A DNA stretch of 64,000 bases from Lama glama (lineage: Eukaryota), in the NCBI GenBank assembly GCA_028534125.1, contig CM052847.1, positions 23,312,001 through 23,376,000 of the forward strand, written 5' to 3'. The notes beneath the pieces are model-generated. The model worked only from the letters and a program-made list of their open reading frames with translations. It was not told where the DNA came from and did no database searches. How positions within the stretch are numbered: position 1 is the first letter of the stretch; each line of letters opens with the position of its first letter. Both the position numbers and the translations under genes were made by a program. Positions 1 to 64,000 of the stretch are shown one piece after another.

Positions 1-4
1 GACT

Positions 5-480
5 GTCAACAGACGTTTATTGCGATATACTATGCCAGGGGTGGGGTCCAGCAGTGACCAAAAGGAAACCCTGCTGCCCGCAGGGAGTTCAGACCCTGAT
101 GGAGGCGGCCTGCACGGATGGTTAGATGATGCTTGCTGTGGAGACAGCAGTGGGCAGAGCTATTTTGGTGGGGTGATGAGCAGTGAAATATTGGGGTCAC
201 CTTGGAGGACAGTGAGGTAGAAAGCCAGTTGGCCACCTGCCAGAAGAAGATTCCACAGAGGCAAGAGCAAGGGGCTTGAAGGGAGAGCAAGGCCGGATGC
301 CACGCGGCCATAGGAGGAACAGGGTGGAGGCGAGGCCGGGACAGCAGAGAAGGCAGAGCCTGGGAGTGGCGGGACTGTGCTTTCCCCAACACTCACAGCT
401 CGTCTCATCAGACAATTCCCAATTCTCACAGGTACAACAGAGCACGTGCCTACACAGTGTGCATCGGGCCTGGAGGCTGG
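5..480 (-). mobile_element. Degenerate L2 (LINE2) fragment
   Basis: caacagacgtttattgcg...tactatgccagg resembles the reverse complement of the L2 3' end; boundaries approximate. Confidence 0.5.
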
Positions 481-867
481 ATGCACTGAGCCGCCATTTC
501 TCCTCACTGCTACCCTCTTTCGTGGGGACGGGACTCCCCCTTCCTAGCACTTCTCAAACTTGGAAAATCCGACCTTGCAGAGAGAGGGAGTGGGGAATGG
601 AGAATGGGCTGTCTGCGGTGGAGGCAGGGTGGTGAGAGAGCACTGCAGGGTCTTCATGCTTGAGGCACTTGGATGTAGATGAGTCGACGTTAGTGTCCCC
701 CAGAGAGTAGGTGCTAAGAACAGTACGGGGACACGTGGCAGCCATGCTGGCTTTCAGAGGCCTTCAAGGCCAAGGGTGCAGCCCCGGTCTGCGTGAAGCA
801 TGTTTACACACGTGTCTGTGCTCTGACAGCTGGCGCGCTTCTAATCAGATGCAAACTGCTGTTACAG

Positions 868-1007
868 GCCCACAGATGACAGCAACCAGCCCCCGGGCCG
901 AGGCGTCCTCTCCATGCATGGCCTGACCTACGGGGTCATCCGAGTGGACTCGGAAGAGAAGCTGTCTGTACTCACTGTGCAGGACGTCGGCCTCGTGATG
1001 CCTGGAG
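868..1007 (+). CDS. DIP2C: DIP2C coding exon (first in window): (R)PTDDSNQPPGRGVLSMHGLTYGVIRVDSEEKLSVLTVQDVGLVMPG
   Basis: Acceptor ttacag|g with CTAAT branch-like motif at 841-845; donor gag|gtgagt; peptide matches recalled DIP2C FLD1; phase joins the next exon. Not in the ORF track. Confidence 0.93.
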
Positions 1008-1808
1008 GTGAGTGTGGCCCCAGGCGCAGGCGGTGTGTGCATGCAGGTCAGCCCCCAGCCTGACCTGGAGTCTTCTCAAGTGTTTGCTAAGCTGCTCCAT
1101 AACACTACCTCACCTGACAGAAGAAAACCCAGAATGTTCGCGAAACTGAGGAAGGGCCTCTATGCCGCGTGCGCCATGGGACCCCTGGAGGCACCGGTGC
1201 TGCCCTGCACTCGCAGTGGCACCTGGGCGGCTGGCCCCTGAGCAAAGGTCAGGCTCCCACTGGTCATCCTGGCACATTGGGCACCTGGATCCTTCGCCGG
1301 GTTTGCCTTCAGCACGAGAGCCCTTTTTAAAAAGTCACAGACCATTTGCTTGTTGAGCAGAGGTGAGGCCCCAGGAGAAGGGCCTTCCTTGCTGAACCCC
1401 TTCTGCCTTCCCCTACCCTGTGCTGGGGCACCTCCTGCAACTTGCTGGCGGGAGACAGAGCCCGGTTTGGTTTGAAGGGGCCCTGACCTGTCCCATGCTC
1501 CCCACTTGGTGTTCCTGGGGCAGTTCCTCCAGGATCTGGGCCTTCCCCTCTTGAGGGTCCTCGTGCTCTCAGGTGTGGTCTCACCTTTGGGGGGAAGAGG
1601 GGCTTGCATCCACATGCAACCCCCTGCAGCCGGCCACGTGCCCGCACTGCTGCTGCCTTGGCCAGGCCTCCGGCCTCCATTCCTTTCTTGCTTTAAAAAA
1701 CACTTGTTTTTCAAATAAATAATAGTTCCCCGGGTTTCCAGCCTCAAAAGATGAGATGATTATAAAATATAAAAAGCCTCCTTTCCAACAGGAGGCAACC
1801 GCAGCGGA

Positions 1809-1950
1809 GACACGTGTGGACGTGTACAGACTTATGGATACGCAGACACTGTAGACGTGTACATGCACATACAGGCATGCACATACACGTACAGACATGC
1901 ACACATGTGCAGGTGTGCACATACATGTGCAGACATGCACACACTCGCAT
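1809..1950. repeat. Low-complexity alternating purine-pyrimidine (CA/TG, ACATGC) tract
   Basis: acatgcacatacaggcatgcacatacacgtacagacatgcacacatgtgc... Confidence 0.85.
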
Positions 1951-3029
1951 ATTCTTTTTCCTGTTTCTTTTTTTAATTTAATGTGATGATCGAGCCCTGT
2001 GTGTCCTTAGGTCCTGCATCTTAAAGCTCATTTGTCAGCAGCATGTGAAGAACTCGCAGGCTCCTTTCCAGGCCGAGTAGTGTTACACTGTCTGAACATG
2101 TAATAGTTTATCCAAACCCTCCCTGTTGGGCAGTTTCCCACTTTTTGCAGCTGCAGGGTGTTTGACGCAGGGTATAGCTCGTCTGTGCTCCTGTCTCTAG
2201 ACGGGTGAGCAAGAGTGGATGGGCACACGCCGACGGAGCTGTCAACCCCTGGTGTCCCCAGGCCGGCTGCGGGATTCACATTCCTGCCACTGGTAGGGGT
2301 ACCCTCCTTCTGCATCCGCTCCCTCGTCCCTGGCACACTTTCAGACTTTCTGACTTTCACCAACCTGAGGGATGAAGGATATTTCAGTGTCATGTTTCCT
2401 GGAACTTCTCTTAGCAGGAGTGAGCTGAGTATCTGTCTCCCTGCGTTTCAGCTGGCTGGTTTTGACGCAGAACGTCCTTTCCCCTCGGTGCCAACCACGG
2501 GGTCACAGGAAGCCTTGTTAGCTCTTCCTGCAGCTCAGCCTTCGCAGCATTCATGCCGCCTCCCTGAGCTGCGTCCCAACGCGCCCGTGCTCTGCGGGTC
2601 ACCATGGGCGCAGTGTGTGCTGCGGGAATTTGAGAGAAGACTAGGCTGCCCATGGCCATTGGGAGGTGCTTCTGCTTAGAAGAGCTGGAGAGGTGCTCTG
2701 TGCTCTCCGGTCTCAGAGTTCAGGCTGCGTCCCGGGGGCTGTGCACTTGATAATGAAATGCAGTGTGTGGCAGTGACCGTCAGGCTTACTCTAAGTGTCA
2801 CCCTCGTATCTGGATGGCAGAAAGGGTTACTCCCTTAAATACGATTTACACACTAAAATTAAAGCGGTTGGAATTATTTCCTGATGTTACAACTGTGAGA
2901 TCTGATGTTTTGCTGTAAACGCTGCTCTGTGCACTTGCATTCTCTTTTGAATCCATTTGTTTCTTCTCTCTGCCTCCCTTCCTCCCCACTGCCTCCCTGA
3001 CATTCCCCGTACTGCCTGTCTGTGCTCAG

Positions 3030-3166
3030 CCATCATGTGTTCGGTGAAGCCGGATGGGATTCCTCAGCTGTGCCGGACGGACGAGGTCGGGGAGCTCTGC
3101 GTGTGTGCAGTTGCTACGGGCACATCCTATTATGGCCTCTCGGGGATGACCAAGAACACCTTCGAG
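3030..3166 (+). CDS. DIP2C: DIP2C exon: AIMCSVKPDGIPQLCRTDEVGELCVCAVATGTSYYGLSGMTKNTFE
   Basis: ctcag|cc ... gag|gtaggt; lies within ORF 2957..3181; GEL..G.Y motif typical of ANL adenylate-forming fold. Confidence 0.96.
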
Positions 3167-4156
3167 GTAGGTGGAAGGTGACAAATGGCCACTACCAGGT
3201 GCATGAAACATGTGAGAGAGAAACATAAAACACATTCACAGTCATTTAAATAGCTGCACTTTCTCCTGCCATTTTTTATGGTTTTCAGTAAACGTGGCTG
3301 AGTTGGAAAAAGCAAGTACAGTTTCTTTGAAAGGGGCCTTTTTAAAACTGCTCTCCTTGCCCGTTTAGTACGAGCACAGCTGACAGACAGGTGGATGGCT
3401 GGGCGCCTGCAGTGCAGGCTTGGTCTTGCAGGGCCGGGAGCAGCGGCCCCTCAGGGCTGTCATCCGGAGCCAGACTTGGCCGGGTGTGAACAGACACACA
3501 CACTGCACAGGTGACTGCCTGCACCACCCGAGCGTGCGTGCATGTGTGCGCACAGGTGTGGCGCATGGTTAGCGTGGTGGTGGAAGGCTAGGGGGTAAGG
3601 CCAGTGGGCTCAGCCTCAGCGCTGCACCCAGTTTCCTCAGAAGGTATGTGATTCGCGACCCTGGGAGGAGCACATTCTGACTAAGTCGTGTGTGAGAAAA
3701 TGAGAATTGTTTGGGGATAAATTTCTAAACATGCAGATTTTGGATGTGAACACGTGCAATATGGTGTCTGGTCCATGCAGCGTTGCTGAACGTGGATTTA
3801 AGTTTCTAAAACGCCCCTGAAACTGAGCGAGACACGGTCTAACCAAAACTGGTCTTTTCTGTGTGACTTACTTGTTGGGTTGGAGGAAACTGGGTTCGAG
3901 TCTGAACTTGTGGTGGGGCTTGCTTCCTCTGTGTGTTTCTTTCCAGTGCATTTCAATAAGGGAAAATAGGATTTTAATGAATAGGGAGCATTTCACAACT
4001 GACAGATGTTGTTTAAAAGGCACTTTTTTTCTCCACTCACTACTTTAATGCTGTGGTTTTATTAGCAAAAGAATTAGTTGGTTTTAGACCACCACAGTCC
4101 TCTTAAGAGGGGCTGGGGCTCCTCCTTGGGTCCAGGTGAGGAGCCCCCCTGGAGGA

Positions 4157-4197
4157 GGGTGGAGGGTAGGGTGGGTAGGGTGGGTAGGGTGGGTGGG
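4157..4197 (+). repeat. (GGGT/GGGTA)n repeat with nine GGG runs; G-quadruplex-competent
   Basis: gggtggagggtagggtgggtagggtgggtagggtgggtggg read directly. Confidence 0.85.
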
Positions 4198-4227
4198 CCC
4201 CCCCGGCACTCAGCCGCCTGTCCCCAG

Positions 4228-4436
4228 GTGTTCCCGGTGACGAGCTCGGGGGCCCCGGTCAGCGAGTACCCCTTCGTGAGGACAGGCCTGCTGGGCTTCG
4301 TTGGCCCTGGGGGGCTTGTCTTCGCGGTGGGCAAGATGGACGGGCTGATGGTGGTCAGCGGGCGCAGACACAACGCCGACGACATCGTGGCCACCGCGCT
4401 GGCCGTGGAGCCCATGAAGTTCGTCTACCGAGGAAG
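4228..4436 (+). CDS. DIP2C: DIP2C exon: VFPVTSSGAPVSEYPFVRTGLLGF...EPMKFVYRG(R)
   Basis: ccccag|gtg ... ag|gtgagc; within ORF 4078..4440; RTG and GRRHNADDI motifs. Confidence 0.96.
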
Positions 4437-5396
4437 GTGAGCGCACTTCTCCGCAGACCACACTTTCTAGATAACGCTCATAAATTGCTCTAACGGGACG
4501 ACCTGTCCTCTTTGACGTGAAGCCACTGGAGTCTATGACTTCTGAGATTCCACGAGGTTCTGAATGTCCAGTTTTACGGAACTTTCCTGAGCCCATAAAT
4601 ATATTTTCAGCAACTTCCCTTCCGAGTAAAATAAGAATATCCGTTTGAGAAACGTACTTTTCGTAAGTAGCTACACAGGAAAGAGCCTAGCATTTCTTGC
4701 TACAGCTCATTTCAAATGACCCAGAGGTGATGGTTGAGCCCCAGCTGCCTAGAAAGTGGCTCTTGGGCTTCCCCCCGACCCAGCGGTGCCCCCGCCCACC
4801 TTGGCACATGGTCAGCACTGACCCACTGTCCACGGCTCCTGAGGGGTTGCTCACTTGGAGGGCATGATCGCTGCTGTAGATCTTACTCAGGTTGCCAAGG
4901 AAATGGGTGTGGGAGGAGGTGAAGCTGAGTGTTGGATGTGCAGAGGGCACCCCAGAGGTCCGGTTGCCACGGCCCACACTTCCTCTGAGAGGCAGACACG
5001 TCTAGTGGAAAACTGGCACATTAGCTCCCAGACGACAGCTTCCTGCTGATGGGAGAGAGTTGCTTCACAGGTGCAAACTCAAGATGTGAATTGCACGGCT
5101 TGCCAAGTTTCAGCTGTTCTGACAACGGCTCCTTCTGTCTACTGAGAGGCAGAGGCCGGCGCCCAGAGCCACAGGCGGGCTCCACGGGAAATGTGAGCGG
5201 TTCTGCCCCTTGGCGCCCCCAGGCCTCCCCCAGAACTGTGCTTACCTTGCTGAGCGCATGGGAGTTGAAGCTGCGGTTTCCTTCCAGAGGCCGCTGTCGC
5301 CCTGGGAGCCAGCTGCGAAGCTCCTTCCAGCAGGGCTGGTGCTTCCTTGAGCATCTGCAGCACGTGCTCACTGCGCTATCCTGTCTGTCCCCACAG

Positions 5397-5511
5397 GATC
5401 GCCGTGTTTTCGGTGACTGTCCTGCACGACGAGAGGATAGTGATTGTGGCCGAGCAGAGGCCAGACTCCACGGAGGAGGACAGCTTCCAGTGGATGAGCA
5501 GGGTGCTGCAG
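5397..5511 (+). CDS. DIP2C: DIP2C exon: IAVFSVTVLHDERIVIVAEQRPDSTEEDSFQWMSRVLQ
   Basis: ccacag|g ... cag|gtagtc; within ORF 5347..5736. Confidence 0.96.
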
Positions 5512-5920
5512 GTAGTCCTCCTGGCACCCCCCCCCTCCGTGCCCCTAACCTCTGGGGGTGTGGCTGCTGTGCTCTCTGGTCATCCCCGCACTCACCCAGC
5601 AGCTGTATTGACCGTGAACTCACAGTTGCGTCCTAGGGAGGTGGCTGTACAGACTGAGATTCGGGTCAGGGTTCGGGGATTTGCAGAACTGGCTCCCACT
5701 TGCTTGCGGAGTCTCGAGGGGACGTTTCTGTTATGACCTGGAGCACGTGCGTGCTGTTCCACGTGTCCTGCGGTGCATTCTGCTCAGTGAGGTGTGGTGA
5801 GCCAGGGGTCCCCCTTGTGCTGTGTCAGCTTCTGTGTGCTGGGTTTGCACATCTGAGGATCTGCTCCAGGGCTGTCCGTCACACCTGGTTTCACACAGTT
5901 TCCTCTCTGTGACTTTGCAG

Positions 5921-6122
5921 GCGATCGACAGCATACATCAAGTTGGGGTTTACTGTCTGGCCTTGGTTCCGGCCAACACCCTCCCCAAAACCCCGCTCGG
6001 GGGGATCCATTTGTCCGAAACGAAGCAGCTTTTCCTGGAGGGCTCGCTTCACCCCTGCAACGTCCTGATGTGCCCCCACACGTGCGTCACCAACCTGCCT
6101 AAGCCTCGGCAGAAGCAGCCAG
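5921..6122 (+). CDS. DIP2C: DIP2C exon: AIDSIHQVGVYCLALVPANTLPKTPLGGIHLSE...PKPRQKQP
   Basis: ttgcag|gcg ... cag|gtatgt; within ORF 5822..6355. Confidence 0.96.
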
Positions 6123-8403
6123 GTATGTCCAGAGGTCGTGCAGGCCCGGGTCCCTGCCAGCAAGGCCTCAGCCTCCCCTCCGGCCTCCCATCACACGCTC
6201 CCGGGGAACTCAGCTCCCTCCCACGCAGCCCTTCTCCCCAGGGTGCGGTGGGATGTGGCATCTCTTCTGGGTGCAGCTGGGGCTCAGACCTCGATCTCCT
6301 GGGTGGCCCTTGGCACAGAACCTCTCAGGGTCACAGCTCCCTCGTGCCCAGATGAGCATGAGGCTTCCTTCCATGTTCTGTGAGTCGAGCAGTCGACACG
6401 CGGGAAGCACGTGGAAGCCTGTGAGGAGTTGCGCTGCTCTGCCACTTGGGGTGCATGGGCACCACCTCCGAGTCATCCTCCACACAGCTCATCATCCTGC
6501 GCTTCGGGCTGCACGTGGCTGTCAGTGGAGAGGAATTTATTGCAAGAACATGGGTGGTGGGGGAGCAGCCCCTCCGCCAGTGCAGGAACGGGGTCCCGGC
6601 CTCCAGCTTGACGTGCCAACCTCAGGCAGGCAGGGCGCCCTCAGGCCAGGGTGCTAGGACAACAGACAATGCGTACATGGCACAGATTTTACAAGGAAAC
6701 GAGGAAGCTATGCCACAGCAAGGTCAGGAGCTGACCCAAGGCTGTGGGGCCAGAGTTCAGGAGAGACAGAACCAGACCTGACGGCTATCTGCTCCCCCGA
6801 TAGGGTGGCAGTGGGGCCAGGTTTAGGGGCAAGTCAGCTAGAGGTGGTCAGGGGGCACGGGTCCCAGTGCAGTTGGTGGTGGCTGTAGGAACCAGCCCAC
6901 CCCCGGGAAGGGAGCTTGGCTGAGATGGGGTGGGCGGCCCCTCCAGGGTTCGGGTGAGGAGGAGCGTGGGCACCGGGGCTCTGACTCCAGGCCGCTCGCT
7001 GCTGTGCCCTCTGAGCACAGCGTCCATGGGGTGGTTGTGATCCTCTCCCGGCGCAAGACCTAGACAGTCACAGCATGCCTGCTTTCCTGGCACCTTGGGT
7101 TTGTGTTTACAGTGATAAACACTGCTCTTCCTCTTAAATTATTCTCTTGTGTTCTGACTCCTTAACTAATGTTCCTCCTCCACTTCTTTGCTCTCACCTC
7201 TGTTGCACCCTCTCAGTCCCTGGCTTGTGTGAGTGTCGTGTAGACCAGAGTCACGTCTGACCGAACCGTCCATTTCTTTATTCTACGGGCAATTGCTTCA
7301 AGTGGCAAAGCCACTGAAAGACACAGCTTGTCCTTCGTGAGCCTAGGAAGTGGATGAAAAATAGCCTCTTTTGTCTCCTCTGGCCTCTGGGTGTGAACAG
7401 CACTGGGACTGACACAAGGTGGCTCTCGGCATGGATTTAATCAAGCCAGGGATGAAACCCAAGTTGACCGTGTGATCTTTGTGATCTTATGCTGCGGCTC
7501 TTTCAGTGAAGCTCTCCCAGCCTCCTCTCCTGCTCCCCCCCACCCCTCACTGACCCACACTCACACACTGGCCCTGTACTCTGCAGCGTCTGACCTCCTC
7601 CTGAGGTCTTGGTTTCTATGCATGTGTGTAATGAAAATGTATGAATGGTAATATGAGAAAGGTATCTACGGTTTCTTGCAATCAGAAATTTTGAAAGAGT
7701 TTCTATAGTTCTTTAAGAAACTTCTTTCATTAAAAAAGAAAAGCTGCCAGGATGGATTGTATCTGCTTTTCCCTCTTGAAATGCTTCTTAGACTGGAGTG
7801 AGCGTTGGTGGTCAAGTCAGTAACAGCGACTAGGAGGGGTGTGGGCCGTGCGGGCGCGGGTTGGTTTGCTATTGCCCGGAGACCCCGAAGCCTTCACAGT
7901 GATGAGTGAGTGACTGTGTCCTCCCCCTTCTGCCGTGTTACTCCTTGAATTCATCCAAAGAAGCACTTACTAAACACACACGGTATTTTGTTGCTGTTGA
8001 TGGTCAGCTCTCGCTGACGTGATAACAACAGGAGCAAGACGCACATCTTTACCTACTTTGAGACGCGTCACATGCTAAGTTCTGAACTTGTCTTCTGCGG
8101 TATTTTCATCGTCACTGGAATGAGTAGGTCTTAGCAGCCCCCCAGCTGGAAACCAAAGGCAGCGACTCTGTAGAGCCCGGGAAGTTTTGCAGGAGCGTGG
8201 CTCTGTGGACCCTTGTCAGGGCTGGTTCACATTTGCTGTCATTGTCGTCGCAGTGGCTGACTTGAAGCCCTGTTCTCGTGAGACTTTTCAAAGCTGGGGC
8301 TTCAGGAGGGTTCTCCAGAGTGAGCTCTGTACCGAAGCGGGAGGTCGTGTTTTCAGGAACTTCATCACATTTTCCTCACGTGTGTGCCGCTGCTTCTTTC
8401 CAG

Positions 8404-8513
8404 AAATCGGCCCTGCCTCCGTGATGGTGGGGAACCTGGTGTCTGGGAAGCGGATTGCACAGGCCAGCGGCAGAGACCTGGGCCAGATAGAAGACAACGA
8501 CCAGGCCCGGAAG
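8404..8513 (+). CDS. DIP2C: DIP2C exon: EIGPASVMVGNLVSGKRIAQASGRDLGQIEDNDQARK
   Basis: tttccag|aa ... aag|gtgagc; within ORF 8187..8675. Confidence 0.96.
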
Positions 8514-9771
8514 GTGAGCATGGAGAGCCAGACCTCGCCAGTTCCTCTCCACCTGGCGCCCAAGGGCCGGACCACAGACGTCATCGACTCCCACTCCCTC
8601 TCTGCCAGCCCAGTCTGTGTTCCTACCTTCCACCTGCCCTCCTGGTCCCGCAAGCGACACCATGTGGCTCTATAAGGAAAGCGCATTTGTTGGGAGATGC
8701 AGTGTTGGGGGACGCTTGACAGTAGCACAGTCCCAGGACTGGCAGGCTTGCGGCCAGTGTGGGTCCCTTCCTGTCCTTTTATCCCCTGAGCACTTGTTCC
8801 TGGTTCTCCCACAGCCCTGATGTGACACCCAGGCTGCCTCACAGCCACATTATTGTGAAGCTACAGTCCTTTGATTGTCGGAATTCAAGAAAATATCAGT
8901 TCAGAACCCAGGTCTGGGAGGCAGACATTCTTAAAGCAGCCTTGGGATCTGTGGGAGAAACTCCATGTAAACATGAAAACTGGTCCCGTGTGGCTGCGAG
9001 TCCCCATGATGACCATTCAGCCCCAGAACTCCTCCCGCTCTCCCAAAGGTAGTCCTGCTGTGGGGGGGCTCCCAGGAAATGTGACAAAGCAGTCACTTAA
9101 GATACTGCCAATTGGGTAACACATGATAACATGTTCAGTGAAAGCACTGGATCACCATGTTCCCCAGCTCGTAGTGCATTTCTTTCAGTCGTGGATTAAG
9201 GTGAATATGTGGGTATTTGCTGTATCCTGACCCTAGTGCTGTGTCCTGGCGTGAAATAGGGCCATCCTTGTCACCAGACTGTCAGCCTGGTGCCTACAAG
9301 CTGTGTGCTTTGCAGTGCTGTTGAACGACTTCAGGGATGACCATTGAAAAACAAATTTAAGAGATTCCATTCTTGAAGCAGGGTCGATCTGATTCTGTCA
9401 TTGCAGCCCCCAGACATCACTGTTGCATCTTCTGGAAGCCCAGGGGAAGGGGTTTTCTGTGTCAGTTATCCTGTCTGTGAGGGGAGTGAACGGAGTCTTC
9501 CCGTCCATGGGGAGATTTCAGAACTCTTCCGTAATGGAGGCAGGGCACCAGCCCTCTGGCCTGTGAGTCTGAATCAGGCATGGTGAGTTCAGGTCGCTGC
9601 CAGGAAAGCATCGTAAGCACCTGCTGGTTCTGCCGATTATATTCGTCAGGGATGATCCCCTCGCTGTGTGAAGGCACCCTGAAAGCACTCAGGCAGACCA
9701 CGCCTGTTTAAATGTTGAGGTCAGCCCGGCTCTCGGGACAGTCTGGACCTAACGGCTGTGCTCTGTTCCAG

Positions 9772-9852
9772 TTCCTGTTCCTCTCGGAGGTCCTGCAGTG
9801 GAGGGCGCAGACCACCCCTGACCACGTGCTGTACACGCTGCTGAACTGCAGG
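9772..9852 (+). CDS. DIP2C: DIP2C exon: FLFLSEVLQWRAQTTPDHVLYTLLNCR
   Basis: ttccag|ttc ... agg|gtgagg; within ORF 9712..9981. Confidence 0.95.
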
Positions 9853-12075
9853 GTGAGGCCCTGGGCGTCCCCGTGGGAGCACGTGCCTGAGCTTCTGTGT
9901 CTCTTTCTCGGGCCACACCTTCCACCGCAGCCTTCCCTGACTCCTGTTATTTATGTGTTTGTTTGTTGCTGTTTTGACTGAGATCTCTTCACCTAGGGAA
10001 GGTTGCTTCTAAATATAAGGCTTGAGCATCTGGACGTATGTGTATAGTGTATTTTAGCAATTTTTTTTGCAATGTTTTCCCCCCAAAGTGAGTTGCTGAA
10101 TGCCTACAACAGAGAACAGTTGCAGACTTATGAGGTATTAATGTCTTTATTTTTTATTTATTTATCTTTTTACTAAACTACATTTTTATAAGTAAGATGT
10201 CATGTTTTAATTACAGGCTTTCATTCTTAGGAATGAAAATCATTCCTATTTTATCCTTGAGGTTTATGTGTTCACGTTTCAGATTAGAGAAGCAAACTCA
10301 CCAGGTGTTTGTTGCATAATAGTGTTCAAGAAGGAGGCCTTAAACATACAAGCAGATAGTATCAACAAGAAATTTAAATGCAAAAATCTTAATATGCTTG
10401 TTAACTTTTCACTTACTTTGGAAATAAAGCCTGGAAAATGGGTTTAAAATGTAGGTCATCTTGACCAGTAAGGCTACTTGCAACTTTAGGAAGTGATGGC
10501 TAATCAGTCTCTTAATATCAAAGTCTCAGTGCACCAAGGCATCTGTTGCCTTTTAAAGCAATAGATTAAAGTCAAGTAAAAAGAAATGCTAATAATATAA
10601 GTTACTCCCCAAATCCCTAGTTCGGATATCCAGCTTTCTGACCAGTTTGTGTGATTTAGTTCACAGAAGTAACCCCATCCTCCTCTGTCACAGCTTGTCT
10701 TGAGTTGCCCTGCAAGCTGAGTTGATCCCAGCAGGTCCTTGTTTGCTGTGTCTGTTCAAGGCGACCCCCCTGGAGGGTCTTAGAAAGCACTCCGGCACCC
10801 TGGCCCCCGTGAGGAGAGTTTGGTACCCCACCTTTTGGTGCCTACCCTGGGGCTTCATGGACCCTCTTCCCAGGATTAAGGCTCCCGCTGTCCCTCGGGC
10901 TCGCAGGTGCACGGCAGGAACCCCGAGGACCACGTGGTTGCTAGGAGCCCTGTGTCTGAAACACGCCCGCTTTCCTTGTCTTTCCTCCGCCCCTTCCTCA
11001 GCCTGTGAACATGGACAAGACCACTTCCCTGGCTCTGCTGCCCAGCTGGCCCTCAGCTCTGACACTTCCTGTGTTTCTCTCGCGTCGCCCTTTCTGACTC
11101 CTCCGTCCTCTGCACGAAGCACTACCCCTGGAGGCTGCTCGTGGCTTTGCCTTCTTCTTCCAGAGCTTCTCGTGGCCTCGGGAGGTTTCCAGCAGCACTT
11201 GCAGGGTGGCAGCTGGAGCCGCACTCCAGCCTGACCCCAGTCCCTGGGAAGGACGCCTGCTCAGATGGCCTCCTCTCAGCTCCCTGAGCGGTGCAGTGGC
11301 GCTGCCCGGCAACACGGGCCCGGACACACGGCATGCCGCCTCTGGAACCTGCAAGCAGCGAGAGTCAGGCTGGGGTCACTGTCATATTTCAGGCTGGGCG
11401 AGGGGAAGGCCGCCATGCCTGCCCCAGATACTCTGGAGTGTAAGCGATCGCTTAGGAAATAGTAGCCACTGCCCCACCCAAGACACAGAGACCCGAAAGT
11501 GACTCAGGCAGGTTCACACACTACATCCCGTCAGTGGGAGGGAACGAGGGCAACAGAGCTACTCTGACTGTGTCTCTCCTGGGGATCTGCCGTCAGCGGG
11601 GCAGACCTCAGATTGCCGGTAGGGTGATGCAGGCACACCCGGCTTGTTGTCAGCAGGTGTGACCTGTGGGGCCTGCGTCCCCATTCCCAGACCCTGTGTT
11701 CATGGTCCTTTGCTCCGGCTGGGCACTGCTTGTTAGGGGAAACGTGGTCACTGGGAACAACTCGTATTCTGAAAAGCGCTTCATCCGCGGATCAGCGGGG
11801 TGAGCTGTGGAGCTCAAGGCTGTGAGAACATCTGCTTCAGGTCAGCACCGAGATCGTGTGGCCCACAGTGGCCTCTATCTCCGGAGGCTTTCCTGACGTG
11901 GAGGCGGCCACAGCCTGACCACCTGGAAGGGTCAGATCAGAGCCAGACATCTGTGTTCACTCCCACCCTCTCTGACCCGCTGTGTGCGCTTACAGCAAAT
12001 GTCCAGCCGGAACCGAAGGTCAGGAGCATCACGTCCATGGTCGTTACAATGTGGTTTCCACTTAACCCTCTAGTT

Positions 12076-12200
12076 CAGGACTGTCCAACAGAAATAAAAC
12101 ACAAGCCGCACCCCAGTGTAATGTTTTCTAAAAGCAATATTTTAAAAAGGCGAAAAGAAATAAGTGATATTCATTCTGAAATGTTATACTTAAGTCAGTA
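12076..12200 (+). mobile_element. MER33-like hAT-Charlie DNA transposon fragment
   Basis: ctgtccaacagaaata...aaaagaaataagtgatatt resembles the recalled MER33 start. Confidence 0.5.
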
Positions 12201-14319
12201 AACTCAGACACTGTCCCCCCAGCATGTGGCCCCAGAGCTCTTCCAGGCTTCCGCTGCCCCGGACAGCTCCTTCCGTCGATTGTGAATTCCCCAGCTTGGT
12301 CATGGCTCACCTAAAACGGGGACCCATTTGGTTCTTGCCTGTTGCAAACAGTAGCACGCATTGGTTTCCTCCCTGGCAATGCAGTCGGGGGGATAAGAGT
12401 TGTGTGAGATTTGCAGTAGGGGTGGGGACGTGATTCATGGCAAATCATGGAAGGCTTGCATCCTGGGAACTTAGTTCATACAAAGGAGCATCTGTTATTT
12501 TTTTGAAGAGAAACACCAGCCAACTCTAAACCTTTTTTTCTTCTTTGGGATTTTAAAATGTAAACCTTAACTTGGCTTTTTCTTCATTCTTGGTTATATT
12601 TTCAGTTGTCATTATTTAATTTAATATAAAACTTGTAAATGGTGCTAAATTGGCAGTCGTTGACGCTGAAAGCTGTTGTCGTCAGAACAGGGGTCACGTG
12701 GTAGATGACCCTGCACTGCCACCCTGTCATGGCACCAACCAAGACCTCTTTTGGGAAGATGCAGCCCTAATTTCCTGTGAGGTACTTTTCCGTAGAGCCA
12801 CCTCCTTAGGCAGTGGGCTTCCCCGTGGGACATCCGACTTCTCCCAGGAATGTTGAGGGTGCAAGGCAACCAGTAACCTAAGGATAAATCCCACTACTTC
12901 ATGGACCCCTGTGACATTCATGTTTGTCGTGACAGCGAGTGGAAAATACAAAGTGTGTAGCTGAAAAGCAGTGGCATTTCTCCCGAGGTGAAAGGTGCCG
13001 TGTTCCAGCGTTTGGGCTAGATTTCTAGACACCAGTCTTGGAGGTCTCTCTGTATTGACCCAGCTTTGTCGCATTCTCCTCTCTGGCTCTTCCACTTCAT
13101 GTATCTCTTGCTATTATTTTTAGACCTTACTCAGAAGGAACACAGTTAAGGGACGAGATGTGTAAGCTCAGCCTGTCCACCACATGAGGGCCCGGTCCTG
13201 GCACAGCAGGACAGGGCTGGAGCCAGCCGGACAGCCGCCTGGCAGCCTCCCTCAGCGAGGCCCCCGCATGTTGATTCCCAGGGTGGTTGCGGCCACCCGG
13301 GACCCTGGGAGTAACACCAGGCACTGGTAATTCTGTCCCAATGCCTTGTGACCGGCTCTCCCTCCCTCTGGGTCCCTCCCGCCAGGCATGTGTTCCGTTT
13401 GGGTGGGAGTTCTGTATCTTCCCACACGTCGCCACCGGGTCCCCGGTGTTCCTTAATGGCCCTGAAGGTTCTGGGCTCTTCTGTCCACATGTTCTCCTCC
13501 CGCATGACCAGCTGCTCCTTGAGGCTCCTTTCTGCACATGGGACAGTGTTCTCCACAGCTCCCCACTGGCTCACTCACGCTCCTTGGAAGCTCCCCACCT
13601 AATAAAAGTGTCTGGCCTGGGCTTGCTGACCTGACGCTCCCGGCCATTTCGCCCGCTGCTTAAGGAAAGGTCGTTCACCCTGTCCATCCCTGTGAAGTGG
13701 GATGTGATTATGAAGAGCAGTTTTAAACAGCTTGGACAGTCCTCTTCTTCCCGGGAATGTGCGCAAATGAAAGCCTCGTCCTTAGGAGGAACTTTCTCCG
13801 GCTACTTACGTGTTTATAACTTGCAGCTTATTCATGCTTTTCTTTTTGGTATAAAGAATAAGTGTATGTATTTTGGTATCTCTTAGTACCGATTTTGCTA
13901 CTGATTTTCCCTATTAGTGCCTTTCAATCTAAGTGTGCTTTACAATTGCTTCTGCATGTTTGAAAAGTCTACCTTAGATAAACTTGACGATTCATTGTTT
14001 TCTTTCGTAGTTTTTTTCGTTTCGTTTTGTTTTGCCTGTTGCTTGTTTGGAGGTTTGTCTGTTTTCTGACCTCCCTGACTTTTGATGTGGTCCTTCTTAA
14101 AAATATTTTTATTATTATTATTTTTCATAGTATGAGTCCTACAGATTTACTGCTAATTTGTATTGCCCATGACAGGTACACTTAAGTCCCAGAATGACTA
14201 GGTTGATTTTTTCTTTGGAAGTTTTAGCTATTTTTGAGGTCAAATAATTATTTCTTTAAATGTCCTGTTAATACAAGTATTTCTAGATGCCTCTTCAGTG
14301 TTGTGCTTCTTAGCTGGTG

Positions 14320-14495
14320 GGAGGGAAAGGAGAGTGAATGCTAATGGGATGGTGTCTCTTGAGGGGGTGACAAAAAACCTTCTAAAGCTGACTGTGGCGT
14401 TGGTCACGACTCGGTACAGACACTAGCACCCATTTAACTGTACATTTTAAACAAGCGGGTTGTATGGTATATGAACTATATCTTAACAAAGCTGG
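14320..14495 (+). mobile_element. Old L1M 3'-end fragment
   Basis: actgtacattttaaa...tatggtatatgaactatatcttaacaaagctg is a typical L1MB/MC terminus. Confidence 0.65.
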
Positions 14496-14537
14496 TCTGT
14501 TTCTAAAGTCCTCCCTCCTTGTTCTTGTGCTACTCAG

Positions 14538-14661
14538 GGAACGATAGCAAACTCGCTGACTTGTGTCCAGCTGCATAAACGGGCTGAGAAGATAGCCGTG
14601 ATGCTGATGGAGAGGGGACACCTGCAGGACGGGGACCACGTTGCTCTGGTCTACCCGCCCG
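14538..14661 (+). CDS. DIP2C: DIP2C exon: GTIANSLTCVQLHKRAEKIAVMLMERGHLQDGDHVALVYPP(G)
   Basis: actcag|gga ... ccg|gtaaga; GDHVAL motif of AMP-binding domain. Confidence 0.96.
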
Positions 14662-15149
14662 GTAAGAAGCAGGCCCCTGCTAGTGCTGGGTGCCGCTGCC
14701 GTGTTAGCACCAGAAGTGGGCGCCGGCTCCTGCCTGGCTCCCTGTGTCTGCTCACTGTCAGTTGGGCCTGTGCTGCGCGCTGTACGACTGGTAACGGGGG
14801 CACAGGTAAAGCAGTAATTTTACACAGATTTTTCTATCTAGATTTGTTTTATTAGATATTTGAGGGAGTTCGTTTAATCCGTAGTTCAGAGTTGAGTAGT
14901 CCTGAGAGAAACGACAGCAAGTAGCTTCTTGGCTGCTTTGGCATCTTGTGCCTAAAAAGAAAAGGACCGAGCGGAAGTCGTCCCCGCAGTTTAACAAACC
15001 TGCGAGGTGAGGAAAGGGTCTGTTAAAGGCCTCCGTTACCCGTGAGCCGTCTGGCTTTTTCCAGGACGGTGGTTCTGCTGACGGGCACAACAGCCATTAA
15101 ACAGCTGGATTTGTTTCAAGTGAGAACTTTTGCTTTTCCCCCCATGTAG

Positions 15150-15271
15150 GAATAGACCTCATCGCTGCATTTTATGGCTGCCTGTACGCAGGGTGTGTGC
15201 CGATAACCGTCCGTCCTCCACACCCGCAGAACATCGCAACCACGCTGCCTACAGTGAAGATGATCGTGGAG
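15150..15271 (+). CDS. DIP2C: DIP2C exon: IDLIAAFYGCLYAGCVPITVRPPHPQNIATTLPTVKMIVE
   Basis: atgtag|ga ... gag|gtaacg; translated by hand, not in the ORF track. Confidence 0.95.
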
Positions 15272-16088
15272 GTAACGTGGCCTGAGTGTGGGCCTGCAGG
15301 TCACAGCCTGGGCTCTCACGGCAGGGCCAGGCGCGGGTGTGGGGTCGCATGAGAGCCTGCAGTCACAGCTCCTTCCCTCAAGGAGCTCACCATCTAGTTC
15401 TGTGAGCAAGACTGAGACTTGTGCCTGGAAGTGAGAACTAGCGGGCAGCTTTGCCATGGTGCTGCGGAATCGAGGCAGCTCCCCAGACAGGGCATCCCTG
15501 TGGGTGCTGGGAGTTTCCCCACCAGACCCAAGGAACAGACCAAACCAAACCAGGTGGAGAAGCCATATGTTTTAGAAAGCTCTTTGCTCAAGATTTAGAA
15601 GTGTCCTGTGCCTTTTTGAAAGTACAGGTTTGTTTTAATGTTTTTGGCCTGGGGAAGCTTAAGAGGGTTAGATGTTTTTCCCCTTGAAGGAGGAACCACG
15701 AGGGACGTCACGGCAGATTCTTCTTTGTAGTTGTGTGGGAGGAGCATTGTGGCCGTTACTCCCCATAGAAAGTGTTGAGGGTGTACATGGAAATGTGTCA
15801 CTTCTGGTGGGACAGAGCTGGCGGTGAGAGCAGCGAGTGTGGGTGCTGCTTTCTGAGTGTGGACACCGCTCAGGTCTGGGAACCGCAGGGGCTCGGCCCC
15901 CACCAGCCCTGCTCGTGTGCTTGGTGGTCCAGCTCCTGGCCGCGTGTACCTCTGGTGGCCGACACCAGCCCTTGTGCGGCAGCTGGGTGCCGGGCCGAGC
16001 CCCCTCCAAGCTGCCCGGCCTCCATCTGGAGCTGTACCCACCCCGCCCTTTACCCCCACCTCTCCGCTCTTTGCTCTCTGACCCTCAG

Positions 16089-16200
16089 GTGAGCCGCTCT
16101 GCCTGTTTGATGACAACACAACTGATCTGTAAATTGTTGCGGTCCAGGGAGGCAGCTGCAGCCGTAGATGTCAGGGCGTGGCCCCCCATACTGGACACAG
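16089..16200 (+). CDS. DIP2C: DIP2C exon: VSRSACLMTTQLICKLLRSREAAAAVDVRAWPPILDT
   Basis: cctcag|gtg ... cag|gttggt; within ORF 15837..16217. Confidence 0.95.
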
Positions 16201-16288
16201 GTTGGTCCTCGAACTAGCCCAGTTGTTTGTTTGCTTAAATGTTTCTCTGTTAAGTCAGAGATGCTAACAGCTTTGTTTTGCTCTCCAG

Positions 16289-16398
16289 ATGATTTGCCAA
16301 AGAAGCGGCCCGCCCAGATCTACAAACCTTCCAACCCAGACACGCTAGCCTATCTTGATTTTAGTGTGTCCACAACTGGGATGCTAGCTGGAGTGAAG
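16289..16398 (+). CDS. DIP2C: DIP2C exon: DDLPKKRPAQIYKPSNPDTLAYLDFSVSTTGMLAGVK (P-loop-like A3 motif of FLD2)
   Basis: ctccag|at ... aag|gtgaga; follows an 88-nt intron. Confidence 0.96.
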
Positions 16399-16987
16399 GT
16401 GAGAAATGCAGTCTGCATCACGTGTAGTTAGCAGACCACACGGTGATGGTCAGTTTTCATTCTTACACACATGGGGCTCTGGTGGGGCCTGGCAGCGAAA
16501 TATGGAGAGAGGCACACTTGTGCGTTTTGTTTGAGCCATGAAATGCATGACTGTTTCAGTAGTTAGCGAGGCTGACTGGTTCCTTCTAAATGCTCCAACT
16601 GCTTTGTGAACACAGCCTCACTAGTCTCTGATAAAAAAAAACTGCTTATGTTTTTCTTTCTTGCTGGTTCTCAAATCCCACTATCCTGTCTATTACAAAA
16701 CTCTGTACGCTTGGAGTCCTTGCCTTTTTAACGTGGATCTCATGGTAACTCGCCAGGATGCTGCTCGTTGTGGCCGCAGTGATCCTTCTTCCTGGTGAAG
16801 CTGGAACCCGCTGCGTGTGCCACCAGAACTAGGGCCCTGACAGCTCAGGCGATGTCCTTGTCAAGGGACCGTCAACAAGTTCTCTGCCCTCAGGAATCCC
16901 TTCCCTATTACCTGGCTCCGAGTTCTGACTGCTGAGTTCGCATAGTTTTCCTCATTTAGTTCTCTTACTTCATTGACATTTCCCCAA

Positions 16988-17895
16988 TTTTTAAATTGCA
17001 GCAGAATACGCGTAACATAAATTTACCACTTAACCCACTTAAGCGAACTGTTCAGTGGGTGCTAAATACGTTCAGAATGCTGTCACCACCACTCATTCCC
17101 ACAAGCCATTTCATCTTATGGAGCTGAATCTCTTTCCCACTAAACACTGACTCTTCCCTCAGCAACATCCGCTCTGTTTTTTGTCTGTTTTTGGTTGTTC
17201 TGGGCACCATACGTATGTGGACTCATACATGTCTTCTCACATCTGCTTATTTTACCGAGTGTGGTATCTTCAAGTTTCATCCACATTGAAGTATATATCA
17301 ACTCCTTTTTAAGGCTGCGTTCCTATTTCACGGTACATACAGACCACATTTTGCTATCCGTTCACCCGTCAACAGACACTTGAGTTGCTCCCACATTTTA
17401 GCTGTTGTGAGTGATGCTGCTGTGAACGTGGGTGCACAGACGTCTCTTCAAGACCTTGCGCAGTTCGTTTACATGCATTCCCAGAAGTGGAGTTGTTGGG
17501 TCAGAGGGTAGTTATGTTTTTAATTTGGGGGGGTTGCCATACTGTTTCTCACTGTAGCCGTCCCATTTTACTGCCTCACCAGCAGTGCACAGTTGCAGTT
17601 TCTCCACATCCTTGTCAGCACTTAACTTATTTTCTGTTGTTTTTTTCAGTAGTGGTCATCCTAATGGATGTGAAATAGCATCACATTGTGATTTTGATTT
17701 GCATTTCACTGAAGATTGGTGATGCTGAGCATCCTTTCATGTGATTATTTGCCATTTGTATCTTTTCTTTGAGAAATTTCTGTTCAAGTCCTTTGCCATT
17801 TTGAATGCATTGTTTCCTTGTTGAGTTTTATAAATTCCCTATGTATATGGGCATCACTCCCTTGTCAGATAAACGATTTACAAGTATCCCTGCAG
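16988..17895 (-). mobile_element. L1MB-like LINE 3' fragment
   Basis: Antisense L1 3' UTR/ORF2-end text (e.g. ccatactgtttctcactgtagc, tctccacatccttgtcagcac, gatgctgagcatcctttcatgtg). Confidence 0.8.
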
Positions 17896-18454
17896 GATGT
17901 CCTAGTGCTTCCCAGGTCTGCTTCTGGAGCACGCTCCTGCTCACGGCAGCTAGTGTGAGCCGAAGTGTGCCCCAGGCGTGGGCACTCCACGCCAGCCAAA
18001 GCAGGACCGTGGTGGCAGGGAAACCTGCTAAAAGCGTCACAGACACATCCTTAAAATAAATATCCTGGCCTCATCCCTGACTCCTCCACCTGCTCTCAGG
18101 GATGTGTCTGCTCTCAGTGTCTCCTTCAGAGCAGTGTTAGAGTTTGTTGTTTTGGGCTTTTGGAAAACTAATTCTTTATCCAAGTACAAGGTTGCGGGAG
18201 TCTCTCTTACTAAAAGATTCTGGAAAGGCATTCCAGCTTGGGCTCTGTGATGTTGACAGGTCCAAGATTGGAATGAACTCAGGGATCAACATTCACCTTT
18301 CCTAGTTGCTTTTTTCTTAACCTGTTAGCTTTCTGGTCACTACACTGAAATCCTTGCCCCTGAGAGCCCAGACACCTCTGAGCCCCACCCCCGGGGGGTG
18401 AGGATGGCCCTCTGTTGTCTCTGACCTGGTACTCGCCGGCCCTGCAGTTGTCAG

Positions 18455-18590
18455 GTCTCCCAACTTCCCAGTAGATGGCAAGCTCCTGAGGGCAGAGGCC
18501 ACGTCCTCCTTTCCACATCCCAGTCGCTGACCCGGTGCCCGACGCACACAAGTGCTCTGGCAGCATGTTAGTGCCTGCTGAGCTGAGCTG
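18455..18590 (+). mobile_element. L2 3'-end fragment
   Basis: tagatggcaagctcctgagggcagaggcc... matches the L2 tail pattern. Confidence 0.55.
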
Positions 18591-19817
18591 GAGTTCATTT
18601 CTCAAGCTGTGAGTGGCACCTGCACCAAGCAGGGTTCACTGAAGGTCTGTTTCAGATGCTGATCTGAGAATGTGGATCGTTCTGGCAGTTGGGATCTTAC
18701 TGACTCCTCCTGATGCTGCAGGCAGTAGGTTGGAGGAATGTTTGATAAACCTAGCCTTGTTTCTTCTTTAAACAAGTGTTGTGGCTTTGAAAACAAACTG
18801 AAAAGAACTGCTCATGTGTTAGATTGTAGAGTAATCTTACATTGCCTTGTATGAACTCAGTAAAATATCCACGACGAAGCTGTCTTCTGGGCAGGGCTTC
18901 GCACAGCGACCCGACAAGCGAGGATGCACGTCTCTCCGCAGCTCTGGGTCTCTCTTCTCTTTCCCTGCAGTGGCTGGTGAGCGCTCTCCCATGCCTGTGG
19001 CTGGATTCCCGGGACTCTGTGCTGCCCCACCTTGGTCCCTTCCACAGCCCAGCCCTGGGGGGGGCGCGCACGCCGCACTGGCGGGAGCGTGTTCAGGACC
19101 GTGAACTTGTGCTACCTTGACTCTCCCCACCTCCCCGGATCCTACTGACTAGAAAGCCTCTGTGAGAAAGCTGGTTTTCATTGGCTTCATTTTGCAGTGC
19201 TCTAACAGAATTCCCATCACATACTGACTGTAGTGGGACTGGTTCTTGGGATCGGAGAGGCTCTTTCCTGTGGCCTCACGGAGAGGGAGTGAGGTTGGGT
19301 CTTGCTGCCGTCGGATGGTCGGCACGCCTCAGTGCACAGGCGTGTGTGGTCTGCAGCAGACCTTTACCTTTTGAGCCTCGTTTCCTGATCCTTGAGACGG
19401 GAGTCGGACGTGCAGTGCACTCTGCTGGCGCCCCTGTGGCACAGCGGGTGCGGTGCTGGTGGGCCGCGGAGAGGGATGCAAACGCTCGTGCACCCCCGAC
19501 TTCATGGGGTGCAGGGGCCGTTGCAGCAGGACCGCCACTCAAGTGCAAGACGTCCTCACTTCGCTTCCTAGGGTTTCTAGGTGCCGAGGGACCCGGAAGG
19601 TTTGCTTGTGGTTTGCTGGTTGAAAGTGAGAAGACTAATGAGAATGCCAGCAGCCCACTCTCTGCTAACAGAGCCAAAGCTTGGCCACAGTGGCCCTCTG
19701 TTCTGGAGTCACCTGTGGGCGTCGGACGCCAGGTCCTGTGCACCTGGTGTGGCCTGTTCTGTTCCAGGTGTCCCTGAGTGGGTGTCTGTGCACTGATGCG
19801 GCCTTGCTGTCTTGCAG

Positions 19818-19948
19818 ATGTCGCACGCAGCCACCAGTGCCTTCTGCCGTTCCATTAAGCTGCAGTGTGAGCTCTACCCCTCTAGGGAAGTGGCCATCTG
19901 CTTGGACCCTTACTGTGGACTCGGGTTTGTGCTCTGGTGCCTCTGCAG
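19818..19948 (+). CDS. DIP2C: DIP2C exon: MSHAATSAFCRSIKLQCELYPSREVAICLDPYCGLGFVLWCLC(S)
   Basis: ttgcag|atg ... cag|gtgagt; translated by hand. Confidence 0.95.
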
Positions 19949-20244
19949 GTGAGTTTCCTCTTGTGGGTCTTTACAGTGATAAACACACCACACAACCTTT
20001 TCCACACCACTTGTGGAGGAATGCTAGTGTCTGGGGAGGGCCGCCGCCTGCAGGAGGGGCTGCTTGCAATGGGGCCTCCCCTCAGCCCTGCTCCCAGGGT
20101 GCCGGGGAGCGCTGGCTGTGGTCTCCACGTCCTCCGTGGAGCTGCTGAGGCCAGCAGAGATGCAGTCTGCACCCATTCCCAGAAGCTGTCTGTGGGGAAT
20201 CCATCAGGAGATAGTTTATCAAAAATAGCAAAAACCAATAATTA

Positions 20245-20990
20245 CTTGAAAAGATTCTTAACGCTTACTAGGAAAGGCAGACTAAAGCCAGTGAGATACC
20301 ACTTCACACCCACTGAAGGCTGTAACCAGAAAGACAAAAAGTAATGAAGTTAGAAGACTCAGATTCCACGCTTTCAAAACTGTGCTGTAAAGCATGGTAA
20401 CCAGGGGTGTGCAGAAACTGCAGTTCTCACACATTGTCATGGGAATATAAAATAGTGAAACCACAGTTTAGCATGTCCTTAAAAATTAAACAGATCTACC
20501 ACATGACCAAAAAGTTCCTCTCCTGGGTATCTACCAAAGAGAAGGGAAAACGTATGTCCATACAGGCTAGAGGCTTGAAATGTTAATAACAGCCTTCATT
20601 AAAAGAAAACAAAAGGAAATAATCCAAATATCCACCAGCTGGTGGATGGGTTTGTCGTACCCACACAGTGGGATTCAGCTACAGCATGGATGGACTTCAG
20701 AAGCATTGTGCCACGTGAAGCGCGTATGATGTGATTGTATCACATGGTGCCGTTGATGGAAATGTTCAGAAAAGGCAGATCCGTAGAGATGGAGAGCCGG
20801 CCGGCTGACTGGCCAGAGCTGAACGCGGGGCTGACTGCAGGGAATCGAGGCACACCTTAGGGGGACGGAGTGTTTCACAGCTGCGTTGCGGTGGCTGTGG
20901 GGACCAAGTTCTTTCAGTTCTCTGCTGAAAACGGGCAGGTTTATGTTACGCAGATTACATCTAAGTAAAAGAATTTTTAAAAAGAAAACA
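20245..20990 (+). mobile_element. Old L1M (MB/MC/ME-type) 3' fragment
   Basis: gagataccacttcacacccact, ttcctctcctgggtatctaccaaaga, A-rich tail. Confidence 0.75.
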
Positions 20991-21244
20991 CCTTTCCTTG
21001 CGGTAGCTGGAGTGCAGGGTGCCCACACGAGCCTGCCAATTCAGGAGGCTGACCCACGTGACACCCGCAGGGTGACGTGTGATCGTGAGTCACACGACTG
21101 CCTTGCTCAGGGTGCCCAAGCTGCAGTAGTACCTATCTTTGTATGATTCGTTAGGCTAACACTCTGAAATCATTGAATCGTTCCAAATGTGCAAATTTAT
21201 GTTAGTTACCAAAATGTCTTTTTTCCTCTCCTGGTCAACCGTGT

Positions 21245-21885
21245 TTTATTTTTCTTTTTTCATCTAGACTGTATTCTTCAGAACAGTATTAGGTTCCCAA
21301 CAAAACTAAGTGGAAGGTACAGAGATTTCCCATACATGCCCTGCCCCCAACAGCTTTCCCCATTATCGACATCTCCCGCCAGAGCGGTACATTTTCTACA
21401 ATCTAGGAACCTACATTGACGCATTACCATCCCAGAGTCCATAATTTACATCGGGGTTCACGCTTGGGGTTGCACAGAGCCCAGAAATAGACCCATGTGT
21501 GAACAGTCAACTGGTCTTCACAGAAGCTCAAAGGCAGTACAGTGGAACAAAGACGATCTTGTCAACACGTGTTGCTGGAACAACTGGACATCCACATGGA
21601 AAAAAATGAATCTAGATGCAGATGTTACAGCCTTCACAAAAGTCAGCTCAGAATGGACCATAGACCTGAATGTGAAGCATGAAGCTATGCAGCTCCTGGA
21701 AGGTCACCTAGGAGAGGTCTCGGCGAGCTTGGGCTCAGCAGTGCCCTCTTATACATGACACCAAAGGCATGGCCCACAAAAGAAGGAGCTGACAGGCAGG
21801 ACATCGCTAAAATGACACGTTTCTGTTCAAGACCCTGTTGAGAGAACAGAAAGGCAGGCCACAGCCTGGAGAAAGCGTTTCCAAA
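21245..21885. mobile_element. L1MC-like composite: antisense 3' end (21245-21475) joined to a sense ORF2 fragment (21476-21885)
   Basis: ORF 21495..21758 (LVNTCCWNNWTSTWKKMNLD...TKVSSEWTIDLNVK) is degenerate L1 ORF2; the left part matches the reverse complement of an L1MC terminus. Confidence 0.7.
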
Positions 21886-24800
21886 GAGCTCTTTAAATTA
21901 TTTTACTGCTTTTGAAGTTAAGAGCTAAACTAGGATAGCTCAGGTTCCAGAAAGTCACAGGAGATACTCTTCACTGTGCGCAGCCGGCCGTTAAGTGTGT
22001 GTGGGGGGGTGTTCGTTGCCAAGAGATCAGTGTTGGTTAATAAAGGAAACAACGAGTCAATTTCTGTTGGATTAAGCCAAAAACAGGCAAGTAGAAAACT
22101 GATGAGTCAGATTTTCTGTTTGTCCTCAATTATTAGGATTTAATGATTTTTTTTTAACGTTGACTTCCATCCTCCTTAGGAGCGTGAGGAAGGAGGTGAA
22201 GCTGTGTCTGATTTTCACAGGTGTGCTTCTGTTCTCCAGCCGTGAGCTCCAGCCCTCTCATGTGCTGACGGTCTGATCAAGGACGTCACTTACCCTGATG
22301 TATGTTCTTGAGAAAGCTGGCAGTGGGTGATCTGTATTTTGCTTTCTTCATCTTGGACCTCCTCATGATGGTATTTACAAAGTAAAACGCTGGGAATCAC
22401 ATGAAAGTGATAGGCAGTCATAATGAAGAAGACTGTTAGCACTGTTGACTCCCTGAGATACGGGGCTCCAATGTCATTAACTGGATTTGGTCCCAGCCTG
22501 AAACTGTAAAATCCTGGATGACAGAGTAGCTATGTAAATTGGCACTGCAATAAAAGTCATGCAGGGAAATGCAATTCAGGTGTTACTGTTAACCCTGATT
22601 CATGAACGGGTTGAGTAACACTTGATGCTGACAGAAAACCGTGCCCCAACACTTCCCAGTGGTAAAAGGCATGTTTCCCGGTGGATAATTACGATTTATA
22701 TGTCATGTGATGCTCAGGTTTGTTAGATTTTGGGCTGTTAACCTGGTGTTACGATCCCATTTTTGACTCAGGATGTTCTTTTAATAACCATTCCGCAGAG
22801 GTAAATTTTCCATTATTTTTATTTCTTCCTGCTTAATGCTGCCTCGAGGCTTCTGATTGCAGTTTGCTCTAACTCGGGGTCATGCAGATGTGGTGTGCAG
22901 ACTGATTCCTGAGGACCGTGCTGCCAAGGGCAGAGGGTCAGACTGCCCCTGTGGAGCAGAGCAGAGCACAGCCTCCGGGGAGCCGTCCTCACGGGGACAC
23001 CGGTGCTTGCACCAGGGTTCTCGAGGCAGGGGTCTTTGCGACCGAAGGGAGAGTGCTGGGTCCCTCTTAGCTCTCATGGCCCCTGGAAAAAGACGACGTG
23101 TCCAGACATGGCCCGCAGGACCTCTATGTGAGGGGCAGCCCCGGAAGCACTGTCGGGGCTGAAGGGTGTCAGTTTGTCTTCAGGGCCCGAGGTGTGTTCT
23201 TGGAAGGTTGAGAGCAGTGTGCTGGTGTTCATCTGGCTTTCTCAATTAGATGGCAGCACTGATTTTAAAGCCCCTCAGTGTGGAACACAAGGACTTGCGG
23301 ATGAAAGTTTGTTTTCACAAGCTGCGAGGGCTAAGCTGAACGTGTATGCAAGTGTGTTCGATAGGGTGTTACTTGCAGTAAGCAGTTGTTTGACCAGAGT
23401 GTCAGTATTTTGAAACGTAGCTGTATTTGTTGTACTATTATTTGCTCTCTTGAGTAAGTGATCTTTAAAGGCCTAAATTAATTTCCCAAGGACGAATCTT
23501 AGAGAAAAGTTGACAGAATTTTGAGTTACAGTTATTGGAGTAGGATCTTACTGACTTTTATACATTGACTGTACAAATAATTTTTATGCCTTTCCATGGG
23601 GCTCCATTGGAGTGTGCAGTTTTGTATATTATGTGCCTAACAAAACTTTCACATCAGCAGGATTTCTCAGGAAATGTGGAAGTCTGGGGCGTGATAATCC
23701 CTTCTCCTGATTACTGAGAGCAGTCAGTACGTCCTCAGAGCTCTTTGAAGTGCGTCTGAACTCGATTGAGACCCAGTTCTTACTCTCTTCTAGAGTTTCA
23801 CTTAGTTCTTTAAATATAGGCGTCCCTGTTTTCAGATTATCAAATTTTATTACTCAGAAGGATTAAGTAAAATCCAAAAAATCCCCAAATCCCCACTGAC
23901 AGAATTTCCACCTGATTATCCAGCATGCTTCCTAGAATAACACTTACGTTTCATCCCCACACATTGGTGGTTGGTCGTCTGATGTTTTGATATATTAAAC
24001 TCCAGTAGGAGAATCTAAAGCAAATGTATGACTTAGGTTTTCCAGGACAGGAGTGTGTGTGTGTGACATTCTGTGGGAGCGAGTGTCGTGAGAACTGGCA
24101 GGCGGGGGGAGGGATGCCTGTGTCCTGTGCCTGCCCCGCCCCTGTTAGCCTCCTGGTGTGTTTGCTCCTGTGCACTTCCTGCTTCACAGCTGTGGTCGTA
24201 GTTTGTGTGTGGTTCCACATCCTGCCTTCTCCTTTTAATACTAGAAATGGGAAGCTTTTAGACATGCTTCTTGGATTTAAGTTTTGTGGAACCCGTCTTT
24301 AGAACCCAAGTTAGAACATGTCTGCCAGTAAATCCCTTTCATTCCCTGAAAGGACTGCATTGTTCACAGTGCTCCAGACGGGGAGCGTAGCACCCCTGGA
24401 AAGCCAGTGTTTCCATTTGCGAACCAGAAAGGTCCTCGTGAGGTGGGGTTGGCGGGAGAGGTTTGTCGGGGTCACACCTGTGGAGGTGAAAAGGAGCAGA
24501 GGATTGGACAGGGTGCGCCCGGGAGCCAGCCCCATGCAGAGCTTCTGAGCGAGGGAGTGAGGACCACGGGTTGGGTAGGGGGTCTGCCGGCCAGGCCTCA
24601 AGCCCCCACCTCGCATCACAGGCTGTTCCTTCCTGAAGGGACACCTGAGGGGCTCTCCCGCCCCTCCTCAGCTAAGGCGTTTGTATGAAGGGAAAACATG
24701 GTACTTATTCTGATGTATCCAAAGAGCATGTCAGTTACTTGTATGTACAGACATAGTCTGAGAACCTGCTTTTCGCAGTTCTTGCTTGTGATCTTCACTT

Positions 24801-25269
24801 GCTCGGCTGGGATCCCCAGGGTGGTGGCGGGAAGGTGGGCAGAACCTCAGAAAACCTTCAGCTGCAGGCGTGTGATTGCTCTGCGCCCCTTACTCGCCCC
24901 TCCCTTGAAGAAGCCTCTCCTTTCAGGGGAGACAGCGGTGTAAACGGGCTTCTGTTGCTCTGCCGTACCCGTGGCATGTGAGTGTGCCGAGACGCCTGAA
25001 CAGACTCGGTGAGCCCGTGCGGTGGATGCTCTCCAGCACAGAGTTGTTGAAGTGACGTGGCAACATCTTCTTTGACTTACTCTGACGTCCCTTCAGATGA
25101 GAGCAGAATAATGAGCATTCCCGGCGTGTGCAGCCTACACAACTTCAAGTAATGACTCAAGGGAGGACCAGAGCAGCACGACAGCACCAGCTCTCATGGC
25201 CAACCACCCGCTGCGGGTGGATTTTTACACTTCTGAATCTTCGTTTTCAACAGATGCCTTAAGATTCCT

Positions 25270-26090
25270 CAGTGATACAATGAAAGCCAATTGTATTTTT
25301 AAATGGGCGGAGGAGTTGATTAGAGATCCCTCCGGAGACAACGTACAGGTGGCCAATAAGCACACGACAGGGTGCTCAGCATCATGGGTCATTCAGGGGA
25401 GTGCAAGTCAGACCCATAGGGAGGAGCCACGTCACCCCAGCTGGGACGGCGAAACTCAGGAAACAGAAACTGGCAGGTCGGGTAGGATGTGGAGAGACTG
25501 GGATCTTTGTAATTGCCAGCAGGAATGTAAAATGGTGCAGTTCCTCAAAAACTTAAATGTGGAATTACTGTATGATCTTTTGGGCATATACCCCGAAGAA
25601 TTAAAAACAGGGACTTAAACAGATACTTGTGCACTCATGTTCATGGCGTTATTCACAACGGCCAAAAGGTGGAAGCCACCCAGGTGTCCACTGAGGAATG
25701 AACGGATAAACAAAACGTGGCGTCTGCACTCCTTGGGGCGTCACTCAGCCTTGGAGAGGACGGACACTCTGACACAGGCTGCAACGTGGAAGAACCTTGA
25801 AGACCACGCTGAGTGAAACGGTCCAGTCAGAAGAGGACAGAGATTGTGCTTCCCCTAAATATCCGGAATAGGCAAATTCGGAAGCAGAGTAGATGGGAGG
25901 TCGCCAGAGATGGGTGTGGTGATGGGAGTTTGTTTTAATGGGCACAGAACTTCTGCTTGTGATGATGCAAAGTTCTGGACGTAAATACCGTGGTGGTTGC
26001 ACAACATCGTGAATATAATTAACGCCACTGAAGCACACGTTTAAGATGGTCAGATGGTAAATCTTGTGTGTATTTTACCACAATAGGATT
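25270..26090 (+). mobile_element. L1MB-like LINE 3' fragment
   Basis: ORF2 C-terminal relic (LNVELLYDLLGIYPEELKT) plus 3' UTR. Confidence 0.8.
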
Positions 26091-26097
26091 TTTTAAA

Positions 26098-26243
26098 TCT
26101 TTCTTTTATTGAAGTAGAGTCAGTTTACAATGTGTGTCAGTTTCTGGTGTACAGCACAGTGCTTCAGTCATACATGAATATACATTTTTTTCATATTCTT
26201 TTTCACTGTGAGCTACTGCAAGATACTGAGTATAGTTCCCTGT
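26098..26243 (-). mobile_element. Short, 5'-truncated, younger L1 3' end with TSD
   Basis: ttttattgaagtagagtcagtttacaatg...; flanked by cacaataggattttttaaa (26079-26097) and cacagcaggatttttaaaa (26244-26262). Confidence 0.7.
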
Positions 26244-27071
26244 CACAGCAGGATTTTTAAAACGAAGACCAAAAACAAGCCGCTCGTGCAGTAGAGTAAT
26301 ACTTGAGGATGGACACCTCCCTTAGTGACTCATCTCCTGGTCTTCAAATAATGTTGCTCTATGAAAAGATCACAGAAAAAGCCAACATTTGCTGTCTTTC
26401 TTCCTGACAAAAATAAACAGAACTTTGGAACAGAGGAATAAAGAAAGAAATGGAAATTTGCCCCAAAATGCTTTTTGTCACATTCCCTGAAGGATAGTTT
26501 TCCTTCTAAGGGCTCTGTTTAAAGCAGATTTTGTAAGCCAACTTAATTTCATTCCTTCTTTTAACCAGTTGGATTCACTTGTTAATAAACAATTTTGAAA
26601 ATTAAAAAATGAGATTGGCCTTATTAGAGAAGAATTGGCTTTAGGGTCAGAGCATAGCAGTCAAGGGGCTTAATGTGCTGTTTCATCCATGAGAGTTTTT
26701 ATAGCTAGAAAGTTCCCTTTACTTAAATCTTAGAAGGTGGCTTATGTAGGATATTCTGTTATTAGCACATGACCTTTATTCACGTCGATTTGTAGTCGTA
26801 AACCATACAAAATTAAAACCATTAAGAATATAGTTTGGCAAATACTTCATTATTTTGGAACCACACTTGCCTCATCAATTAGTGGTGGATCAAAATACAT
26901 AGCCGCTGGGTTCTCTCAGTGTGCTCTCTAAAGGCAAGATTAAAGAATGATTTTGTTTTCCTTAGTTCCATTTGGTGATCTGTTTGAATCATTCTGAAGT
27001 AGAATTACAAACCTAATTCTTCTGATTGTTTTAGTTTCCTTTTATTTACTCTGGAAGTCAGGTTTCTGAAC

Positions 27072-27243
27072 CAGGGTTGGGCACGCTTTCCCTCATGTGG
27101 CAGTTTGATAAATGCTCGGGCTCCGTGCTCTCTGTTGGGACCGGTCAGCTCTGTCCGTTGGTGGGGAAGCCGCCGCAGGTGGTGTTTGAAGGAATAGAGG
27201 GCCACATCCCAGTAAAACGTTATTTACAAAACCAGGCAGCACC
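27072..27243 (+). mobile_element. MER58A-like hAT-Charlie fragment
   Basis: cagggttgggcacgc ... ccagtaaaacgttatttacaaaaccaggc. Confidence 0.6.
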
Positions 27244-27571
27244 TAGTGTGACTCCTATTCTGAACTTCCAGACCTTTTTATCAAGAGTCAGTCCTGGTTC
27301 CCACTGGGAGAGAGCCCAGTCTGTAAACGCAGCAGCTCTAAGAGACGCCTCACAGCATCGCAGCTCTGGGGTGTTTCAGTGAGTGCTCGGAGTGGCGGCG
27401 GCTGTGGGTCATAGCCCCATAGTCTTTTGAGCTTTTCAGAATGTTTTTGTAAACACACTGTATTTACAAATACCTGAGAGTAGAGTTGGCGTGACTGTCC
27501 CCCTCCTGCAGATGGACAGTGCAGGCTGGTCCCATCTCCATCCTCACAAGCCCTCGCGTCTCTCTCTGCAG

Positions 27572-27740
27572 CGTGTACTCAGGGCACCAGTCCATCCTCA
27601 TCCCGCCTGCAGAGCTGGAGACCAACCCTGCCTTGTGGCTTCTTGCCGTGAGTCAGTACAAGGTCCGGGATACGTTTTGCTCCTATTCAGTGATGGAACT
27701 TTGTACCAAGGGGCTGGGCTCGCAGACAGAATCCCTCAAG
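27572..27740 (+). CDS. DIP2C: DIP2C exon: VYSGHQSILIPPAELETNPALWLLAVSQYKVRDTFCSYSVMELCTKGLGSQTESLK
   Basis: ctgcag|c ... aag|gtaagc; within ORF 27519..27908. Confidence 0.96.
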
Positions 27741-28742
27741 GTAAGCAGCCCTCAGAGTGCCCGGGGCACTTGCCAGCATCCTGGGAAAGTGCAGTGTCGG
27801 GGGGTCAGCGGGGTGTTGAGGTTACTTGGTCCTTCAGGGAAGCAGACTGGGATCCTCTGTCACCTGAAGTTTACAACATTGTTTTCACGTGAAAACCTCG
27901 TTCTGTAACATGAGTACTTTCTCGCTGCCACAGAGTTACAGGTCTGAGTGTCTGGTTTTGGTATGTTCAGTTCTGCTGGAGCCCCTCAGAGGGCCCTGAT
28001 TGCTTTTTCGTTTGTTGGTGGAGTCAGTTCCTGAGCACTGTTGGTCCTGTTCCAAGGCTGGGCTCGAGCTGTAGGTCTGCATTCACCGCTGATTGCATCC
28101 TCCTTGGAGACCCCGACTGGGAGGCCGGGCTCAGCGAGCAGCGCCCGCTTTGTTTCTTAGTCTGTAGTCCCTGTGTGCGACAGCGATCTCACTTCCCTCG
28201 TTTAAACCAAACACACTTCGATAGACTTATTTTCATGGTAAATTAGGGGGTTCTTGTCCAAGTAACCAGGAGAAAGTAACCATACAGCCCACTCGGGTTT
28301 GCATTCCAGCTGTTCACTGTTCATGTGATTAGGTACGTGCGCCTGTGTGTGTCAGACAGGTGACACACACGCACACATTATCTGTGAACATGCCGTCAGC
28401 AAAGCAGTGTATTTATCTCTTCTGAGGTTTGTTCTCCTATCCAGACCTAATGCATTGAGCTTGAACAAGAAAGCAAAATGCAAGATAACTTTGATATTAA
28501 GCTACATGAGTAAGTGTATAATTAGTTGAAGTTACATACTTATACAGAGAAAGGAATACATAAAACATTATCATTACTCACGTCCACCTGTATTATGTTA
28601 TGAAATGGTTGAGTACGTTTCATGAACTCTCCCTGCCTGTGCATCTGTAAGGAACCCAGTGAACTAAGATGTCTGAGCACTTCGTGTGTTGACTGACTTA
28701 GACGTGACAGCAGCTCTCTGAAACAGAAACCACTGCTGTATG

Positions 28743-28865
28743 CACTTCAGAGATGAGGAAGCTTGGGTCACAGAGAAATGAAGCACCCTTTCCGGGTCCT
28801 TACATTTGCTAAGCTTTGGACCCAAATTTTGATCCCTGGCCCCAGGTCCACAATCCCGGAGCCCA
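28743..28865 (-). mobile_element. MIR SINE fragment
   Basis: cagagatgaggaagcttgggtcacagagaaatgaag resembles the MIR core. Confidence 0.55.
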
Positions 28866-29631
28866 GGCTCATCGGCCCCAAGACGCACTCGTGTGTAAGG
28901 GACCGTTTGTACTCTGGGACTTCAGTTTTCCCGTGTAGCTGTGCACGTAGGAGCTCATACCAGTTTCAAGTTTCAGTGTCGCCGTTACCTCAACTTGGGT
29001 CCTTGCTCAGCCCAGGAGCCCTCGTCCGCTCCGGGCTGCCTGACGCCCCGCCGGGCGACGGTCCCGCGTGAAGCTGGAGGCCGCGACCTCTTCACTCTCC
29101 CTCGGTGCCGCCCAGGCGGTGCTGTGCTTCACGCACTCAGCTCCCCTCCTCTGAGTCTGGCCATTTTGCCCACTTGATGGCATTTGGTGCAGAACTGAGG
29201 TGTCCTTCATCTCAGGACAAGAAAAGAGAGCTGTCTTCAGGAGCGCCAAACACCTTAGTTCCTCGTTCCTGTGTTGAAAGCAGGGTTCTCACCGCCTCCG
29301 GCGCGTGCTCCTGTTCGTCCGTGCTCGCGGGGTGTCTGCCGCTGCTTCCGCTCTTCCCCAAACCCTGTCCTTGAGTGACGCTATCCAGGACCTTGCCTTC
29401 CTGCATCCTTCTCCTCCTCGTGCTCTTGTATTGTTTAAAACAAGTTTTTAACGGCATCCCTGACAATCCAGTGTGGGTGGGCTTGTTTACACAGATGTCC
29501 TAGAGCCTTCAGTTGATGGCATGGACACGAGAGCCCTGGGAGTGAGTATCTGAGTGGCGTTTCTGTTGCTGGGCGGGTCTGCTGGTCACACCCCAGCGCT
29601 GGCAAGGCTGACCTGCTGTCACTGTTCCTAG

Positions 29632-29802
29632 GCCCGAGGACTGGACTTGTCCCGCGTGCGGACCTGTGTGGTGGTGGCGGAAGAGCGGCCCCGGATAGCA
29701 CTCACCCAGTCCTTCTCAAAGCTGTTCAAAGACCTGGGCCTCCACCCACGGGCCGTTAGCACCTCGTTTGGCTGTCGGGTGAACCTGGCCATTTGCTTGC
29801 AG
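29632..29802 (+). CDS. DIP2C: DIP2C exon: ARGLDLSRVRTCVVVAEERPRIALTQSFSKLFKDLGLHPRAVSTSFGCRVNLAICLQ
   Basis: tcctag|gcc ... cag|gtgagt; overlaps ORF 29647..29901. Confidence 0.96.
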
Positions 29803-32800
29803 GTGAGTCTCCTTGGTGCCAGGAGTGCTCGAGTCAGAGTGGCCTTTGCAGACGGGCCCATGGCTCCAAATGGCTCCTCCACTGGTGCTCACCTCATTTA
29901 GAGGATAGCTTTCAATCAAATGCAGGTGATTGGTGCACACTTTCTTTTCTTTTCTTTTTTAATTACAGCCTGTATTTTTGTCAATAACCATCATTCATAA
30001 TTAGCAATCACGAGCTTATTCTGTCCTGAGACATTCTAAGTTTTAGAACACAAGTAGCAGTTTGTCCAGACCTCTGAAGTCAGGCCCTTTAAAGACTAGA
30101 CACTAGACAAATTCCTCATTGTGGCGAGAAACCTGTGGTCTTTTGTGTACAGACAGTGGGCTCTGCAGGAGGAATCCAGGACGTTAAGCAGGTTCAGGAG
30201 TCTGCTGCTGTGGCTGCAGTGTAGACTTGGCACTTACTGCTGCGTTTCCAGGGTGCGCGTGTGAGCGAGGCTGCCCTTGCAAGAGAGCTTGTGTTACACG
30301 TGCTTCCTTTCTCCTCTTCATTAGCCCCCTTCTGACCATCTTCCCTGTTTCTTTCCTGCTCTGAGCTCCTGACATGGGACCCAGGCCATGCGGAAGGGAA
30401 AGCCCGGTAGGAGTCTCTCCTCGGTGCCCTTTGCGCAGCTTCACCCAGAACAGCCCGCTCAGGGCTCAGCTGCAGGCTTTGTCTTCACGCGTGTTCAGAG
30501 GACAAAACCGTGACTCACAGCAGGTGCTGGAGGAGGGTGATCGACACGAGCCAGCGCCCAGCTCCCAGCTCCCATCTCTGCGCGTTTAGGGCCCAAGGAT
30601 GCTGCTTGCAGGTCTCCTCGGGGGACCTCGGGAGTGCCCCAGGCTCGTGGACTCGGTGGCCTTGGCAGAGGGAGGGCCTCCATGGGACCAGTCTGACGAG
30701 ATCCTTTCAGAAAGATTAGCAATAGGAAGCGTTTCTATGATTTTCTTTGGCTGTGCCTTGCTGCTATCTTTCTTTTCTTTGAATTGGCTCCATTTTTAAA
30801 ACTTTGTGAACTATCGGGGTCCTCTCAAGAGTCAGTTGAACCTTGCTCTCTGGTTGAAGTGAATTCCTTTTTCCGAGAGGTAATCTGAAGGACTGGATTT
30901 ACCACGCCAAACTGGTCCTTTAGATACTGACTTTTCCCCCCATTCATCTTTTATCTGTTCTGCCTAAACGTTTCTAGCTGTCTGTTCCATGGGGAGAAAT
31001 GGAAATGCAGAAATCCACTTCTGAAGCGAATTCAGCCGTGGGTGATGCAGCACTCGCTTCTCCTCCCAGCAGTGGGGAAACCCTGGTCCATTAGAGACGG
31101 GCTCTTGGCCACAGTGGTGCTGCTGCGTTTTCTCTCTCTCTCAGAAGGTTGACAGGTGAAGGGAGAGGGCATGGAGCAGACCCCACGTTAACGCAACAGT
31201 CGGCGCTTGGCCGCTGGTACAGGCAGCAGGACAGGTCCTACAACACTGTTGCACAAAGCGGAGAATCTGTAGATACTAGAGTGGGACACTTTGGTTATTT
31301 ACCTCTTTATTTACGGTTTTTATTTATTTCCATCAACCTGGTCCAAAATGTTTTCAGGTTTATAAAGAGGGAATAGATTAAGAAGGCAAAGTAAAATACA
31401 CTAAGATAATTGAAAAGATAGAAGTGGCACAAAAAGAAGGCCTAAGAAGCCAAGAATGAGCTCAGCACATGGTTGTTTGCCACGTGTGTGGCCTCAAATA
31501 CAAACTCCACTGTTACTGCGTCCTTAACACCTGCAGCAGGGCCCGTCTTTGGAAGTACTTCATAAATGTGTGTTGTAAGAATGTTGAGTAAATGAAGTTC
31601 TGTATTCTGAACGAGAAGTAATACATTTTTTTATAGAAAACGGTTTTATCATATGAGACCCAGACCGAAGCTGACATTTGCAGTCACGGGTCACGCTGCT
31701 GGTTTGGGATCTTGGCAGTACCTTTAAGTATGTTTGTATATTTCAAGTTTTTGTACTTGTGTGCTTTATTCTCAACTGATTTTCAGCCAGTTTCTCTTTT
31801 TCCAAATGGTCAATATAAGAAAACAGCTGGAACTATCAATGTGTCTGATAGTAGAGACAAATCAAGTAAGTTAAAGTGCGTCGTCCAGAGGAGTGCAGGC
31901 TCACATCCTCCCACGCAGGGCTGGAGCAGCGCGCGCCACGGATGCAGCGTCCCGGCAGCTGTGGGGGCGCCCCACAGTCCCACGCGTCGCGTCTCGGGGG
32001 ACGTTCAGTCCCTTGAGTGGCCTCATGTCAGCCTAAGTCAGATTTTACTCAAAATAAATTCAAGACACGGTTGCGGCCCTCATGAAACGTGACCTTGTAA
32101 ATCAACAAGATGGACAGTAAACGTGTAGGTGGCTTTTTCAGTGAGCAAGTGAATATTCTTTGTAACACGAAGTAGAGGGTAAAGAGTGAGCTGGACACGC
32201 AGGAGGCGGTACTAGGTAGGGCGTCCAAGAAAGGCCTCTCTGGGGTGGCATTTCGGCACAGTGCCCTGTGAAGTGAAAGAATTACAAAACTATTAATTCT
32301 GCCAAAATTTAAAAATTTGTGATTATGGCCCCAAACAAACAGCAGGCACAGCTTGAGGTCTGAGGACAGAAATCGATGTCTCATATTCCCGCTGTATTTC
32401 TACAGGGCCTGACGTGTGTTTGTTAAATGTACTAAAACTGAATTTTTAAGAATGTTTAGACAAAGAAATAAGATAACCTGAAAAGTTATGAATTTTTTGT
32501 AGATTGAATTTTTCACACAGGAAAGTTTAGGATACAAAAATCAGAAAATACAGACTAGCCAGTAAGTAAATAGCCCCCATAATTCCATCTGTCCAGGGAT
32601 CATCACCATTAATCCCTTGATGTAAAAAAAATCAAAAATAAAAATGCTGAGATACTCCCTAAATTCCAAACCCTGTACCTAAGTGTTTAAAGGCACTGAG
32701 AAGTTGACACCGTGTCCTCGTGGAACACCAGAACTACCAGTGTGTGTGGAGTCAGTGAGCGGCCTGTTTGCTTTAGCTGATTTGCTGTTGCCTGAGGATG

Positions 32801-33271
32801 CTTTCCCAGCAGGGCTGTCTGACATCCTCACTCGGGGCCCTTGACTGGACTCTGAGCCCACTGCTCAGAGAAGGCAGGCAGGTGCGCAAGGGATGACGCT
32901 GTCCAACGAGGAGTGGACTTCGGCCCAGCGGCGTGCAGCTTCCAGGCTGCACTCTAAGGGCCGTGTTTCGTGGCGTCCGTGGGTACTGCTTCTGGGAGTG
33001 GTCCCTGGTCTTTGGGGAAGCGCAGGTCACACAGGCGGCAGGTGGTTGTGACTGCACTGAAACGTGTCCGATGCATGAGGTTGTGCAGTTACACGGAGAT
33101 AAATACAGGGTTTGTTTTCACTTCCCAAGAATACTCTTCATCGATGGGTCTTCTCCAGCCTGGAGCATCTCTCACTCCCCTCTGGGCAGTTTCACACTGA
33201 AGGACATTCTCTACCTTAGACTCCTTCCTGCTGTGGCTTCCATAGCGTGGGGCCTGTCTTCTCAGTGACCC

Positions 33272-33800
33272 ATATGTCAGTCAGAGTCCTAATGTGCAGG
33301 CAGCAGAAGCCTTCCTTGGCGATTATGGAAAGGCATTCATTAAGACGTCATCGGTTTGTTCCCAGAAGCACGGAGGGGCTTGGGGACCAAGTGGAGGAGA
33401 CCGCAGCAGGGACCAGCCTGGGCCCAGCTTGCCCTCCTGAGGACAGACGCCAGCACGTGGGAGTCTGCACCACTGTGCCGACCCAGCTGGCCCCGGGCCC
33501 CTCCACTGACTCCACGTCCCAGCCTAGACCCTGCTGCAGATACGTCCACCGCCAAGGGCGAGAGCACTTTGCTTCCTTGTGCCATGAATGGACACAGGTC
33601 CCTGGCAGGCTGGTAACCCACACACTGGCCGCCAGGAAAGCTGGACAGGAGAGAGGCGGGCGTTGTCAGTTACTCCGGGGCACAGGGATTTTTGTATCCA
33701 CCAGGCCCCAGAAGTGGAGGACGTCCCCAAATACAGGAAAAGGGTTCTGACGCCTGGTGGCCAAAAAGGAGTGGCCAGTGGCCACTTCAGCCCATCCGTT
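33272..33800. mobile_element. Degenerate MLT1 (MaLR) LTR
   Basis: gtcagtcagagtcc...gcagcagaagcc...cattcattaag resembles an MLT1 terminus; weak match. Confidence 0.4.
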
Positions 33801-34624
33801 TGGCTGCCGACACCAGCACATGCTCCTCACCCAATTCTCACACGCTGCCCTGCCTCCCCCACGGGGACCCCACCACAGTGCCGCTTTCAGACTCTTACTG
33901 CCAACACTGTGCCCTCCCTGTGTCCAGAAGAGGCTAGCTGAGGCCTCTGCAGCCACCATGACCAGAGCCAGGGCCAGGGTTTCCATCGCTGACGTGTAAG
34001 CCGGAGACCAGGCGTGTGTCACGTGCCAGGCCTGCCCGGGGTGACGCACATCTCTGCATCTGAATATTCAGGAACTTCAGAAACAACCACGGAGAGTTTG
34101 GGCCGCTAGTGGACTGGGATGCTGAACTCACAAGTCTCTTAGTCAGATGTTCCTTTGCTTTGGGTTGTGCCACTCTTCAGGCTTTCATGTTGTCCTGCGG
34201 GTCAGTGGACCCAGAAACAAGCCTTCGGGGCCTCTTTCTTGATGGGTCAGAGAGTGAAGAGCTGGGCCTGCAGCGTATGGTCTCTTCACAGGGACTTGGC
34301 TCTGTTGAAGCAGAAACAGACAGCGTGTAAATGAACGCGCGAGGTTGTGTTCCCGGAAGACTTCATAGAAACCTCTGTGAAAGTGATTAATTAACCGTTT
34401 TGCTAGGGCATGGCCTGGACCTCTGCAGAGTCTAGTTCAGCGAACGGGCTGGGTTTCCTCTGCCTGTGGCTCCAAGCAAACCGACTCGTCTGTTTCAGAT
34501 CCCTGTTTCCCTGACAACATGTGCTGCAGCCACTCCTGCTACCAATTTCTAAATCAGTCAAGGTGCCAACCACAGAAACCAGCTTAGTTTGATTTTAGCA
34601 AGAAATGCTTTTATTAAAAAAGAT

Positions 34625-37600
34625 TCTGGACTTCTAGTTTTGATTAGGATGTATAAGTCATAAGAGACTATTTTTCCAATCCAAACTATTGAAGCAATCT
34701 GGTTAATACACAAAATCATAGTTTTTAAAATCCATCAGAAAGCTAAGATTCAAAGAAATCTCAGAGAACTAAATTCTCCTCCAGGGAAAAGCAATTGTTT
34801 TCACTCTCCAGGGGTGCAGGAACCAACCACACTTCCTGGAGAACCTGAACGGTGGTGCCCAGCTTGGTGGGGAGGGTGAGGATCCCAGGGGTCCCCGGCG
34901 CAGCCGTTCTGCGACCCACCCCTGACTCTCCACGGGCCTCCCCTGCTCTGGAGGGCAGCACCGGGAGCCAGAAGCAGGCCAGGGGAGCTGAGGGATTCTG
35001 TCGGCAGGCTGAGGAAGTGGAAGCACTTCCTCAGTGACTGGAAGGAAGCTGAGACCCCTCTCCAGGCAGCCCCGGATTGCTGGGCGCACCGTCCTCGCAC
35101 TCCAGAGATGGAGGGGGACAGGAAGGCTGAGTACATCTCTCTGAGGCCCCAGGGCCTTCACCAAGGGCGGTGTCTGCCTTCCAAGGAGGTCAGGCAGCAG
35201 AACGGAGAGAAGGAGAAGCAGCCAGCCATGCAGAGAGCTGGCAGCCAGTCTGACGAGCAGAAAGGGGCTTCACACGGTTTGGAAAGCAGGTCTCCAGGCT
35301 GTGAAGCACAGAGAGGGATCCAGAGTCCTGACCGCGCCCGCAGGGACGGGAGGCCCGTGTGAGTGAAGTCCAAGTAATGTCACCACCAAGCCCAGACCAA
35401 GCTCACCCAGAGCACAGGCTCCCTCAGACCCACACAGGGGCCTGACAGAAGGAAGGGTGCCCTTTTCCAGACGACTCTGAAGTCGTCTTTACTTCCGTCT
35501 CTACTGTGCTTTTAAATCAAACCCTAAAAGACATGCAAAGAAGAAAGAAAGGGTGATCCATGGCCATGAGAGGAGGGGTCAACAGAGTTGGTAGAAGAGA
35601 CACGGGAATTGTCAGGGGCTTTAAAGTAGCGGGGATAAACACGTTAAGTGCTCTAGTTGGAAAGATGTACACCTCGCGTAGAGAGATGAGGAATACCCGA
35701 GAAAGACAGAAACCGTAAAAAGAACCAAGTGGAAAGGCTAGAAATGAAAACCACAGTGTTAGGGATAAAAATTCTTCATGGTTTAATAGCAGATTGAATG
35801 CAAAAAGAAAAAAGATCAGTGAGTGAACTTGAAGTCCAATCAACAGAAATTACCTAAACTGAAGCACAAGAGCAAGAATGAAAATAAAATAGGCTGTCTC
35901 TGGGATCTGTGAGACAGCATCAGTTTGCTCACGTGCATGAACAGGAGTCCCAGAAGGAGGGTGAGAGAAGATGGGGCGGAAGACACAGCAGCCAAGACTG
36001 ATGAGAGAGACCAACCCACGGATTCAAGAATCTCAGTGAACTCCAGGCAGAGGAGCTAAAAACACACCAATAGACATGTCACCAAAGGCTGAGAGCCACC
36101 AAGAGGCAGTCTTAAAGCAGCTACAAATAAAGATGCATTACATACGGGGGGCAGTAATAAAAACGACGCTGAGCTGACAGCAGATGTCATGGGAGCCAGA
36201 ACACAGTGGGATGGTGTGTTCAGGACACTGAAAGAACTGCTTATCAAGCAGAAATATCTTCAAAAAGGAAGACAAAACCAGGTATTTGTAGACAGAGCAA
36301 AGCTGAGAGAATTCACCGTCAGCAGACGTGCACTGTGAGGAATGATGGTGGGATGGGGCTACAGTTCGTAGGAAGAGGTGAGGAGTATAGATAAGTGAAT
36401 ACTTAAAAGTTTCTTTAAGGACTGTTACCTACTGAAAGCAAAAACAGTAATAGTTGAGGCGTTTATAGCGTATATAGAAGTAACATGAAATGACAACTTT
36501 AAAGAGCAGGAGGGGGAAGCAGATGGAAATACTCTGCTGTAAGATTTTCCCATTGTTCATAAAGCACAATGTTACTTAAAGGTGGAATGTGTTAAATGAT
36601 GCAAATTCTGTGTCAGCCACTAAAAAATGCACGCAAAGAAGGTTAATAGAGGAGATAAAATGTTATACTGAAAATATTCTGTTCCTGAAAAAATATGCAG
36701 AAGTGAAGAACAAAAACAAAAGGGATAAATAAAAAACAGTCAAGCATGTCATTAATTACATTAAAAGTAAATGTGCTAATAAGCACACCAGTTAAAAGGC
36801 ATAGATTGTCAGCCTGACTACAGATCAGTAGTTACCGTGCAGTCCCAGTCAGAATTACAGCAGGCTTTCCTGTAAAAGTGGGTGAGAGAATTCTGAAGTT
36901 CTTAATGGAATTTCAAAGGAAATAGAATAACCAATTTTGAAAAAGAACGTTGAAGAACTTAGACACCTGATTTCCACACTCAGTATAAGCTCTGGTCATC
37001 GAGACAATATGAAGAGAGACCAATACAGAAAAACAGCAAAACTGAAGGAAAAAAAGAATCCAGAAATAGACACATCATGACACCAAGTTCATTCAGTAGC
37101 TGAAGAAAAGGTTTTTTGACAAATAGTTTTGAAACAAATGAAGATTAAAGGGGAAATAAGTAACCTCAATCCCTTCCTCATTCAGTACACAAAAATTAAT
37201 TCTAGATGGACTGTAGACCTAAGTGTCTATGACAAAAATTCCAGAATAAAGCTCATAGAAAAAACTATAAGAGGAATATATGTGACCTTGGTTAGGCAAA
37301 AATCTCTTAGGATACAGAAAAGCACCATAGAAGAAAAACAAAAGTTAGACTTCGTCAAAGTTAAAATTAATTTTAATGTACCTAAGATTAATAGGAAAAT
37401 TACAGACTGGGAAAATATATTTGTCATACTATATCTGACAGAGGACTTCTATCCAGAATATATAAAGAACTACAATAGAAGGAAAACCTAATGAAAAAAT
37501 ATGGACGAAAGACTTGGATGGACGTTGCACAGAAGAGACACAGACGACCAGTAAGTGCGTGAAGTGCTGCCCGGCATCGTGACTCATCAGGAAAATGGTA

Positions 37601-38500
37601 AGTACAGCCACATGGGGTGCTCGCTTCAGCAGCACGCACACCCACACTGAGCGAGGCGGAGGGGGCACACGTGGCCCCAGAGCAAGGATGCACGCAGGTT
37701 CCTGAGAGTTCACAATCTGAGCAGTTCCCTAAGGTCCTTCCACTCTGCCGGTTAGTTCCACGGGAATGACGTGCGTCAGAGCACAGCGTGTGGTACCCAG
37801 TGTTGAGACAGTGATCTTCACTCCAAAAAATACATGGTGATTCCGTTTCTCACTTTCTAGAGCAACTAAAATCAAAAAGGCTGACAAAACTAAATACAAA
37901 TGAGGGTATGAGCAGCACGAACCCTTACGCGTTGTGATGGGAGAGCAGTTCAGTTTCTCATAGTTCAGTGTGCTGTGACCCAGCCCTGTGAACCTACATG
38001 TCTAGGCATGTACTCAAATTAAAACATGTCTACAGGCATATTTGTTGCAGTTACAAAAGAAGAAGCTGTTGATAGAAGCTTTTTCATAATGGCCTCAACC
38101 CGGAAGTAATGCAGATTGATGTCCAACACCAGCAGTAGGGATGAACAGACTGTGATGTGCAAGTGTAACAGGTACTTGTCAGAACCTAAAGGGACCTGCT
38201 GCTGCTGCAAACAGGAACGTGGATGAATAGTGAAAGCGCTGTGTTCGGTGAGCGAAGACAGACACGCCTTGTACTGCTGCATCTACGTGAAGCCTGAGAG
38301 TAGGTTGAACTCTTGTGCTAGAAATCAGGGGATGTGGGGATGGACTGACCCACTCACTACCAGGGTGAAGGAATTTTTATATGCTGTTTGGAGTGGTAGT
38401 TACATGTAAGTATACAGGTGTCAAAATGCATCTAAGTGAACACTTAAAGCCTGTGTATTGTGCGTAAGTTAAGCCTCAGTTAAAATATTGAAAAGAGTAT
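34625..38500 (+). mobile_element. Large degenerate L1M (ME-type) relic with 5' region, ORF1, ORF2 pieces and 3' UTR
   Basis: A-rich sense strand; ORF1-like text at 35500-36330; ORF 37129..37491 (YTKINSRWTVDL...KITDWENIF) is L1 ORF2; L1 terminus near 38480. Confidence 0.8.
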
Positions 38501-40758
38501 TATTAACACACACATCTGCTAGGAAGACTGACGGATGTGGCTTGGGGCCCTGTAGGCAGAAACACTGGTTGAAGTTCAGCTGCCGAAGAGGCCCATTGCT
38601 GAACCCTGTTGCCGTGCCCACTCTGAGCGTAGCTCCCCAGAGTCCAGTGCTGCAGAGCTGCCTCCTGTGGCCCGAGTTGTGGGGAACCACCTCGACTCCT
38701 CAGAAACCCAGCACGACATCAGTGCTTCGGACTTGTCTCGACATCGCACGTTTCCACTTGGCACGTGCTACTTAGGTTCAGAGAGTCAGGTGCTGACGCC
38801 CGATCGTGCTGATGCTGTGGTGGGCGAACTGCTGGGTGGAAGAGCACCACTCAGCTGAAGGGTTCAAACAAGAACTGCGCTGGGTTGTCCATGCTGTGTT
38901 CGGGACATGAGTCCACGTATCTACAGCTGGAGGTTAAACATAACTCGTTTGTTTACTAAGTCCTCGGTACCTAACTCTTTTATAACAGTAAGAAAAAAAT
39001 GACTTTTACTGTGTGTCCATGTGCAACGTTTTTATTATACAGTTGAACTTCAAAAGTTAATCCTCTTTTCTAGTTAATATGACGTGCAGTATCAAACATG
39101 TTTGTTTTCATTTCTGATAAGCTTTGGTTGGAACAGGTGTCTTTGCTTTCCTGCTCATCGTTTCTGCAAGTACCCCGTTATCTTTAAGTTCTGGGGAGCA
39201 TTATGGATCTCCTTATTTAAAGAAATTCCAGCTTACATTCTTTGGCAAAGTGAAGATTTTATTAAATGTGTGCTCCCTGCTATGTGCCTTGAAATCTCAG
39301 ATTTTTGTACCTTGGATTTTTGAAACTTGGAAACACCTTGTGCATCAGCTGTTCGCATGCCCTTACAGATGCAGCTCCTCCGTGCGTCTGCAAGATGGGA
39401 GATGCGTTCCCAATCACGTGTATTTTTTCTTGATACTGCCTTGAGTCATTATAGTAAATTTGTGAATTAAGATAATTTAGAGAGAACATGGATTAATTTT
39501 GCTCCAGTTAATATTTGGGATTCAAGGACTAGTGAGGGAAATTATTTCAATCACTGCATTCAGCTTGAAGAGGCCCAGTGAAAGTCCTGTGTGCCTCTGA
39601 GGTGCACACACCTTTCCTGGCCCCGTTGTTCTCTTTCCTGGAGACCTGCCTCAGTTTCCCAAACCCACAGATGCCGAGAGCAGTGGCCGTGGTTAACCAT
39701 GGGGAAGGGGTGTCACAGAGAGGGGGGCGAGTCGTAGCTTTCATAGTGCCTCCAAGTTGAGTGATGGTAGTTTTTCAGTCTGGCCGTGTTTATTCCCAAA
39801 CTGCAGCCTTGGGAAACCAAGTTAAGACTCCTTTTTCGTTGCTGCCACTGTCATCTCTGGAGCCCACCTGGTGACTGCGATTGCAGGGTGGGGCAGCACA
39901 GGGCTGTACTCACAGGACTGTGCCCGTGCAGCGCCTCCAGCTGGTTCTAGGTTCCTAGGAGCACCTGGGAAAGATACCTAGTCACCTGGGAACAGTACAC
40001 AGCATCAGAGGAGCTCACCCAGGTTGCTTTCTGGAGTCTTCCCACTGTGCCCCTGTAGACGGTTCGGCAGGTAGAGATGGGCACCAGGACGGTGGGAGAG
40101 GAGAGGAGAGGAGAGAGGGTCTTGGGGACAGAGTGGTGGGGTGACACTCCCTCTGCACACTGCTGAGCTGGGCCGTCTCTGAGCGGGGTCTGGATCGTGC
40201 TTCACACAGCCTTTGGCCTCTTTTCTTGTCCTAGTCTTGTGGACGAGTAGGGCTAGACACCCCGATTTCAGGTCCACAAGTTTCCAGGCTCCCCTTCGTT
40301 ACTGTGCTGAGAAACTTGAAACCTTCTCAATGAGGACCACTCAGCAGATTTAGCCAATGAAAGTCATGCTCACCACTTTCTCAGAAAAGAAACTAAAGGA
40401 AAGTACCACAGGACCAGCCCCACTGACCGTGTGTGTCAGAGACATTCGCTCAGGTCCACGTGTCCCTGCCTGGCCATCCGTTTCTCTCTCCTGTCGCTCT
40501 GTGGACATGTGGACATCTTTTCAGATTTTTTTTAGCCTTTAGTGGTACAGTGATTGATTTTAACAATTCCCATATTTGGCATTGTTTTTGATCTTCTTTT
40601 TACTTTGTTCCCTGCTTTTTGCATTCTCCCCCCCACCCCCCTTCTTCACCCCACTTTGATTGTCGGGTGTTTGTTTGTGTGTCTGTGTGTCCCTGATTTT
40701 CCGTGTTCGTCGGTCTGGTGTTCTCTCCCTTCCCGGCTCCCTCCTCCTGCCGCTGTAG

Positions 40759-40788
40759 CCCCACCGGCTGTGGACGCTGGCTGAGCAG
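40759..40788 (+). CDS. DIP2C: Alternative 30-nt in-frame DIP2C microexon encoding PHRLWTLAEQ
   Basis: ctgtag|CCC CAC CGG CTG TGG ACG CTG GCT GAG CAG|gtaggg; phase 0/0 matches the flanking exons; long AG-free pyrimidine tract upstream; I recall this insert from DIP2C isoforms (unverified). Confidence 0.85.
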
Positions 40789-42104
40789 GTAGGGATTTCC
40801 GCTCACCCACACCGGTGCCTGCCCACCACCGGCTCCGACCCTGGCCCCGGGAGTGAGTGCAGAGACTGGCTGGGCTTCCCCACCTGCAGCCAGGAGGGCT
40901 GACGGCCAGCGTGATGTCCACTCTCAGACTTCGTCTGACGCCTCGCATCTGTGGCAAACGCTGTGCTTCTGTTGTACACGATCAGTGGTGTCTTGGCCAG
41001 TTTGCAGTCATCTCTGTTTCACTCCATTTTCCACTTCTAGTGACCCGCTTCCTGGTTTGTGTTTTTGATTGGCCTCTTTGGGTATGCACTTTGCATCACT
41101 CCGCACTCAGAGCTGGTCTGCAGCACAGCTCCACTGACAGGCACAGGTCAGCGAGGACGCTGTGGCCTCACTGCAGGGCAGCCCCGTCCTCCAGGCTGAC
41201 TGCATGTGCTTTCTCGGGGGGGGACTCCTGGGTGGCCTAGTATGTTGTGATGAAGGCGTCTTTATTTTTATGTTTTTCTTATATTTAAACATGCCTTTGG
41301 TACAAGATTAAGATTCTCTCCTGAGGAACTTTAGTCCTTCAAATAAACTCTCAGTCTCTGTTATTTTTTGGCACAGTTTTGTTAGCTTCCATCTTTTTCT
41401 ACTCAAGGTTTGGCGTTACCTGCCCAAGAAATTCACATAGAATTTTGGTTGGTAATGTAGCTTTAAAGCCATGGTTCTTCGTGAATAGAGATCACTGTCC
41501 AGAAGTCAGCCTGTCCTGTGTTTTGAAGGGGTTTGCAGCGCCAAGGTGAGGTTCTGGACTCCTTGTTAAATAAGTAGGGGCTCGGACCACAGGGCGCGGC
41601 CGAGGCAGCCAGTGGTGAACACAGTCTCCCTGACCTGCCCCCTCGCTGGAGGCAAGCTGAGGCACACGGAGAACCGGGAGGACCGGCAGTCCTTTCTCTC
41701 CCTCCTTATCCTGTCGGCTCACGTCACGAGTTCTGCTCTAACGTGTCGAGGTCTAAGCGTTCACCTTTCAGGACGCGTGTGGTGAAGCACCTCTCAGCCG
41801 TGAGGCCTCGTGTCCTCAGCGGCCTGCTTTTGCCAGACGCTGCCTCAGCAGTGCCAGCCTTTTATTAGGCAAGATGCCCCTTTCCGATTTTCGTAGACGT
41901 GACTGAGAGGCAAGCTGTGGGAAAGGCCAGCATTAATAACACGCTCCTGTCAGAGTTAGGTTATCCGTTGAGAGGTGCAGTTTTAGTGCTTTGGGTTTGG
42001 TTCAGTTTCAGACGTTACCAGAGAAATGCTCCCCAGCCAGGGGAACGTGCAGACACAGCTCTCAGGGCAAAAGTGGGTTAACCGCACCGTGTCCTTGCTT
42101 GCAG

Positions 42105-42166
42105 GGGACCTCGGGGCCCGACCCGACCACCGTCTACGTGGACATGCGCGCTCTGAGACACGACAG
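42105..42166 (+). CDS. DIP2C: DIP2C exon: GTSGPDPTTVYVDMRALRHD(R)
   Basis: ttgcag|ggg ... cag|gtactg; within ORF 41991..42446. Confidence 0.95.
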
Positions 42167-42699
42167 GTACTGTGGTTTTGTGTTTGTGGCCCCAGCATCA
42201 GAGAGGAGTGCGGGACGGTCTGCTCCAGGCTGGGTGGTCCGGGGAGTGGGCTTCCCCGGCGCTCACGCCCCGGGGGGCACCCGCTCTGCTCTGAGGGTGG
42301 ATGGAAGGGTCGGCCCAGAGCCGCCACACCCAGGCCGCGTGTCCTCACGGTCTGCCCGGGAGACTGTCCTTCTCTTCAGCATTTCAGTCAGGCATCGCTT
42401 TGCACCTCATGAAATACCAACACTCAGCCCACGTTTCTTTATGTGAATTGAAATGTTCTGTCAAGGTATTTCCACGAAAAACCACAATGCAGGTCAGGGT
42501 GCCTTTCTGTGCAGCTTCCTCAGCAGCCTGAGGGGATGTTGCTGGTGGGTGTGTGTCAGTTTCACCTCAAGGAAGGGAAGTTGGGAGGGTGAGGGCTCTT
42601 CCGAGGAGCTTCTGCCCCAGCAAGGGGCTCCCCCTGGTTCCTGAAGGGCAGAGAAAATCCTGCATTTTCCTACAGACACCCCACTGATGAGGCCACTTC

Positions 42700-43350
42700 T
42701 CTGGTGTGGATGTGGAGATGTCCCTCCACTGACGTTTCTGTGGCACGACTGGCGAGGGTGGAGGTGCTGGTGGACATTTGGACGGCCAGACTCCGTGCTT
42801 CCGTCCACACTTCCTCACGTGGTGCCTCCCAGCACAAGAGGGTGGGGGAGAGTGGTCGTGAGCTGCGGTGGGGAAACCGGTAGACCCCGGCCGGCCCAGC
42901 TGGCGTGCTCTGCGATGGGCCTGAGTCCCCTGTGATGACCACGTCCTGGGACGTGACCTGGGCCTCCCAGAACCCCACGAGGCCCGTGTGGGCGTGCAAA
43001 GCAGCCTCCTTCCTGAGAGGACAGTGTGGGAGGGACATCGGGGCACACGGACCTAGGAAGAGCATCACGTGATCTGACCCGGGGCACTTACAGGACATGT
43101 CGCTATGTTGCCTCAAAACCGTCAAGGTTGTCAAAAAGGGGCGTCAACTGAGGAGGTCTCTTGGGGGGAGAGGAGGACACATGGTCCTGAGGCAAAAGCT
43201 GAGAAACAGGACTGACCCTGACCTGTGGGCAGTGAGGACCGCCCCACGTTGACCCTGTGGGGTAGTACTGTGAGATGCAGTTAACGCCACATGCAGGGAG
43301 TCCTCACTGTCTGAACAGGTCTTCTGTGAGCCTCACACGCTTCCAAAAAT
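42700..43350 (+). mobile_element. GC-shifted L1MC/MD 3' UTR relic
   Basis: cctcaaaaccgtcaaggttgtcaaaaa is an L1MC/MD hallmark; boundaries approximate. Confidence 0.5.
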
Positions 43351-44254
43351 GGTCTGTTGATGGGAAGGAAAAGCCAAGGAGGTCTGAAAACGGAAGCTTT
43401 TTCTGAGTTTACTGTGAGTGAATTTCCCATCACAAGCTTACTAATGGATGGGAAGCATGAAGAGTTGACCCCACTATTGCTGCGGGAGTAGGACCTCGGG
43501 TCACATCTTCGTCGGGACTCGCCCTCAGGGACCCGAGGGCCGCCGGGCTGCGTGGTCCTGGCTGGGAGCCTGTGGGCACGTCCAGAAGAGGCGTGAGGAG
43601 AGGGCAGCCTGGGCAGTCCTGGACGTGGCTGCGCCCCAGGGCATCCACCAACAGGGTCCCCTTCAGCCGGAGGAAGGAAAGGAGAAAAGGCTCACAGAGT
43701 CTGGACTTGAGGGGGTGGTGGGGAAGAAGCTGCTGGTTTGTGGCTCGGGAGGAAAAGGCCGCGTGAGCACGCGGGCGTCCGGCCGGCCAGCGCCGCTGCG
43801 GGCTCTCCTCGCTGCTTTGGGCGGCACGTGACGGCAGCTTTTGCTCAGCGCCTCCCTTGGAAACTGCAGTGCCCTGCGGTGTGTTTTGTTGTCTTGCTCC
43901 AGTTTGGGATGGTATTTAAGTAGGATTTTTTCCCTTATGTTTCTAGCGATTTTTTCTTTTATATGTTTGACTAGCAGCAAAGGAAATAGCCAGATGTTAA
44001 AGTCCAGACTTTGACAGTAAAATGTATCTCATTCCTCTTCTCTCTTTGCCTTAGCTGTCATGAAGCTGAGAATTAAATTCAGTCTCAGCAGCTGGATTAA
44101 CTGACCTCAGTCTTTGAAATACTCCAATACATCCCATCTCTTGGGATTTTTTAAATGTGTTCAGATGTACTTGTTATGTTATGTTGGATCTCTTGGATGC
44201 TTCAGGTTATTTTGGGAAGAAGATGTAGTTTAAATGTGTAATTGAGACTCTCGG

Positions 44255-44522
44255 GGGGGGATGTGAATGAAATGGGTGACAGGGTCGAAAGGAGGAAGCC
44301 CCTGGTTATGAGATAACCAAGCCTTAACAGCACCGTGCGACATGTCTGCCGGCTGCTAAGAAGAGGGCAGCGTCCTCGTCACAGGAGGAAAAGAAGAACG
44401 TTTATGAACGTGTGACGGCAGGAGGTGACCAGGCTCACCGTGGGGACCACTCGGGGGGGCTGCACACACCGGGTCCTTGTCACGTGCACCTGACACTGCT
44501 GTTACACCTCAGTTCTTAAAAA
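44255..44522 (+). mobile_element. GC-shifted L1MA-type 3'-end relic
   Basis: gaaatgggtgacagggtcgaaagg...ggttatgagata...acacctcagttcttaaaaa. Confidence 0.5.
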
Positions 44523-46833
44523 TGGAAGAGAAAGAAGACAAAAGACAGAAGCGCTGGGAGCAAAACCCCGGGTGGGTGGAGGGCAGCGCGGGCTCGGGGA
44601 GGCTGTGTGGCGGGGATGGAGCGCTGGCCCCAGCCCGGAGCCGCAGCACTGCAGCCTGTCCCGCTGTGAGCGCGTGCGCGGGAGGATCTTTCGGGCAGTG
44701 GCTGGCTCAGAGTTAGCACTGAATACACGTTTGCCATTTGAGGAAAAAGGAAAATAACGTGCTCAGAAGAAGCAGAAATCGAATGCTGTGAACAGCGTCC
44801 CTGTTTAGCTCTAGAGTTACTGAATAATAAGCCGTTCCTCAGAATTTCTGTGGACGTTCTTTGTAGTCACTGAGCTGGTGTCATCTACGCCTGGGAACTG
44901 AGAGAGAAAAACCTGAAGTCAGTGTCATACTTGAAGGAATAACTGCCCCCCACCTCCCGGGACATGCTGCGTTCCTGCCGCTGCACAGGTCATGTCCCTG
45001 CTGAGCCGTGCCGCGTCAGACCCGTCCCCCCGCCACCCGGCAGCGAACACTCGTCCTGAGCAGAAGAAACGAAGCCCGCTGGCCCCTCAGCAGCGCGTCT
45101 GCGCTGCCTGGGCCCCTCTGTGACGGTGGACGGCCCCCTGCCTGTGCCGTGCAGATAGGGCGCATCCCCCAGGTCTTACTGACCCCCAGAGGTGTCGCTG
45201 CCAGGACATGCCCGCACTGGGTTTGTCCATGATTCTGAAGCCACTGTGGCGAGGGCCAGCACTGCTGCGGAGCAGGTGATGTGCCCTCGATGGTGACAAT
45301 CCGCTGAGGGGCAGGCGGCCCCGGGAGGCGGGAGCGCTCACCCCCTTTGCCAAGAACCGGCTGCCCGGAGGGGCGAGCTGTGCTCCTAGCCAAGAGGCCC
45401 CAGCCACCCTGTCTCCCTCAGTGCGGCCCGTGCTTCTGAGCGCCCCGCCTGCCTGCTGCTTGTGCGTGTCGCCGGCTCTTTCGGGAGACGCGTCTCTGCC
45501 TCTTTCTGTTGGAGTGGTTTTCTCGCTGTGGACGTCTGTCTTCTCGAGTGGATGCAGGGCTGCCTCTGAGTGAGTCCGGCACCCCCGCCCCTGCTCTCCC
45601 AGGACTGCTGACGCACTGCACCGTTTGCGTACTGACCAGAGAAGAAATTTCTTTTTCTTTTTTCACATCTGCCCTCCACCCTTGCCCCGGCCCCTCAGCA
45701 GCCCAGCCGGGAGATTCCTGCCATAGATGCTCCTGGTTTCCCACACTTCAGATGAGCTCTGCAGCTGAGACTCCGTGCGCCTGCCTGCGTCGGAGGCCAG
45801 GGTCAGCAGGGAAGGGCAGGAAGAGGGCAGGGAGGCCTGCTGGTCAGAGCAGCAGAGGCTGGCCAGCACACGGGGCCAGCAGCTCCCCTGCTGAAGGAGC
45901 CCGGGCCGTGGGCTCACCCCAGTGCTGACAAGAACCTTGAAGGGAGGGGCGTGGGTGTGGGTGCGGGTCGCAGCCCTGGGGGTTCGCTCCCACCGTTGTG
46001 GCCTGAGTGGTCTGGTTCCATTCCTGACACCAGGTGCCCACTCAGAAGCCGTCACCATCATAACGCGGCCACCAGAGCTACCTGGCAGGGGTTTGGAATG
46101 TCCTCAGGGAGTAGTGGCAGTGAGTGGACAGCCAGCAGAGTGGAGCTTGTCCAGAATGGCCCTCATTTTTGACAGTTTTTGCTCCCTGGCCTGACCGCCT
46201 GGCCTCTGCAGGATGCCTGGCCCACACGCTGGCTGACTGCCCACCCCCCAGAGGACAGCAGCCCCGCTTGGGGGCCTAGCCAGCCGTTACTGCCCCTTCC
46301 TCTTTCCTTCTCCCCTCTTCCCTCGCTCCTGCCCCTGCCTGCCCACCACCTGCCCAGCCAGCTTGGCCTTGTTTCTCTGTTGCTTCTCCGTCTGCAGCCA
46401 ATTGCCAATGTCCAGAATCCCCAGTTGGCCAGCCAGCCCTTGGACACAGGCTTCTTCACTTAATCTGACTGCTCAGATCAGCCTAGTTTTATTTCAGTGT
46501 GACAGACAGGGCCTCCTGACCCCACAGGCTATGGAAGTCATCGTTCCCAGCATTGCCTTTTCCTGCGAGCATCACGTCTGTCTGAAAGCCGCTACGGGTG
46601 AAGCTCCGTAGATCCTAAGTACTGTTCAGGTGGTCATTGTGAGTGGTAACCTGCCCTAAACTGCATTACGCTACCTGGGGCATAGAGGAGTTTAAGTTCC
46701 TTTTAATTCTGTCTTAGTGCAGCCAGTGATCTACTTTTGCAGGTAACACCTTTAAGCCTATCAGCACACAGGCAGACCTCAGAGATACTGTGGGCTTGGT
46801 TCCAGGCCACCACAGTAAAGCGGGTCACGTGGT

Positions 46834-46940
46834 GGGGAGGGTAGAGCACATGGTTAGCAGGCACGAGGCCCTGGGTTCAGTCCTTGGTGCCTCCATTAAA
46901 TAAGCAAATAAACCTAGTTACCTCCCCCCAAAAACACACA
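46834..46940 (+). mobile_element. tRNA-derived SINE (camelid Vic-1-like) nested in Tigger1
   Basis: ggggagggtagagcacatggttagcaggcacgaggccctgggttcagtcc (B-box-like) + aaataagcaaataaacctagttacctccccc + A tail; the Tigger1 motif aaagcg.gtcac is degenerately duplicated on both sides. Confidence 0.75.
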
Positions 46941-47863
46941 AACGTGAGTCACTCGAATGTTTTGGTTCCCCAGTGCATGTAAGTTACGTTTACACTATAT
47001 GATAGTCTATTAAGTGTGTGATAGCATTATGTCTTTAAAAAAAAAAGGCACACCCCTTAATTTTAAAATATCTTACTGCTAAAAGATGCTAATTATCATT
47101 TGAGCCTTCAGGGAGGAGTAATCTTTTTGCTAGTGGAGGGTCTTGCCTCAGTGTTGGTGTTTGCCTGACGGATCAGGATGGCGGTAGCTGAAGGCTGCGG
47201 TGGCTGTTTGCCACCGTAAGTGACTCTCCCTTTCAAGAACAGTTTCTCTGTAGCGTGCAGCATGTCTGATAGCGTTTCACCACAGAGCTTCTTCCAAATT
47301 TGAGTCCATTCTCTCAACCTTTGCTGCTGTTTCATCGACTTAGTTTTTGTAATATTCTCAATCTTTTGTTGTCATTCCAACAATCTCCACAAGGAGTAGC
47401 TTTCCTCTCAGGAAAACACTGTCTTTGCTCATCCATAAGAAGCAGCTCCTTGCCCACTCAAGTTGTGTCCTGAGATCAGAGCAGTTCGGTCACATCTTCA
47501 GGCTCTGCGCCCAGTTCTCATGCTGCTTCCGCCACATCTGCGGTAACTTTCTCCGCTGAAGTCCTCAGCCCCTGCAGGTCGTCCACAGCGGCTCCGATGA
47601 ACTTCTTGCAAACCCCTGTGAATGCTGATGCTGTGACCTCTTCCCAGGAATCATGAATGTCCGTAGTGGCACCTAGGATTGTAAGCTCTCCCCAAAAGGT
47701 TCTCCACTGACTTTGCCCGGATCCATCAGCGGAATCACTGTCTGTAGCAGCTGGAGCCTCACAAAATGTATTTTGTAAATAATGAGACTTGAAGTTGAAA
47801 TGACCGCTTGCTCGTGGACTACAGAAAGAATATTGTGTTACAGGCACAAAAACAACATTTATG

Positions 47864-48045
47864 NNNNNNNNNNNNNNNNNNNNNNNNNNNNNNNNNNNNN
47901 NNNNNNNNNNNNNNNNNNNNNNNNNNNNNNNNNNNNNNNNNNNNNNNNNNNNNNNNNNNNNNNNNNNNNNNNNNNNNNNNNNNNNNNNNNNNNNNNNNNN
48001 NNNNNNNNNNNNNNNNNNNNNNNNNNNNNNNNNNNNNNNNNNNNN
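47864..48045. other. Assembly gap (N run) inside Tigger1
   Basis: N run. Confidence 0.99.
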
Positions 48046-49960
48046 GGCAGAGCAGACGTAGCTTCATTCTCAAGGGCCCTAGGGCTTTTGGAATGGCCAG
48101 GAGCGTTGGCTCCTAGCAGGAGGGTCAGTCTGACCTGTGAAGCTTCGAGGCCAGACACAGACTTCTCTGCAGCTGTGGAAGTCCTAGATGGCATCTCCTT
48201 CCCACGTAAGGCTGTTTCATCTGCCTTGAAAATGTGTGGTTTAGTGTAGCACCATCGTGAGACTTGGGCGGGACCTAGGGCAGCGCTGCGGCGTCTGCCT
48301 CGGCTCTGGCTGCCTCACCTGTGCTCGTGTGTTGTGGAGACGGCCTCTCTCCTTGACCTCAGGGACAGCCTCTGCTGGCGTCAGCCTCCTTCCGCAGCGC
48401 CCTCCCCTCCCTCGGCCTCCATGGGGTTGGAGAGCCGGGGCCTGGCTCTGGGCGAGGCTTTGGCTGAGGGGCTGTGGCGGCTGGTTTGGTCTTCTGCCCA
48501 TCTCAGCAGTAAGCGTGCTTGGCTTTGTTACCATTCGTGTGTTCACTTTTAATTTCCTTTGAGTACTTTTCCTTTGCATTCACAACTAGGCTAACTGGTG
48601 CAAGAGACCGAGCTTTCAGCTCATCTCAGCTTTCAGCGTGCCTTCCTCACTGAGCTTAATCATTTCTGGCTTTTCATTTAAAATGAGAAGCATGTGGCTT
48701 TTCCTTGAGAAGAGCGTCACTTGAACACTCAGAGGACATTACGGGTTATTAAGCGGCCTGATTTCGAGATCATCGCGTTTCAGGGAATAGGGAGGCCGTG
48801 GAGGGAGAGATAGCAGAACAGCCGACCAGTGGAACAGTCAGAGCAGATGACTTTTGTTAAGTTCACCATCTTACGTGGGCAAGTTCGTGGAGCCCCAATT
48901 ACAGTAGTGACATCAAAGATCACTGATTGCAGATCCCCATAACATAATACATATGATAATGAAAAGTTTGAAATATTGCCAAGAATTACTACCAAAATGC
49001 TACAGAGAAAAGAAGTGAGCAAATGCTTTTGGAAAAATGGCGCCTATAGACTTGCTCAGCGTGGGGTTGTTGCAAACCTGCGACTCGTGAAAGAACGGTA
49101 CCTGCAAAGCACGCTGACCCAAACGCGGGGGACGAGGCGCGCCTGTGTCTGAGCTTAAGTGGAGCAGACGCAGGTCGTTTTCCCTCGAGAGCCCTCCCCT
49201 CCCGCTGTCTGCAGCCGGGTCTTCCTTGGGACAAACACCGGGGGCTCAGTGGTTATCAGACCGCCAGATTTGCTGCAGGAAGCTCTTCTGCCCCGTCGCA
49301 TCACTGCTGCAGCCGCCTGCCAGGCTTCCTCCGCTGCTCTTGTCTCAGCAACACGAGGCACCGCACGAAAGCCTAGGTGGGAGGCAGGGCGTCCTCTGCC
49401 TGGAAGTAAGATCTTTCTAGCTGCTGAGAGCTGGGAGCCCCACAGCGGCCCTCTGTCAGCACCTTGTCTGCCTGCCTGCCTCATGCCGACGTGGTCACCC
49501 ACACCCTGGGGCCTCATGCTGCGTGGCCACCAAGCCCTGACTCTCGGGGGCCCCCCCTTCAGCAGCACTTGTCAGTTACGGGGGCAGATCTGTGCTGATA
49601 CGAAGACCAGGTCACGGTGGTGCATTGACAGCCCTGCCCTCCGCCCTCTGCAGCCGGACGTTGCGGCCTGTCGGTGAAGGATCACATCACAGTCTCAACA
49701 CAGCATGGCAGAGATGTAAAACCAGCCCTGGAGGCCACAGAACACCTGGCATAATGCAGCTGGGAAGGACTTGGCCACCTCAGGTTGTGACTGGCACCAG
49801 CGTCCTCTAGAGTTCTTAAAATTAACATTGAGTAGTTTTTTAATTGAGAAGAGCTTATTTTTTGAAGGTAGATTTTGCTGTCTGAATTGGCCTGTCCTCT
49901 CCCCGCTGGGCCCCACTGAGCCCGGTTTAGGAGGTGGATTCTATGCTGCTGCCTCTGAGG

Positions 49961-50070
49961 CCCCTCCTGTGGCTTGTGGTGGCAGGGCTATGACGTGTGG
50001 CCCCTCCCGTGGCCTGCAGAGGCAGGGCTGTGGCCTGGGGCCCCTCCCGTGGCCTGTGGTGGCAGGGCTG
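49961..50070. repeat. 40-bp minisatellite, about 2.75 copies
   Basis: cccctcc(t/c)gtggc(t/c)tg...ggcagggct repeats at 49961, 50001 and 50041. Confidence 0.9.
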
Positions 50071-50429
50071 TAGGCTGTGAGTGCTTCAGGACCAGCAGTC
50101 ACTATCACCAGGGGTGGCGGCTCTTTCAGGACCACAGTTCGTTCTGTGTCCTTATTTTTTCTCCCGCAGATACAGCCTTTCTGAGGGTTGGTGAATGAGG
50201 TTCTGTTCTCCGTGGCCTGTACAGTGGCCGTTTCCTGCCAGAGCACAGTTGCTCTCTGCTGTCCCTGCTTGTTCTCTGACTCCTGGCCTGTCTTTGGGTT
50301 GAGTTGTGCTCGCCCACAGATTTATGTTCCCCGTGCAGCTGCCAGGCTTCGGCCTGGAGCTGAGCGTGGAGGACGGGGCTGCACCGGCGCAGAGACACAC
50401 TCAGTAACGCCCTCTGTTTCCCTTTGTAG

Positions 50430-50487
50430 AGTCCGCTTAGTAGAAAGAGGATCCCCTCATAGTTTGCCGCTAATGGAATCGGGAAAA
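50430..50487 (+). CDS. DIP2C: DIP2C exon: VRLVERGSPHSLPLMESGK
   Basis: ttgtag|a ... aaa|gtaagt; within ORF 50188..50529. Confidence 0.95.
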
Positions 50488-51774
50488 GTAAGTATTGAAG
50501 GAAGCATATATATTTTCACAGAAACATGAGTCTTAATTTCTGAGCTTTAAAAATTTAAGAAAAATATTACGGAATTTTTTTCCCAAAAAGTTTTCTTTAA
50601 TGTAATATCTCAGGACTGATTTTGGCCATGAGCACAGAAATTCAGAATTACAATGTTTTAAATGAGTCAGTTTTCCTTCGTGTGAAGGACATCACCGGGC
50701 TGGCACCTCTATCTTGTTCTGCTCCACGTGGCCACTCCACCCAAGGGAGCCTCGGGGTCTGAAGTGGCCTGGCTTCCTTCCCACGGTCCTGCAGCAAGAG
50801 GAGCAGGAAAAGGAGGAGCAGGAGGGGCAGGCTGTCAGGAAGTTCCCTCACACTTAAGTACCACTGGGCATGGTCACGCCCAGCTGGCAGGAAGGCTGGA
50901 GGTCCTGTGCCGGTTCTGAACACCCAGGGGCCTGGCTGAAACTCAGGGTGTGGCTCCCTGTGGAAGCACAGTGAAGACCGGGGGTGGGGGTTACCAGGGA
51001 CAGCCAGTAGTCCTGCCGCAGTGGTGGCATCGTGTGCAGAACTAAAGGGCAAGGAGCAGACCTAAGCCTCAGTGAAGACTCTTTTGGAGCCAGTTGTCCG
51101 ACTTCTCCACTTGACATGGTTCTGAAAGCGTCTTCTGCTGTTCTGGACCTTTTATAGTCTGTCTGCCTGACCACCCATCAGAATTCTTGGTTCTGAGTTG
51201 GCTCTAGGGTAGAGCTCAGCCTGGTGGGCCGCTAGTCAGACAGGTTCCCAGGGCTTTCTCCGCAGATGTCTCCGTGGACCTCGACCACGCGGCGTTACTT
51301 TGCCAAACCGAGATGGCTTGTGTTCTGAATTTCCAGAAGCAGCTCTCACTTCCTGCGAAATATGGTTTCAATAGAATTCAGAGCACTTCCAAGCTAACTT
51401 TCCTTTAAGAAGGCGGTGCTTAATGTCAACATCACGCTGGAAGACATTCACGGCGGGAGAAGTGGGTGGTGTGGTGAAGAGACGGAGCTGGACGTGGTGC
51501 CCCAGGCCACGTGGCAGTGACGCCTCTGAGTCCTGGTCTGCAAGCATCGAGCTGTGTTAAATTATATCATTTGTCATGTTTTTGTTCAAATTCTTAATTT
51601 TAGGATCACTTTAACACAGGCTCTCTCATTGTAAGTGTTTTGTGTGATTCCGTCATGCTGTGTATGTGATTTAGAGCCATCTACCTTCCAAACCGTTTTA
51701 GAAAGGCAAACAGGCACGTGGCATGAAGACATCCCCATCTGTCCTTCCACTGACGAGAACGTTCTCCCACGCAG

Positions 51775-51849
51775 ATCCTGCCGGGTGTTCGGATCATAAT
51801 TGCCAACCCGGAAACGAAAGGGCCGTTGGGAGACTCGCACCTGGGTGAG
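51775..51849 (+). CDS. DIP2C: DIP2C exon: ILPGVRIIIANPETKGPLGDSHLGE
   Basis: acgcag|atc ... gag|gtgagt; translated by hand. Confidence 0.95.
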
Positions 51850-52925
51850 GTGAGTGAGGGGCCCGTGAGCTTTCCGGGTTACGGGGCAGAAGCTCCTTGA
51901 GGGGTATAATTCCCTTCAAAGACTTGAGAGAAGAGAAGACAGCGTGTGGACTGAGGTTTGCCTCCTCTGCTGTGACAGCCTCCTCGGGAACACGGCGGAG
52001 TAGTGTGTGGAGGGGGTCGGGCCACCACCTAGGGTCACAGCCGTGTCCACAGCAGTGGCAGGCGGGCGACAGCAGGGGTTTATTTGGGTCAGAAGTTCAC
52101 TTCCGCTCGCCTTCCCGTCTCCAGCCAGCCATGTCATGCTTCTGCCTTCTCCAAGGTTCTCCACTCTCCCTGGTTAACTTGCTTCTTCCAACACATCTGC
52201 CTTCCCCTCCGTTTTCCCCTCCAAGGCCAAGCACACAGCGACCCTCCTGCCAGACCTCCTCCCAGGGCCACCCGCTGTGTGGCCAGCTTCCCCCTCCTTG
52301 ACCCCTTGCCGCCACACACAAAACGCAGCCGCAGCTGGCATCCCACTGTCTTCCCGAACAGCAGCCCCGCCGCCGTGGGCGCCGGGCCAGTGGGTGGAGG
52401 AGTGAGGACGTGACGGGGCCGGGTTCTGCCCGCCGCACCCTCTCCACACCCTGTCTTCTTGGGCTGATTCTGGGCTCTCACTCGACTCGACTCTGCCCAT
52501 GTGACAAGCAGAACTGAGATGATAATTCCTAAATGAGGTCTGTACAGAGTTTTTCCTCTAAACCCCTTCCTAAGAGTGAAAATGGGCTGTAGCCCCTGCT
52601 GTCCTCACGGTGGGCAGCCTCGCTGGGGCCTGAGAGCCATGTGCTGGGGAATCCCCTTCACTCAATGGGAGACCTTGTGTCTGAGAGCAGAGACAGTGTT
52701 CACCCTCCTTGTTGGATGCAGGGCTTCCTTCCTGTTGACTCTCTGCTCCGCGGGGCATGGGGTGCACAGTCCAGACTGGCCCCTCTGACCACACTGCACA
52801 CATGGCGGCTGTAGGGCGTTTCAGGGGCGAGGCGGCGTAGCTGGTGCCTCGGTCGGCACTCAGTGTCAGCATGTTTCCTTCTTGTTTCCTCAAATACCAC
52901 ACTTGGGCATTGTGGTTCCCTGTTT

Positions 52926-53691
52926 GGTTTTTTTTTAAATTTTTTTTTTGTTTTGTTTCATTTTTGCTTGTTTTTTAGTTTTTTTTTTTTATTGAGGTGT
53001 AGTCAGCTTACAATGTTGTGTAAATTCTTGGTGTACAACACAGTATCGTACATGGATATACATATATTCATTTTCATATTCTTTTTCACTGTAAGCGGTT
53101 ACAAGATATTGAATATATTTGCCTGTGCTCTGCAGTATAACCTTGTTTATCTATTTTATATACCAGTCAGTATCTGCAAATCTCGAACTCCCAGTTTATC
53201 CCTTTCCAACCCCCTCCCCTCTGGCAACCATAAGTCTGTATTCTATGTCTGTGAGTCTGTTTCTGTTTTATGTATAAGTTCATTTGTCTTTTTTTTTTTT
53301 TAGACTGCACATATGAGTGAGACGGTATTTTTCTTTCTCTTTCTGGCTTATTACTTCATTTAGAATGACATTCTCCAGGGCCATCCATGTTGCTGCAANN
53401 NNNNNNNNNNNNNNNNNNNNNNNNNNNNNNNNNNNNNNNNNNNNNNNNNNNNNNNNNNNNNNNNNNNNNNNNNNNNNNNNNNNNNNNNNNNNNNNNNNNN
53501 NNNNNNNNNNNNNNNNNNNNNNNNNNNNNNTGTGAACATTGGGGTGCAGGTGTCTTTTTGAATTAGGAGTTCCTCTCCCAGGAGTGGGATTGCTGGGTCA
53601 TATGGTAAGTCCAATTTAGTCTTTTGAGAAATCTCCATACTGTTTTCCATAATGGCTGCACCAAACTGCATTCCTACCAGCAGTGTGGGCG
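52926..53691 (-). mobile_element. Younger L1 3' end (same family as 26098-26243) with a 12-bp TSD
   Basis: Long T tract; ORF2 C-terminus on the minus strand ([13 protein letters not shown]...KDTCTPMFT); ggttccctgttt at 52914-52925 and 53692-53703. Confidence 0.85.
53399..53530. other. Assembly gap (N run) inside L1
   Basis: N run. Confidence 0.99.
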
Positions 53692-54170
53692 GGTTCCCTG
53701 TTTTTTGATGTTACATGCTTTCCCTCCTGGTTTGTTTCTGTCGTGTTGTTTTATTACAACGTATTTACAAAAGTATGCAGACCAGGTGAAAGGGAAAAAT
53801 AAATCATAAAACTCTTCAACATTTTTCGAGGCTGCTTTTTAGAAACAGTCACTTCATTTGAATAAATACAAGGAAGCTCACACAGCTCTGTCCGTTGGCT
53901 GTGTTCGGTTTGAAAGCCCCCAGGCAGTCTGCTCTAATGGAGCTCTCCATAGGCCGTGCTTAGTTGTTTGCTCAGCCATGAGCTTGCTCTCCCGCCTTCT
54001 TTTCAGTAAACTCTGTGGCTCCAGTGTCCCCTAGAAACCCGAATGCCTCGTTATCGCAGGCCAGGGCACTTTCAGTAGCTCGGGACGTGGTCTGCTGAGC
54101 TATAATAGTCGTTCCTGCCCTGGCCACCACTCGAGTTACCTTATCCAGTTGTGTTTTGCTTCCTCAACAG

Positions 54171-54345
54171 ATCTGGGTTCACAGTGCCCACAACGCCAGT
54201 GGTTATTTCACTATTTATGGAGATGAATCCCTCCAGTCAGATCACTTCAACTCAAGATTAAGTTTTGGAGACACACAGACAGTCTGGGCACGAACAGGCT
54301 ATTTGGGGTTCCTGCGGAGAACTGAACTCACTGATGCAAATGGAG
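54171..54345 (+). CDS. DIP2C: DIP2C exon: IWVHSAHNASGYFTIYGDESLQSDHFNSRLSFGDTQTVWARTGYLGFLRRTELTDANG
   Basis: caacag|atc ... gag|gtgaga; within ORF 54156..54575. Confidence 0.96.
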
Positions 54346-55500
54346 GTGAGAGTCCAGACAGGCTGCGGAAAGGTCCCCAGACCCTGGTAATCCATCTGGG
54401 GTTTGGGGTTCCCTTCCCAAGCTCTGGGCCCGGCCCGTGTCCACGGAGGAGCGGCAGCTCGGAGGAGCTGGCACCAGGCACAGGTGGTACTTGGAGCAGA
54501 AAGTCTTTGCTGATTCTGGAATCCCTTCTCCACTCCTTATTCTACCAAAAGCAGAGGCAAGACTTGGGTATTTGACAGGAATGGGGGCTGAGGTTTCTTG
54601 GTGAGACCCGCCATACCCGAACCCCAGGAGACGAGCTTCTAGACGTCAGAGAGGCCCCCTGACCCACCTGCGAGGGGGCGGCTGCACTAACCTGGCCGAA
54701 CCGGCATGAATTTAGGGGAAAGGTACAGAAACATTCAGGCATTTCCAATCTGGGAAAGTCGTGGACTGTTTTATTTGAGGTTTCTGTCACGGCTCCTTGA
54801 AGAACCAAGCTTGGAGACACCCAGACCCCCCAGGAGACAGGGCAGGTCTCGTCCTGCAGAGCCCAGTGGCTGGACCGGTGGGCTCCCCGCCGCCACCCTG
54901 GTCAGAAGCCAGCAAGTAAACGCCTCCATCTCATCTGACTTCAACTGGAAAATATTTATTTTCTGGTGTTTTCTATGCCGGTCACTTCTCCCAGCCCCGC
55001 CCTGCCACACTCACCACCGTGAAGAGTAAGGAAAGACGTTCAGACTGCATGTTGTCATTACCCCAAGTCTGAACGACTGATGAGAATCAGCGTGACAGCC
55101 GCACGAGCTCAGGGAAGCTTTGTGCTCGCACATTCTTGGGGACTGCGCGCTCTTTTCCTGCTCAGACTTAAGGCCTCGTGTGACGGAAGCAGAGGGGTGG
55201 GCGGAGTCTTGGCTGCACCGTGTCTTCAGCCTGTGACCCTGGGGTGCGGGGCCACTGAGGGGTGGCTGGTGGCAGCCGACAGCAGCACGGGGGACGGGGA
55301 CGTTCAGGTGGAGCCAGGGCCCAGGGCCTGCTCCTGCAAGCCTCAGGCTGTAGGGGCCCTGGTGGGGGGACGCCGTGTCCGAGCTCAGCCGTCTTCTCTT
55401 TGCGTCTCTTTTGCGTTTGGGGCAAGTGTTCATCTTTTTCTTTTTAAGTGGCTTGAGCGGCACTGTGGTGATGCTCACGTGGTTTCTGTCCCCTGAGCAG

Positions 55501-55624
55501 AGCGCCACGACGCCCTGTATGTGGTGGGGGCCCTGGATGAGGCCATGGAGCTGCGCGGCATGAGGTACCACCCGATAGACATCGAGACCTCGGTCATCAG
55601 AGCACACAAGAGCGTCACAGAATG
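55501..55624 (+). CDS. DIP2C: DIP2C exon: ERHDALYVVGALDEAMELRGMRYHPIDIETSVIRAHKSVTE(C)
   Basis: gagcag|ag ... tg|gtgagg; translated by hand. Confidence 0.95.
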
Positions 55625-57936
55625 GTGAGGCGCGGCAGCCGGCCCAAGGCATGGGGTCCTGGGGGTCAGGCTTCCCAGGGGGAGCCACACCTCGAGGGGT
55701 CAGGAGCAGCTGGAAGGAGCCCTCCTGGTCAGTCAGTGCTTTTCCGGCCGGGCAGCGTTTCCAGGAAGCCATGTTGGCGTTTACTTGGTTTTCTGTTAAG
55801 GAAAGCATTCTGTAGGGGAAAACAGACTGCATTCATACATGACAGGCACGGGAAATGCCACATGAGACTGCCCATGTGGGGAGCATAGCCCCAGCGAGCC
55901 TGAGGCCCCAGGAGAGGCCGTGTTCCCTGGCGTCACGGGCCGTGGGTGACAAGTCGCCCATCTCAGCCTCCCCTGGGGGCAAGAGGTCTGGGGGGCCTGG
56001 TTCACCCCTGGGCTGGGCTCTGTTCCTCCCCTTCCCCGGCCATTTGGCTGGCTGTGATGTGCACGTGGGCCCAGACTGTGGGCCGGCCTGAAGGCTACAG
56101 TGTGACCACCTTCTCGGGTCCCTCTTATGCAACGTTTGAGGATGAAAGGTGGCTGCGGTTGTTGGGTACAGGCCTGTTTGCTCCCGTGGTCCCTGAGCCG
56201 GCAGAGGCCTGGTGGAGACGGTCTGCACACCAGGGCAGGATCCCGGCAGGGCACCGTCTGAATCTCGGAAGCAGCCTTCCTAGTGGGTGGGCTGGTCCAG
56301 GAGCGGGGGCAGCATCTCGTCACTGAATGCAGGCGGGTGCCTGTGGCCACACTGAGCTGCGCACAGGCCTTGTTGGACAGGGGTCCGAGGGGAATGGGCA
56401 AGCTTCAGAGCTGGCGGCGACCTGTTTTTCAGAACAGGCGGGCCGGGGCTGGTTTGAAACATGAGCTCCCAGCTGCCAAAGCAGCCTGTCCACCTGAGTG
56501 AACGCGGAGACAATGGGAGCCCAGCCCAGAAACGGGCAAGGCGAGGGCCCGCCGCCTCGGTACCTGTCCCGGTAGCTGCAAATACCAGTCACAGCCTCGT
56601 GTGCTGTGTTTTTAGGAAAATAAGCCTGACTGGCTTGCATTCCTCCCTCAGGTACTTTCTGTCTAGTTGTAAAAGTGTTATTTCCAGTTTAAAAGTGTGC
56701 AGCAGAGGCACCCCTCGTGGGTTCCTTGTGTCTGTTCTGAGTGTCACTGCTGTCCCTGCCGTGAGGCCTCTGCCTCATCTGTTCCCCTGTGGCCCCAGGA
56801 GGAACGGAGAGCCATGGTTTTGTTGCGACAGGCTTCAATCCGTTCGTTGGTTTCTGTGCAGCAGAGCTGCTCTGTTGACATTTCCCTCCCGCCCCGCCAG
56901 TGATGTCTGCGTCAGCTTGTCAGCTCGCGTGGAAAGAAAGTGGCAGTGATAGCCTTTGGCTTCTTGGCAGACCTCCTCCTCTGCACCACGGAATCCAAGC
57001 CCATCCAGATGTGGTGCGATGGATTCACGTGCCAGAATAAGGCTGCCCGGGGGGCTGAGAGTGTGACACGTGTGGGCGCTCGAGGGCGTCCCCATGCCCG
57101 GGGCTTGTGTCCTGGGACGGTGCTGGAGCAGTTCTCAGCAGGTCCTTCCCTCGGGTGTACACGCACGTCCCAGAGCTAAGCCCAGAGCGAGGGGTCTGTT
57201 GGACAGACGCTGTTCTACAGCGTTTACCTGTGTGTAGGGGCCAGGCTGAACAAAATACGTGTCTTCTCCTAGTAGACGTCCTTGCACGCTTCAGAAGTGC
57301 TTTCCCAAGTGCTTCCTGCCCGTGAGGAGGAACCTCCTATGTGTCTGGCGAGTGAAAGCAAGTCCCAGCGCCCCTGTGGGGTGCGGGGCAGGGCCTCTGT
57401 GAGGTTCCGTGGCTTTGCAATGTGAAGCGCAGGTCCAGGCTTCTACAAACGGCAGACACGATACTGCCGTGGCCCTCCCACTGAAAGACCCAGGGAGGAC
57501 ACTTCTGGGTGCGTCTCTGACGTCTTCTAGGAGCTATCCCCCACGTGCAGCTTGCCTCGTCCTTAATTCAGTGCTTCAAGCAGTGATTGGTTCCATGCCC
57601 CGTGCTTGTGGTGACGGCTGAGCGGTCTGAGCTGGCGTGGCCGGCCTGAGGGCCAGCGTTCACCTCCTGCTGTCTTCTCTTGTGGCACAGGCGAGTCAGC
57701 CCCAGCCCCAGCCGTCCCCCCATCCTGCCAACCAGGGCACAGGACAGACTGCTTGTGTGCGGACCCGGGAGGGCGGGGCGGGGCTGTGCCAGGGTGATGC
57801 CCGAGCCGGCTGGTAGGGGGTGTGGAGACGGTCGGGGGCCAGCAGGCCTGAGGAGGCCCAGTGCTCAGGCAGGTCCGCAAAGAGCCAGGTGGTTGCGAGC
57901 CCCCCTGCACAGTGATGGCTTCTTTCTCTCTTCCAG

Positions 57937-58189
57937 TGCTGTGTTCACCTGGACGAACCTGCTGGTGGTGGTGGTGGAGCTGGACGGGTCCGAGCAGGAA
58001 GCCCTGGACCTGGTGCCCCTGGTGACCAACGTGGTACTGGAGGAGCACTACCTGGTGGTGGGGGTGGTGGTGGTGGTGGACATCGGCGTCATCCCCATCA
58101 ACTCCCGGGGGGAGAAGCAGCGCATGCACCTGCGGGACGGCTTCCTGGCCGACCAGCTGGACCCCATCTACGTGGCCTACAACATGTAG
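57937..58189 (+). CDS. DIP2C: DIP2C last coding exon: AVFTWTNLLVVVVELDG...DQLDPIYVAYNM*
   Basis: ttccag|t; ends in the DIP2-family C-terminus DPIYVAYNM followed by TAG. Confidence 0.97.
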
Positions 58190-58715
58190 ACTCCCGAGAC
58201 GCACGCAGGCTCCTGGAGCGGAGCCTCGGCCTCGCGCTGGGAGCTCCTAGCGCCCTGGTGGGCACCGGGATGAGACATGGGACGTGAAGTTGGCGCAGAA
58301 GGACTTTGCGTTGCTGCCTTCAGTTTGTTGGAAAAGCCCATTTCAAAACTTTTTTTCCTTTTTTTTTTTAATTATTGGATAATAAGTGCTTTCTTCGTAA
58401 ACGTGGTATTTTGTTAAGCCAAAATAGCAATTAAAACATTCTGCCCTCCCGATGGGTTCTTTTAAGCAGTTTATGTAGTGTGACAAAGAATTGTTTTCTC
58501 TGTTTTAATGGTCATAATATCTTAATGACATGGACCTGCTACTATTTAAGCCATTGCTAGAGCTCATCCTTCTAGGAAAGTCTGTTGAGGTACGAGTACA
58601 CCTTCCAATTAGCTTTTAGCAGCTTCCTGTCAGAAACGTGCTGAGGAAACAGGCTGATACGCGGCCTGTGAAGTTAGCATAGAGTGAGACGTTATAAATA
58701 CGGTGAATTTCGGCA

Positions 58716-58913
58716 NNNNNNNNNNNNNNNNNNNNNNNNNNNNNNNNNNNNNNNNNNNNNNNNNNNNNNNNNNNNNNNNNNNNNNNNNNNNNNNNNNNNN
58801 NNNNNNNNNNNNNNNNNNNNNNNNNNNNNNNNNNNNNNNNNNNNNNNNNNNNNNNNNNNNNNNNNNNNNNNNNNNNNNNNNNNNNNNNNNNNNNNNNNNN
58901 NNNNNNNNNNNNN
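58716..58913. other. Assembly gap (N run) in the 3' UTR
   Basis: N run. Confidence 0.99.
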
Positions 58914-60556
58914 TATATATGAAATATAAATTCACTAAGAACAAAGGAGATTTTAAAGTTTAAAACGCAGAGCCTGTCACTTGCATGGTGTCCCTCACTG
59001 CACTGTAGATCCAGAGACTCGCCCACCTGGCTGATGGGAGCGCGAGAGCGGTCCTGCGGCCGGGGCCCAGCCTGTGCGCTCCTCGCAGAGCCAGAGCCCC
59101 GCCGGTGAAGGGGCCACCTCTCCCGGTGGGGACTGGCGCTGACTGTGCACCTTCCCTCCACGCTGGCCTGGGAGGCGGGTGGCGAACAGCACGTTCTCGG
59201 CTGCAAGACTCCGTTGTACGATGTTTCCGTCACTCCTGTTACTGTCGCCCTTCTGGTCCTCGGTATGGAAAGGAATGTCACCCTGCGCTGGTGTGCGTTG
59301 ATTCCCTCAGATGGCCTCTGTGTGGAGTGGACAGTGTCCGCACGGCCAGGTCTCCGCAGCTCCCGAGCCAGTGTGACTGCCGGGGAGCCACTGGCAGGAG
59401 CCGGAGGGCCCCGCCGCCCCCTCACCTCCGCCGAGACACGCTCCTCTTGCTGCTGCCGCCGCCGCCTCACACGGCTGTCAGAGCCCCTCGCTCTGGATGC
59501 AACTGGCATCTGTGTCCCGCCGAGGAGAGGAATCTGCAGTCCGAGCAAGCCTGACCCTCCGGCTGTCCCGGCGTGACGGCGGGCCGCATGGTGGCAGTGG
59601 GCCGTGCGGTGGTCTCTGTCGGCCTTTGCTCTGTGTGCTGGCAGCGAGCCCTTTGTTGCGAGGAGTTTTGTTTGACTTCTGAGACCCAAGGCTAGTTGTT
59701 GTTGGAAGTTTAAGTGACATTTTTTTTTAATTTGTCTGCATGTGGGGCGCACCCCTCCATCTCCACAAAGCATTTGAGTTTTAAGACGTTGTTGGGCTTC
59801 ATTGCTGTGTGTGAATATTTCTCCACATGCTTCAGATACACATTCCTAAAGGCTCTGTTTCCCAAGAGGGTGCCCCGCCACACACAGACGAGACACGTTC
59901 ACACGCCCACCGAGCGAGAGGGGAGGGTCGAGGTTTCGGATCAGACACCGATGAGGAAACACAGCCGCGGGGGACCCCGCAGTCCAGCGAGGTGGCGTGA
60001 GGGCTGTTGGTGACGTCCTGTCATCCTGTCAGCGCTGAGGTCCAGAGGGCCTCAAGTTCTGGGGTTACTGGGATTCGAGTTCTGTTGTGCGAGAAAAAGG
60101 GAAGGAGACGCTGAGTACCACCCGCTTCAGCAATAAAGGAGGACCGTCTGTGTGGCGGTTGTGCCGTGGACCAGCCACTCGAGGGAGCGTCACCAGTGTT
60201 TGTCTTGTGACCTTGTGCTTCTGATGTCAGACAGAGCCGTGCCGTCGGCCTGCACAGGAGAGGGTGGACAGTGATCTTGGAAGCTCCGACCAGCCCGACA
60301 GGCGGTTTCCTCATGGTGCTTGTTTACTGTATCTAATCCTGCTCGACACTTTACCGGAGGGGAACTCCCTTTACCAGGGGCAGGCTGGCAGCGTTGCTGC
60401 ATAGAGCGTGGTGCCTGGTCAGAGAGGTTCATGCACTCAGCCAATCGCAGTCTCAAACAGAACCCCCATGTGCGAAGGACAGCAGCCTTCTCGTGTGTTA
60501 AACGCCAGTGAGCTTTGTGCATCTGTGATGACGCCTGTTTTATATTCAGATGAACA

Positions 60557-60562
60557 AATAAA
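60557..60562 (+). terminator. Candidate polyadenylation signal AATAAA
   Basis: AATAAA followed by a U/GU-rich tract (ttttatttttgttgc). Confidence 0.55.
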
Positions 60563-60715
60563 AGCTTTTATTTTTGTTGCTCTGAAAATAGCGGTTTCTT
60601 AATTGGTCCCCTGGAAAACTGGGCAGCTTCCATCCCAGGAAGGAGGCGACTCCTCCCGGGAAATGTACCTGACTCTGTTTACATAATCTGTTGCGTTACT
60701 TATCAGTACAGATGA

Positions 60716-60854
60716 NNNNNNNNNNNNNNNNNNNNNNNNNNNNNNNNNNNNNNNNNNNNNNNNNNNNNNNNNNNNNNNNNNNNNNNNNNNNNNNNNNNNN
60801 NNNNNNNNNNNNNNNNNNNNNNNNNNNNNNNNNNNNNNNNNNNNNNNNNNNNNN
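60716..60854. other. Assembly gap (N run) at the distal 3' UTR
   Basis: N run. Confidence 0.99.
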
Positions 60855-62764
60855 GTACAGCTTATTGGTGACTTGTAGGGACAAAGAGTAAGTGTGAGTC
60901 CGGTGTGCAAATCCTTTCTGTCAGCTCTTGGCAAGAAGCTCCCGTGTCGGGACGTAGGTCTCGCTGACTGTTCCCACCCAGATTGTCTTTGGTTTTGTCT
61001 TGGCTTCGTCTTTTGGAAAGCATTTAACGGGGTTAACGGACTTCCAGCCTAATGGTTAGAAAAGGACGTTTTGTACACATGAAAACTGGTAGAACCGAAG
61101 TTCTGTGCACAGATCACCAGGCCTAACCTAAGTGCTTGTATTCAAACTCCTCTTGTCCCCTGCCCCCGACTCCTGTCCCGGCCTGTCCCACACCAATTAG
61201 GGGTGTGAAAGGGGGGTCACTGAGTGACTCAGAACACTGCGGACATAGGACTGCCCCGCGTGGCGTGCTTTGGGCAGCATGTGTGTGTGCGCGCGTGTGT
61301 GGTTTCTTCCCTGGCGCTGAGGTCTTGGGGCACAGTCAGGAGTCGGTGGGCTGGTCGATCGTCATTCTGGGTCTTACTGTCCTCGCTGACGTCTTGGTGC
61401 CCTGAGCCGGGTGGTCTGCCCACCGCGAGGGACCTGGTGACTCTGCTCCTGAGGAGAGAAGTCCTGCTCCCTTAACACCCACGTCTTCTGTGACTTGTGG
61501 CCTCTACTTAACATCTTCTCTGCAGAACCCACACCCCCGGCCCCCACGGATGGGTTTACCCCGTGCTTTCTCCCTCCCTCAGGCGGGCACGCTGGGTCCC
61601 GTCCAGCAGTCTACCTCTTACTGTCTTTCAGTTTTTAAGGTTAATCTGTAAACGAAGAAACTCGGAGAGACGGAGAGACCTGGGCGGCTGTGCCGTTCTG
61701 GGCAGTGCTCACCCCGGTTGGCTCCCCCGGTTGCTGTGGTCTCGGTGACCCCTTGGTTCCTCCCCACCGGGCTGGGACCCTCGAGGGTGGAGGGGTGTGG
61801 CCTGCACCTGGGCTGGCACACAGCTGGCCCCCTCTGCAGCTGGGCCAGTGGCCTCCCCAGTGGCCATCATGCCGGAAGGCAGGCCTGGAGGAGCCGGAGA
61901 CCCAGGAGGGGCTGGCAGGGCTCAGGAGAAGAGTAGAAAGTGAAGCGAGAAGGCAGGCGGTGCTGGCGGCCTATGCACAGGGAGGGAGGCCTGGTCTTGG
62001 CCCTGCTGCTGGATTGCTCTGTTCTCTGATGTCATGCTGACGTGTGGTGACCGTCCCTGCACCGTCTGGCCTCTGGCCGGGGGCTGGGGGACCGGTGGGG
62101 AACAGGGTGTGTGTTATCTGCCTGCCTCACATGGTGCCTGGCCCAGGGCGGGCGTTCAGGAGATGCAAGTAAGGGAGCTGGGGCGCTGGGACCAGAGGGC
62201 AGGTGTCCCCCGAGCACCATGGTCCCCATAGCTCTCCCCGGGCCGAGCCCCGGAGGATGTGGTCAGAGCCTGCACCCCAGCTGGTGTCCAAGGAAGGACG
62301 AATGGACCCAGAGCTGGCGTGACCCTGCCTGCCGGAGGAACGTTGTCCAGTGGCCAGACGCACCTGCGCCTCGTCGGGTCACCCTCAGGAGACTGACGTA
62401 GACTCACAGGGAGGGGACAGGGTCCCTGCCCTGCCCACCGTCAGACAGGCCTCCCGCAGGGCCGGCGGCATCAAGGGTGTTGGAGCTGGAGAGCGTGCGC
62501 CAGCTGTGCACCTCCGGCTGGTGCAAGCCAGCAGCAGCCTCTCTGAGACAAGAGCTCTCCCCGCTTGTCAGACCCGTGCGACTTGTGTGATCACTGCGGG
62601 GTGTCCTGGATGGAAACCGGGGCCGTGCGCCACCAGCCCACCGTTCCTGGAGGTGGGACGGGGGCTGGGTGATGGGCTTTGGGGTTCATTCGGTTAAGAG
62701 TGCACGAGGGCAGGTAACAGGGCGTGTGAGGGCTCAACCAGATCATCACCAGCCTGCTGAGGCC

Positions 62765-63055
62765 AGGGTGACAGATGTGTGTGAAGGGCCAGGTGGCTTC
62801 TGTCTGAATCACTCAGTTCTGTTGCTGTGACGCAGGCACAGCCCTCAGATAAGTGAGCAAGGATCTGGTCGTGTAGAACCTTACTTGTGGGCACAGAAGT
62901 GGGAGCTTCGTGTAATTTTCCCCTCGTGAAATGTCATTCTATGGATTTCTCCAACAGTTTGGAAGTGTAAATGCTATTTTTAGCTTGCGGGCTCTATAAA
63001 AATAGGTAGTAGCTGGATTTGGCCAGATCTGGGCTTGTAGTTTGCTGGCTCCTGT
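62765..63055 (+). mobile_element. MER58B-like hAT-Charlie element
   Basis: ...tttttagcttgcgggctctataaaaataggtagtagctggatttggcc...tagtttgctggctcctg matches the recalled MER58B end. Confidence 0.65.
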
Positions 63056-64000
63056 TCTGAGACACACAAGGAGAAAGGCAAACTTTGGAGAATTAACTTC
63101 TGACGCTGACTTTCTTTTCAAAAAGAATTGGTTTGAGTCTGATAGTTTGAGCTTTAAATTTTTAAATTTTTCAACTTCTGTCTCGTCCGTTTATTCAGTC
63201 AACAAGTATTTGAGCACCAACCTGGGTAGTTGCTGGGATGAACTGGGCGAGGCGTCCACTCCTCGTCTGGGTTCGTGTCCAGCAAGGGCAGTGAGGCCTG
63301 AGCAGGCCTCCGGCTCCGAGCCAGAGGCTGGGGCTTAGTCCTGGTCTCACGTCAGCTTTCCTGTCCCCGTGAAGAGGGGTTGAGACAAGGCGACCCCAAA
63401 GACCTCACTTCCCTGCGCACACTGTTCTCCAGACTAACCTTCCGGCAGAATGTGACTGTGAGGCCAGCAACCCGTTTACCCGCCGTGACCAGCCTGCCTC
63501 CAGGCGCAGCAGCGGGCTGTGCGGGTAGGACCAGCTTGTGTGCCCCTCACGGGGTGGGGGCGGGGGCGCCTCGGGGGTCAGGGCGTCGCTCTGCCATCTA
63601 CCCTGTCAGGCTGCTGGGGTCTCAAAAAGTCAAGGCGACAGGCGCAGCCTCTCCCTCCTCCCCGTGTGACGTCAGAGGAGGGGTTTCTGGCGTCCTGGCC
63701 CAAACAGGATAACCCGGTGCTCCAATTTCCTGAAGTCGACACCAAAGTCCCCAGGATGCCCGGATTCTTTTTAAACAGAATCGTCCTTAGTGCCTGACTG
63801 ATCATCCATCAGGAGAGGCCAGCACGTTTGCTCTTAGTTTCTAACTAGCAAAAGCTGCGGGATGTGAGGAGAAACACTGCAGCAGCTATTTAGAGAACCC
63901 CTAGTTCTCTGTAATGTGAGTGATTAAACCCTCCATTTGGTCTGTTTAGAGTCCAAGTCAAATATTCAGGTGTCAACATGTTAATAGATGTTTCGTTCGT

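Follow-up and report, generated by a model that had tools for sequence, protein, structure and literature searches.

The DIP2C gene of the llama (Lama glama) contains in its 3' part an intron of 12,302 nt in which a 30-nt exon was predicted from the DNA sequence, raising the question whether this exon is real, how its inclusion might be controlled, and what ten additional residues would do in FLD2, the domain into which they fall. The original prediction placed a frame-preserving microexon in FLD2, directly after an A5-like strand, and combined this with two further proposals: neuron-biased inclusion through SRRM3/4 and Rbfox, and a resemblance to the FAAL-specific insertion, which restricts domain rotation in fatty acyl-AMP ligases, so that splicing could tune the lipid (DAG)-regulating function of DIP2C. 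We analysed the locus within a window of 64,000 nt, the whole stretch of DNA to which all positions given below refer.

Structure of the locus and of the microexon
Searches by tblastn with fish DIP2C proteins identified the window as the 3' part of mammalian DIP2C, with 20 coding exons extending from about position 868 to a stop codon near position 58186. The microexon occupies positions 40759–40788 of the forward strand and splits its host intron into pieces of 10,956 and 1,316 nt. It is preceded by a TAG acceptor (40756–40758) and followed by the donor CAG/GTAGGG, is free of stop codons and translates as PHRLWTLAEQ. Splice sites are canonical, the length is a multiple of three, and the phases match, with phase 0 at both flanking junctions. 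The upstream exon (29632–29802, forward strand; 171 nt, 57 codons, phase-0 donor) ends in a degenerate A5-like motif and the strand that follows it. Across the whole intron two candidates passed a simple filter for splice-site strength at acceptor and donor, and the microexon was the stronger of the two, with the better donor; the other is a weaker 12-nt AG..GT arrangement at 40059–40070. FLD1 is interrupted by an intron at window position 868; the loop concerned corresponds to that of the microexon in FLD2, but the phase is different. Sequence, phases and the homologues described below bear out the frame-preserving 30-nt microexon in FLD2 at the predicted place, and confirm the exon at 40759–40788 as a real cassette exon of DIP2C, of a length just within the 30-nt limit taken for conserved vertebrate microexons.

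Orthologues and paralogues
The exact peptide PHRLWTLAEQ was found in RefSeq DIP2C models of four other mammals (Marmota, Cavia, Rhinopithecus and Callithrix). In Cavia isoform X3, Marmota X2 and Callithrix X5 and X6, all of them predicted gene models, the same ten residues stand at the same place. Near-identical inserts occur in a seal, lizards, frogs, gar, bichir and teleosts, the form PHRLGKLAEQ being that of gecko, wall lizard, Rana, gar, bichir and paddlefish; the window insert is identical to the gecko and gar DIP2C inserts at 8 of 10 residues. The middle residues are GT in Xenopus laevis and WK in the seal. Both forms coexist in gecko, in which isoforms X1 and X3 include the insert and X2 and X4 skip it. 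Among the 120 matches listed in the first protein search, 78 skip and 35 carry a related insert of 9–10 residues (PHRLGKLADQ and variants; one of these proteins is further extended), the remainder being odd models. The counts of later searches are not frequencies, because those searches were aimed at insert-bearing proteins. A version of nine residues, one codon shorter, was seen in 17 DIP2C proteins of characiform fish. Window positions 40771–40776 encode Trp-Thr, in contrast to the Gly-Lys of DIP2A and of non-mammalian DIP2C; tryptophan is present in all five mammalian insert-bearing models seen, so the loop appears to have gained an aromatic residue in mammals, with the seal retaining lysine.

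The upstream exon revealed two paralogues in the same genome, one DIP2A-like and a second that we take to be DIP2B. At the same junction, the DIP2A-like gene contains a 30-nt exon encoding PNRLGKLAEQ, identical to the DIP2C microexon at 25 of 30 nt. The DIP2A and DIP2C paralogues split early in vertebrate history, and conservation of 7 of 10 residues and of the exact length between them thus implies purifying selection. No exon resembling the insert was found in the DIP2B-like intron, which contains six weak AG..GT candidates, none of them similar. On the simplest reading, the exon would be older than the DIP2A/DIP2C duplication and would have been lost from DIP2B. The paralogues were named from sequence features, and the DIP2A-like peptide matches that of mouse Dip2a in the supplement of PMC12626420. 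The check for a paralogous insert was positive for the DIP2A-like gene and without a match in the DIP2B-like intron. Two further features of the paralogues were observed. Three tandem CTTGAC units directly follow the DIP2A-like donor (extract positions 1554–1577), and none follow the DIP2C exon. On the reverse strand of the DIP2B-like intron (extract positions 889–921), a stop-free stretch of 33 nt is bounded by a pyrimidine-rich CAG and by TGG/GTAAAT; it is unlike the insert and may be due to chance.

Catalogue entries and measured inclusion
The DIP2C microexon is already catalogued and is not a new exon. That it would probably be found in isoform catalogues was correctly foreseen, given the RefSeq models, the exon list of PMC12626420 and a VastDB event. 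The zebrafish dip2a, dip2ca and dip2cb versions are included among 95 conserved microexons, and RT-PCR of them has been published (PMC12626420). These exons and that of mouse Dip2a have the same length and junction and encode PHRLGKLADQ, PHRLGKLAEQ or PNRLGKLAEQ, with GK where the window insert has WT; in this list, the mouse partner given for the fish dip2c exons is Dip2a, not the mammalian Dip2c exon. Reported inclusion of dip2ca was 0.07, 0.06, 0.10 and 0.23 between 24 and 72 hpf, that of dip2cb, which did not rise, was 0.73, 0.86, 0.55, 0.64 and 0.52 starting at 12 hpf, and that of dip2a was 0 at all five stages (PMC12626420). In the same study 45 zebrafish microexons were deleted, with minimal phenotypes for most; the dip2a, dip2ca and dip2cb exons had no match among the deleted exons in its Supplementary file 2 (PMC12626420).

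In human, VastDB event HsaEX0019765 is a 30-nt DIP2C exon with a mean PSI of 18.6 in normal breast and 10.6 in tumours (PMC7935315). It is presumably the counterpart of the window exon, as judged by gene and length rather than by coordinates; two primate RefSeq models encode the identical peptide, and the PSI values are from breast alone. In mouse, a 30-nt Dip2a exon with flanking introns similar in size to those in the llama genome belongs to cortex module M4+, early on and late off (PMC5989265). The only Dip2c exon in the supplements of that study that were searched is one of 168 nt, with no 30-nt Dip2c exon among the entries, and a search of the MicroExonator supplements for dip2 gave no match.

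RNA evidence at the locus
Four of 24 listed RNA runs were compared with window positions 40500–42400. Two raw-read runs placed no reads and hence provided no test. The contigs of the two other runs were several percent divergent from the window, apparently from a related species, and their cover lies outside the microexon. One high-depth contig piece of 72 nt starts at 42095, which is the start of ten letters shared with the skip junction, and is unbroken at 42101, where the inclusion path would join. This fits skipping in those samples, although contigs cannot show absence. The shared letters arise because the upstream exon (29793–29802) and the intron before the downstream exon (42095–42104) end in the same 10 nt. 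Short skip-junction reads would therefore resemble unspliced RNA, and PSI estimates could be biased. The lack of an inclusion read in the four runs (two with no reads, two contig sets off the microexon) would be expected if the AG-30-GT arrangement were an unspliced product of chance. That explanation is, however, refuted in practice by the identical peptide in annotated mammalian isoforms, the paralogous exon and the fish RT-PCR, and we give it virtually no credence.

Splicing signals and regulation
The microexon acceptor is preceded by an A-poor, pyrimidine-rich tract that is free of AG over 206 nt (40551–40756, forward strand) and contains candidate branch-point motifs at 40656 and 40693. 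At the 20 constitutive acceptors of the window the AG-free zone has a median of 25 and a maximum of 130 nt. The last 100 nt before the microexon contain three A, compared with 8–28 at the constitutive acceptors; the DIP2A-like exon likewise has three A in 100 nt, with an AG-free zone of 96 nt. Extended tracts of this kind have been reported for neural microexons, in a study that does not name DIP2 in its main text (PMC12871342).

Both motifs on which SRRM3/4 and Rbfox control had been proposed are present on the forward strand where predicted, a UGC at 40748–40750 (-11 to -9) and a single TGCATG at 41201–41206, 413 nt downstream of the microexon. The UGC fits the SRRM4 layout and is non-discriminating here, TGC being found at -20 to -7 in 12 of the 20 constitutive acceptors. 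As to the TGCATG, 9% of all positions in the window are followed by such a hexamer within 413 nt. Since both occur at chance level in the window, they were rejected as regulatory evidence. Near the DIP2A-like exon there is no UGC within 76 nt and no TGCATG in the first 700 nt downstream, and UGC is scored 'No' for dip2ca in the supplement of PMC12626420. Four YCAY tetramers just past the microexon donor (40789–40848, forward strand) form a possible Nova-type site, which is a lead only: 1.2% of 60-nt tiles reach four, and the cluster is not significant after correction because it was one of 20 motif tests at this tile size. The mouse Dip2a exon is listed as no predicted target of Rbfox, Nova, Mbnl or Ptbp (PMC5989265).

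The DIP2C exon is absent from a list of 314 SRRM4-responsive HEK293 exons (dPSI of 25 or more) in which the control APBB1 is present. The fish 30-nt exons are absent from 708 zebrafish neural exons, 139 of them 28–51 nt in length, among which the only dip2 entries are a 126-nt dip2ca and a 24-nt dip2ba exon (PMC12626424); low read coverage could explain absence from both lists. With SRRM3/4-dependent neural microexons, defined as 3–27 nt long (PMC7935315, PMC12626424), the exon shares frame preservation, conservation, a long UC-rich pyrimidine tract, the UGC near its acceptor and a predicted loop location. It differs from them in its length of 30 nt, outside that class, in its partial non-neural inclusion and in its absence from the SRRM4-responsive and neural lists checked, neural enrichment being set at a dPSI over 15. 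Stage-dependent inclusion in zebrafish and of mouse Dip2a supports developmental regulation of the exon but falls short of strictly neural control driven by SRRM4. A neuron bias through SRRM3/4 and Rbfox is unproven, with some counter-evidence in the motifs at chance level, both list absences and the breast value.

Position in FLD2 and relation to the FAAL-specific insertion
The FLD2 profile of the skip form aligns with no gap to the FAALs 3kxw and 5d6j over a region that comprises A5 motif, linker and FAAL-specific insertion. The stretch running from the A5 glycine to the insertion aspartate measures 24 residues in the skip form and 34 in the include form. Of 48 representatives chosen from 150 matches, five do not cover the site; in 40 of the other 43 the distance is 23–25 residues, with longer loops in three. 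The agreement of the skip form with these 40 indicates that the FAAL-type insertion is constitutive in DIP2C. It is encoded by the two exons that follow on the forward strand, one carrying the linker and the first half of the insertion equivalent (42105–42166) and the next its second half, as judged by alignment (50430–50487), and it is present in both isoforms.

The first strand of the insertion equivalent follows about eight residues after the microexon junction, which falls between the equivalents of FadD32 T354 and T355; the A5 glutamate of FadD32 (E347) is a valine in FLD2. In FadD32 the insertion contacts the C-domain through R368, L371 and N372 (PMC4667280). Counted on the alignment, the equivalents of these residues are 14, 17 and 18 residues past the junction and are thus supplied by the constitutive downstream exon, not by the insert. 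The microexon therefore adds an extra piece upstream of the FAAL-type insertion, in a neighbouring part of the same long post-A5 loop, without counterpart in FadD32, 7r7e-g or 3kxw. A likeness of the insert to the FAAL-specific insertion, or a role in its place, is consequently not supported. FLD2 is required for DIP2 function, in a role described as unidentified, and the tandem FLD1-FLD2 arrangement is needed (PMC9342972). The A5 and A7 motifs of FLD2 are reported to be degenerate, mutating them left yeast DIP2 function not abolished, and the domain is reported to be without retained adenylation activity (PMC9342972). In a domain reported to be catalytically degenerate, a tuning of domain rotation by the insert is unlikely.

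An AlphaFold2 model of Cavia FLD2 with the insert (598 aa) had a mean pLDDT of 92.1, and one of turtle FLD2 without it (588 aa) a mean of 94.3 and no run under 50. In the Cavia model a single run falls under pLDDT 50 (344–353); the insert (341–350) coincides with it and has no assigned secondary structure. The low pLDDT may reflect a thin alignment, in which 10 near-identical rows of 58 bear the insert. FAAL structures were the best matches of both models (TM 0.83 to 7r7g; Z 45.6, rmsd 2.2 and 550 aligned residues to 7r7f). Both forms are predicted to have a FAAL-like fold with the same elements, and the insert is predicted as a low-confidence loop.

Discussion
The reading that we favour, and hold to be probable, is that the 30-nt cassette exon adds a predicted flexible surface loop to FLD2 and likely alters contacts with partners or the membrane rather than catalysis or rotation. 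A weak, regulated acceptor would let the exon be partly included, and the long A-poor pyrimidine tract would keep it regulated and mostly minor. It is probably included more in developing neural tissue than elsewhere, though not exclusively there. When included, the ten residues would lengthen a surface loop of the probably non-catalytic FLD2. This lengthened loop may serve as an interaction surface that changes FLD2 binding, a role suggested by the conservation of the insert and its predicted disorder.

Three other explanations have to be weighed against this one. A canonical SRRM3/4-dependent, switch-like neural microexon, assisted by Rbfox, is a regulatory proposal compatible with other readings, and the UC-rich tract with UGC at -11 behind a very long AG-free zone, the layout of neural microexons (PMC12871342), as well as the developmental increase of dip2ca inclusion (PMC12626420), speak for it. 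We nevertheless consider it rather doubtful. The exon is missing from both the SRRM4 and the neural list, even if coverage could account for this, and the UGC is common at constitutive acceptors, lacking near the DIP2A-like exon and scored negative for dip2ca. Neither Rbfox nor Nova, Mbnl or Ptbp is predicted to target the mouse Dip2a exon (PMC5989265). Inclusion of 18.6% in normal breast (PMC7935315) and the flat dip2cb and zero dip2a profiles (PMC12626420) also argue against a neural bias. Less probable again is that the exon persists chiefly because a permissive loop tolerates an insertion of low effect, one that would have little measurable function of its own. The longer loops in three of 43 distant representatives, the lack of a DIP2B-like counterpart and the minimal phenotypes of most deleted zebrafish microexons (PMC12626420) agree with this, but purifying selection on residues and length between DIP2A and DIP2C does not.

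The mechanism originally put forward, in which the insert shifts the FAAL-specific insertion relative to the C-terminal subdomain and so tunes the DAG-regulating activity of DIP2C, is the one of these three to which we assign the smallest chance. In its favour are the proximity of the first strand of the insertion equivalent, the FAAL-like fold of FLD2 and the need for the tandem arrangement (PMC9342972). Against it stand the constitutive insertion equivalent with its C-domain contacts well past the junction, the predicted elements left unchanged by the insert, the reported lack of adenylation by FLD2 (PMC9342972) and the weak conversion of FAALs by deletion of their insertion (PMC8460268).

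Returning to the surface-loop reading, a more speculative extension, which we regard as possible though not likely, is that a splice-switchable FLD2 loop sets membrane or partner engagement and hence the DAG pool and PKC isoform. The exon would predate the DIP2A/DIP2C split, and its remodelling in placental mammals, from Gly to Trp, would have been confined to DIP2C. As foreseen, no functional study of the DIP2C or DIP2A microexon was found among the papers listed by main-text searches of literature outside subscription journals. The value of the exon as a discovery is low, since it is already catalogued. It represents a natural two-state variant of FLD2 that is conserved in two paralogues and lies outside the published deletion screen checked. 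Comparison of the two isoforms could reveal binding partners of FLD2, a modest and testable lead; if true, the splice-switchable loop would be a first handle on the role of FLD2.
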